DNA of 64,000 nt, taken from positions 496,001-560,000 of the forward strand of contig JAPEUD010000005.1 in the NCBI GenBank assembly GCA_026026165.1. Direction: 5' to 3'. The notes beneath the pieces are model-generated. The model saw only the letters and a program-made list of their open reading frames with translations. It ran no database searches and was not told the DNA's origin. How positions within the stretch are numbered: position 1 is the first letter of the stretch; the number at the start of each line of letters is the position of its first letter. This document shows, piece after piece, positions 1-64,000 of this stretch. The translations under genes were made by a program, and so were the position numbers. Source of the DNA: Sarea resinae. Lineage: Eukaryota.

Positions 1-20
1 CATTGATCCCCGTGAGGGAC

Positions 21-1719
21 ATGGCCAAGTACGAGAAGGTGGACATGGACATTGAAAGCGAGGAGGATTATGACGATGTTCCTGCGGGGAACACCAAGGC
101 CGAGAAGAGGCAGTTGATGATCATCTACGTCTTGTTCTTGACAGAAGCGTAAGTCCATTGGTCTAACTCTAGAGGCTGATATATCTCTACGATCTAATAT
201 ACTAAGACCTTTCCAGGGTCATGGCTGCTTCGCTCCAGCCCCAATTGAAGATGCTAGTTGCGAAGGACGATTTCTGTGGCAACCTCTCGACATCCTATCT
301 GAGGAGCATCCTCGATTGCGCATACGCATTCGGTGGCATCGCCGGCATATTCTGGGGATGGCTTTCGGACAGGATCGGACGGAGACCCGTCGCTCTTACT
401 GGCGTCATCGGCATGTCTGCTTGCTGCTTGAGCATGGGATTCGCTACAAGCCTTCCCGTCTGTGCTGCGATCCGACTTTTGGCTGGACTGATTAGTTCTG
501 CTGTCCCAGTCACTGCCTTGACAATGATTGGAGACCTTAGCCACAGCCCTAGCGCGAGGTCAAAGAATATCGCGCGTCTGCCCCTCATCGCCGTGTGCGG
601 ATCCGTTGGGCCGCTGGTACAGGCAATGGTCACCGGTAGCATCAAGGCTAGTGGAGAAATCTGGCAGCGATTCCCGATCCTAAGCAGCGAGATTGCCTGC
701 TCCAGTCTAGTATTCCTGATTGGCTTTACAGCATACTTTATGCTGGATGAGGTGAGATTCTTTGAACCAGTTCAATGCTATCCCGAGACTTCGAGATTCC
801 TTATACACTTGTGGGTTATATTTGAAGAGAGCGTTTAGCTAATCTATTCGGTCAGACACTGCCTGGACTTGCTTCCCCGAACAAACCTATAACCATGGAG
901 TCCTCTGACGTTGATTGCGAGAAGGCTGCTTTCCTTGGCCAAGAGTCTCAGGACGAGCAAATGATGAACCCGACCATTCGAATTGTTGATTCCACTGGTC
1001 CTGAGCCGATCTCCGTCCGCCAAATCATCAAGGCGCCATCTTTGATCGTTCTGCTCTCATCCTTCTCTCTTCTATCGCTTCACGCTTCGACCTTTGACAC
1101 TCTTCTCCCGCATCTCGGTCACAGCAGCACCCGCCACGGCGGTATGGGAATCCCCTGCTCAGTCCTCGGCTTTGTCGTGCTTCTGCTTCGCGCTGTTGCC
1201 GGCCTACTCATTCTGATCACAATCCCCAAAGCCGTCGAGCGCATCGGACTTCTCAAGCCATATCGCATGTTCTCCTTGGCCTTCCCAGTCATATATGTTG
1301 CGACTCCCGTCTTTGCATACATGGCTATGTGCTCGGCCATGCCGACCGCCATCAGCGCTACCCTGGCGATTCTCTTCAAGAACATCTTCGCTGGAAGTGC
1401 GCAGACGCTCGTCGCACTGCTCATGCTCAATGCTGCTCCGGATGCCTACTCATCGGGCACCATTGTTGGGTGGATGCAGTGCGCATCGTTCTTCAAGGCT
1501 CTCGCGGTTGCTGTGAGCGGTGCCAGCTTCTACGTCAGTTCGGACCTCAGCATCACGTCGACCAACTACGCGCTCTGGAGTAGTCTGACGGCCTTTAGCG
1601 TCATCGGCGCTGCCTTGGCCTGGTTTGTGCGAGAGAGGCCAAGCGTGGAGCAGGATTTCCCCAGTGAGGTGCTGAAGTGGGAGACCTGCTTTGACGCGGA
1701 TGGGGAAGGTGCCGTGTAG
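21..1719 (+). CDS. MFS transporter, 3 exons (21-148, 217-751, 856-1719); frame is open to the window edge, so possibly 5'-partial
   Basis: MFS motif A-like WGWLSDRIGRRPV and many hydrophobic segments in ORFs 221-838 and 895-1719; GT-AG introns at 149-216 and 752-855 join them in frame. Confidence 0.85.
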
Positions 1720-3096
1720 AGGAACCGTGGGCGTCGAACTGCTTTCGTATCACGACCGCCATGCCTCTGGTTCTCTTTCTATTTGGCGACTCGCGTTCTT
1801 TTTCGAGCAAGCTCGCTTGCCCTATCTTGCCTGACCATACTACCCGTTCTACTGTTCATGTTCTCGAATCGTCCGCTGAGCGAGTCTCTTCCTCCACACT
1901 CCTTTACGAGATTCCAAGATATATACGTTTTTGATTCCCCTTCATACTTTGGTCGCGACCCAGTCCATGGCTCGATTCTCCTTTGCTTTCTCCGAACCAT
2001 GTTGCCGTCGGTACCGTTTCGTACAGTATCCAATTCATCGAGTTTAAGCGTGCGGCCCAGATGAGTCAAGTGTATCTGTCGTCCCGTAGCGAAGTCGTCG
2101 GAGCCTCTAGACTTCTTCGGTCGGGCTGAAACGTGCATGTGGGTGATGGTGCCTGCACGTCACGTCCTAGCGCCAGACATGCGAGATGGCTACCTCTAGA
2201 GTACCTTAGGTCCCCTACGGTATGAATCACCGTTGGCCGCGTCCTGGTTGTTGTCGTTACCTCCCTCTTGCTGTTGTTGATCGCCTAGCCATGGCACATG
2301 TTGCCGGAAAGCACCCAGTCAGGTGAATACGGGATGAGACTCTTCGAACCTGTAGGACGGTCTCGAACGGCTTCGACTCACGTTCTATGAGTTCGAGGAT
2401 GCATCCATCCCTCATCAGGTCGTACCTGACTAAGGTAAACTACCTCGGTCACTAAGGTATCTAGTACCTGTCAAGAGAGCAGTGCGCGTCGGGGAGGTTG
2501 ATCATGACGGATTCGGAAAAGAGTAAACAGTAGGATGGATGCACATGCATACTCTGTTTCCTTCATCTTTGTCTCGCTCCCCTTCGCTCCCCTTCCGCTC
2601 CGGGGGTGTGAATGTGGTGCGTGTGTGCGTGCTGGGGGGCGTTTGCGCGTGTGGTGTCCACTGAACTACCTCCCTCTACCTGAGCCGACCTATTTCCATT
2701 CCCAGTTCCGCCCCTCGGGCTCCCCATCCCCACCTCGCGACTGATGACTCCCACCTTCCACCCTCCCCCCCCTTCCTTCCCAGCTCTGGCTCGCGTCGTC
2801 GTTTCAGCTTTCTTCCTCCTGCTGTTGCGAAGCGACCACACCTGGCGTACTTTGTACGTATTGGGACTAAGGTGCCGTGGTCATCACAACAAATGACCTC
2901 CGTACCTTCCATACCTTCCATACCTACCGAAACGTGCCTTCCTCAGCTCTTATTCACGCGTGGCCACCATCCATCCTCTCTCACCTCTCACCTTCTCGTC
3001 ACTCCCTACCTACTTACCTTCCGCTTGCCACCTCCACCACCACCAGCAGTTCTTCCTGACTTGATCAAAATCATCATCATTGCCGTCATCGTCGTC

Positions 3097-4859
3097 ATGT
3101 CGCTAAAAGCTGTCTATCAGCAATTCCTGGCGAGCCCTTCTGCCGCCGCTCTCGCCGAGGATGCCTCGATCAATTACATTACCACCTTGACCAGTATCCA
3201 TGAATCTTCCGCCATCTACAAGCACCTGATGAGCCAGAGCAAGGACTTGAAGAAGAAGGAAGAGAAGGTGCTCAACTCGATCGAAGATCAATACGGCATC
3301 TGCATAGAGGTCGAGACCACTCTGGAATTCATCGCGAGTGGTGGAGCTTATCTGCCAGGCCTCGATGACAATTTCCTGGCCGATCGTGTCGTGACTTTCC
3401 CAATCGTGAGTTTCCGATGTTGTATCGTCTCCATGCGCGTCCGCTGATGTGATCCATTTCCTTGCTATAGATACATATTGTCCGATTTGATGCACAGCGG
3501 AAGATCCAGCAAATCCGCATGTACTGGGATCAAGGGTCGCTTCTGAAACTGGTCGACGTCATTGGATCTCGTGCGCGCAACTGGCCCATCCAGGATGGAA
3601 AGGATCAAGCGCGCCTCGTTGCCTCGAGTGTTGCCGCTGCCAATGCAGCCAACGGAAATAGTTCGGAGCCTACGACAGCTAAACCTCACAAGCAAAGCAT
3701 CAGTGCCACTGGCGACCCTCATGCCAGCCTCTCTTTGTTCGGCCCCAGAATTGCGGATGACGAAGCTTCCTATCCCGCACCAATCGCACCAAGAGCTTCG
3801 GCGAAACCGCCGCCACGAGACTACGGAGACTTGTTCGCAGGAGGCGAGTCGGCTACAACCACTACTCTCCGTGGACGTGGACAATTCAATGGGAGTACTG
3901 GAGCTTCGCATGACGAGCCGATCGCTCCGAAGGGCGGCGCCGGCAGAAATTACCAACCTTCACGTCTCTTTGACATGGACGAGCCAGCACCAGGAACGCC
4001 TCAAGACCCCAAGGAGAAGAGATATCAGCCGCATCCAGCCAAATACAATCACTTCGACTTTGGTGAACCCGATGCCGGTGCCGACATCAAGAAGGCCATT
4101 CCGGCCCGTCCGAAGACGGACAAGCATCAATCGCAGTGGGACTTTGAGGATTTTGTGACTCCGCAGAAGCTACCAACCAAGGTTCGTGGGCAAGATGTTC
4201 GCCACTTTGGATGGAGCGACGATGACGGTGAGAACATGGAATCCCCCGGCAAGCATCCCCATGTTCCTCAACCCAGACGGGATGCCGAGACCCATTTCGA
4301 GTTCCAGGACGACGGCACGCCAGAAGGAGCACGCCGACCGGCTGGTCGGCCAAGGGGTACTGCGCATAATGCAGGATTGGGCTTATACGAGAACAATCTC
4401 TATGAGGACGACCAGAGCAGCGCCGAAAAGCCAGGCGCACAGAAACAACCTTTGACCACCGTTCCCAACGTGAACAAGCATCACAAATATTTTGACTCAC
4501 AGTTCACGTTGACGGATGAATCGCCGTCCACCAAGGATGCCGAGAACAACGAGAACCAACCGATCCCTGAAGATCGCAAAAAGGCCGTCAAAATGATGGA
4601 CGCCAGCTGGGACACGTATGACCAGTCTCCCGAGCCGGTAAGGAAAGTGGCTCCCGCGAATGGGACCAAAAAGAATGCATTTAATACGGGCATCAAGACC
4701 GGCGGTGATGGGATGGGTGGGCGAAAGGACGCTGGGAGGAGCTGGGGTTTCGGTGACGATAGCGACGAGGAGAGTACAGCGCGCGGGGTTAAGAACAACT
4801 TCGTAGCAGGGAAGAAGCAGCAGGCGCCCGCCGAGGAAAAGGGCTTTTGGGACTTCTAG
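3097..4859 (+). CDS. Conserved fungal protein with N-terminal NTF2/SnoaL-like domain and long disordered C-terminus
   Basis: Exon 3097-3405 (MSLKAVYQQFL...GGAYLPGLDDNFLADRVVTFPI), intron 3406-3470, then IHIVRFD...IRMYWDQGSLLKLVDVIGSRARNWPI, which resembles an NTF2-like fold. Confidence 0.75.
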
Positions 4860-5309
4860 ACGCGCTGAGCGTGCGATACCATACTTACGATCCAAAAATA
4901 CGATGTCATGAGGCAAGGCAGCCCGGGCGATATGATTTACGGTCTCATACGGTTGCTTAGATCACCCATCACCTTCTCTTTCTGTTGCAGCTTGTAGCTC
5001 TTCGTCTTCTTTGCTTTCTGTCATCCATCACGAGACTCTACCTCAGTCTCTCTTTCCTTGTCTCTCCGTCACGCAGCATTTCGCTTCTCTAGATGTGTTT
5101 ATAAGCGTTCAATTCACTTGACGCCCTGGTCCGGGCCCTTCGTTCTCTATGCCAGCTCGAGTTCCTCCGTGTACTGATTCTTGAAGCCTCGTGACCGACA
5201 GGCAACATTTGGCCCCTGTCTCTGCTAGCCGGTTCCTGTCCAGCTCCGGGTCATCTGAGATGGCTCGAAATGCTCCGCACGTTTCGCTTTGACGTCCTCT
5301 TAGATTGCT

Positions 5310-8300
5310 TTGACTCTGTATCATCTTTGCTTGTCCTCGACACCGAAGGGGTGGCGTATTCCGTGGCCAGCTGTACTGTCCGGCCATGGCGTGCTGAATC
5401 GATTCAAAGCCATCAGGGTCAAGCCCGGAAGAAGACGCTTATTGGGGCACATCAGCCGTTCCTTCTCCGGGTATAAGTCTGACTTCCAGGTGGTAGGTGG
5501 ACCTCATTGCAAAGTTCCGATGCACATACTGACTACCCAACCCCCGGTACTTCGACCTTTCCACTGGGCAGCTGGAGGCATGTCGAATGACGTCCCCATC
5601 ATCGACTTCGAACATGCAGATGCATCACTCCGCTCGGACGGACTGTGGAGCGGCAGAACTGAAAGATGCCTGCCTTTTACAATGCTCTCTCTCAGGCTGC
5701 AGTAAGAATCTCGCAGATCACCGTTGGGGATCGGAGGCATGATCAGTATTGACGAGCATATAGAGATCCAACGGCCGTCTTCTGTTGGGACACAGCCACC
5801 GCAAGGAAAGGCACGAGAACCTAGAGCACCAGCACCGCGAGGAACAGGACAAACCACAAAGCCTTTATCAGCAGAAAGAGCCAAGATCAGAGCACTGTCT
5901 GCTTAGGGAAGCAAGCCTCAACTTTTTCCCGAGAGAAGACGACACCATCTTCGCGGCACGACGGCATAGACACAAGGCAGCTTCATCAATCGCTAGCACC
6001 ATCACTACAAACACAACTACCACTACCATCAACCTGCCCGGGACGGCGTCGTCCTTTTACACTGTCAAATCTGACGCCGATCGATCGTCTGTCCATATTC
6101 GAGAGCACCACGAATCTGCCCGCAAAGCAGCAGCCGAACCTAAAGATATACCAGCATGGGAAAATTGGCTGAGATGCTACTCCGAGGTTCCCACATACCA
6201 CATTGCCTCTCTCTCTATTTTCCACTAACCCGACTTGTTGGCCGCATAGGGCCAGTACAACATCTCGCAGCCTCCCCGGCCCCCACCACGCAAGTCCCAG
6301 CTTCCCTTTCTGCCCGCTCCTACCTCGTCGCACGAACATGCTCGTCTCAAAACCGTTCATGAATTGGACGTCCACCACGCGCCACATATCAAAGAACGCA
6401 TGCGCGGTATCGTGCAGCATGCCATGAGCGTCTTCGACATTGAGTTTGCGGCCCTGAGTTTTATTGACAAAGATTACGAGATCTTGCAGGCTGAGGCTGG
6501 GTACGGGTGTGGGTTTCTGAAGAGGGTGGAGAGCATTGCTGCGCATGTGATCTTGGGGGGCGGAGAGCAGGTGTTTGTGATTGCAGATGCTACAAAGGTA
6601 TTGATAATAACGGGCATAATCTTCATGTCTCCTCCAGCTCACATGTCTTGTCAAAGCAAATAGCTTGTTCACACATTCTACTCTCCCCGAAAAGGCTTTA
6701 CTAATTACATGTTTCACTTTTTGTAGGACTGGCGTACCGCCCGTAACCCTTTTGTACAGAGCTCTCCCTACATCGCCTTCTATGCCGGTGCATCCATGAT
6801 ATCCAGGAACGGCTCTGCTTACGGAGTACTCAGTATCTTCTCCCCTTCAGCATCCTCCTGCTCCTGCTCGACTACCTCCTTGGCTGCAGGCGCAGATACC
6901 AGACCACGCTTCCATCCATCAGAGCGCTATAAGCTCGCTGCAATGGCGCGCAGTGCGGGATTAGAGATTGAATGCATGATACGAGACTCTGGCTGTCCAC
7001 GTCGCAACGCCCCTCGGTTGCCCCTTGAACTTTCGCACTCTCGAGCAAAGTCTCGTCTCTCGTCAGTGGTAGACAAACATCAAAACCCGGCCACGGCTGG
7101 AGCTGAGAGCCTGCCGGCGCAGGTGGGGACAAAAACATCACGCCCGCACCACTTTTCCGTTTCTTCTTCTGATTCAACAATCACCTTGTCACCGCTGTTT
7201 TCTCCGCGGCTTTCTACCACTGCTTCGTCTTCTATTGCCTCTTCAAGCCAGGCCTCACTACCGCCATTGCCACTGTCGTTGCCGCCTCCTTCGCCTCTTC
7301 TCCCATTGTTGCAACCATCCACTACTGCCAACTCCGGCCGAGATTTAATCTCTGGTTTTCTCCGAGGGCCTAATCCAGAGGCTGTGTTTGCGCTAAATAT
7401 GATTGCTAAGGAACTAGGCTTTGGGCTCATTGCTCTTGTGGCACTTGGAAATGACGGTTGGGGGAGTGCGGGTGAAGATGCGCCTGAACATGGGAAAAAT
7501 GATATTGCTATGAATGGGGGGGAGGGTATAAGGGTTCTACTCTCATCCTCGCTTCAAGGCCCGTCTTCTCTATCGTTGTCGTCGGCATTGGCAATGCGAG
7601 CCAGCACACCACCTCCAGAACGCCACGCGCGTGGCTCTAGCGGGGGATTCGAGGAGATCAAAGACCTGTGTTCGCGCGCCCTCACGCACCGCGCCGGCCA
7701 TGCTACGTTTCAGCTCCAAACCGCCTCCCTGGATCCTACTACTGCTCCTCCTCCTCCTCCGAGCCCTGTTCCGAGCTCTGTCTGTCTTCCGCGCTATAGT
7801 AGCTCGACGGCCTCGGAGCACGATCTATCGACTTGTAGCCAGAGCCGTTATAGCCTTGGTGGCGATGGCGGGAGTCACTATGGGTATGACTACGACTACG
7901 GTTCACGGTCTAGCGAGAGAGGGGGGCCCTACGGAGTCGATGCCCAGGCGGAAGCGAGTGCGAAGGAGATGCGCGTGCGGGGTCTTTGCGTCCGTGTCTG
8001 TCTGCTGGGGGCTAGCGCTGGGCTTGTTTTTGATGAGGGGATGTCTGCCGCTGCTGCTGCTGCTGCGGATGGCCAAACCGGGCGTGAGCGAGACGGAGAG
8101 TTGGGAACAGGGGTGAAGGCGGGCGGTATCCTCATGCTTGCTCTGTCCTCTTCTGCCGCTTCCCATGCTCATCATCAACAGCCGCGCGAATCTGGTCAGA
8201 GGGAGCAGAGCAGCAGTGTACGAGCGCGAGCATCGACTGCTTCTCGAGAGTGGGGTGGCGGGGCCAGGTGTAGTGGTAAGGAGCGAGAGAAGGGGGGAAG

Positions 8301-8601
8301 ACGAGCTGGAGGTGGAGGTGGAGGTGGAGGTGGAGATGAGTATGAATATGGTTATGAGCATGAACCTGGATATGAACATGCATGGAAACAGGACCAGCAG
8401 AGAGAAAGGAACCGCGCGCAAAGCCGACAGCACCAACAACAACAGCAGCAGCAGCAGCAGCAACGAGAAGAACGACAGCAGGAACAACAGCGGGAAGGAG
8501 ATCGAGATCGAGACAGCGAGAACGAAGCTAGTCTCCTGGCTCTGGCTCTGGCTCTGGCTCGGCGGGCGGCGCTCTTTCGGGAGTTGTTTCTCCCCTTTTG
8601 A
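5310..8601 (+). CDS. GAF-domain protein with low-complexity C-terminus; 5' end uncertain
   Basis: Spliced reading WENWLRCYSE|GQYNISQPP...EHARLKTVHEL...AALSFID...ESIAAHVIL...VIADATK|DWRTARNPFVQSSPYIAFYAGASM...YGVLSIF matches the GAF signature (D-W-R-x-x-N-P...F-Y-A-G-A). Introns ~6187-6249 and ~6598-6727; a possible upstream intron at 5702-5765. Confidence 0.7.
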
Positions 8602-8675
8602 TCGCTGGGTCGGTGGGGTGGGCGGTTCTTGGTCGTGGTTCTTAGTGGTGATATTGGTTAGGATAGGGTCAGACT

Positions 8676-9147
8676 GAGCTGAGCTGAGATGAGCGGAGAT
8701 GAGATGAGCTGAGCTGAGCTGGGCGGAAAAAGGCAGTCAGGCAGGGCTAAGATGGGAGATGGGAAATAACGGACAGGTATAGGGTATAGGTATAGGGTAT
8801 AGGTATAGGTATAGGTATAGTATTAGTCAGAATAGTATTAGTTAGAATAGGATAGGTTAGGTTAGGTGAGAATAGTATAGGTTAGGAAAGAATAGGAGTT
8901 TACTGTACGGTATAGAGCCTTACTCTATAGGATGTAGGTGTTAGAAGAGGGTGGAATAGGAGAGGATATAGAGGAGAGAAGAGAAGAGGAGAGGAGAGAG
9001 AAGAGAGGATAGAGAATAGAGAGATTAGAATAGAATGAAAATTACTAGAGTGTTATACTGACATAGAGTCTAGTCTAGTATAGCTTACTTAGGTACCTTA
9101 GGTATAGGAGATGATATTCTAAGAGAGAGGTAGCTAGTACAATATAG

Positions 9148-9190
<43 letters not shown>

Positions 9191-9447
9191 CTACTATAAC
9201 TACTAACTTAGCTATATCACTACGTATAACTCCTCTCTCTGATTATAGAGGTAAAGAAAAACTAAAGTTTCTTACTAATTAGTGCTTCTTCTCTAGGTAG
9301 AAATACAGAAATAAAATTACAGAATCACTAGTGCTAGTGCTAAACTCGTTGATACCTGACTGTTCTATTGTCCTAGTCTTACTAGACGATTGTCCTAGTT
9401 GACTTTATTAGACTCTAGTGCTTCTTGATATTATTTACTTACTTACT

Positions 9448-9501
<54 letters not shown>
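8676..9501. repeat. Microsatellite cluster: (CTGAG)n, (GGTATA)n, (AG)18 at 9152-9187, (TTAC)n, (CT)19 at 9451-9488 followed by (AT)n
   Basis: Simple repeats read directly from the sequence, set in a TpA-rich, C-poor background. Confidence 0.95.
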
Positions 9502-9959
9502 CTTCTTCAGAATCTGTCCTGAGAGATCCTAAGAGTATCAAGTCTAGTTACAAGAAATTGAATTGTATAATAAGGCATGTGAATGTGATAGATATGTGAT
9601 CCAATGAATAACAAGGGAAGGATAGGGAGAAAAGGAGAGAGAGAGAGAGTAAGAAGGAGAAGGAGGAGGAGGAGAAGTTGATAATTCTGGAATTGGAACG
9701 GAATAGAAGTAATAGGATACACCAACTACGACGAAGGTCTATATTCCTCTCGATGCCAATCGCTCTGCCAGTCACAAATTGATCCTGATCCAAGTGCCGT
9801 ATACCCTACAACGCCCGAGCCTGGGGAAACCGCATTGACAGCCTGAATGATTATCGAATGCCATGCTGTGGTCTGGTCTGGTCTGCCCTAATCCAATTCC
9901 AATCCAATCCAATCCAACAGTACACCATCAGCCATGCTCGACTCCCCCTAAAACCAACA

Positions 9960-11489
9960 CTAAAACCCCACAAAACAGTCCTCGGCCTCCTCCACCGCCA
10001 AGCCGTCGCCGCCCCACTCGGCCCCGCTCCCGACCACACAATCCTCGAACGCCACCGCGCTGCTGACCTTGGCCTTGCCCGCGACCTGGAACGCCGCCGC
10101 CGCCTCCCTCCAGAACGACGTGGACCCCGTTTCTGCCGCCGCCGCCGCCGCCGCCGCCGACGAGCGCGGCGGTGCCATGGGTGAGTGGCCCGCGTGGATG
10201 GTTTCTTCGAGCCGCAGTCGCCGTCGACGTCGTCGGCGGCAGTGGCCGTCGATAGCCTTGATCACGCGCAGCTGTACGCCCTGCAGCCGTGGCGGGTCGA
10301 GCCCCGTGCATGCGTCTGCGAAGAGCCGGATCAGTTCCAGGAGGCCGTGCGTGCCTTCTTGGGCGTAGTCGTCGTAGTCGACGTGCGGGCTGGGGAACGA
10401 GAGCGTCATCGTGACCAAGTGGGGTTGCGGGGCCAATGCCTGCTGCTGCTGCTGCTGCTGCTGCCACTGTGTCACGGTGGAGCGGAGCATCACGAGGTGT
10501 TCGGCCGGGTACGCGGGCCGCAGGAAGAAGTGGACATTTTCCAGCCTGGGCAGGCGGTGCAGGAGAGACAGCTCTATCGGTGGGCTGTCATCCGCGGGAT
10601 GCGAGTCCAGTGTTCGCACGAGCAGGTGCAGGTCCATGTTCAGCGTCCGGAGCGAGTCGCCGTGCCGCGCTGCAAGGGCGTCGACTTGCGCGCCGATGGC
10701 CTGCACGTCGGAGACGTGGAGATAATGGCGGCATGTCCAGCTCAGGCGGGTCAGGGGCGGGAGCGCGAGGATCGTGGCCGGCGACAGATGAGCCAGTGCC
10801 GTGGTGGTGCAGATGGAGAGGGAGGTCAGACGGGGGAGAGAGCTTAAGCATGTGAGGGCGCTTGTTGGTGTCGGCGGGAGGAAGAGCCGGAGACAGCGCA
10901 GATTTTGGAGGCGGGAGAAAAAGTCCGCCGGCGGAGTCGATGGCGCGTCCACCTGTTGCGCGGCGGTCGGGGCATCATAGATGGCGGGACTCTCGTAGGA
11001 CAGATGCGTGAGTTGATTGAGAGAGGCAAGCGCAGCGGCGAGCGAATCGTGGCCTGGTGCGAAGATGATTTCGTTCCAGGACTGCGTACTCGACTGATGG
11101 GCGAGTCGGAGGCGGCGCAGCTGCGGCACGGACCGAAGAACGTCCGCCCAGGCTGCGGCAGCTATGGCACGGCCTTGTGGCCCAATGTCCGACGAGAGAA
11201 AGGAGGCGTGGAGCACGAGACTGCGAATATGTGTGGCATTGGCCGGGCCGAGAGAGCGGAGCCAGAATACGGATCGATGCGGCGCAGAGAGCTGAAACGT
11301 GACACTCCCGTAGAGGTAGGTGGCTGCCTCTTGTGAGATCTGACGGCAGGTGAGGAGGAGTGGGTACAGCGGTTGCGGGACGCAAGGCGAGTCCGGATAG
11401 AAAGGGCGGGTTTCCGTGGCGGAGATGTGCTGGTAGATCTTATCGCGGAGTTCGCGGGGGAGATCGAGGAAGCTGATGGACGTGCCCAT
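9960..11489 (-). CDS. F-box-like / leucine-rich-repeat-like hypothetical protein (single exon, 509 aa)
   Basis: N-terminal SFLDLPRELRDKIY and LLLTCRQISQEA are typical of fungal F-box-like proteins; repeated LxxLxL segments; polyQ, polyR and polyA near the C-terminus. Confidence 0.7.
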   Translation of the reverse strand: MGTSISFLDLPRELRDKIYQHISATETRPFYPDSPCVPQPLYPLLLTCRQISQEAATYLYGSVTFQLSAPHRSVFWLRSLGPANATHIRSLVLHASFLSSDIGPQGRAIAAAAWADVLRSVPQLRRLRLAHQSSTQSWNEIIFAPGHDSLAAALASLNQLTHLSYESPAIYDAPTAAQQVDAPSTPPADFFSRLQNLRCLRLFLPPTPTSALTCLSSLPRLTSLSICTTTALAHLSPATILALPPLTRLSWTCRHYLHVSDVQAIGAQVDALAARHGDSLRTLNMDLHLLVRTLDSHPADDSPPIELSLLHRLPRLENVHFFLRPAYPAEHLVMLRSTVTQWQQQQQQQQALAPQPHLVTMTLSFPSPHVDYDDYAQEGTHGLLELIRLFADACTGLDPPRLQGVQLRVIKAIDGHCRRRRRRRLRLEETIHAGHSPMAPPRSSAAAAAAAAETGSTSFWREAAAAFQVAGKAKVSSAVAFEDCVVGSGAEWGGDGLAVEEAEDCFVGF

Positions 11490-12123
11490 GGTCGATGGTG
11501 TCCGCCAGCATGACTATGACCAGAAAAGCGCAAAGCTAGCAGGGCAGACCTCGCTCTTGGACGCCCTTGACTCTGATAGTAGCATGATGAGTCTTGCTGA
11601 GTTGGTTTGACATGAAATCGATATTGATGTTGATGTTGATGTTGATGTTGATGCTGGCATCGATAAGCTCTACGCAGTACCCCGAGTAGCGCTTAGCGAT
11701 AACGATAAGAGTTGCCCCTGAAAGCGGGGTGAGTCGTGACATGCAGACTCCTATCGGGACCATTCCGACGATATGTTTGTGTATCACATCAGCTTCCATA
11801 CCCATACACATCTATCTTCATTATCGATCTCATACCATTCTTCGACACAGTGGTAACGAACAAGATAATCAGGCAGACTGTAAGATGTACACGAATAGCT
11901 ACTCGGCTAGGTAGATAATCAAAGACGATGGTACGACAACGCCAAGTCTGGACCGCGAGCCCTCCAGACCCTACCATCCCATTCTACGTACAAGCATGAC
12001 AAGGTATCTCGAATCCGTCCCTTTTCCTTTCCTGCAACTCATACAGACACAACCATATACAAGTACCCTTACGCCCGTCACACATATCGAGAACAAGTTG
12101 CCGCACGTCATCAGATAGCACCA

Positions 12124-25402: not shown

Positions 25403-26861
25403 AGATTTTGGATCAGGGCATTGGATTGGCGTTCTGAAGTTTAGCACAGCAGTCAGCTGTCTATTTCTGTTGTGTATTCTATTCGCGAACAAATATAGAT
25501 ACCCCGCCGTATGAAATATGATGATACGGATCTGAGTGACTTGACAAAACTTCCAAATATAAGATACGAATCGAAGACATCTATCAGTCTCCTGATGCGA
25601 CTCTTCTACTACGTACAGATCCCAAAGGCTCAATCAGGGGGACTGAAATGCAGCGCGGAGGTTCCGATACTAGTAAATATACGAAGCTACGTCTCTGTGA
25701 TAGGCTAGGGTTTCGAACAACATTGCGCGCGGGGCAGATGGACATCAATTTAAGCCTTCCAAGGCTCCTGTCGTGGCGACGTGGCGTCCGTGGCTTCGTG
25801 GCTTAAATTCCTCCTAATGCGCACCAGCCTTCAGATCGCCCATAAGACGATGAATCAATTTGCGGTCAATACTAGGCACCATACTCGACTTCCTTCTCAC
25901 GGCTCTAAGGTACGCAATCATCGATTCGAACCTTTCATATAATTATGTCATCCATCTCACCAATAATCTCGAGCCTGCATGAGAAAGATTGTGATCGTCT
26001 GATGAGCACCATCTCCTGCTCTGACTGCCCATCAAAGGTATCGGCTCCCGCAAGGATCATGGAAGAGCGGATATTAGATGCTGGGGGGGACTAGTGCTGT
26101 ACCCCCTAACCCCCACAATTCACCGGACGAAGCTGGAGATACAAGTGAATCCAGCTGCGCATATAGAGATTATGTGCGACCGTCAGGACCGGCGATGTGT
26201 TTGATATAGCAGATGGATGTCACGGTATACAAATCAAGAAGTTTGGATCATCAAAGATGCTAGATTTGACATACAACAGGATTTCCAATTCGGTCGGGAA
26301 AGATGCGGGAACACATCGTGAGCAGTGCGCGTGTCGACATCACCGCCTCCCCCCTGTCTCCTGTCGCGAATCCCCGCCCAGAGTCGTCTCGGCTCGACCC
26401 CATCTCCGCAGCAATTCGATCGATAGCGAGCTTCTTATCGTATACGTCGTATGCTTGTCCCCGACTGCGGGTTCCTGAATGGCTATGTCCCCTTTAACGT
26501 TACATGGCTCCTACGCATGATCGACCTTCAGTCGACCACCGGGTTTGGGCGGAAAACACTACCAATATATGCATGCACCCTTTGATATCGCCCGCTGACC
26601 TGACGATCTTTTGCCGTAATCATGGCAGACGACCTTCTCTGCAGGCAATATGACCCTGGAACTCCGTATCTGGAAGGACCCAAGTCCGCTGAAGCAGATG
26701 CGCTCAGTGATAAATGATCAAGAATGATCACGTCTCTGATTCTCGTCTTCTGATCGCTCTTTGTCAAAGTTTGGCTTCAAAAGCCATCCAGTCATTCTTT
26801 TCTAGTCGTCCATTCAGTCATTCATTCGTCTACTAACGTAGACGCCTTCTCATCACCCGCC

Positions 26862-29714
26862 ATGGCATTCTTCTTGTATAGCTTCATTCTTTTCCCTTTC
26901 TTTCTTAGACACACCTTCGTAGCAGCAGTTACATATAACTCCTACCACTACAACAGCACTTCAAACAGCACTACTAACGGCACCTTTGATGTCTTTCAGT
27001 ATGTGGACCAACTCATCGGAAGCACCAATGGCGGTAAGCTCGCCAGACCCACTTGCACAATTGACAGAGAAGTAGCTGACATTGCGATTAGGGAACGTCT
27101 TTGCTGGAGCTACTTTACCATATGGTACGAACCACTGTCTGTTCACAGTAAAAATGTTCTAACAACGCCGCAGGCATGGCAAAGGCCGTAGCAGATGTCA
27201 ATGGCGACAACACTGGAGGTTTTGCCACGGATGGAAGCAATATTACAGGTTTCTCCCAGCTGCACGACTCGGGAACCGGAGGAGTATGTGCAGTCTCTTA
27301 GATGCGGGCTAGAATCGTCATTGTAGTCCGAGATGCGCATGCTGATTGCGTCCCAGGACGCCTCGCTCGGAAACTTCGCCCTCTTCCCTTATGCTGGATG
27401 TCTGAATGACACCATCGATGGCTGCACATATCCCAAATTAGCAAGAGCTATACCCTACATAAACGAGAGCGTTGTCGCTAGCCCCGGGTATTTCAATATC
27501 ACCCTTTCTAGCCAGATCGCTGTTGATATGACGGTGTCCAACCACACTTCTCTGTACCGATTCAAATTCCCAAGCACGCCCATTGACGGAAGTCCTCTGA
27601 GTCCGCTCATCCTAATGGATCTGACGGATTTGTCGGACTCGCGGTACAATGGGACTATCAACGTGGATAATTCTACCGGAAGAATGACGGGGAATGCTAC
27701 GTACGAACCCAGCTTTGGCAGCGGGACATATAACGCGTACTTTTGCGTTGATTTCCAAGGCGCAGCAATCCGAGATTCCGGCATCTGGGTCAACAGCAGA
27801 GCATCCAATGAGCCAGAGACGCTCTTCATCACCCGCGGAATCAACGGCTATCCTCTCCCAGGTGGCGCCTTTACGAGATTCGAGGCACCAGAAGCAAATA
27901 ATACTATCCTCGCAAGAGTCGGTATCAGTTTTATCAGTAGTGAAAAGGCATGCTCAAATGCCGAGACCGAGATCCCGAGCTGGGACTTCGAAGGCACCAA
28001 GTCGGTTGCCGAAGACGCGTGGAGGATCAAGCTCAGCCCTATCTCTGTGACGCCCGGGAGTGGTGTCAGCGTCGATATCCAGAAGATCTTCTGGAGTTCC
28101 ATCTACAGAACGATGATCAACCCACAGGATTACACGGGCGAAAACCCCCTGTGGGATAGTGACGAGCCCTACTTCGACTCCTTCTATTGGTTCGTAATCA
28201 AAAACCCATCTTGCGAATAGCAATCCTTGTTGCTGACCAAAACGAAATCAGTCTTTGGGACTCCTTCCGCTCCCAGCTTCCCTTCCTGACTATTCTAGAC
28301 CCGGACACCCTGTCGCGGATTATTCGGGCGCTGATCAACATCTACGAGCACGAAGGCTACCTACCGGACTGCCGTATGAGTCTGTGCAAAGGCTACACGC
28401 AAGGCGGATCGAATGCAGACAACGTGATTGTGGACGCCTACGTCAAAAACGTGACGGGGCCGATCGACTGGGCGACGGCCTACCAGGCCATCGTGCATGA
28501 CGCCGAAGACGAGCCGCTCGACTGGTCCAACGAGGGTCGCGGTGGTCTCACGAGCTGGAAGGCCTTGAACTACATCCCCGCCGAGGACTTCGACTACCTC
28601 GGCTTCGGCACTATGACGCGCAGTATCTCGCGCACGCTAGAGTACGCCTACAACGACTTCTGCATCAGCCAGATGGCGGACGGTATGGGCCACGTGGCCG
28701 ATAGGGAGAAATACCAAGACCGCTCCGAGAACTGGAAGAATCTGTGGAAGGCCGATCAGACGAGCTATGTCAATGGCTCTGATAGCGGCTTCACGGGCTT
28801 CCCGCAGCCCAGGTATCTCAATCAGACATTCGGTTACCAGGACCCGGCGTTGTGCAGTAACCTCGTCGACGGTGTCTGCTCGTTGCAGAATTCTGCCCAC
28901 GAGACATTCGAGTCGAGCATCTGGGAGTATAGCTTGTGAGTAGAGTAGCCAGTCTTTTCTTTTCTCTCATGGAACCTCTGGAAATTGCCGTCACTTTTCC
29001 TCGGCCCCTTTTCCTTTTGCCCCCCGCCCCCCCTCCCTTTTTTTGCCCTTTCCAGCCTCAGAAACAAAATCTCTAATTCTCTTCGTCCCCGCCAGCTTCG
29101 TCCCAGGCGACATGGCCTCCCTAATAACCACCATGGGCGGCCCCACCACCTTCGTCTCCCGACTCGACTACTTCCACTCCAGCGGGCTCAACTACATCGG
29201 CAACGAGCCCTCCTTTCTAACCGTGTTCCAATACCACTACGCAGGCCGACCGGGCCGCTCCTCGTACCGCGCCCACGCGTACATCCCATCCCAATTCTCC
29301 GCCTCGACGGCCGGCCTCCCAGGCAACGACGACTCAGGCGCCATGGGCTCCTTTGTAGCCTTCTCCATGCTCGGGCTGTTCCCGAACCCCGGCCAGGACG
29401 TGTACCTAATCATCCCGCCGTTCTTCGAGGCCGTGAGCGTGCGCAGCCCCGTCACGGGCAAGACGGCCACGATCAAGAATGTCGGCTTCGATGGCGACGC
29501 CTATCAGAATATCTATGTCCAGAATGCCACCCTGGATGGCGCGCCCTATACGAAGAGTTGGGTCGATCATGCCTTTTTCACTGAGGGCAGGGATCTCGTG
29601 CTCTATCTTGGCGCTAATGAGAGTGATTGGGGCACTGCGCTCGAGGATCTGCCGCCGAGTTTGTCGACGGCCACGGGTGCGAATGGGACGGTGCCTACAA
29701 GGTTGAGGTGGTGA
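26862..29714 (+). CDS. Secreted GH92 alpha-1,2-mannosidase (multi-exon)
   Basis: Signal peptide; GNVFAGATLPYGMAKAVAD; GFSQLHDSGTGG; TQGGSNAD; SRTLEYAYNDF; GNEPSF; LPGNDDSGAMGS. Confidence 0.95.
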
Positions 29715-30485
29715 GTCTGTGAGTGCGTGCGTGTGTGTTTGTGTGCGCACACGAGAGCTAGATAGCGCAATATATCAAAGCCACAAAAAGCAAACGCACG
29801 GGGAAAAAAACAAAAAAAAAACAAAAAAAACACAAAAGCTCTTTCCCTTGCCCAAGCTCTACGATGTAGAATCCACTGGTCACTAGTATATCGACCTCAC
29901 GTATCCCTCAAAACCCACGTCTTTCTTCGATCCATCCATCCTTGAATTGGGAGTGACAATCTCTGGCTATCTTTCTTTCCCTTGTCCAACTTAGCCAGCC
30001 GATATATGAATAATGGACTAAATAAAGCACAATATTGAGAGCGTTCTTGCAGTAAGGAGATATCGAAGACTGTGACGGCGGGAGACTGCCTACTGCTGGG
30101 GCTTGTTACTTGTGCTGGTGGACCGCTTTTTCTTGCTTTTGGGTATCATAGGGTTTGGGTTGGGGGGACCGGGGGGGAGGAGGGCTTGTGAAGTCAGGGC
30201 CTGGCCCCTTTGTGTGTGTGGCACATACACCTCGCCTTGTTAATCTATGTGTTCTTTTTCTATTCGGAACTTGGATCTGCGAGTGTTTCTTAATTCTTTC
30301 GATATCGGAATGGGAAGAGAAAGAGAAGAGGGAACGTGGGGGCGCCCAAAACGGCCGTGACGGGCATTATATTACGCGTACAAGATTTTCGTTTCCCTTC
30401 ATGATGTACCGTCTGCTATGGAAGATGGTTTCATATCAAGTTTTCGAATCATCCATAGCCCTATCCATCCATTCTATTCCACCCA

Positions 30486-31752
30486 TCACAGCTTGGCGTC
30501 CGGCTCGCCAATGAGGTTATTGAACGCCACATGCACCATCTCCGTGAGATCGCTCGCCTGCAAAGACCTCCCGTTCTTTTCAAACGCCAGCCGCGAGCTC
30601 TCGCGCGTGACGCTGCTGGCCCCAAAGGCGGCCAGCGTCAGCAGCTCCGAGGGCGACAGGTCGTTGTCATGGTCCCAGATGCGATCGAGATAGGCCTTGC
30701 GGTAAGCGAGTAAGGTGGCCAGACTTCCCGTCAGCGTATCGCCCTGGCCGCCAGAGCGCTTGAGCCCACCAGGCAGGTCGTTGACGAGGGTATGCTCGCC
30801 GTTGGAGATGTAGTCCTGGCCGCCCTTCTGGATGATAGTGACGCCGCCGAAGGCTTTGGCCAGATTGCTGCACAGCTGCGTTGGGTCGCCATTCATATCG
30901 ATACCCTTGACTTTGGCCAGACGACCGAACTCAACCACATTCGGCGTCAGAATGCACTCTTTGTAGCCTTGTACGAGATCTGGTCGGGTTTGTGCGAGGT
31001 ACAGGCCATCGGCGTCGAGGACGAAGGGCATGTTTTGCTTGCGGGCTTCGGTGATGACGCGCGCGCAGGTTTCCTGCATCAGCTCGTCACGGCCGAGGCC
31101 CGGACCGATGACTATGACGTGAAGGCGAGAGAGCATACTGATGACATTGGAGGAGACGTTGTCAACATTTTCGGATTGGAGGAGGTTTTTCGATTGGCGC
31201 ATGTAAGGGTGGACCATGAGATTGGGCGAGTAGGTTTTGATGACCTAGTTGATGTGAGAAGGTGCAAATGTGCTCTCTGAGAAGAAGATATATACTTGAC
31301 CGGCTTGAGGCTCACAGATGACATGGCTCTGAGGATTATTTTGGTCAGCTTTCGGAAATAGTCCTGGGGACCGCTTGAGCCGATGGGTCGGTAGCATACC
31401 ATATCAGCTCCTGTATACCAGTTAGCTTCCTTGACATTCCATTAGAGGCTGCTGTCGTCAAACATACCTAGACGTGCGGAAGCCATGGCAGAGAAGTATG
31501 GCGCTCCAGTATAACTGCCCCAGGTTAACAAACATGATCTTGGCGGCTTCTGCTCCTCCCCTTGAGAACCATACGCACTCTTCACTTCCACCAATTACTG
31601 CTACCCGACCCAATTGACCTGCAATCATTAGATTGACCAGCAGTAACAGTCACAGCGAGAATGATCATGCTACCTTTGTGGAATTTCTCCAGCATGGGCG
31701 GCACCATCTTCTGAACCTTGCGCAGAAGATCTTTGGTAGTCGCGGACGGCAT
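30486..31752 (-). CDS. ATP-dependent (S)-NAD(P)H-hydrate dehydratase (YjeF_C / Nnr2-like)
   Basis: [10 protein letters not shown]...[58 protein letters not shown]. Confidence 0.95.
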
Positions 31753-32575
31753 TGTGAAAGTTGTGCGGAATTGAAATGTCCTAGAAAGACGGAATCGAGG
31801 CGTGTGTATCTAGAATCTCAATAGATGAGAATAGATTTCTTGTGGTGGTGGTTCAGGTATTGCATTGATGAGGATTTGGTCGGATGTTGTTCGTTCATGA
31901 TTACCCTTGATGATGTAGCGAATTTCCAGGATGATGTCAGTGGGGTTCTAGATCGATCAACTTCAAGGCCCATGGCCCCAACAATAATACCATGCTCTTC
32001 GAATCGATTTCTCAACTCCTCGCGGATCCTGTCATACAGTTCCTCTCAGCGCCTCTACTCTATAAGTACAATGCAATCGAATCATGAACCTCGAAGTCTG
32101 ATTAGATTAATCTGCGTGCCTCATCTCTATATTTGTGCTCAGCTACCTATTCTCTGGTTTTGGTATGCTTTGGGCGATTGAATCTAACATTCCATTGCCG
32201 CACACTTGTCGCACAGTGGCATGGCTTATAGCGGCGTGCATGAAACTGAGACCTCTAATCAATCTATCCCTTTTCGCTCTGTATCGACGGTAAAAAATAA
32301 TACGCCTTCCCCTTCACGCTTGATGCTGAAGTATAACAAAACAAAAAGAAGATACCCTATGGTCGGCACAAACTAAAGGGAAATGCAAGCCAAAGCAAGA
32401 CCGAAAAAGAATGCACAATGAATACACCAGAGCAATGCTTCGAAAGCTCAACATTCTTAGTCGATGTTGAAGTAAAGGAAACTCATGTCATGACGCTTCA
32501 AAATCATAAACAACGCCCACGAAGACGCCCGATTCGCACTCTACCCCGAAATATACAGTTAAGAGAGGGCGGGCT

Positions 32576-33725
32576 CTACTTCTTTCTTGACAGCGCCATC
32601 TTCGCCAACATTTTCCTCTTCTCTTCCTTAGCACGTCGGTGCTCTTCTTCCTCCTTCTGCGCAAGCTCATCTTCCTTTTTCGCATTCCTTAGACTAAGTT
32701 GCTCTTCCTCTTCCAGCTCGAACGGGGCGGCTTCCATGTCTGAAGAACCTTCAGAGTCGTAGTCATCGACGTCTTCTCCCTCTTCTTCGTCGGAATAGCT
32801 GGCATAGCGATAGCGGTTGCGGGACGGAGCACCTGAAGGACCAGGACGTGCTAGGGAAGTGCTGCGGCTGCGGCTATTGGAGTCGCGGTCACGTTTTTGG
32901 CCCTGAAGATTAGGTCTGGAGCGGTTCATTGTGCCCTTATAACCTGGATCTTCCGATTTCGGACGCGCAGTGCCCTTGTAACCAACATCCAGCGGTTGTT
33001 TCTTCTTGATAGGTGGATCTTTGCTGTCCCTTCCGGGACCTATTGGGGTAGTGGCTTTGCCGTTGCGGCCATCGCGCCGGTCTTGATCTGTTGCTCCACG
33101 TTTGGGTTTAGAGGCCTCGGCTTGCTTGGCGAGCTTTTGGCTTTTGCTGAGTTTCTCGACTGGCTTGTGCTTAATAGCGCCTATTACCGCGGACGAAGTT
33201 TGTGCTGCTTTAGCTCGGGCAAGGATCTCTGCGTATGACCCCTTCTTGGGTGGCGGCTTTGATGAAGAGGCTGCAGCCGCAGCTGAAGGTGCCACTGATG
33301 AAGACGACCCGACTGGCTTGACTGCGCCAGGAGCACCTAGGCGAAGGGGTACAGCAGCTGTAGAGGATGTTGAGTTTGACGCCGGAGTGGAAGATTGGAA
33401 CCGATTACGGGGAGGGCCTGGCCGGGCCGAGGGCGATAGGTCTTTCCGTGCTGCCTTCTCTGCCGCTCGAGGCAACTCCTCTTCAGCTTTGCGTTTCTGC
33501 CCAACGCTCACCACAGATGTGTCCCGAGTACTATTCTGAGATGGTCCGCTACTGTTAGGAGCTGGTGCATCAGGCTTGGCTGTAGGCGCAGAAGGTGGAC
33601 GTGACGCAGGCGATTGCGGGGCGTATCGACCACCACTCCCGATAGACGAGAGAACTGAGTTGATGAACTGCAGCACTATCAGCTGAGGATATTTCCACGA
33701 GTCAATGAAGCCGACGCACGCTCAT
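32576..33725 (-). CDS. SPT2: SPT2-family chromatin protein
   Basis: 2-codon first exon (ATG AGC) and an intron, then FINSVLSSIG...; C-terminal DYDSEGSSDMEAAPFELEEEEQLSLRNAKKEDELA resembles the SPT2 domain. Confidence 0.8.
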
Positions 33726-34371
33726 GACTGTTTTTGGCTTGGGACTTCACAAAGCCATCAAGCGGATGTGATGATCATCGGCTGTGAGATGTAGACGGGT
33801 TTAGTAGAGTCATAGTTCCATGCACGCAGATCACTTTGAACGTCCGGATTCAGCCCAGCGAAAGACAAGGATCGATTGTTTTCTAGTGTCAAAGCGAGGT
33901 GTTGGATGGGACGCTGTGAATGGAGCAACCGGAGCGACAAACGGGTTGATCGAATATGAATGATGTCCGGTGGGAAGTCGACCAGGTTGTCAACGTAGGC
34001 TGATGGCTCTATCTCTACCAAGACTCATATTCACGGGAGATTACCTGGCACAGTCATTGCCCGGCACAGTCACCACCAAGGATGTTGACGAAAAGAAGCG
34101 AGCCCTAAGCGAATACCAGACGGATCGGGTCTAGTCGTTATCATCTTTAGCGGGCGCACTCAACGCTCAAGGCCCGTCAGAATTTCGCATTGTCGATCAA
34201 ACCATCACCATAAATCAAACTCAAGGACTCGACGTTTCAGTCTCCGCTCAACCCGCGGTTAAATCGATTGATTCTCTTGTTCATCAGACCTTCACAAAAT
34301 GTGAGCATTCGGCCTATAGAGTCCACTGTCCTTCCAACTCCCGCTGACGGCTCCTCTAGCCCACTATCAAA

Positions 34372-34770
34372 ATGAAGCACCTCGCAGCATACCTTCTTCT
34401 CGGACTCGGTGGCAACACCGCTCCGTCCGCCGCCGACGTCAAGAGTGTTCTCGAGGCGGTTGGTGTCGAGGCTGATGACGAGCGTCTTGAGAAGCTCATC
34501 AGCGAACTCGAGGGCAAGGACCTGCAGGAGGTATGAAGCGGCAGACCGATACAGGTGTGATGTGGTTCGCGCTGACATACCCGCTTTTAGTTGATCACCG
34601 AGGGTTCCTCCAAGCTTGCATCCGTCCCATCGGGTGGTGCTGGTGGTGCCCCTGCTGCTGGTGGTGCTGCCGCTGGCGGTGCCGCCGCTGCTGAGGAGGA
34701 GAAGCCTGCTGAGAAGGAGGAGGAGAAGGAGGAGTCTGATGAGGACATGGGCTTCGGTCTTTTCGACTAA
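34372..34770 (+). CDS. RPP2: 60S acidic ribosomal protein P2
   Basis: [39 protein letters not shown]...|[16 protein letters not shown]...[13 protein letters not shown]; intron 34532-34590; 5'-UTR intron 34301-34359. Confidence 0.97.
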
Positions 34771-35351
34771 GCGTCTCGTCAAAGGGTTTCGAAAGCGGCA
34801 TTTTCTGTTATCATGGCTGAATGGACATATGTGTTGTTGAGAATTGAGGACAAGGAAGATGTGGTTTACGTCGTGTAAAGCGCGTGGAATTGCGCTGCTT
34901 ACTGGAATCATGCTCCTCCGATCAAGCAGATGACCTACCAAAAATACAACAGTCATGATCTCTGAATCTTCTCTTGCAATTGTGATCTATGCGCGCTCTT
35001 GAAAACGGAGGCTCCGTCGTTGAAAGCGTACCTTACTATCATCAATCAATCTGATACTCCAGTACCTTGACTTGCACCAAAGTCATCGATAAAGGAAAGT
35101 ACCTTAAGGAACGTAGCACATTTTTACGACCAGGGTACGGAACGCCAAGACATCGACCTTCTAGCCCTTGCCCTACGTTGTGGACTGCCGATTAGTAAAT
35201 CTCGCTTAGTGGGCGATTGCACCCAACCCTCGCTTGCCGAATGTGAAGTGTGTGGCAGTCACTCAACGACGAATCTCGACGACAACCAACGACGACAACT
35301 GCCCTGCGCCTTCGAAGACCGTCAATCACCTTCGAAGCATACAGCGCAATC

Positions 35352-36228
<877 letters not shown>

Positions 36229-37916
36229 ACGTTCTGTTGGGGGATGGGTATGGGGACGGGGGCGAAGGTTGACGGGAAACGCTGTCGAGTCGAAATGTCT
36301 ATTGGGCTCTGCGAGTGCAGTTTGTATTCTGAATGAATGGAATGCCAACTCTTCACCAAATAATCCTTGATGTCTCTATGCAAATATTTGTTTGGCGTGA
36401 GGATTGAATTGAACTCTAATCAAAGCATATGCGACTGATTTATCCCCGGCTTAATCGTACCTCGATGAGATCGCTCTCGGTGGCCGCGGGACATCGTTCT
36501 TCTAGCTAGCTTGTCGTCACCCTACGAGTTCGAGCGGGTCCCAGGCCCCTGAATCGATCGACCTACCACCAATCAAGGATTCACCCCCTCGACCACCGGC
36601 GGCGACTTCTCTGGCCTCCATATAATCACCTTGCTGGCAAAATCCATGAATGTTGACGTGAGAGACGTACTAGCTTTCAAAGGCGACCCAACTTCACCAA
36701 GGACCCGTGCATGACTTATAGGAAATGATGTCCTAGTTCATGATCTTTATCTGCGGCAGAGTTCTGTCTCGATCACAGCCTTGAGAGATAGCTTTTTCTA
36801 AGGAAAATTTTATCTTCTACTTCTCCAATTGTATGTATCTGATATCCCTTTCGAGTGGAGTGTTCGATCTTGTGTAAAGGCTGGCGTCTCATTATTTTCT
36901 CACCAAAGCGGACAGTTGTCTCTCTGCCAACCTATCCCTTTACCGCTGCGCTTCTTTCGCGATCTTGATTATTCTCGTGCCAGCATTATCCTTCCATAAA
37001 TCATTCGCTTTACTTGCTTCTCTCTGGTTCGTGCCACGAACCATTGTTACTCTTCTTCTAGTTCGAATCTGCTGCACAGAACGCGAAGATCGGTTCTGCG
37101 CGCCCCAGGGTCCGTGAGCTCAAAGGCTCTCGCGATGATTTATCAGCCTTCGGCATCGCCTCCCTGTCTCCCAGAGAATCTTGTACCGAAAAAAGTTCTA
37201 TGGAAGCGATGTAGCAACAAAGGGTATATCATTGACGATCGTGAAAAGCATGAGCTGGTCAAACGGACAGGCTTAATTCATCAAAATCATGGGAAGCGCT
37301 TTATGACACGTGCTGATTCTTTGATTATCAGGGTTGTGTCCCCCGCGACTTGGAGCTGCCAAAGTGTATTCGCAAAAGAGATATTGCTGGCATCGAGCAG
37401 ACAGCGGACATGACTCACGACAGCGTGAGACCCCAGCGCGCTTACGTTCTGATATGCAGCATCTCTGCGCTAACTCCGAGGGCATTCTCCATCCTAAGCC
37501 CGAGACAGACAAGCGAATCGACACATCAGAGCTGCTCCCAGGAAACAAACTCACGCATAACAGCCGCCCTGATCATTACCAGGGCGCTCCCTAATTGAGC
37601 CAAATCGGCAACTAAATGCAGATCATAGCGGGGACCCCACGCCAGGACTCATGCAGATCTGACGCAGAACTAGCAAAAGGACAGCAAGCTATGAGGTTCT
37701 TCGGCCATAACAGCCTTAAGCTCCATGTAGCTCCTTGTAAACTCCGGTGCATTCTTCACCACTATTACGGAGGAAAGATAGGTCTGAGATATGTGATCCT
37801 GCGTTTTGGTCATAAAGGTTCTACTTCATTCGTATGGCGACCTCTTCCTGTCAACACCTTCTACCTTCGGGGGAGAAATACGATCGTTCAAAGCACTTTC
37901 GCTCCCGCACATCAAC

Positions 37917-39840
37917 ATGACCACTCAATTCCGTGATACCCAATTTGGCCACCTTGTACGCTTTCTATTTGGCAACAAAACATTTCAATACCCCGATGAG
38001 GTTGATCCTTTACTATGGAGAGCGTCCCTTCAGCGAAACACAATCTCAACATCCACGCGGTCTGGAGAGCAAAGTAATAGTATGGAGAAGCCCAAGGACC
38101 AGAACTATCCAATCGCGAAAGGCCTCGATACGCAGGGTGTTGCCTCGCAGGATCTGTGTGTGAATCATGTTATTGAAGATGGCAAAGATATCTACCTGAT
38201 AGACTGGTATGGCCCAGATGACCCAGAGGTATCTGCTCCGGTTGGTTCCAAGCGGCAAACATTTCTCATTAGAGGTTCAGAATCCCCAGAATTGGTCCAG
38301 CAGCTGGAAATTGCTAATCGGTTTCGAAATCTGCCTCCTTAACTTCTCAGTCTACATTGCAAGCTCTATTTACACTGCCGGCGAATTGAGTATCATGGAG
38401 AACTTTGGTGCCAGTGAGACTGTCGCAACACTGGGGTTGGCCCTTTTTACCATGTAAGAAAAACCCAAACATCTAGCATCAAAGATAACTCTGGAATACA
38501 ACTATCGCTGACATGTCATGTCGTACCTACCAGTGGATACGGGCTTGGTCCTATGCTATGGTCCCCAATGTCGGAGATGCCAAGAGTTGGACGCAGCGGT
38601 ATCTATTTCTGGACGCTCCTTGTTTTCGTTTTGCTTCAACTTCCAACCGGGTTTGCCGTGGATATGCCGATGCTTCTCGTCTTTCGATTGTTAACTGGCT
38701 TTTTCGGAAGTCCGTCTCTGGCGACTGGTGGTGCTACCATCGCGGATATATAAGATCCGGCTCGGGTCCCATACGGAATTTGCATATGGGCATCGTTCGG
38801 GGTCTGTGGTCCTGTGTTTGGCCCAATCCTTGGCGGATTTGTGGCCCCAGTCAAGGGTTGGCGGTGGACAATTTGGATATTCACATGGCTGTGCGCGATT
38901 GTTCTAGTCATGCTGTTTCTCATCCTCCCCGAAACCAGTGCAGCAAACATTCTGTATAGGAGAGCGAAGAGATTGAGGAAAGCGACCGGAGACGACCGGT
39001 TGAGCAGCCAGTCTGAAATTGATGCCGCGCATCACACCATGAGAGATGATTTGGTTGTTCTCGGCAGAGCATTCACACTGACTTTCTCGGAGCCTATCGT
39101 TTTCTTCATGGACCTGTATACGGCTCTCCTGTATGGAGTACTCTTCATCTGGTTTGAGTCGTTCCCTCTGGTATTTGGCGAGATCTACGGATTCAACCTT
39201 GGGGAGCAAGGTTTAGCTTTTCTAGGCATCTTCGTCGGTGGCGTCATCACAGTGCCTCTCTACTTGGTGTGGGTCAAATACGGCATCATTCCGAGATTCA
39301 CTAAGCCAACCTTCAAGCCTGAGATGGTTCTTCCACCAACTTTTTTTGGATCCGCCTCCCTTCCAGTTTGCCTATTTTGGTATGGTTGGTCAGCACGGGA
39401 AAGTGTCCATTGGATTATGCCTATTATCGGCGCGGCTCTCTTCGCCATCGGCATAGTCACAGTATTCAATGCAGTGCTCAATTATCTAGGGATCTCGTAC
39501 CCTCCGTACACGGCATCAATATTTGCAGGCAATGCACTTTTCCGCGCCTCGTTCGGTGCGATATTCCCACTTTTTGTAAGTCATGTGTGGAATCAATTCT
39601 TATATGAGCGGTAGCTAATCACAGATGTTGGCAGGCGCGTCAGCTTTTCCGCAGACTGGGTATTGGCCCAGGCAATTCACTCCTTGGCGGTATTGCAGTA
39701 TGCTTCATGCCTCTTCCCTATATTTTTTACAAAGTATGCCCAAGCACCCGAGTTGACACCGCTGGAATATTTTTCTGACTATGATTTAGTACGGAGAGAA
39801 AATCCGTCATATGAGCAAGAATGCCCGACATGATGTTTGA
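37917..39840 (+). pseudogene. DHA1-family (Flr1/Caf5-like) MFS multidrug transporter with an in-frame TAA at 38751-38753
   Basis: IDWYGPDDPE|NPQNWS, GYGLGPMLWSPMSEMPRVGR, GSPSLATGGATIADI*DPARV, GPVFGPILGGF, LPETSAANILYRRAKRLR. ORFs 38553 and 38814 are in the same frame, separated only by the stop. Confidence 0.8.
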
Positions 39841-42800
39841 AATGGATCGCGCTATTTGGGTGGAGAACATACCAATCAACTTGTCCAACGAAGGCGGCAC
39901 TCATGAGCTCAGCTGTATTTAGAATAGGGGTAATTCAGGGGTTAAATGTTCCGAACGAAATTCTTAACATGGCGTAGCAGGTCTGACGAAGATATCCTCC
40001 TGAGTCTCTTGGAGGAAGCAACTGCCGAAGGACTATCCTGACACTCTCAGACGTGCGATATGACCGAGCAGATCATTCGTAGTGCGGCGAAAGTTGGCCT
40101 CAACAAATTGGTCGGAGTGCAAGCTAGCCCGAAGAACCGGCCGGTCATCGTGCCGGTGGACGTGTTAAAGTCCGCGAACCCGGCATAGTGCAGGGGACTG
40201 GGCCCCACGTTGCCAATGACGAGAACTATGACTGTTATCCCAAATGCATCTAAACACATGAGGTCTTTCAGTTCATCATCAACTATCAAGAGCTTCCACC
40301 TAGAGAATTCACATTCTTGTGTCTGGATGAGTACGACCTTTGCCTTGCCTTGGCCGATCGCTCTCGCGATGTTGCTGAGTAGACTTAATGCTCGAGCCTT
40401 GCTAGCTCTTCTTGCGCATTGTGGCAAATATCAACAAGTGCTTACCGTTTCGGGGATCCTGAAGGAGTCTGCATCATATGAGGCGGAGGCTTTCGGTGTC
40501 AAGCAGAAACATTTGATTGATGACGGTTCTGGGCGACTGTGGTGGAATACTACAGGGCGACGACTCCAAAAAGCAGCAGACATGTTTTCACTTAACATGA
40601 TGGACGGAGCCGATGTTTGTCAAAGCTGCCCCATCTTATTCTGAAAGCGAGAGATGTGCAGATCCCTTTCTGGACCTTTGGCAAAGATGGTACTCTGCTC
40701 CACGGCTCTGGACGGAGAAAATCCACAAGAGGTATTGACTATTTGACCCTGAGCGAGATGCTTCTTGAGAACGAGATACTTGAGAAAGGACTTTCAATCC
40801 TGACCACCGAAACCCTGAAAAAGGGTATAGCAGGCAAAGAACCCCTAAGTCTCGATGACCCCCGCAGCTTATTAAGATTTCTGGAACACTTTGGGCATCC
40901 GCAATGCAGCTGGAGGATCACCTTCTCATTCACATGACCCTTACACATGCACTCGAGGCACATTTGGCACCAGCAGCATTGGCTTTGGTCAGTGCAATAG
41001 CCAGACCAGTGTCATCAACGAGAACTGCGGATAATGCGCCGTCAATTGCGCGCATTCCTTTCAAACGCCATCAGTCTTTTGAAAGCATAGGGACTCTATA
41101 GAGGTCATGTTGCTCTGCTCCAGAATCTGTGTCTGTTCGAACTGGTAAAATAGGTCGAAAAGGCCCACCTGAAAGCAGTCACGAGTCGAACTGATGCATC
41201 GTCCACAAGATCTGCGGGGAAGGATCATTCCTCTCGGAATATGACAGTAAGACTCCAATCATGATTGGGTTGGCTTGCAACAGGCAACGCACGCGTTCTT
41301 TGCGATAGGTGCTGCTGCCGCCACCGCGTTGGCAATAGCGGCCTCTTTCTCTGCCTGGGTAAGTTGGCATTATGAAGCTGTAATGATGAGATTAGCCTCA
41401 ATCTGGCCCAATATGAATCATACCCATTGGAAGGCCTACCGTTTGAAGAATGAGGGGGGAGATCAGGGGTCGTCCACCAAATCAAACCGTAATCCGAGCA
41501 AGCTGAGCGGTTCCGCACCGGAGCATGAATTCTGCAAGGGTCTGTATTCCCAGATGGGGGACAATAGATCTTTGACTAAATTGAACCGTTCCACTGCTAG
41601 TTGAGCTGTATCCCTAGCCTCAAGAGATTGTCGTTTCCCTTCCTAGAAGAAGAGCCACCGATGCTCGTCTATGTGCAATGCCAGGCAGTCCCTAAGCTGG
41701 CCCCATCTATGCGTAGCGATCACAGAATCCTGCTGTCTTTTCCTCTCCAAACACTGGAAACCTGTCATCCACAGGTGGCTACCTTGACAGCTTCAGATGA
41801 AGGTGTCTTATCAGTGGGTGCTTTATTTTTCTCCTTATTTGTACTCTGCGTTACACTCGCTTCCGTTCTTTTTCAATCGGCCCCACATTGCACGGGCTAT
41901 CTCCTCAAAGTGCATCTTTTGATTTGCCGGGTCGATATAGTAGCAGAGTTCTGTGGTTTCCTTGGATTCTCTCATTTCAATCCGCGGCCTATTCTGCAAT
42001 ATAAATTCCCAGCCATCAGAAGTGACGTCCTTAAGTTGCGCTTCTATGAGCCAACGCCTCCGGGGGAAGAAGGATAAGGACGGAACCTAGTCATTCTCCT
42101 TTGTTCGGCCTGTCCCCGAGCTCGCGAATCTGCGTTCCTTTGCGACCTTTCTCAGGCTTTGATCTTCTATTCCCTTCTTCTATCCTATCCAGGATCAATC
42201 AATCTCCCGCCGGCTTGTTCCATGATATACCTAGACTGCTTTCATTCCCAGACCAGGGCACACGGACTGGAAATCCCTTGTAACATATTTTTCAAGACGA
42301 GCTGCAGCCGACGGTCACGAGACAGAAGTTGAGACTAAGGCTCTTTGAAGCTCCCTTCCACCTTGACTTCCTGTCATCGCCATGACTCTTGGCAGAGACC
42401 GAACGTCCCTTTCCTTGTAGCCTCTTACGACCCGGACTAAAAGTCGAGTCCATCAATCTATCCGTAGCATCGTCGATTCATACCATACGGAAGTTAGTAG
42501 GCCCTTCTGGCTGGCTTTCTTGGAGGTCAAGCCACCACCGCCTCATGACTCTAGCTTTCGATCGAGCTGCTGGCCTGAAGCCTCGTGCTGTTCCAATTTT
42601 GGGGCCGCTGATTATTTTTTTCTTCCATTTCCATCAGCGTCTTCCCATCTCTCGGACTTCCCCTCTTCGCTTTTGATAAGGAGAGGGTTTGATTGGGTTT
42701 ATGACCTTGGAGAATGAGGATTGGGATTAGTTGCGAGGTTTGCCATCTCATCCCGCCAAGGAGCCTCCATATGATTCATACACCCCTAGGAGCGCGGACC

Positions 42801-42959
42801 ATTTCGGACGGGGTTTTGCTGTAGCGCCTGTGATCTGTTCCATCATCTGAGCTCTTGTTCGTGGGGTTCTGAAATCCCGTTGGTTATAGAAGTGCAGGAG
42901 CGGTATTGTTGTCTGGACTCAACATATCTGATCTCAGACCCTTACCCGAATCTCTTCCT

Positions 42960-43510
42960 ATCTCACTCGTGGACATAATAGTTTGAACCTGTCTGAAGTA
43001 CGCTGAAGAATCTTTCGCTTATGCCAGTCCCCAAACACCTCTTTCTGTAGTTCTCGCAAGTCAGGGCGGTTGCAGGACTTGCTGCTGTTAAATAACAGAG
43101 ATGCGAGATGATGGGTCTGACTCTCAGGCCTTATTCGCTGCTGCATTACTCGAAAAGCATCGTCAGATTATCGATCTTCTATTCTCGCCTAGAGACGATC
43201 ATGCCACATAGCGCCGGGGTCCCCTTGTTCGAGCTGACAAAGACACAGCTGGGACATTTGAGTTTCTGGGAGCTTCTTTCTCAAGCTTGTGCTTGTCGAT
43301 TCTGGCAAACGATCCTCAGACTTTCATATCGGCTCTGTTGGAGAGCCAAGTGCCTATATCAGGGGCCCTGGAAATTAGTACCAAATGTCTCGCAGAGGGT
43401 TTCCAGCTCGTCATAGGTCTTGAGGCCCTCCTCAACCTGGAGAAAGACTTCGCTGATGTGGTTTGTCTCGTGTACTATGGCAGCCACATGTGGCGGTTCG
43501 AGCCGCGCCG
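42960..43510 (-). pseudogene. Stop-interrupted relic of an unidentified protein-coding gene
   Basis: One minus-strand frame reads LEPPHVAAIVHETNHISEVFLQVEEGLKTYDELETLCETFGTNFQGP*YRHLALQQSRYESLRIVC...*KIDNLTMLFE*CSSE*GLRVRPIISHL: protein-like composition broken by isolated stops. Confidence 0.35.
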
Positions 43511-46500
43511 GGCCCCTGACAGCTTATGACTCGTTCTAGTAAGCACATTCTCTGTATACTTCTGATCCAGCCGTATTCCCAATGGTGGATTAACTGCACG
43601 CTTTGATCCGAAAAAGATGTTCCGACCACCAGACAAAGACGAGGCGCTTGACTGCGTGCATGTTGATTCCGCTCTATGTCGCGGTCTCTTCCAGGCCACG
43701 TGTGCTAACGGTACTCCGAGATCTCCAGACACTGTGAAGATCATGAGGTAGACTTGGACCGATGAAGAGTGGCGAAGGGTGGCAACTGGTAAGCCCAGTC
43801 GTCGACTCGCTGATCGAAGATTTTATTCTCAAACCTGAGTTTCTCGATCATATCCTGCTCATTGCAAAGGTCTAGCCTGCCATCCCACTATTGAAATATG
43901 ATGACTTTGCGTGTTCTTTCTTCAATCCCATCTTCGAAATGGAGGATTTTGCTCAACGTCAGAGCTAGCTGACAAGGATGACTGAATAACGTTTGTAAAT
44001 TCTTTCTTCCACCACGTCATATGAACAAAAGACAGTATTAAGCTTGGCGATGATAGAAGCTGAGATGCCGACATTGATTTGCCCAATGTAGAAGTCCCAA
44101 AGCTATTATGGCGGTAGTCCTAAAGTACTTGGAATATCTGAGTAAGTCGTGGAGACTCCATAACATATGTTCCTCGTTCTGATCACAATGGTTCTTCAAC
44201 AAACGCCAGTGTTGGGGACGACAGCTTTATCGCTATGGCCCACCATATCAAAACTCATTTCAGTATTCAGCACAGGCCACACCACTGGACGTGTTGAAGT
44301 CCGCGATCCCTGAGAAGGTGTCAAATTACAACATGACTGACGTTCCTAAAGGGCGCTCCTTTTCGGGTTCTGGTTCTCGAAAGTAAGTGACCAGCACCTA
44401 CCCTGGCCGTGCCGAAGCTCACCGTGCCAGAGAAGACCGAGTGATCAGCACCGAATTCGATTTGTTCTACTGGACAAGAGGACGAGGAGCTTCTGTCGAG
44501 GATGGCGAATTCCTGATTTCAGTTCGCCACTAGGACTTTGACTGGAGTATCACTTGCTCAGACCGCCAGTATCTTGACGGTGGCAATTCCTCTGACTGAT
44601 CCAGCATCTCCAAGGTAACTTGTCCAATAACATATGCTACGGTTGTTATGGAGCTGCTCCACGCAATCATGCGTTTTCTATCTCTTCTCCAGGCGATGAT
44701 ATATACTGACAAGCATGTCGGGAACGTCGATACGGGTGTAAATGTGCCTCAGATAGGAAGCCTGCGGCCAGTCCTGATAATTTATCCCAAGAAATAAAAA
44801 GTAAATCAGGAAGGGAGGGGCCCTCAAAAGTGAGTAAAATAGAGCCGTCCCCAAAAATCTGTCTGTTTGTGCAAAGCATAGAGACAGCCGTTCAGAAGAT
44901 TAGTGGTTGATATATTTCTGTCGTTCCGTGCCGGCAACAGGCCCGAGCAGTCTAGGCGTCTTTGAACTTCAAGACACCAATGGCGAGGCAACTGTTGTCC
45001 TGCTGAGGTTCTGGCGGCTCCTGGTCAGACACGACGTGACTCTAAGCTTGAAATTAGGGTCCAAACTCCTGGTCCAGAATGCATATAAGTCACACTTAAT
45101 GATAGCATATGCCACCTAGTCATGAAGCATTCGTTTCAAACGGCCAACAAGACTCTCGTGTTAAGCCCTATCCCAAGAGACCGAAAATTGCATCTGCATC
45201 CGCATCTGCACCCGCCTCAAGAGCTCTCTCTCTCTCTGGGTGCTGTTCTCTTTCGGAAGCTATATCCTGGGGATTGGTATCGTTCCACACACGGTGCATT
45301 CTTAGCATCCTTGTAGGTGGCCAGCATCGGCCACCTTCTCTGCTGTTGTATTGACGCAGTTGTTTAATTCAGTCTCTCTATATTTATCTCAAAGTATTTG
45401 CTTATTTCGAGGACTTGGCTGACAGTGCTCCGTGAGCTCCGCCAGGCGGACTCAGTGAGATTTAGACCGCTCGACCTCAGACTTTGTACATAGTCGGTCT
45501 GGAAGTGCCGACTGGAGTAGGCCAAGAGATTGCATGAGGCAGAAAATCGTTGGGGTGGCACGAATATATACTTGATCCACTCGTGCCAGCGTGATGCGAA
45601 GAGATTCACATCGACCACAAATGGATGAAGAAAATCGCAAAAGCCGAGTAAGCTGGGTCGTGTCCAGGCTGCCCCGTCCAATTCCGTGGTCTCCTCGCTC
45701 GTAGATCTTCGACAGATCACCACTGTTTCCTCTGTTCATGGCCTTAGCGATCTCCTGGTACTTTTGCCCCAAGCACACACTCCAGAAAAGCAAGACTGTG
45801 ATTGCGACTGGAATGAAAGGGACGCATGGCATTGACTCCTAAGGTTTCCTGCTTCCGACATCCACAGTCCACTCGTCGCCCGGAAGACAGGGTAACAGAA
45901 GCTCTTCGCAAAGTCCATGGATTACTTTTCAATGGCTCAAAGATGGCCCAGTCCTAGTTGATTTAATTGCTGATCATTGCCGCATTGTCCGAATCGTCGA
46001 CTTGATTAGAGGTTCCGTTTCCTCTAAAGGGTTGTGTATGAAATGCGCACTGGCTATACTTGAAAAGAAGGGTAGACTGAAACATATATCTCGTAATGAT
46101 ATGCTTCGAGCAATTCTCGAATATATGCCTGATCTCGTCTTCAATATGCCGAGGCACGAGCCCATGAGAGGGTCTTGCTCTTGAGTTTGCCGTTTCGAGG
46201 CAGGAGCGAACAAACTATCACGATCCCCAATATCTTGACCTGGCGTTCAATTTCTGAAGACATGAAATCCCAAATTCCAAAGTCAATCAATCAGGCAGAC
46301 TGGTCCAAAACACATTCCTTCTCTTTTTCGGGAATTCTCGGATGGGGCCGGCGCTTTCTCTTGTCCAGCTGACCCTAGACATATCCTTGCTTTGTTCTGC
46401 AGCAGATTCGCCATCCGCAAATCTTTGAAGTCGTGTCATTGTCACCCGCTCACTTTCTTGGCTAATCAGTTCTCTGAATCTGTGCAGTATCTAAATTCAG

Positions 46501-49500
46501 ACTCAGAATGTCTGTCTTTTCCCATTCCCTTTGAAAGTTCAATTTGAATTTCTTGTTCGAAGAGAGTACGCTCAAAGCTCCCGTATGGCGTTCCATGTGT
46601 ATGGGTGAAAATGTCCATATCTTTTATTCCAGGCGAACAAGCCACGCTACATAGAGTAGTTCTGGAGTGGAAGCGCTCACTTCTCCAAAGCGGGCAGTTC
46701 TCTAGGTCATGGACGTGACCATGAAATCTATGTTAGACTTGGGATCTCTGACACGGTACTGGGCGGCCCCATCGGGGAAGTTGGTCAGGCTCGAGCTTTT
46801 TGATATCCGAAGATGGTCCTGGTTGGAGAAGTTGTATTTCAAAATCGTAAGCCTTGACCCGCACACACAAACACACACACAGCCCTAGAGAAGCCGGTGC
46901 TTCGAAGCAGGTCCAGTCTCAAGTCAGAAAAGTTCCACTCCAAAGGCAAGTCAGCCAGGATTTGATCTCCCACACATCATTATAGGTCATCTTGCAAGCT
47001 GCCTGCAGCCTGGATAGAATCCTCCCCATACAGAATATGTAGCACCCGTTGTGATCTTAAAACATTGCTCTTGTGAAGCCGCAATTGATGAGGGCCTGTA
47101 CTATTTCAGCTATTCTGGTGGGACGTGGTTATGGTTGTTAGAAATGACTGTGCTTTCACAAGCGGACCGTTCCACAGGGCAATTGAGGTACATAGGATGA
47201 CCTTTTGCGGACTGAAAGATCTGAGATCACCTGCTTAGTCTGCACACTTTTTACCCTCCATCGATGGTTGTTTGCGGTGATGTTTTCTAAAGGTGGAATT
47301 TAGAGGCCGCGTGGAGGAGACCTGCTTTAGTCCTTGCAAAGGCGAGAAGTCGATTCATTTCCCCTATGTGTCGGCCCAGCCGTATCCTAAACACCCTCGC
47401 GAAGGTCCCTTTGTCCGGTATTGTGGGAATTTCCTCGTAAACTCTGGTTATAGCCCCGGCTCGCAAAGAAGATAGCCAAACTGGGAAAGAGGCATGGTCC
47501 GTGCACGTGAGGAATCTGCAGGAGTGGTCTGTTGTTTTCCCACATTCCGTTGCACTCCAAATAGAATGGGTCCCAATTGGGTTTGTGAGTGGCACGTTCG
47601 TCTGGAATATGTTGTCTGTATATGTCAATCAGTATCTAGTTCCACAAGTGAGTTGAGCGAGTTCTCTAAAGAGCAAGCAACTTCTGAGTCTGAAGCATGC
47701 AAATCATTCTACTCACTAAGCAGAAAGAGAGCAGGTTGATGAGATGTCAACGACAATGCTTGGTAGACTTCGAAACGTGGTGGAGAGAGAGAGATGGTGA
47801 TGTAGAAAAGAGGGCATACAGTAGAGGAAGGAAAGCAAAAGGACATGAAACAAGCTCTAGTAGAGAAAGCAAGCGATGGAATTCGAAGTGAGGGGAAAGA
47901 AAGCAGGTGATAGATGAAGTGAACTTGCCTATATGAGAAGCCTACGCACGCCCACCTCATTCGAGGATCACTTCATGCTTTATGGTTGTGAGACTGCGTA
48001 ATGATGTACATTAGATCAAGAATGGTTGTCCTTCGTATCAAGGGCATAGTGAAAGAAAGACTGATGATAGAAGAAGGAGAAGTGAGGTGTCATGAAGACA
48101 ACTGAAGACCGCGCGTGATGTGAAGAAGAGAAGAAAGAAAGGGAGGAAGCGCGGGCACCCAGAGGGTTTATATAGACCTCTCTTACCCCGCCTTTGGAGT
48201 GCATTCACATTCAAACATTCCTCATTCTTCCTAACTAGAACCCTCCGTCTGTCGGATATCACGGCTCCGCATCCGGCACTGTTCAAAGAGGCTTGTTTGC
48301 AGTCTTTGCGGCACCAAAATTGCCTCCTTTTCCATGGCAAAATATTCACAGAGTAGCAATGCGGGGTGCAACGTTGTGGTATTGGTAGATCAAAGGAATG
48401 AATGATGTAAAACGTGTGATTATCGTGTCTGAGATTGTGGGGTCAAGGATGGGGGAAACGTGAATGCGTAAGAGGCCTCCGGAGAATTCCGGCTTTGAGA
48501 AGAGGAGACGCAGGACAGTCCGCAGGTAGTGATAATATCAAGATTTCATGCTGGTGTCATTGCTTCGAGGTTCTTCATGTGTAGGCATGCAAGGACAGGC
48601 CTAGGCCTGATATCGAGTTTCTTTATTGTCCTATCAATGTCTGCCCTGTTTGTACCACTTATCAACCCAATCGGTCAGACCAGATGCGGCAAGAGATACT
48701 CACAGCAAAGTAATACGAAAGCGATTGAGAGACATTCCTTGCTTTTTGTGCAAGCACTTCTCCGACTTCCACCGTTGCTGTTGACACAATTTCTTTCTGG
48801 ACCAGGGTATGAACCAGGTGGCAGGAAGAAGTCGGATGTTTGGAGATAGAGATTATCAAGAAGGTCTCCTAAAATGAAAAGAAATGGCTTAAAACTGCCA
48901 CCGAAGATAATGCAGGCAACGAGCAGGGCGTCGAGAGAAATAGGAGCGAGATCAACTTAATCAAATCAACGACTTGCAGACAAGGCAGATTTTCGAAGGA
49001 AGCCTAGCCAGACACATTGATTGTCAAGTCAAATATCCAGACATCATAGAAATGAAAACTCCGTTGCAGTAACAACGCTGATGGGATATGGGGAAGAGTG
49101 TGTGGCATTAAAACAGTCGAAAGGACCCGGCATGAGTGGAAAAGAAAGACGAGACGATCAGCAACTTCATTGCAGAGGCAACAATAATGTTAGGCAATGT
49201 CAGAGCTTCCAGGCTTGCAACTCGAAAAGCAATATCAAAAGCCTCTCGAGATCAATCCCTAAAATCACCCCTGAGCCCACTCCCAATAGGACTCATTCGA
49301 TGCTTTTACCTCTTTCTGCGAGAAAGGAGCCATCATATGACTTCTGGGGATCTAGTCTGTCCAATGCATTGTTCGAATAGATTGAGATATCGGTAAAGCA
49401 CGACCAGCAGGGTTGCTTGGCTTCTACAGTTATCGATGTAGGGCTGGCAGCTGGCAGCTGGAGGGGCTCATATGGATCCATGGATGTGTCGGTTAAATGT

Positions 49501-49934
49501 AGGGCCGGTAGGTGATAGGCGGAACGGGCCGATTGGACATCCAATGTGAAAGCATGAAGTACCTCGAGCTCGTACACATAGGTGTACTTTGGGATGAGCC
49601 TCCTGGCAATGATGTCGGATGGATCAGTGGAAGAATTGGACTCAAGAGCTCTTGCAAATGGCGTTGTACTATGTGGGGGCAACATATCATTCCCGAGAGA
49701 AGTACTCGAAAGTCGATTCAGCAATTTCGAGATAGGTGCATTGAGAACCATTTTAGAGCTCTTGCTTCTAGCACATGGATAATTCTACAAATACTGAGCG
49801 TACAGGCCTCGCTGTGTGGGACAAGAACATCTGTTTTGAGAAATCTTGAGAAACAAATTTGCAGATTGAAACCACTATATTTTCTAAGAACTCCTGACAC
49901 TCGCTTTCATTCTCCTTTTCCTTTATATCTATTG

Positions 49935-51357
49935 TTATCGAATTCCGTTGAAGCCGTTAACACCATTGACTTTCGGGGCGACCACAGCCTTCTCTAATGC
50001 CTGCAGCACATCTGCTTTCAAGTCTTCAGCATCCTCAACGCCGCAGCTGATCCTGACCAGGTCTTCAAAAACACCGGCGGCATCTCGCTGCTCGACCGGG
50101 ATACCTGCGTGGGTCATGCTGCTGGGCACCTCGACTAGACTCTCTACTCCACCAAGACTTTCAGCGAGCGTGAAGATTTTGGTATTCTGGCAGAAGCGCT
50201 CGGCGGCCGCATTCCCACCCTTGACGCGGAAGCTCAACATACCGCCGCCCATGCCATTTCGGTGCTGCTTCAAGGCAATAGACCGATGTCGGTGAGAGTC
50301 GAGACCTGGGTAATTGACTGCGATGACGTGGGGGGATGCTTCGAGTGCCTTCGCGACGGTCGTTGCGTTCACTGTGGCCTCTCTTGCGCGAAGATGGAGG
50401 GTCTTTAGGCCACGATGGGCCAGCCAGCTGTCGAACGCCGACGGGACGGCGCCAATTGCATTCTGGAGGAAGGAAAGTCGAGCTCTGAGATCTTCGGAGT
50501 TGAAAGCGGCAACACCCATAACGACATCCTGATTATGATTAGTTGGTGCCTTTCGCACGACAAGAAATATACTATACTTACAGAGTGTCCGTTGATGTAT
50601 TTCGTGACAGAGTGAACAACGATATCTGCGCCATGATCTAACGGGTTCTGCACGTAGGGGCTCAAGAAGGTATTATCGACAACAACCATGATACCATGTT
50701 GATGGGCCACAGTCGCCACACTTCTGATGTCAACCAAGCTCAGGGTTGGGTTGCTGGGACTCTCAATCCAGATGAGTTTCGTCTCGTTTGGTCGGATGAG
50801 TTTCTCGACGTCTAGTTCGATGCTTGGAGAAAATGTGACTTCCACTCCATGTGCCATGGCGACCTGAGTGAAATAGCGATGGGTGCCACCATAGACATCT
50901 GAAACGGAAACGACATGCGAACCAGCAGCCAGGGACTGGAGGACAATGGCAGTAGTGGCCGAGCCAGAGGAGAAAGCAAGGGCGAAGCGTGCATGCTCAA
51001 GGGCCGCGACGGCTTGTTCGAAGTTGTCTCTTTGAGATCATCAGCAACTGCGGGGCAGTCTATTGTCTGTCAGAGTCTTTTCGGACTTACCGATTAGGAT
51101 TCGAGCTCCTTGAGTACTCATAGAGACCTATGGGCTTGCCAACGCCCGTCTGTGCGAAAGTGGTAGAAAGCGAAATCTATGAAAGATCAGCGAAGACGGT
51201 CTATAGTGCTCAGCCCGGCAGGACGCCTCACCGATTCAATGACCGCTCCTGTCACTGGATCGTGGGGAGAGCCAGCGTGGACTGCCAACGTCCCGAATCG
51301 CTGGACTGGAGTCGGCACCCGAGGAGGAGTTTCGATGGGATGATCGGACTGAGTCAT
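49935..51357 (-). CDS. CYS3: Cystathionine gamma-lyase
   Basis: FGTLAVHAG; EYSRSSNPNR; DVYGGTHRYF; ESPSNPTL; VDNTF; PLP-lysine motif HSVTKYINGHSD; FTLAESLGGVESL. Confidence 0.96.
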
Positions 51358-51976
51358 ATTGTCGACTTTTGATGCCAGAAGGCTCGAATTGCTGGCTGGG
51401 TGAGATTTTGCCGTTGGCAGGAACAAAAAATTGCGGTCGCGTTATCGATAAGCGCAGATCACTTTCTGGGATGCGATCGTCTCCACACAGACCACAGAAT
51501 TCAAGGGCGTGCGACAGGTTAAATAGCGAGAGAAGTCGGCAAGGGTTCAGTACTCACAGAATGACGATCGTCATTCCACAGGCTGCTTCTATCCTGGAAG
51601 ATCGCAGGAGTTCTTGCGCAACGATAAAGGCGGTGGAAAGGTCGATAAATGTAAGGTACGGATAGGTCACTCCGCAGGTAGGTAAGGTAGGTAATCAAAA
51701 TTCCCTTGAAGCGACGATTAGAGACGATGGCGCAATCGAGAGTAGGCTCAAACGGTAATCCCTCTGACAAATTAGCTGCCAAGCCCCGACGCGATTTCAG
51801 GCACCGCGCCGCATCGCACCGCATCGTCCCGCATCACCCATGGAAAAATCTCTACATTTCGAATGATCTTTCCCAATTCTGGCCTGACAGAGCCTTTGAA
51901 GCGCTGGACGGGATCATCAATCACGCGAGGGTCGAGACGTTTTAACAAGGCCAAACAAATATAACGCGACGACTGT

Positions 51977-51983
51977 TGACTCA
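51977..51983. promoter_or_regulatory. Candidate CpcA/Gcn4 site (TGACTCA) ~620 bp upstream of the cystathionine gamma-lyase gene
   Basis: Exact TGACTCA heptamer upstream of an amino-acid biosynthetic gene; could be a chance match. Confidence 0.3.
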
Positions 51984-52265
51984 TCATTCTCTCGGCATAA
52001 TCATCGGTGATCACTCATGTAAGCTGCATACCTTACTTCCAGATGTGACCAAGGATATCTATTAGACTCCATTCGACAACCTCTATGCAATACACAATGA
52101 AAACAACATCAGCAGCGCCGGACTATGGAAATATTTGAATGGCCTCTGAGCCAGCCACCTAGCATCGTAGAATCAGAGTACGTTGCTGCGTATCGTTCAT
52201 GCATCGTTTGTCTATTATACTCTCCATAAGAGCGATGACGCCTTTCACCCCGAGAACCTCGCTCG

Positions 52266-53179
52266 TCACCACCACAATGTTGGACCCAGTCCACCTTGCG
52301 ACATCGAGGCCTCGATCGTATATGGACTCTTTCTCCCTATCGCCGAAGTAGTGTCGCGTTCTGAAGGTGCCGTAGGCGATTGATCATTCCAAGTCTCCGC
52401 TTCCACTCTGAACCGCACGGTTTCGTTCTTATCAAAAAAGAGCTCGTTTCCGTCGTTTCGCCATATGAAGACCTGCTCAGCATGATCGCTGCAGCTTGTT
52501 AGTGAAATCGTGCGAGAGCTATTAGCTGTAATTGCTAATGTAAATACGCACAATTGGGTTTCTTCAAACAGAAGATGCGGAGGAACAAAGATGTCGTCGA
52601 AGAAGTCGAGGCGAACTGATATTGGTCGTTAGCATATACTGTAATGAATGCCGGGAGAAGCTTGGGGCATCAGAGCCTGATGATTGTGCTCATGCTTACT
52701 TTTGATGCCAGCAGGCGAAGAGCTGCTTATCTTGCCGAAGAGGATTTCGCCTTTAAAAGGACGGAAGACGATGAGACGAAATTCAACTGTCGGATATTAG
52801 CTCTTTGGTACTCGAAAGCTAAACGGCTCGATTTGACAAGACCGGAGTGGAGCAATACCATTGACGTTGACTATGCCGGTTCGATGTCCGATGAGCCCTT
52901 CGGATGCTTTGAGTATATCGTACAGGCAGATGCAGAGTCCAATCTTCTGTATAACCTGTCCTCGAAAGATTCAATCAGCCTTGACTTGCAAAGACTGTAC
53001 GAGCAAGAAGGCCGACCTTATTTGCATATTTGGCGTTGATATTATCTTCGATAGCTTCAACGCTGGGTTTATTGAAATCCTCTGGAGATATTTGCACAAG
53101 ATCGGAAATGGTAGTCTGGAGATGTCAGAAGCAGGATATTGAGGGGTGGCTCTCTTTGGCGTCTTACAAGTATGAACAT
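52266..53179 (-). CDS. RPC25: RNA polymerase III subunit Rpc25 (multi-exon)
   Basis: MFIL|...AIEDNINAKYANK|VIQKIGLCICLYDILKASEGLIGH...VEFRLIVFRPFKGEIL...DFFDDIFVP...YTIEASMSQGGLGPTLWW*. Confidence 0.93.
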
Positions 53180-53858
53180 AGCGATTCTCCGTGACCAGAA
53201 ATCTAGCTAGATAGCGCAAATCGTTCCAGAGCGAGCGAATAGGCAGACGTCCAAAGCAGGCCGACTGCTGCTCAATGCAATGGAGGCAGCGTAGCGCTCT
53301 CACTCATTCACGCTCAAGCACTTGAATCGACTCGATACCGAATCCCCATCCCCCGTTGCGTATGGCACAGCCACAGCGACTCGGAAGCTGAAGAAGTGAT
53401 CGCTGTATGATTGTAGTTGTCGAGCCGAATTCGAAGGTTTCCGATGCCACCAGTGGACTGCACTTGGGAAAATCCTCGGAATGTGATGCGGGGAGCGGAA
53501 GAACCGTTTCGCCGTGTGTTGCATGCGTCGATCTCTGATGTTATGGAAGGTACTGCACCTTAGTGCTGCTTCCCGGGTGGTACCTGCTGAATACTGTGCA
53601 GTACTACAGTAGATCTCCAAATGCCTGTAGACCGCGCCCGTCAAGTATCAATCTGTACTCCATCTCAACCTGCATCAGGTGCCTTTGCCCCGTGTACGCA
53701 TGCGAGGCGTCATCGCCGAGCTGTCCGTTGAAGATCTGATTCGGCGTCTCTGTTTTGGTATACTTGCTTCGAGCTGATCAGCCTTGCGAGCATGCGTTTG
53801 AGTTGCCCTTGGCCGTGGATGTGTCGCCGTAGCCGTCAAGAATTATCTGACCACAACA

Positions 53859-56232
53859 ATGAACCCGTCAAACTTCACTTTTCCGCCGCCTCCGCCGCCT
53901 CCTCCGAAGGCTGCTGCTTCAGGGTTTAGCGGGGGTGTTCCCTTCGTGCCGAATACTGGATATGCTGCACGAGGGTCTCGTGGTGGAGCTCCCAGAGGGC
54001 GCGGTCGTGGAAGTGGTGGACGGAATGTGAGAGATGGCCGTCAGTTCAGTGCAAGTTCCCATGGCCCTCCGCAATACGGCTTTCAAGGTCCGTCGCCAAA
54101 CGGCTTTCAGAATGAACATCATTCACAAAGGTCGGGCCCATACTCAGGCCCTCCTTTTCCGCAAGTCCCACAACTTCCTCCAAATTCACAACCCGCGTCA
54201 TACCCTCCACCACAACCTTACTACGGTCAAGCAGCACCTGTAGGAGCACCAAGCGGCCGTCCCCCGTTCGAGACTTCTTTTGGTCCAGGACCTAGATCTT
54301 CTCCCTACAATCCGGTCCCACAGCAGGTTTCAACGTTTGCAAATAACTATGCTCCGTCAGCTTGGATGCCTCCTCCACATACACAGCCGTACCCCCAACC
54401 ACCAGTGATGGGACCACCGATAAGGATGGGCTTCGATAGAGATCATCTCCCGGACGGCATACTCCGACAAACTGGCCAATTTACACAGACTCCTCCGAAC
54501 CCGTTCCCAGGACACCATAGTGACCAACCACCAGCAAAAAGAAGGCGTGGTCAGTCCAGTACATCTCACACATCACCCAGATTGGTGAGACCAGCAGCTG
54601 CGCCTGCTGTTCCAAGTTTCGGTCTCCCACTGCCTGCGAAGCCTCCAGAAACGAAGAACAAAAGAAAAAAGAAACGAAATTACAATCTGCTTGGTCTGAC
54701 ACCACGAACCGAAGAACATGAGGAGAGTGAGGAGGAAGAAATGGACGAGGAGGCGGCTTTTGCCAGCAGGGAACAGAAAGAGTATGCTTATCTCGCACTC
54801 AAGTTATACTTATATTGATACCCTTTACTATAGACTTCAAATCACATACAAGGGCCAAACTGCCACGCTCAGCAACGACGCCGACCTAGCAGCCTGGATT
54901 GAAGAGCGCAAGAAGCGATTCCCTACCAAAGCACGGATCGAAGCCAAAAAGGCCGAACTCAAACAACGCCTGGAAGAAACCAATTCTAGAAAGAAAAACT
55001 ACCTCAAAGGCGTCGATAAGCAACGAAAAGACAAAATGCCCCCTAATCAAGCTTCCGTTCTTAATGCAAAGGCCCAAGCCTTCAGAGAAAGACGCAAAAC
55101 AAAGAAACGAGAGAACCGCGAGCGTGTCAATGCCTTGCTTGGCGAAGTCGAAGACTCACTCAACGCAACTACTGCAACTCATACAGTAGGCGAGAAGCGA
55201 AAACGGACAGCTTCCGTCGGCAAAGCCGCTCTCGACGACGACGCGACCTCCTCATCAGGATCCTCCTTCAATGAAGACTCAGCGTCCAGCGGAGGTGACG
55301 AGGACTCCGCATCTTCCGACTCCGAACCAGAGGAATCCTCCACCCGCCGCAGTGCTCCCGAAAAAGTACCACCACCCAAACGCGAAAAACGTGGCCAGGT
55401 TTGCCGTCAGTTTCTACAAAAGGGCTTCTGTGCACGGGAACGTGGAGGAAAGCATTGCCCTTTTCTACATGAGTTACCCGGGCGAGGTAACAAGGACAGG
55501 GAGAGAAATCGAGATAAGACAAACAACACCATGGAGACGAATCTGAATGGTAGTGTTGGCGGCGACAAGGGAAGGGCAGGAAAGAAAGTGAGGCCTAATC
55601 AGGCTCAGAGGAAACGGCTCTATCAACGTGTATGTCCCGCCCCTGGGCATTTTCATCTCTCTGCTGTATGATGATTTTTGCACTTACTGACTGGTTCGAT
55701 CTGGATTCAGCTCCTTGATGTCGACATCGAAAAAGACAACCTGCGCGTTCTACAAGCTATCAGATATCTCGCAGAACATGGCGTACTAGAAGCTCAATCT
55801 GAGGATAGTCTGGAGCCAAGAGGCGATCAAAAGGAAAACGAGGCAACATCGAAAGATGACCCTGCTCCGAGCTTGGTCGAGCCGGTCACCACGACTATGA
55901 ACAGTTCCATGACGGCCGAAGATGCAGCTCGGAAATCCTCCGATGGGTCCTCTCTCCATTCCACCAATGAACCTGATCTACAGCATTCGGTCTCGTCTTC
56001 ACCTCCGCCTGCGCCTGATCCCACCCCGGCTCCCGCTGTTACTTTCACCTCTCATCCCAATTTTCTCGCCACCGCCATCGCGTCTGACACGTCCCCTTCT
56101 ACCTTTAGATCGACATCCGGCCCTTCTCCCACTCTTGATTCTACCCCTACTTTTCCTTCACATTCTACATCTCCAAGCGATCTTCCAGCCTCCTCAGCAC
56201 CAGGATCGGCGCCTTCACCACATACGGCATAG
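53859..56232 (+). CDS. NUFIP1/Rsa1-domain protein with a CCCH zinc finger (box C/D snoRNP assembly factor-like)
   Basis: Pro/Gly-rich N-terminus; LQITYKGQTATLSNDADLAAWIEERKKRFPTKARIE (NUFIP1-like); CRQFLQKGFC...HCPFLH; RLYQR|LLDVDIEKDNLRVLQAIRYL; introns 54782-54833 and 55630-55710. Confidence 0.82.
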
Positions 56233-56559
56233 GTACTTCTACGCCTTGCTGCGATCTCAAATACCAGCATATATATCTCCGTCTTTGCCTCCTATCCTTT
56301 GTTTAGCATAACCAGAGCACATATTCATTTTTATCTGTATCTTTATCTCACCGTAGCCTCTCGATTGTAGGTTTAGTGCAAAATGCAGCGATTAGGAATC
56401 CCTCAGTCAGAGTCAATCAAATAGTGGAAATAGCATATCTTACTTTCATCCTCTCTTAGGCAGCTTTTCGGGATCGAGCCATGTATACTTGTGTCCGAAA
56501 TCTTGTGATATCTCGTTCCAATCTTGAATATCGTTGTCGATTCATTTGCTTCTCGGTCC

Positions 56560-58145
56560 GGATATTCACCCCTCGGCCTCCCTCCCCGGACCCCGGCTCT
56601 TCTTATTTCGAACAAAATTCGTCGAACGTCTCAGAGCCAACACGTCGCGTCTCCCCAATAGCTTCTAGATAGACTGTTTACTTCCTCGAGGATTCTGATT
56701 GGCTCCGATATAAATCAAAACATACAGATAAGCACCTGATAAGCAGCCGCGTCACGCTGATAATCGGATATTCATAGTACCTTATACACTCATACTTGTG
56801 GTGCATGATTTTGGAAACTAATGTCTGGAATCCCGAGTGCTATATTCACTGGCGACTCTTTGCCTCCTATCACCTACTTCTGCATTTCGAACAAAAATCG
56901 TCGAACGTCTCAGTGCCATCACGTCGCGTCTCCCCGACGAGCGTCTTTTGCCTGCCTGCTTCTTCTTGGTCTCCCATTGGCTGCGATACCAGATCAAAAC
57001 AAAGCGATAAGAAACCCATTTCACGTACGCGTGCCGTGGTTTGGCATTCACCACCCGCAAGATGCCTTCACCATTACGGCGCGCCTCTTCTTATTTCGAG
57101 CCAAAAATCGTCGAACGTCTCAGGCCCTCCGCGTCGCGTCTCCCCAGCGGCGTCTGGGTCGACTGTTTACACCTTCTCGAACACTGATTGGTCTGTTGGC
57201 TTCATCAAAACAAACCGATAAGCGGTCGCGTCACGTTGATAAGGGATCGAATCTTTTCATTGAATTCTTATGATAGGCTGGAATCCCGTGGCTTTTGATG
57301 CTTTTAGAGGTTCACGTACTACCCAGGTGCTTTATGCACGAGGTTTATGATTTCGAATCTTATATTCATAAACGGCCCCCTTCTTGATGACGGGACCCAC
57401 TCATTTGATGACCCGCCCCTTTTTCTGAATTTCAAGCAAGAACCGTCGAACGTCTCAGACGTAAACCTGTCGCATCTCCTCAACCCCGCCTATAAAGACC
57501 CAAAATCCCCTGGGGCCTCTGATTCATTTTTCACGCCTGACCAGAATCAACGGACACCTACCTACCTAAGCAGCCCCATCACGTTAGAAAAAGACTAACC
57601 ATGATTGTAGGTGGGAAGCAGAAGCAAGCCCCAGATCAGGGTATCTCCTAGTGAGGGACTATCCAGGTATTCATTCGCACATTCACTCCCTGCGAAAATC
57701 TACCATCTGACCAGCCTCCGGTATTTTGAGCAAAAAATCGTCGAACGTCTCAGCCAGACTCGGCGCGTCTCCCCAGAACCTCGTTCTACACCGTTGACCT
57801 CTCCTAGAGCTCTGATTGGCTTACCAGCAGCTGAACACAACAAAGGGATAAGAAAATCACGTCACGCTGATAAGAAAGCAGTTAGGCATAGAATTGAATC
57901 ATGCCTTACGCACCTGGGGGTGTGAATGATATCTCCTAGGTGCACCTGCGAGTGAGGTGATCCATTTCGGGACTCACCACTTTCCGCGCCCATTTTTGAT
58001 GGCGACCAATTAGGTCGGCTTTGGCGTTGACTCATTTCAGGCCCATTATCGTCGAACGTCTCAAGCAGGTCCGGCGCGTCTCCCCGGCGGAGGCTTTACC
58101 TCTTCGAACGCCGGAGCAAAACAAACAATCGCGTCGCGTCCCCTT
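56560..58145. repeat. Array of six degenerate ~210-335 bp non-coding units with invariant CGTCGAACGTCTCA core
   Basis: Core starts at 56620, 56899, 57109, 57444, 57739 and 58050. Each is followed 11-13 nt later by CGCGTCTCCCC (variant in unit 4), then by CTGATTGG, CAAAACAAA..GATAAG and TCACG..GATAA blocks, variably degenerate. Confidence 0.95.
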
Positions 58146-58703
58146 CACCGAGAGTGGGACTGTTCGTCGCCATGACAGGTCTCGATTCTTTGGGAACAAG
58201 GAATATATATAGCTTACCTTTATGGGATCTTTGGAAATGGTTGCTATATTCATAGATCGTGTTTACGATGCAGGCCCAAATGATCTGCCTCATCACTTAT
58301 AGGGTATCACTGATCAAAACATCGGAGGAATTCTACCATATAGACCTGTTTGATTGCTGCGTTTAGTATTTTTGTGTCTGTGGACACTTATGCTCTAGAT
58401 CTCTAGTCATGCGGACCCGACCTTGACCCGACTTTTCATTTTGCTATCCGCGCGTGTGTATTTCATTAAACAGCAAAAGGTAAGATCCGAAATATTCGTT
58501 GATATCGTTATTGTGTAGCTGATCGTACTGCAAGAAGATGACTGAGCTTCCCGGGAGCGGATTCGTTTTCTCGTTTCCTCAACCCCATCTGTTTGAGGTC
58601 ATTCGATAACCCTTCAGAGCCAGCACGAACTTTCTGCATCGGCCTGTATACTGTTCCCCTATTGAATAGGAGAGAATTGCCGTATCTTTCCACCCAGCTA
58701 GGC

Positions 58704-60576
58704 TTATGCCAGTCGAGCAGCCACAGCTCTCAACTTCTTCCATTCCGGCTCCAGGTCTTGGTCGCCCACGCTCTTGCCATCACCCCTAGACATATCCACG
58801 CGCACCTCATTTGATTTCCCCCTCACCATCCGCGCAAACGCACTAACCTCACCATGGCTCTTCCCCATATTTCCTTCGACCTCTCTCAAAAGACCCCAAA
58901 CAACTTTGCCGTAATCGATTTCGAACGCTTTTAATTCGTCTACTTGGTCCGGCTGCTCGACAGAGAGACCAGCAACGTGTAAAATCAAAATTGCGAGCGT
59001 CCAATTATGCACCACGCGCACGGGATGGAAGCTCTGCGGAAAAAGCACGGGATCAATGTAGAAGTAAATGAATAACATGTGTCCCAGGGCTTGTGTCCAA
59101 TTCCCCGTGGAGATACACGCGATGGCGTATTGTTGGCGTATTGACGGCCAGGGTTGGCGATATATGGGCCAAAAGCTGGACGAGCCAGAGAAGAGACGTA
59201 AGCCTGACGCCAGACGGAAGTGTAATTCTTCGTTGTCAAGGACATGTTTGGCCGATTCCAAGGTAGAGAAGCCGGCAGCTTCGGTGGCGCGGACGAGAGC
59301 GCTGTCTGGACCTACGTCGGGTTCCGAGTCTGAGTCTTCCTCGTCGGGAGCTGGTGTGAGTATAGCATCTTCCTTGCCACTAGTGCCCTTTTTGCATTTG
59401 GCACAGGTGCAAGTAAAGAAATAGCGGTCTTTAAGATCGGACTGGCGACGCGCAAATGGATTGGTGCAGTCGATGTAGGAAATGCTGACTTCTTCGTCCT
59501 TGGCGAGGGGTCTGAGGGTGCGGACGTAGAGGCAAGGGCCGTCAAAGGTGACGACGGAATTATAATCGCAGGAGTGATTGATGGATGCTGCGAGTGGATC
59601 GACGCAGATGCCTATTGGGTCGAAGGTTGGGGTGACGAGGGTTAGGCTGTTCGTCAAGATCTAGACATGAAGTCAGTCTCTGCTTTTGATAAGAACGGAA
59701 AATTGAGTACTCGGCCCATCATTGCCTGGACATGAGCTTCGGACATGTCGGTCCCAGAGTACATCTGGGCGCCTTTGCTCATTAGAATCAAATTCTCCCA
59801 TTTCTCACCGCCAGCCCGACGGAAGTCGTAGGTATGATCTTGCAGCTTTTCAAATGCCGCCCACCATTCTCCCGATAGGCCCTTCTTTTGAAGTAAGAGG
59901 AGCTGGATGACGCCACGAACAGCAGTTGGCAAGACATTCGGATGGAGTCGGGCGAAGAGCTTGCACTCATGTTTATGATGGCTTTTCCATGCCTGGGTTT
60001 GGCAATCCTGAAGTATAGATCAGAGAGGGTCTTCGCATAATGAAAGCATGTTGAACAGGAATGTCGCAGTTGTCTTTCTTCAGCAGAATAACCAATACAC
60101 GAAATGCAGATGCTCTAATAAAATAGATATATTTGAGGTTTTAAAGTCATCTATTGCGTCGCTGTAGGTCTTAGACTTGACGAAGTGTGATTTGGAACAA
60201 TAACAAGAAACGATGCCACAAGTTCACTATCTGCACCAATACCGTTGAGGTGCAGCATATGCAGAACAAAAAGGCAATGATCATAACATAGTGAGCTCAC
60301 CTTGCTACAATAACCCACCACCCGACATCCAGTGCACGTCTTCAACGTCACGTCATCGAGATGATGGCCGCGGCTCCCAATGGCCGACCTAGGCAACCAC
60401 GCGAAGCAATTAGAGCATGTCTCTTTCAGACGGGCAGAGTCCGGGATCACAAGCAACGGCCGCGCTATGGACAGAACAACCTCGCCAGGCGCGAGGTCTC
60501 TAGACGCAAAGAGGCCGGCGCCGGTGCCTGGGGAGGGAGCCCTGTAAGTGTTGCAGGTGTCCGGGGCGGGTTCCAT
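58704..60576 (-). CDS. SET and MYND domain (SMYD-type) lysine methyltransferase
   Basis: GAGLFASRDLAPGEVV; MYND CSNC...CTGCRVVGYCSK|DCQTQAWKSHHKHEC; SET motif ASINHSCDYN; EEVSISYID; post-SET YFFTCTCAKC. Confidence 0.93.
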
Positions 60577-60719
60577 CGCAGTACATAGTAATATGCTAGA
60601 ATGTTGGGCTTCCAATGCCACCAGAGCTATTGAGGAGATCTAAGGTAGTATTCCGTGCGTCATAATACTAGCCGAGATGGCATAGACGACGGATGATCTT
60701 TTGGGGGTTATTGGAGGTA

Positions 60720-60862
60720 GAAGGCAAAAGGCAAAAGGCAAAAGGCAAAGGCGAAAGGTAATTCGAGGATTCCTCCCTCGGGCAGCAGCAGGTTATGACG
60801 GCCGCGTTGGTGTTCGGTGTTTGACATGGAACCATGGCCTCGATGGCCTCGATGGCCTCGAT
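60720..60862. repeat. Short tandem repeats (AAAAGGC)n and (ATGGCCTCG)3 upstream of the SET-MYND gene
   Basis: aaggcaaaaggcaaaaggcaaaaggcaaaggc; atggcctcgatggcctcgatggcctcgatg. Confidence 0.85.
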
Positions 60863-62156
60863 GCTCGCGTACCTTAGGCAGTATCCAAGCTACGAAGTAC
60901 AGAGTAAGGTACGAAGTACGGATTCGACGACGGTACGGTACGCGGGAGGTAGGGTAACACAGAGTTGCACTCACGTGGGGTCGGCAAGACGATGGGCAGG
61001 CAAGGGTCCAATGGCCAAAATCTGGGGTAGGAGAAGATGGAAAGGAGAGAAGACGATCTTAGGATGATGGATGGAGAACAAGCTTCAGAAGGCCTGAATG
61101 AAGTCGAAGCAAGACTTCCATAGGTTGGCCGCCCATCGGATGATCGATGCGGCCCCGCCAGGCCTTCTAGCAGCGTGCTGCCAAGTCGAGGCCATGGTTG
61201 GCGAAGCCTCAAACGGCGATGCAGTACTAGTAGTAACCGAGACAACTGAATCCCGCCCGTTCGTATTGCCTATGCTGGCTTGAAACTGACAGCCCTGGAG
61301 GTGGGATTCGACTTTGATAGTGGATGATTCTCATTGTCTCTCTCATCGAGCAACGGAGAAAGAAGAGCGAAGACAAACGAATACGAGGACTTGCCCGTCG
61401 TAATCATGTGCTTTGTTGACTCCTTTGTTGATAAACCGAATGAGTCGAAAATAGATTACTCCTTTGACGCTTACGAGCTTGGCAGCGCTCTTCCTCATCT
61501 CGTTTGGACACGGTGACATCGCCTTATGGGCTAATCTGCTTTGTCCCGCAGCCTGCCTGGTCTGGGGCGGTGGACGGTGGCGGGCTGGGCGGGGAGCTAA
61601 TGCATCATCCGGGGTCCAAGGTCGCTCCTGCTTGGTTGCTTCATTGTTTACCGCCCCTGGATCACAACAGCCATGCCCCTAGTTAATCTCAAAGGCTGGA
61701 GCCCGAATGCGCACTTCTTCTCTTTGCCCTCGCCCTCGCCCATCTCTCGTCTGTGTCACGCAATACTTCATAGTTATCAACCAACCATTCACATCATCAA
61801 CATCGTATCAGCCAACCATTCCCCAACTCGCATGCACGCACACTCTTACTCGTACTACTACTCAACCCCAGTCATATTCCCGGTCACGCCCCTTGTCGCC
61901 TCCCCAGTCTCCTTTGACGGCCCCCAAAGCCATCTAGAATAAGTTCGTGAGTCGTCCGGCCTCTTTTCCTTTTCTTGCGCGCCCTGCCTTCTCGTTCTTT
62001 TACCATCAAAACACCAGTCACTCGCTCAAGAAACAAGCAAAGGAAACTCGACGCTCACAGCATCAAACCGTCTTTACAACAACAGGATCATCATCGACGA
62101 CCGTGCAAGCAATCAATTCGTCACATACCAAATTTTAATCCAAAAGACTCGACGAG

Positions 62157-62936
62157 ATGCATTTCTTCAAGACTCTTCTTCTCGGTGCTACGGCCCTCGC
62201 TGGTCTGGTTTCCGCCCAGCAGGCCTCGCTGCAGCTCACCTCGTTTCCCAAGTCCGTGACGGCTGGGTCTCCCTCGACTCTCACCTGGACTGGTGGTGAT
62301 GCCTCTGTAGGTGCAGGCTGGCGGAACTATCGAAGCAATGTCTGCTAATGATTGAGTAGTCGCCCGTTACCATCACCCTCCGAAAGGGCAACCCGCTCGA
62401 CCTCCAGACTGTCTCTGTCTTGACCGGTAAGTACTTTCTTCGACGCGTCAGGAATCGAAAAGCTTGCACCACTTGATGTTCTCCGTACTGACTGTCCCTC
62501 TCCAACAGACTCTGCCATTGGCGGTTCCTATATCTGGACCCCAAGCTCTTCTCTCCCGAGCGCCAGTGACTATGCTTTCATGATCACCCAGGGCTCCGCG
62601 GTCAACTATGGTGGCCCCGTCGCCTTGACCGGTAGTAGCTTGGTGTCTAGTTCGGCCAACTCCACCGCGACCTCGACTTCGTCCAACTCGACCATCACGA
62701 GCGCGCCTGCATTCACTGGTACCGCCATCTCAGCATCGGCTTCAGGATCCTCCTTCACCACCAATGGCACCGTGTCCATCGCCACTCTGAAGCCCTCTGC
62801 CAGCAGCCTCTATGTCAGCGCGACTGGCTCCAGCGGGTCTATCCCGACCACAGCGCCAAGCAGCGGTGCGGCCGGCATTGCCAGCCCCATCGCATTGGTC
62901 CTCAGCGCGGTGGTGGCTCTCTGCTACCTGAACTAG
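62157..62936 (+). CDS. Secreted GPI-anchored Ser/Thr-rich cell-wall protein (Kre9/Knh1-N-like domain)
   Basis: Signal peptide MHFFKTLLLGATALAGLVSA; TLTWTGGDAS|..VTITLRKGNP..|..SYIWTPSSSLPSASDYAFMITQG; S/T-rich stalk; hydrophobic GPI signal SSGAAGIASPIALVLSAVVALCYLN. Confidence 0.9.
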
Positions 62937-63722
62937 AAGCGTTCACTTGGTGAGACAGGACATGTCTGTCTTCTCGTCAAGTTTCATTTCTCGCGGCACG
63001 GAAAATAGGGTCAGTCAAGATGGGGAAGGAATTCAATCAATCGTTTGCTCCCACAGTCTCCGTCGAGGGAACATGGGGCGAAGCAAAAGGTTGCATTCCT
63101 GGCGCATAAGGCACAGATCCGGTCGGCACTGTATTAATTCTTCTTTCACTTCTCGCCCGCTCGAGGCCATTCTTTTCGACGCTCTGCATAGTCTTTCTGC
63201 ATAGCCACGTTCGTGTACGTACATTTGATGCCGAATGCAAAATCATGGTGATGGCCGTTTCGTGTGGATGATGCGAGGACATGAGATTCGGTTTGGTTGG
63301 CGGACGGGAAATAAGCTCAGGAATAGAGTGATGAGTAAGGATGCGTGGATGGATGAACGATGATTGATCCAATGCCACTCACTGCCCACTTGTGCAGGTC
63401 AATGCAACCTCCAAGCCCGGCTCGGTGGAGGGGCGAGTCTTTGTAGGTATGGTACCTTGTGGCGCAAAGACTGGCTGCAGGTACGAAGACATTCCATCTT
63501 CCGGTTCCTGACTAACCCCTCTGGGACGGCGGTCTCAGGGGTCCGCAGCAAGCAATTTCCCATTCGGTCCTCGACGCAACTCTTTAGTGCTCTTGTGCAG
63601 CACATTGGATGGTACAATGGTGTACTTATACTATGTAGAGTAGTCCCCAACGGATAGATGCAGTGCCGAGCAGGTCCCATGCCCCTCCGTTCGTCGATCT
63701 GAACAGAGCCGAGATCAAGCAA

Positions 63723-63827
63723 TCTCGCTCATCTCGCTCATCTCGCTCCCGTCGTCTCGTTCGTCTCGACCACCTCGACTCTTCTCCAGCTGCACTTCTG
63801 CACTTCTGCACTTCTGCACTTCTGCAC
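63723..63827. repeat. Short tandem repeats (TCTCGCTCA)~3 and (CTGCACTT)4-5
   Basis: Read directly from the sequence. Confidence 0.85.
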
Positions 63828-64000
63828 GCTGCTTTCATAAGGTGCTTGGCGTGGTCAGTACCGTGTATACTCAGAGCACACAGCAGAGTAGGTAAGGTGC
63901 TTTTGCCACCGCAAGTCCCGGATGGACAGAGAGACGGCGCCGACGCCAATGGAAAGCGTCACGAGCAGTGAAGGATCGTAGTCCGTAGTTCTCGCTCCTT

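Follow-up and report, generated by a model that had tools for sequence, protein, structure and literature searches.

The array at positions 56560 to 58145 of the window, which is the whole 64-kb stretch of DNA that was analysed, is best explained as a six-copy cluster of a DNA cassette centred on a candidate protein-binding motif of about 30 bp. Judged from its sequence and distribution, this motif is very probably a protein-binding site at the level of DNA which is kept by selection, and the original prediction of a protein-binding platform was supported in this predicted form. By analogy with known systems, a licensing function like that of a replication origin is tentatively proposed as its most likely job. 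Literature searches by exact motif words and by topic, in which subscription journals were mostly not covered, gave no description of it; the exact words returned plant or moss papers only. The motif is apparently an undescribed cis-element.

Structure of the six-unit array

Exact copies of the 14-mer CGTCGAACGTCTCA were located at 56620, 56899, 57109, 57444, 57739 and 58050, with periods of 279, 210, 335, 295 and 311 bp between consecutive copies, in agreement with the original prediction of six identical blocks. When up to two mismatches were allowed, 7 matches were obtained in the window against a mean of 0.5 in shuffled sequence, and a count of 7 was reached by 0 of 100 shuffles. A degenerate pattern of the core recovered the same six array sites and nothing else in the 64 kb. 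All six units have a single orientation (minus strand) and are without an inverted partner. Unit 1 of this family of about 200 bp extends from 56560 to 56763 (core 14-mer at 56620-56633), unit 2 from 56840 to 57039 (core at 56899-56912), unit 3, the type unit, from 57044 to 57242 (core at 57109-57122), unit 4 from 57360 to 57590 (core at 57444-57457), unit 5 from 57670 to 57873 (core at 57739-57752) and unit 6 from 58030 to 58145 (core at 58050-58063). Direct reading confirmed that the accessory blocks of unit 4 are degenerate, with the core intact, and that unit 6 is without the CCAAT segment.

The blocks claimed to surround the 14-mer were likewise read directly from the sequence: a TTTCGARC-A-tract, CGCGTCTCCCC, CTGATTGG, CAAAACAAA-GATAAG and TCACG(C/T)TGATAA, together with ATTCAC upstream. 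The spacers ahead of CGCGTCTCCCC measured 12, 12, 12, 13, 11 and 11 nt in units 1 to 6, which are the three lengths on which conservation at the nucleotide level had been argued; this conservation and the non-coding nature of the sequence were both supported.

On the minus strand of the window the motif consists of (C)TGAGACGTTCRACG, a purine (R), an A/T tract (W5) and finally G..C.AAA as a weaker tail, which together span about 30 bp. In the type unit it was placed at 57094..57123 (minus strand) with a position matrix from 240 sites, and it is the sole part of that unit common to unrelated loci. The remaining blocks of the type unit also lie on the minus strand. A GGGGAGACGCG block at 57135..57145 is family-specific and resembles the core minus its TT; a GTAAACA block at 57164..57170 varies among units and fits the Forkhead consensus RYMAAYA (PMC5308776). 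The CCAATCAG block at 57184..57191 is a CCAAT box. In all 20 aligned units of the window family it precedes the GGGGAGACG block by 44-46 nt, as judged by eye, and this distance is kept although the sequence in between diverges. Distal blocks TTATCA, CGTGACGCG, CTTATC (GATA-like) and TTTGTTTTG occupy 57206..57242; resemblances to GATA-, HMG- and MCB-type sites are presumed for them.

The array is flanked by two convergent genes, a NUFIP1-family gene (PF10453) on the plus strand (53802..56232), which stops at 56232, and on the minus strand a gene with a SET domain (PF00856; 58704..60639), which stops at 58704. The predicted gene pair stood, except for the MYND domain, which was not detected in the scanned exons of the SET-domain gene. 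Between 49938 and 56232 the gene order cys3, Rpc25, NUFIP1 seems conserved, and in database gene models from other fungi cys3 is joined to domains of NUFIP1 or Rpc25 (P0051, P0082, P0086, P0090). Homologues placed the host among the filamentous ascomycetes.

Distribution of the motif in the genome and in a second fungus

The search for dispersed copies proposed in the original prediction found them genome-wide, and the unit proved not to be confined to a single locus. A scripted search, in which units were selected by the core plus the GGAGACGCG block, yielded 26 copies of the window unit at 10 loci; since the units were picked by those blocks, their genome-wide invariance at core and GGAGACGCG is partly by construction. 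With the unit as query, BLAST found 21 matches besides the unit itself; they are spread over 9 contigs and are 69-91% identical. Units of this family form arrays of 3-6 on contigs C54, C83, C89 and C100 and occur elsewhere as singles or pairs.

The 14-mer at up to one mismatch had 247 matches in the 25.5-Mb assembly versus 13 for a reversed control, and two tighter degenerate patterns had 67 and 168 matches versus 8 and 3 for their controls. A sample of 788 kb, made up of the window and 80 further regions that surround listed sites, amounts to about 3% of the genome. Its regions were selected for the presence of a site, and it contained 240 sites at up to two mismatches, on which the position matrix is based. 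Weaker copies crowd the strong ones, with 34 copies of at least 18 bits within 1 kb where 0 were expected, and are rare at larger distances (5 in 614 kb). From partial lists, the number of motif loci was estimated by hand at about 110-130, or one per 200-250 kb. Their distribution is irregular; the region 175.6-886.0 kb of contig C1 (710 kb) is without a match to the tight pattern. A viral scan gave 6 single matches, about the chance number by estimate.

The motif occurs singly, in direct arrays, in inward pairs and in alternating orientations, and unrelated unit families have just the core in common. Direct arrays of unrelated core-bearing units were found on C51, C82, C65 and C109, an alternating array of up to 17 cores on C79, telomere-adjacent arrays on C59 and C137, and a pair on C7; on 3 contigs clusters lie 0.1-1.6 kb from telomere repeats. 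Two unrelated arrays stand back to back on C143. An element with terminal inverted repeats (TIRs) was considered there and rejected, as the two arms are unrelated unit families with the motif alone in common. The common object is the core and not the unit. The claim that short motifs are retained in an old local amplification was supported.

Substitutions within the core are position-specific: G11>A was found at 32 loci, C10>T at 4, C13>T at 10 and G14>A at 3. The CpG at core positions 6-7 is almost fixed and was changed to TG or CA at 2+2 loci. This pattern is unlike symmetric CpG decay.

Inward pairs were found at 19 loci (19 of 80 clusters), with 32 distinct spacings below 130 bp, mostly 50-93 bp and none below 50 bp; at 50-53 bp the two motifs overlap by their tails. 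The spacings showed a period of 10.25 bp, with p values of 0.002 in the Rayleigh test, 0.007 under a jitter null and 0.017 as the median with one value per locus, in a set of loci that are partly dependent on each other, as are those of the context statistics below. A reversed CCAAT box (ATTGG) was present 35-41 bp into the motif at 14 sites, representing 9 distinct loci of which some may have shared ancestry, versus 1, 3 and 1 in the controls. GTAAACA directly precedes the core at 3 loci.

Gene context was evaluated with coding calls from a crude hexamer gene model. Predicted coding sequence holds 1 of the 80 clusters. Coding segments within 1.5 kb of clusters faced them with the 3' end in 78 cases and with the 5' end in 25, compared to 698 and 821 for control points; at stricter thresholds the 3':5' counts were 54:17 and 42:15, and those of the controls 465:476 and 297:251. 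Where genes were called on both sides (n=36), 20 clusters were in convergent, 14 in tandem and 2 in divergent gaps. Single-orientation clusters in tandem gaps (n=18) were counted by hand from the first context table, in which 32 of 87 clusters were uncalled; 11 were co-oriented with transcription and 7 opposite to it. This lack of polarity argues against a polar terminator. Two large direct arrays, L078 (C51) and L076 (C100), apparently lie between divergent ORFs and are exceptions to the 3'-end rule.

A metagenome scan for inward pairs, which detects paired sites only, returned 10 loci. Three of these are fungal and lie on two contigs of one assembly, which carry 8 and 14 matrix hits, clustered in gaps where the neighbouring genes converge; the motif copies are more degenerate than in the present genome. 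A protein flanking one cluster is 78% identical to a Pleopsidium protein. Its best match in the present genome is about 30% identical to it and at most 32% identical to any of 120 homologues; from these values, for a match that may not be a strict orthologue, the second fungus is taken to be distant from the host. The flanking gene on the other contig is ascomycete. This fungus looks like a distant Acarosporales-like lichen fungus, as judged from its sequences. The other 7 of the 10 loci (L089, L091, L092, L095-L098) were set aside as bacterial or as single perfect inverted repeats. Among them, low-GC bacterial contigs carry repeated perfect palindromes with a core variant (L095/L097:5000-5074; L096:12-78 and 770-788), and the palindromes of L096 flank an IS200-like Y1 transposase (PF01797) in a REP/RAYT-like arrangement. 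That they resemble the fungal core is probably coincidence, brought out by the pattern used in the search.

RNA, mobile-element and boundary explanations

A cluster of small RNA units, as the original prediction had offered, is very improbable. Under that reading each unit would be a small minus-strand ncRNA gene with CCAAT/GATA promoter elements and a Sm-site-like ATTTTTG after the core. This tract does follow the core in the window family and promoter-like boxes lie upstream; in addition, low-depth contigs of RNA run X2 apparently derive from two other motif loci, the inverted arrays L035 (C54:166 kb) and L021 (C56:692 kb), as compared by eye. From the latter it follows that some arrays may lie in 3' UTRs, or that the library contains DNA. 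Against an RNA product, Rfam at E<=10 gave two chance matches to the array sequence with a best E-value of 1.6, and compensatory change was seen in 0 of 13 predicted pairs across 20 units. The tract is any A/T run genome-wide, often AAAAA, and the motif orientations alternate. An RNA with a Sm site was rejected on account of this free W5 tract and the pairs without compensation. ARAGORN predicted no tRNA in the window; across 60 loci it predicted a single tRNA gene, which is 2.4 kb away from the motif cluster. Contigs of X2 cover both flanking 3' ends (56003-56398 and 58339-58997) and none spans the array, an outcome which in low-depth metatranscriptome contigs (share 0.09, depth 2-7) cannot show absence; runs X3 and X4 gave nothing on the array.

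Decay without function is also improbable, if slightly less so. The units would then be old solo-LTR-like or promoter-like duplications whose blocks persist by chance or gene conversion, in line with their 69-91% identity, their local amplification and the partly constructed invariance of core and GGAGACGCG. The 14 positions invariant in 6 of 6 window units oppose this (about 1e-5 per position at a retention of 0.87 per copy, by estimate), as do the occurrence of the same core in unrelated flanks and in a distant fungus and the asymmetric substitution spectrum. A more serious contender, though still unlikely, is that the motif serves as the cis recognition site of a mobile system, either REP/REPIN-like or non-autonomous rolling-circle. 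Cargo units would keep the motif because it is needed for copying, arrays would be products of mobilisation, and the 3'-end bias would mark where insertions are tolerated. Many unrelated unit families are amplified locally around the core, the window unit is dispersed at 69-91% identity, and pairs start with TG, finish with CA and can form hairpins. Furthermore, a module of about 260 bp that ends in an inward pair had 28 matches in AT-rich, CpG-poor repeat blocks, and because such mobile repeats carry the core pair the mobile or selfish reading was kept alive. The predicted option of a decayed mobile element likewise keeps some weight because the core pair sits in these repeats, in which it decays as fast as its flanks; in the window no TIR pair bounds the units. 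Neither target-site duplications, at pairs or otherwise, nor sharp unit ends were seen by eye, unit ends being fuzzy, which together with the missing TIRs speaks against a MITE. No tRNA-like head with A and B boxes, as in a SINE, was detected by ARAGORN or Rfam. All-against-all BLAST of the 788 kb revealed few shared flanks besides small families, and Helitron_like_N (PF14214) had 0 matches in the genome in a search whose control also found none. Position-specific tolerance, fixed CCAAT spacing and the motif in a distant fungus are hard to obtain under neutral decay.

Bacterial REP, REPIN and BIME sequences are extragenic repeats that lie behind genes, alone, as inward doublets or in larger arrays. 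The present motif shows the same arrangements behind genes; it differs in its eukaryotic host, in the lack of an HUH transposase match for PF14214 (control also blank), in pairs that match in the motif alone, in helical phasing and in co-occurring boxes of transcription-factor type. Protection of motif CpGs in RIP-like repeats had been considered on the basis of 15 CpG per 112 motif bases versus about 0.3 per 100 elsewhere, and was rejected as ascertainment, since among 12 aligned copies the first motif CpG was intact in 8 and a flanking CpG in 9. In locus L171 (positions 970-2950, C133) a motif-bearing module of about 0.9 kb lies between inverted, 99% identical arms of about 250 bp with TG/CA-type ends and a nested 187-bp inverted repeat, in an AT-rich, CpG-poor block. 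At the start of C65 (L123:130-400) a mutated, stop-broken remnant of a copia-type integrase was seen by eye beside an LTR-like end.

Rather unlikely, on the whole, is binding of a boundary, architecture or roadblock factor, e.g. a TFIIIC-like factor at ETC sites or a general regulatory factor, which would insulate telomeres, repeat blocks and the 3' ends of convergent genes. GTTCRA lies within the core and shows the G/A tolerance of a B-box centre (PMC3945215, supplement 12), and ETC sites are a form of extended B-box that acts as a barrier (PMC12409998). The positions at 3' ends, beside telomeres and in repeat blocks would fit as well, as would the co-occurring CCAAT box. The flanks of GTTCRA differ from those of a tRNA B box (C before, CGR after), so that the core of a TFIIIC B-box or ETC site was found without the tRNA-type flanks; there is no tRNA at the sites apart from the distant one noted above, and the 11 co-oriented versus 7 opposite clusters give no polarity. 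The centre GTTCRA/TYGAAC is identical in the motif, in TFIIIC B-box/ETC sites (PMC12409998) and in the GC-ACS TYGAAC of Pichia pastoris, whose approximately 107 GC-ARS loci are similar in number to the motif loci (PMC3945215). According to PMC3945215, the Pichia GC-ARS differ from the motif in being depleted in convergent gaps and tied to promoters, and in their flanking bases. Identity with the GC-ACS was rejected on grounds of these flanks, of motif sites without tRNA and of the opposite gap preference. To the eye, the GC-ARS fragments in supplement 12 of PMC3945215 resemble tRNA genes in reverse complement, whose B box holds the mutated TYGAAC; the main text nowhere speaks of tRNA.

Resemblance to replication origins

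Origin-like licensing is preferred, tentatively, to these alternatives. In Saccharomyces cerevisiae the ARS combines an A/B1 site with an inverted B2 element, and early origins are assisted by Forkhead proteins. The motif resembles this ARS (PMC11344781, PMC5308776) in its intergenic position, its bias to convergent gaps, its bipartite site of about 30 bp, its nearby RYMAAYA-type sites at some loci and, in part of the clusters but not in the window's array, an inverted partner at a periodic distance of mostly 50-93 bp. Origins of S. cerevisiae are enriched in convergent intergenes (PMC3945215), and in yeast A and B2 lie 41-91 bp apart, with maxima that recur every 12-13 bp (PMC11344781), as compared to a period of about 10.3 bp for the motif. 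Further differences are the GC-rich and far more invariant core, the large direct arrays and the several-fold sparser loci. The analogy with an origin was drawn because of the convergent-gap bias, the inverted partner sites and the Forkhead-type sites. Weighing against it are the sparse and irregular loci, the base-reading Orc4 helix that is not expected in this group, the partial fit to the Yarrowia consensus, the differing period, the overlap of motif tails in pairs at 50-53 bp, the single orientation of the six window units and the decay of the motif pair in the AT-rich repeat family.

Following this analogy, one sequence-specific factor would bind the motif on duplex DNA, and the two motifs of a pair would be bound either one after the other or on the same face of the helix. 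Accessory sites of CCAAT, GATA and Forkhead type may help to keep the DNA open. ORC-Cdc6, or its recruiter, could then bind the motif and load the helicase as in a budding-yeast origin, with inward pairs taking the role of the A and B2 elements. The motif is proposed to mark a subset of strong origins and not all of them, at most a subset being conceivable because of the irregular density of about one locus per 200-250 kb.

Filamentous ascomycetes are considered to have origins that no particular sequence defines (PMC7560902 and PMC3730340), and according to PMC7560902 neither the Orc4 helix that reads bases nor the Orc2 loop occurs beyond the Saccharomyces group. In the present genome, the matching stretch of Orc4 is Ser/Ala-rich by eye and no base-reading helix was seen there by eye; the Orc4 gene (L099:3-902) encodes two AT-hook-like RGRP motifs in the N-terminal part. 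Of somewhat lower probability than the licensing function itself is the more specific proposal that a GC-rich, near-invariant 30-bp motif, common to distant filamentous ascomycetes, specifies strong origins. The motif would have undergone repeated amplification, in direct arrays and in inverted arrays with phased spacing, and heterochromatin repeats would have taken it up; ORC-Cdc6 would read it in a new way, or via a dedicated recruiter, without the yeast Orc4 helix. TA skew was +0.091±0.026 in 104 segments toward the sites and -0.015±0.032 in 45 segments away from them; GC skew showed no difference.

The motif is not filed as an ARS, despite seeming to work most like the yeast ARS, because only part of what characterises an origin was found in it. 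The intergenic position and 3'-end bias of origins were found, and their density and regularity were not; neither a full match to a known ORC consensus nor, by eye, a base-reading Orc4 helix was detected.

Two further published motifs were compared. The ORC-Cdc6 consensus of Yarrowia lipolytica, ATNNNXXNCCNRWNNANNNNNNNYA (bioRxiv 10.64898/2026.03.10.710760), is likewise about 25-32 bp long with a C-N-R-W centre, an A/T stretch behind it and then a 3' pyrimidine-A element. The motif matches it at the C-N-R-W part only; the AT element on the 5' side of the consensus, its CC and its YA are misaligned, and the Yarrowia motif is much more degenerate. The TACRGAGTA motif of Pezizomycotina (PMC3730340) is also information-rich, multi-copy and intergenic in filamentous ascomycetes, but has another sequence, measures 9 bp and is enriched upstream of genes, not at 3' ends.

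Yarrowia has 623 EdU peaks, compared to the low density of motif loci here. Its consensus shows that sequence-specific origins can exist outside the Saccharomyces group. As a mobile site of REPIN type or as a boundary element, the motif would equally be a eukaryotic cis-element without previous description. A defined candidate makes the question of origins in filamentous ascomycetes directly addressable by plasmid assay, and if the origin reading is true, a compact autonomous replicon for fungal genetics would be possible.
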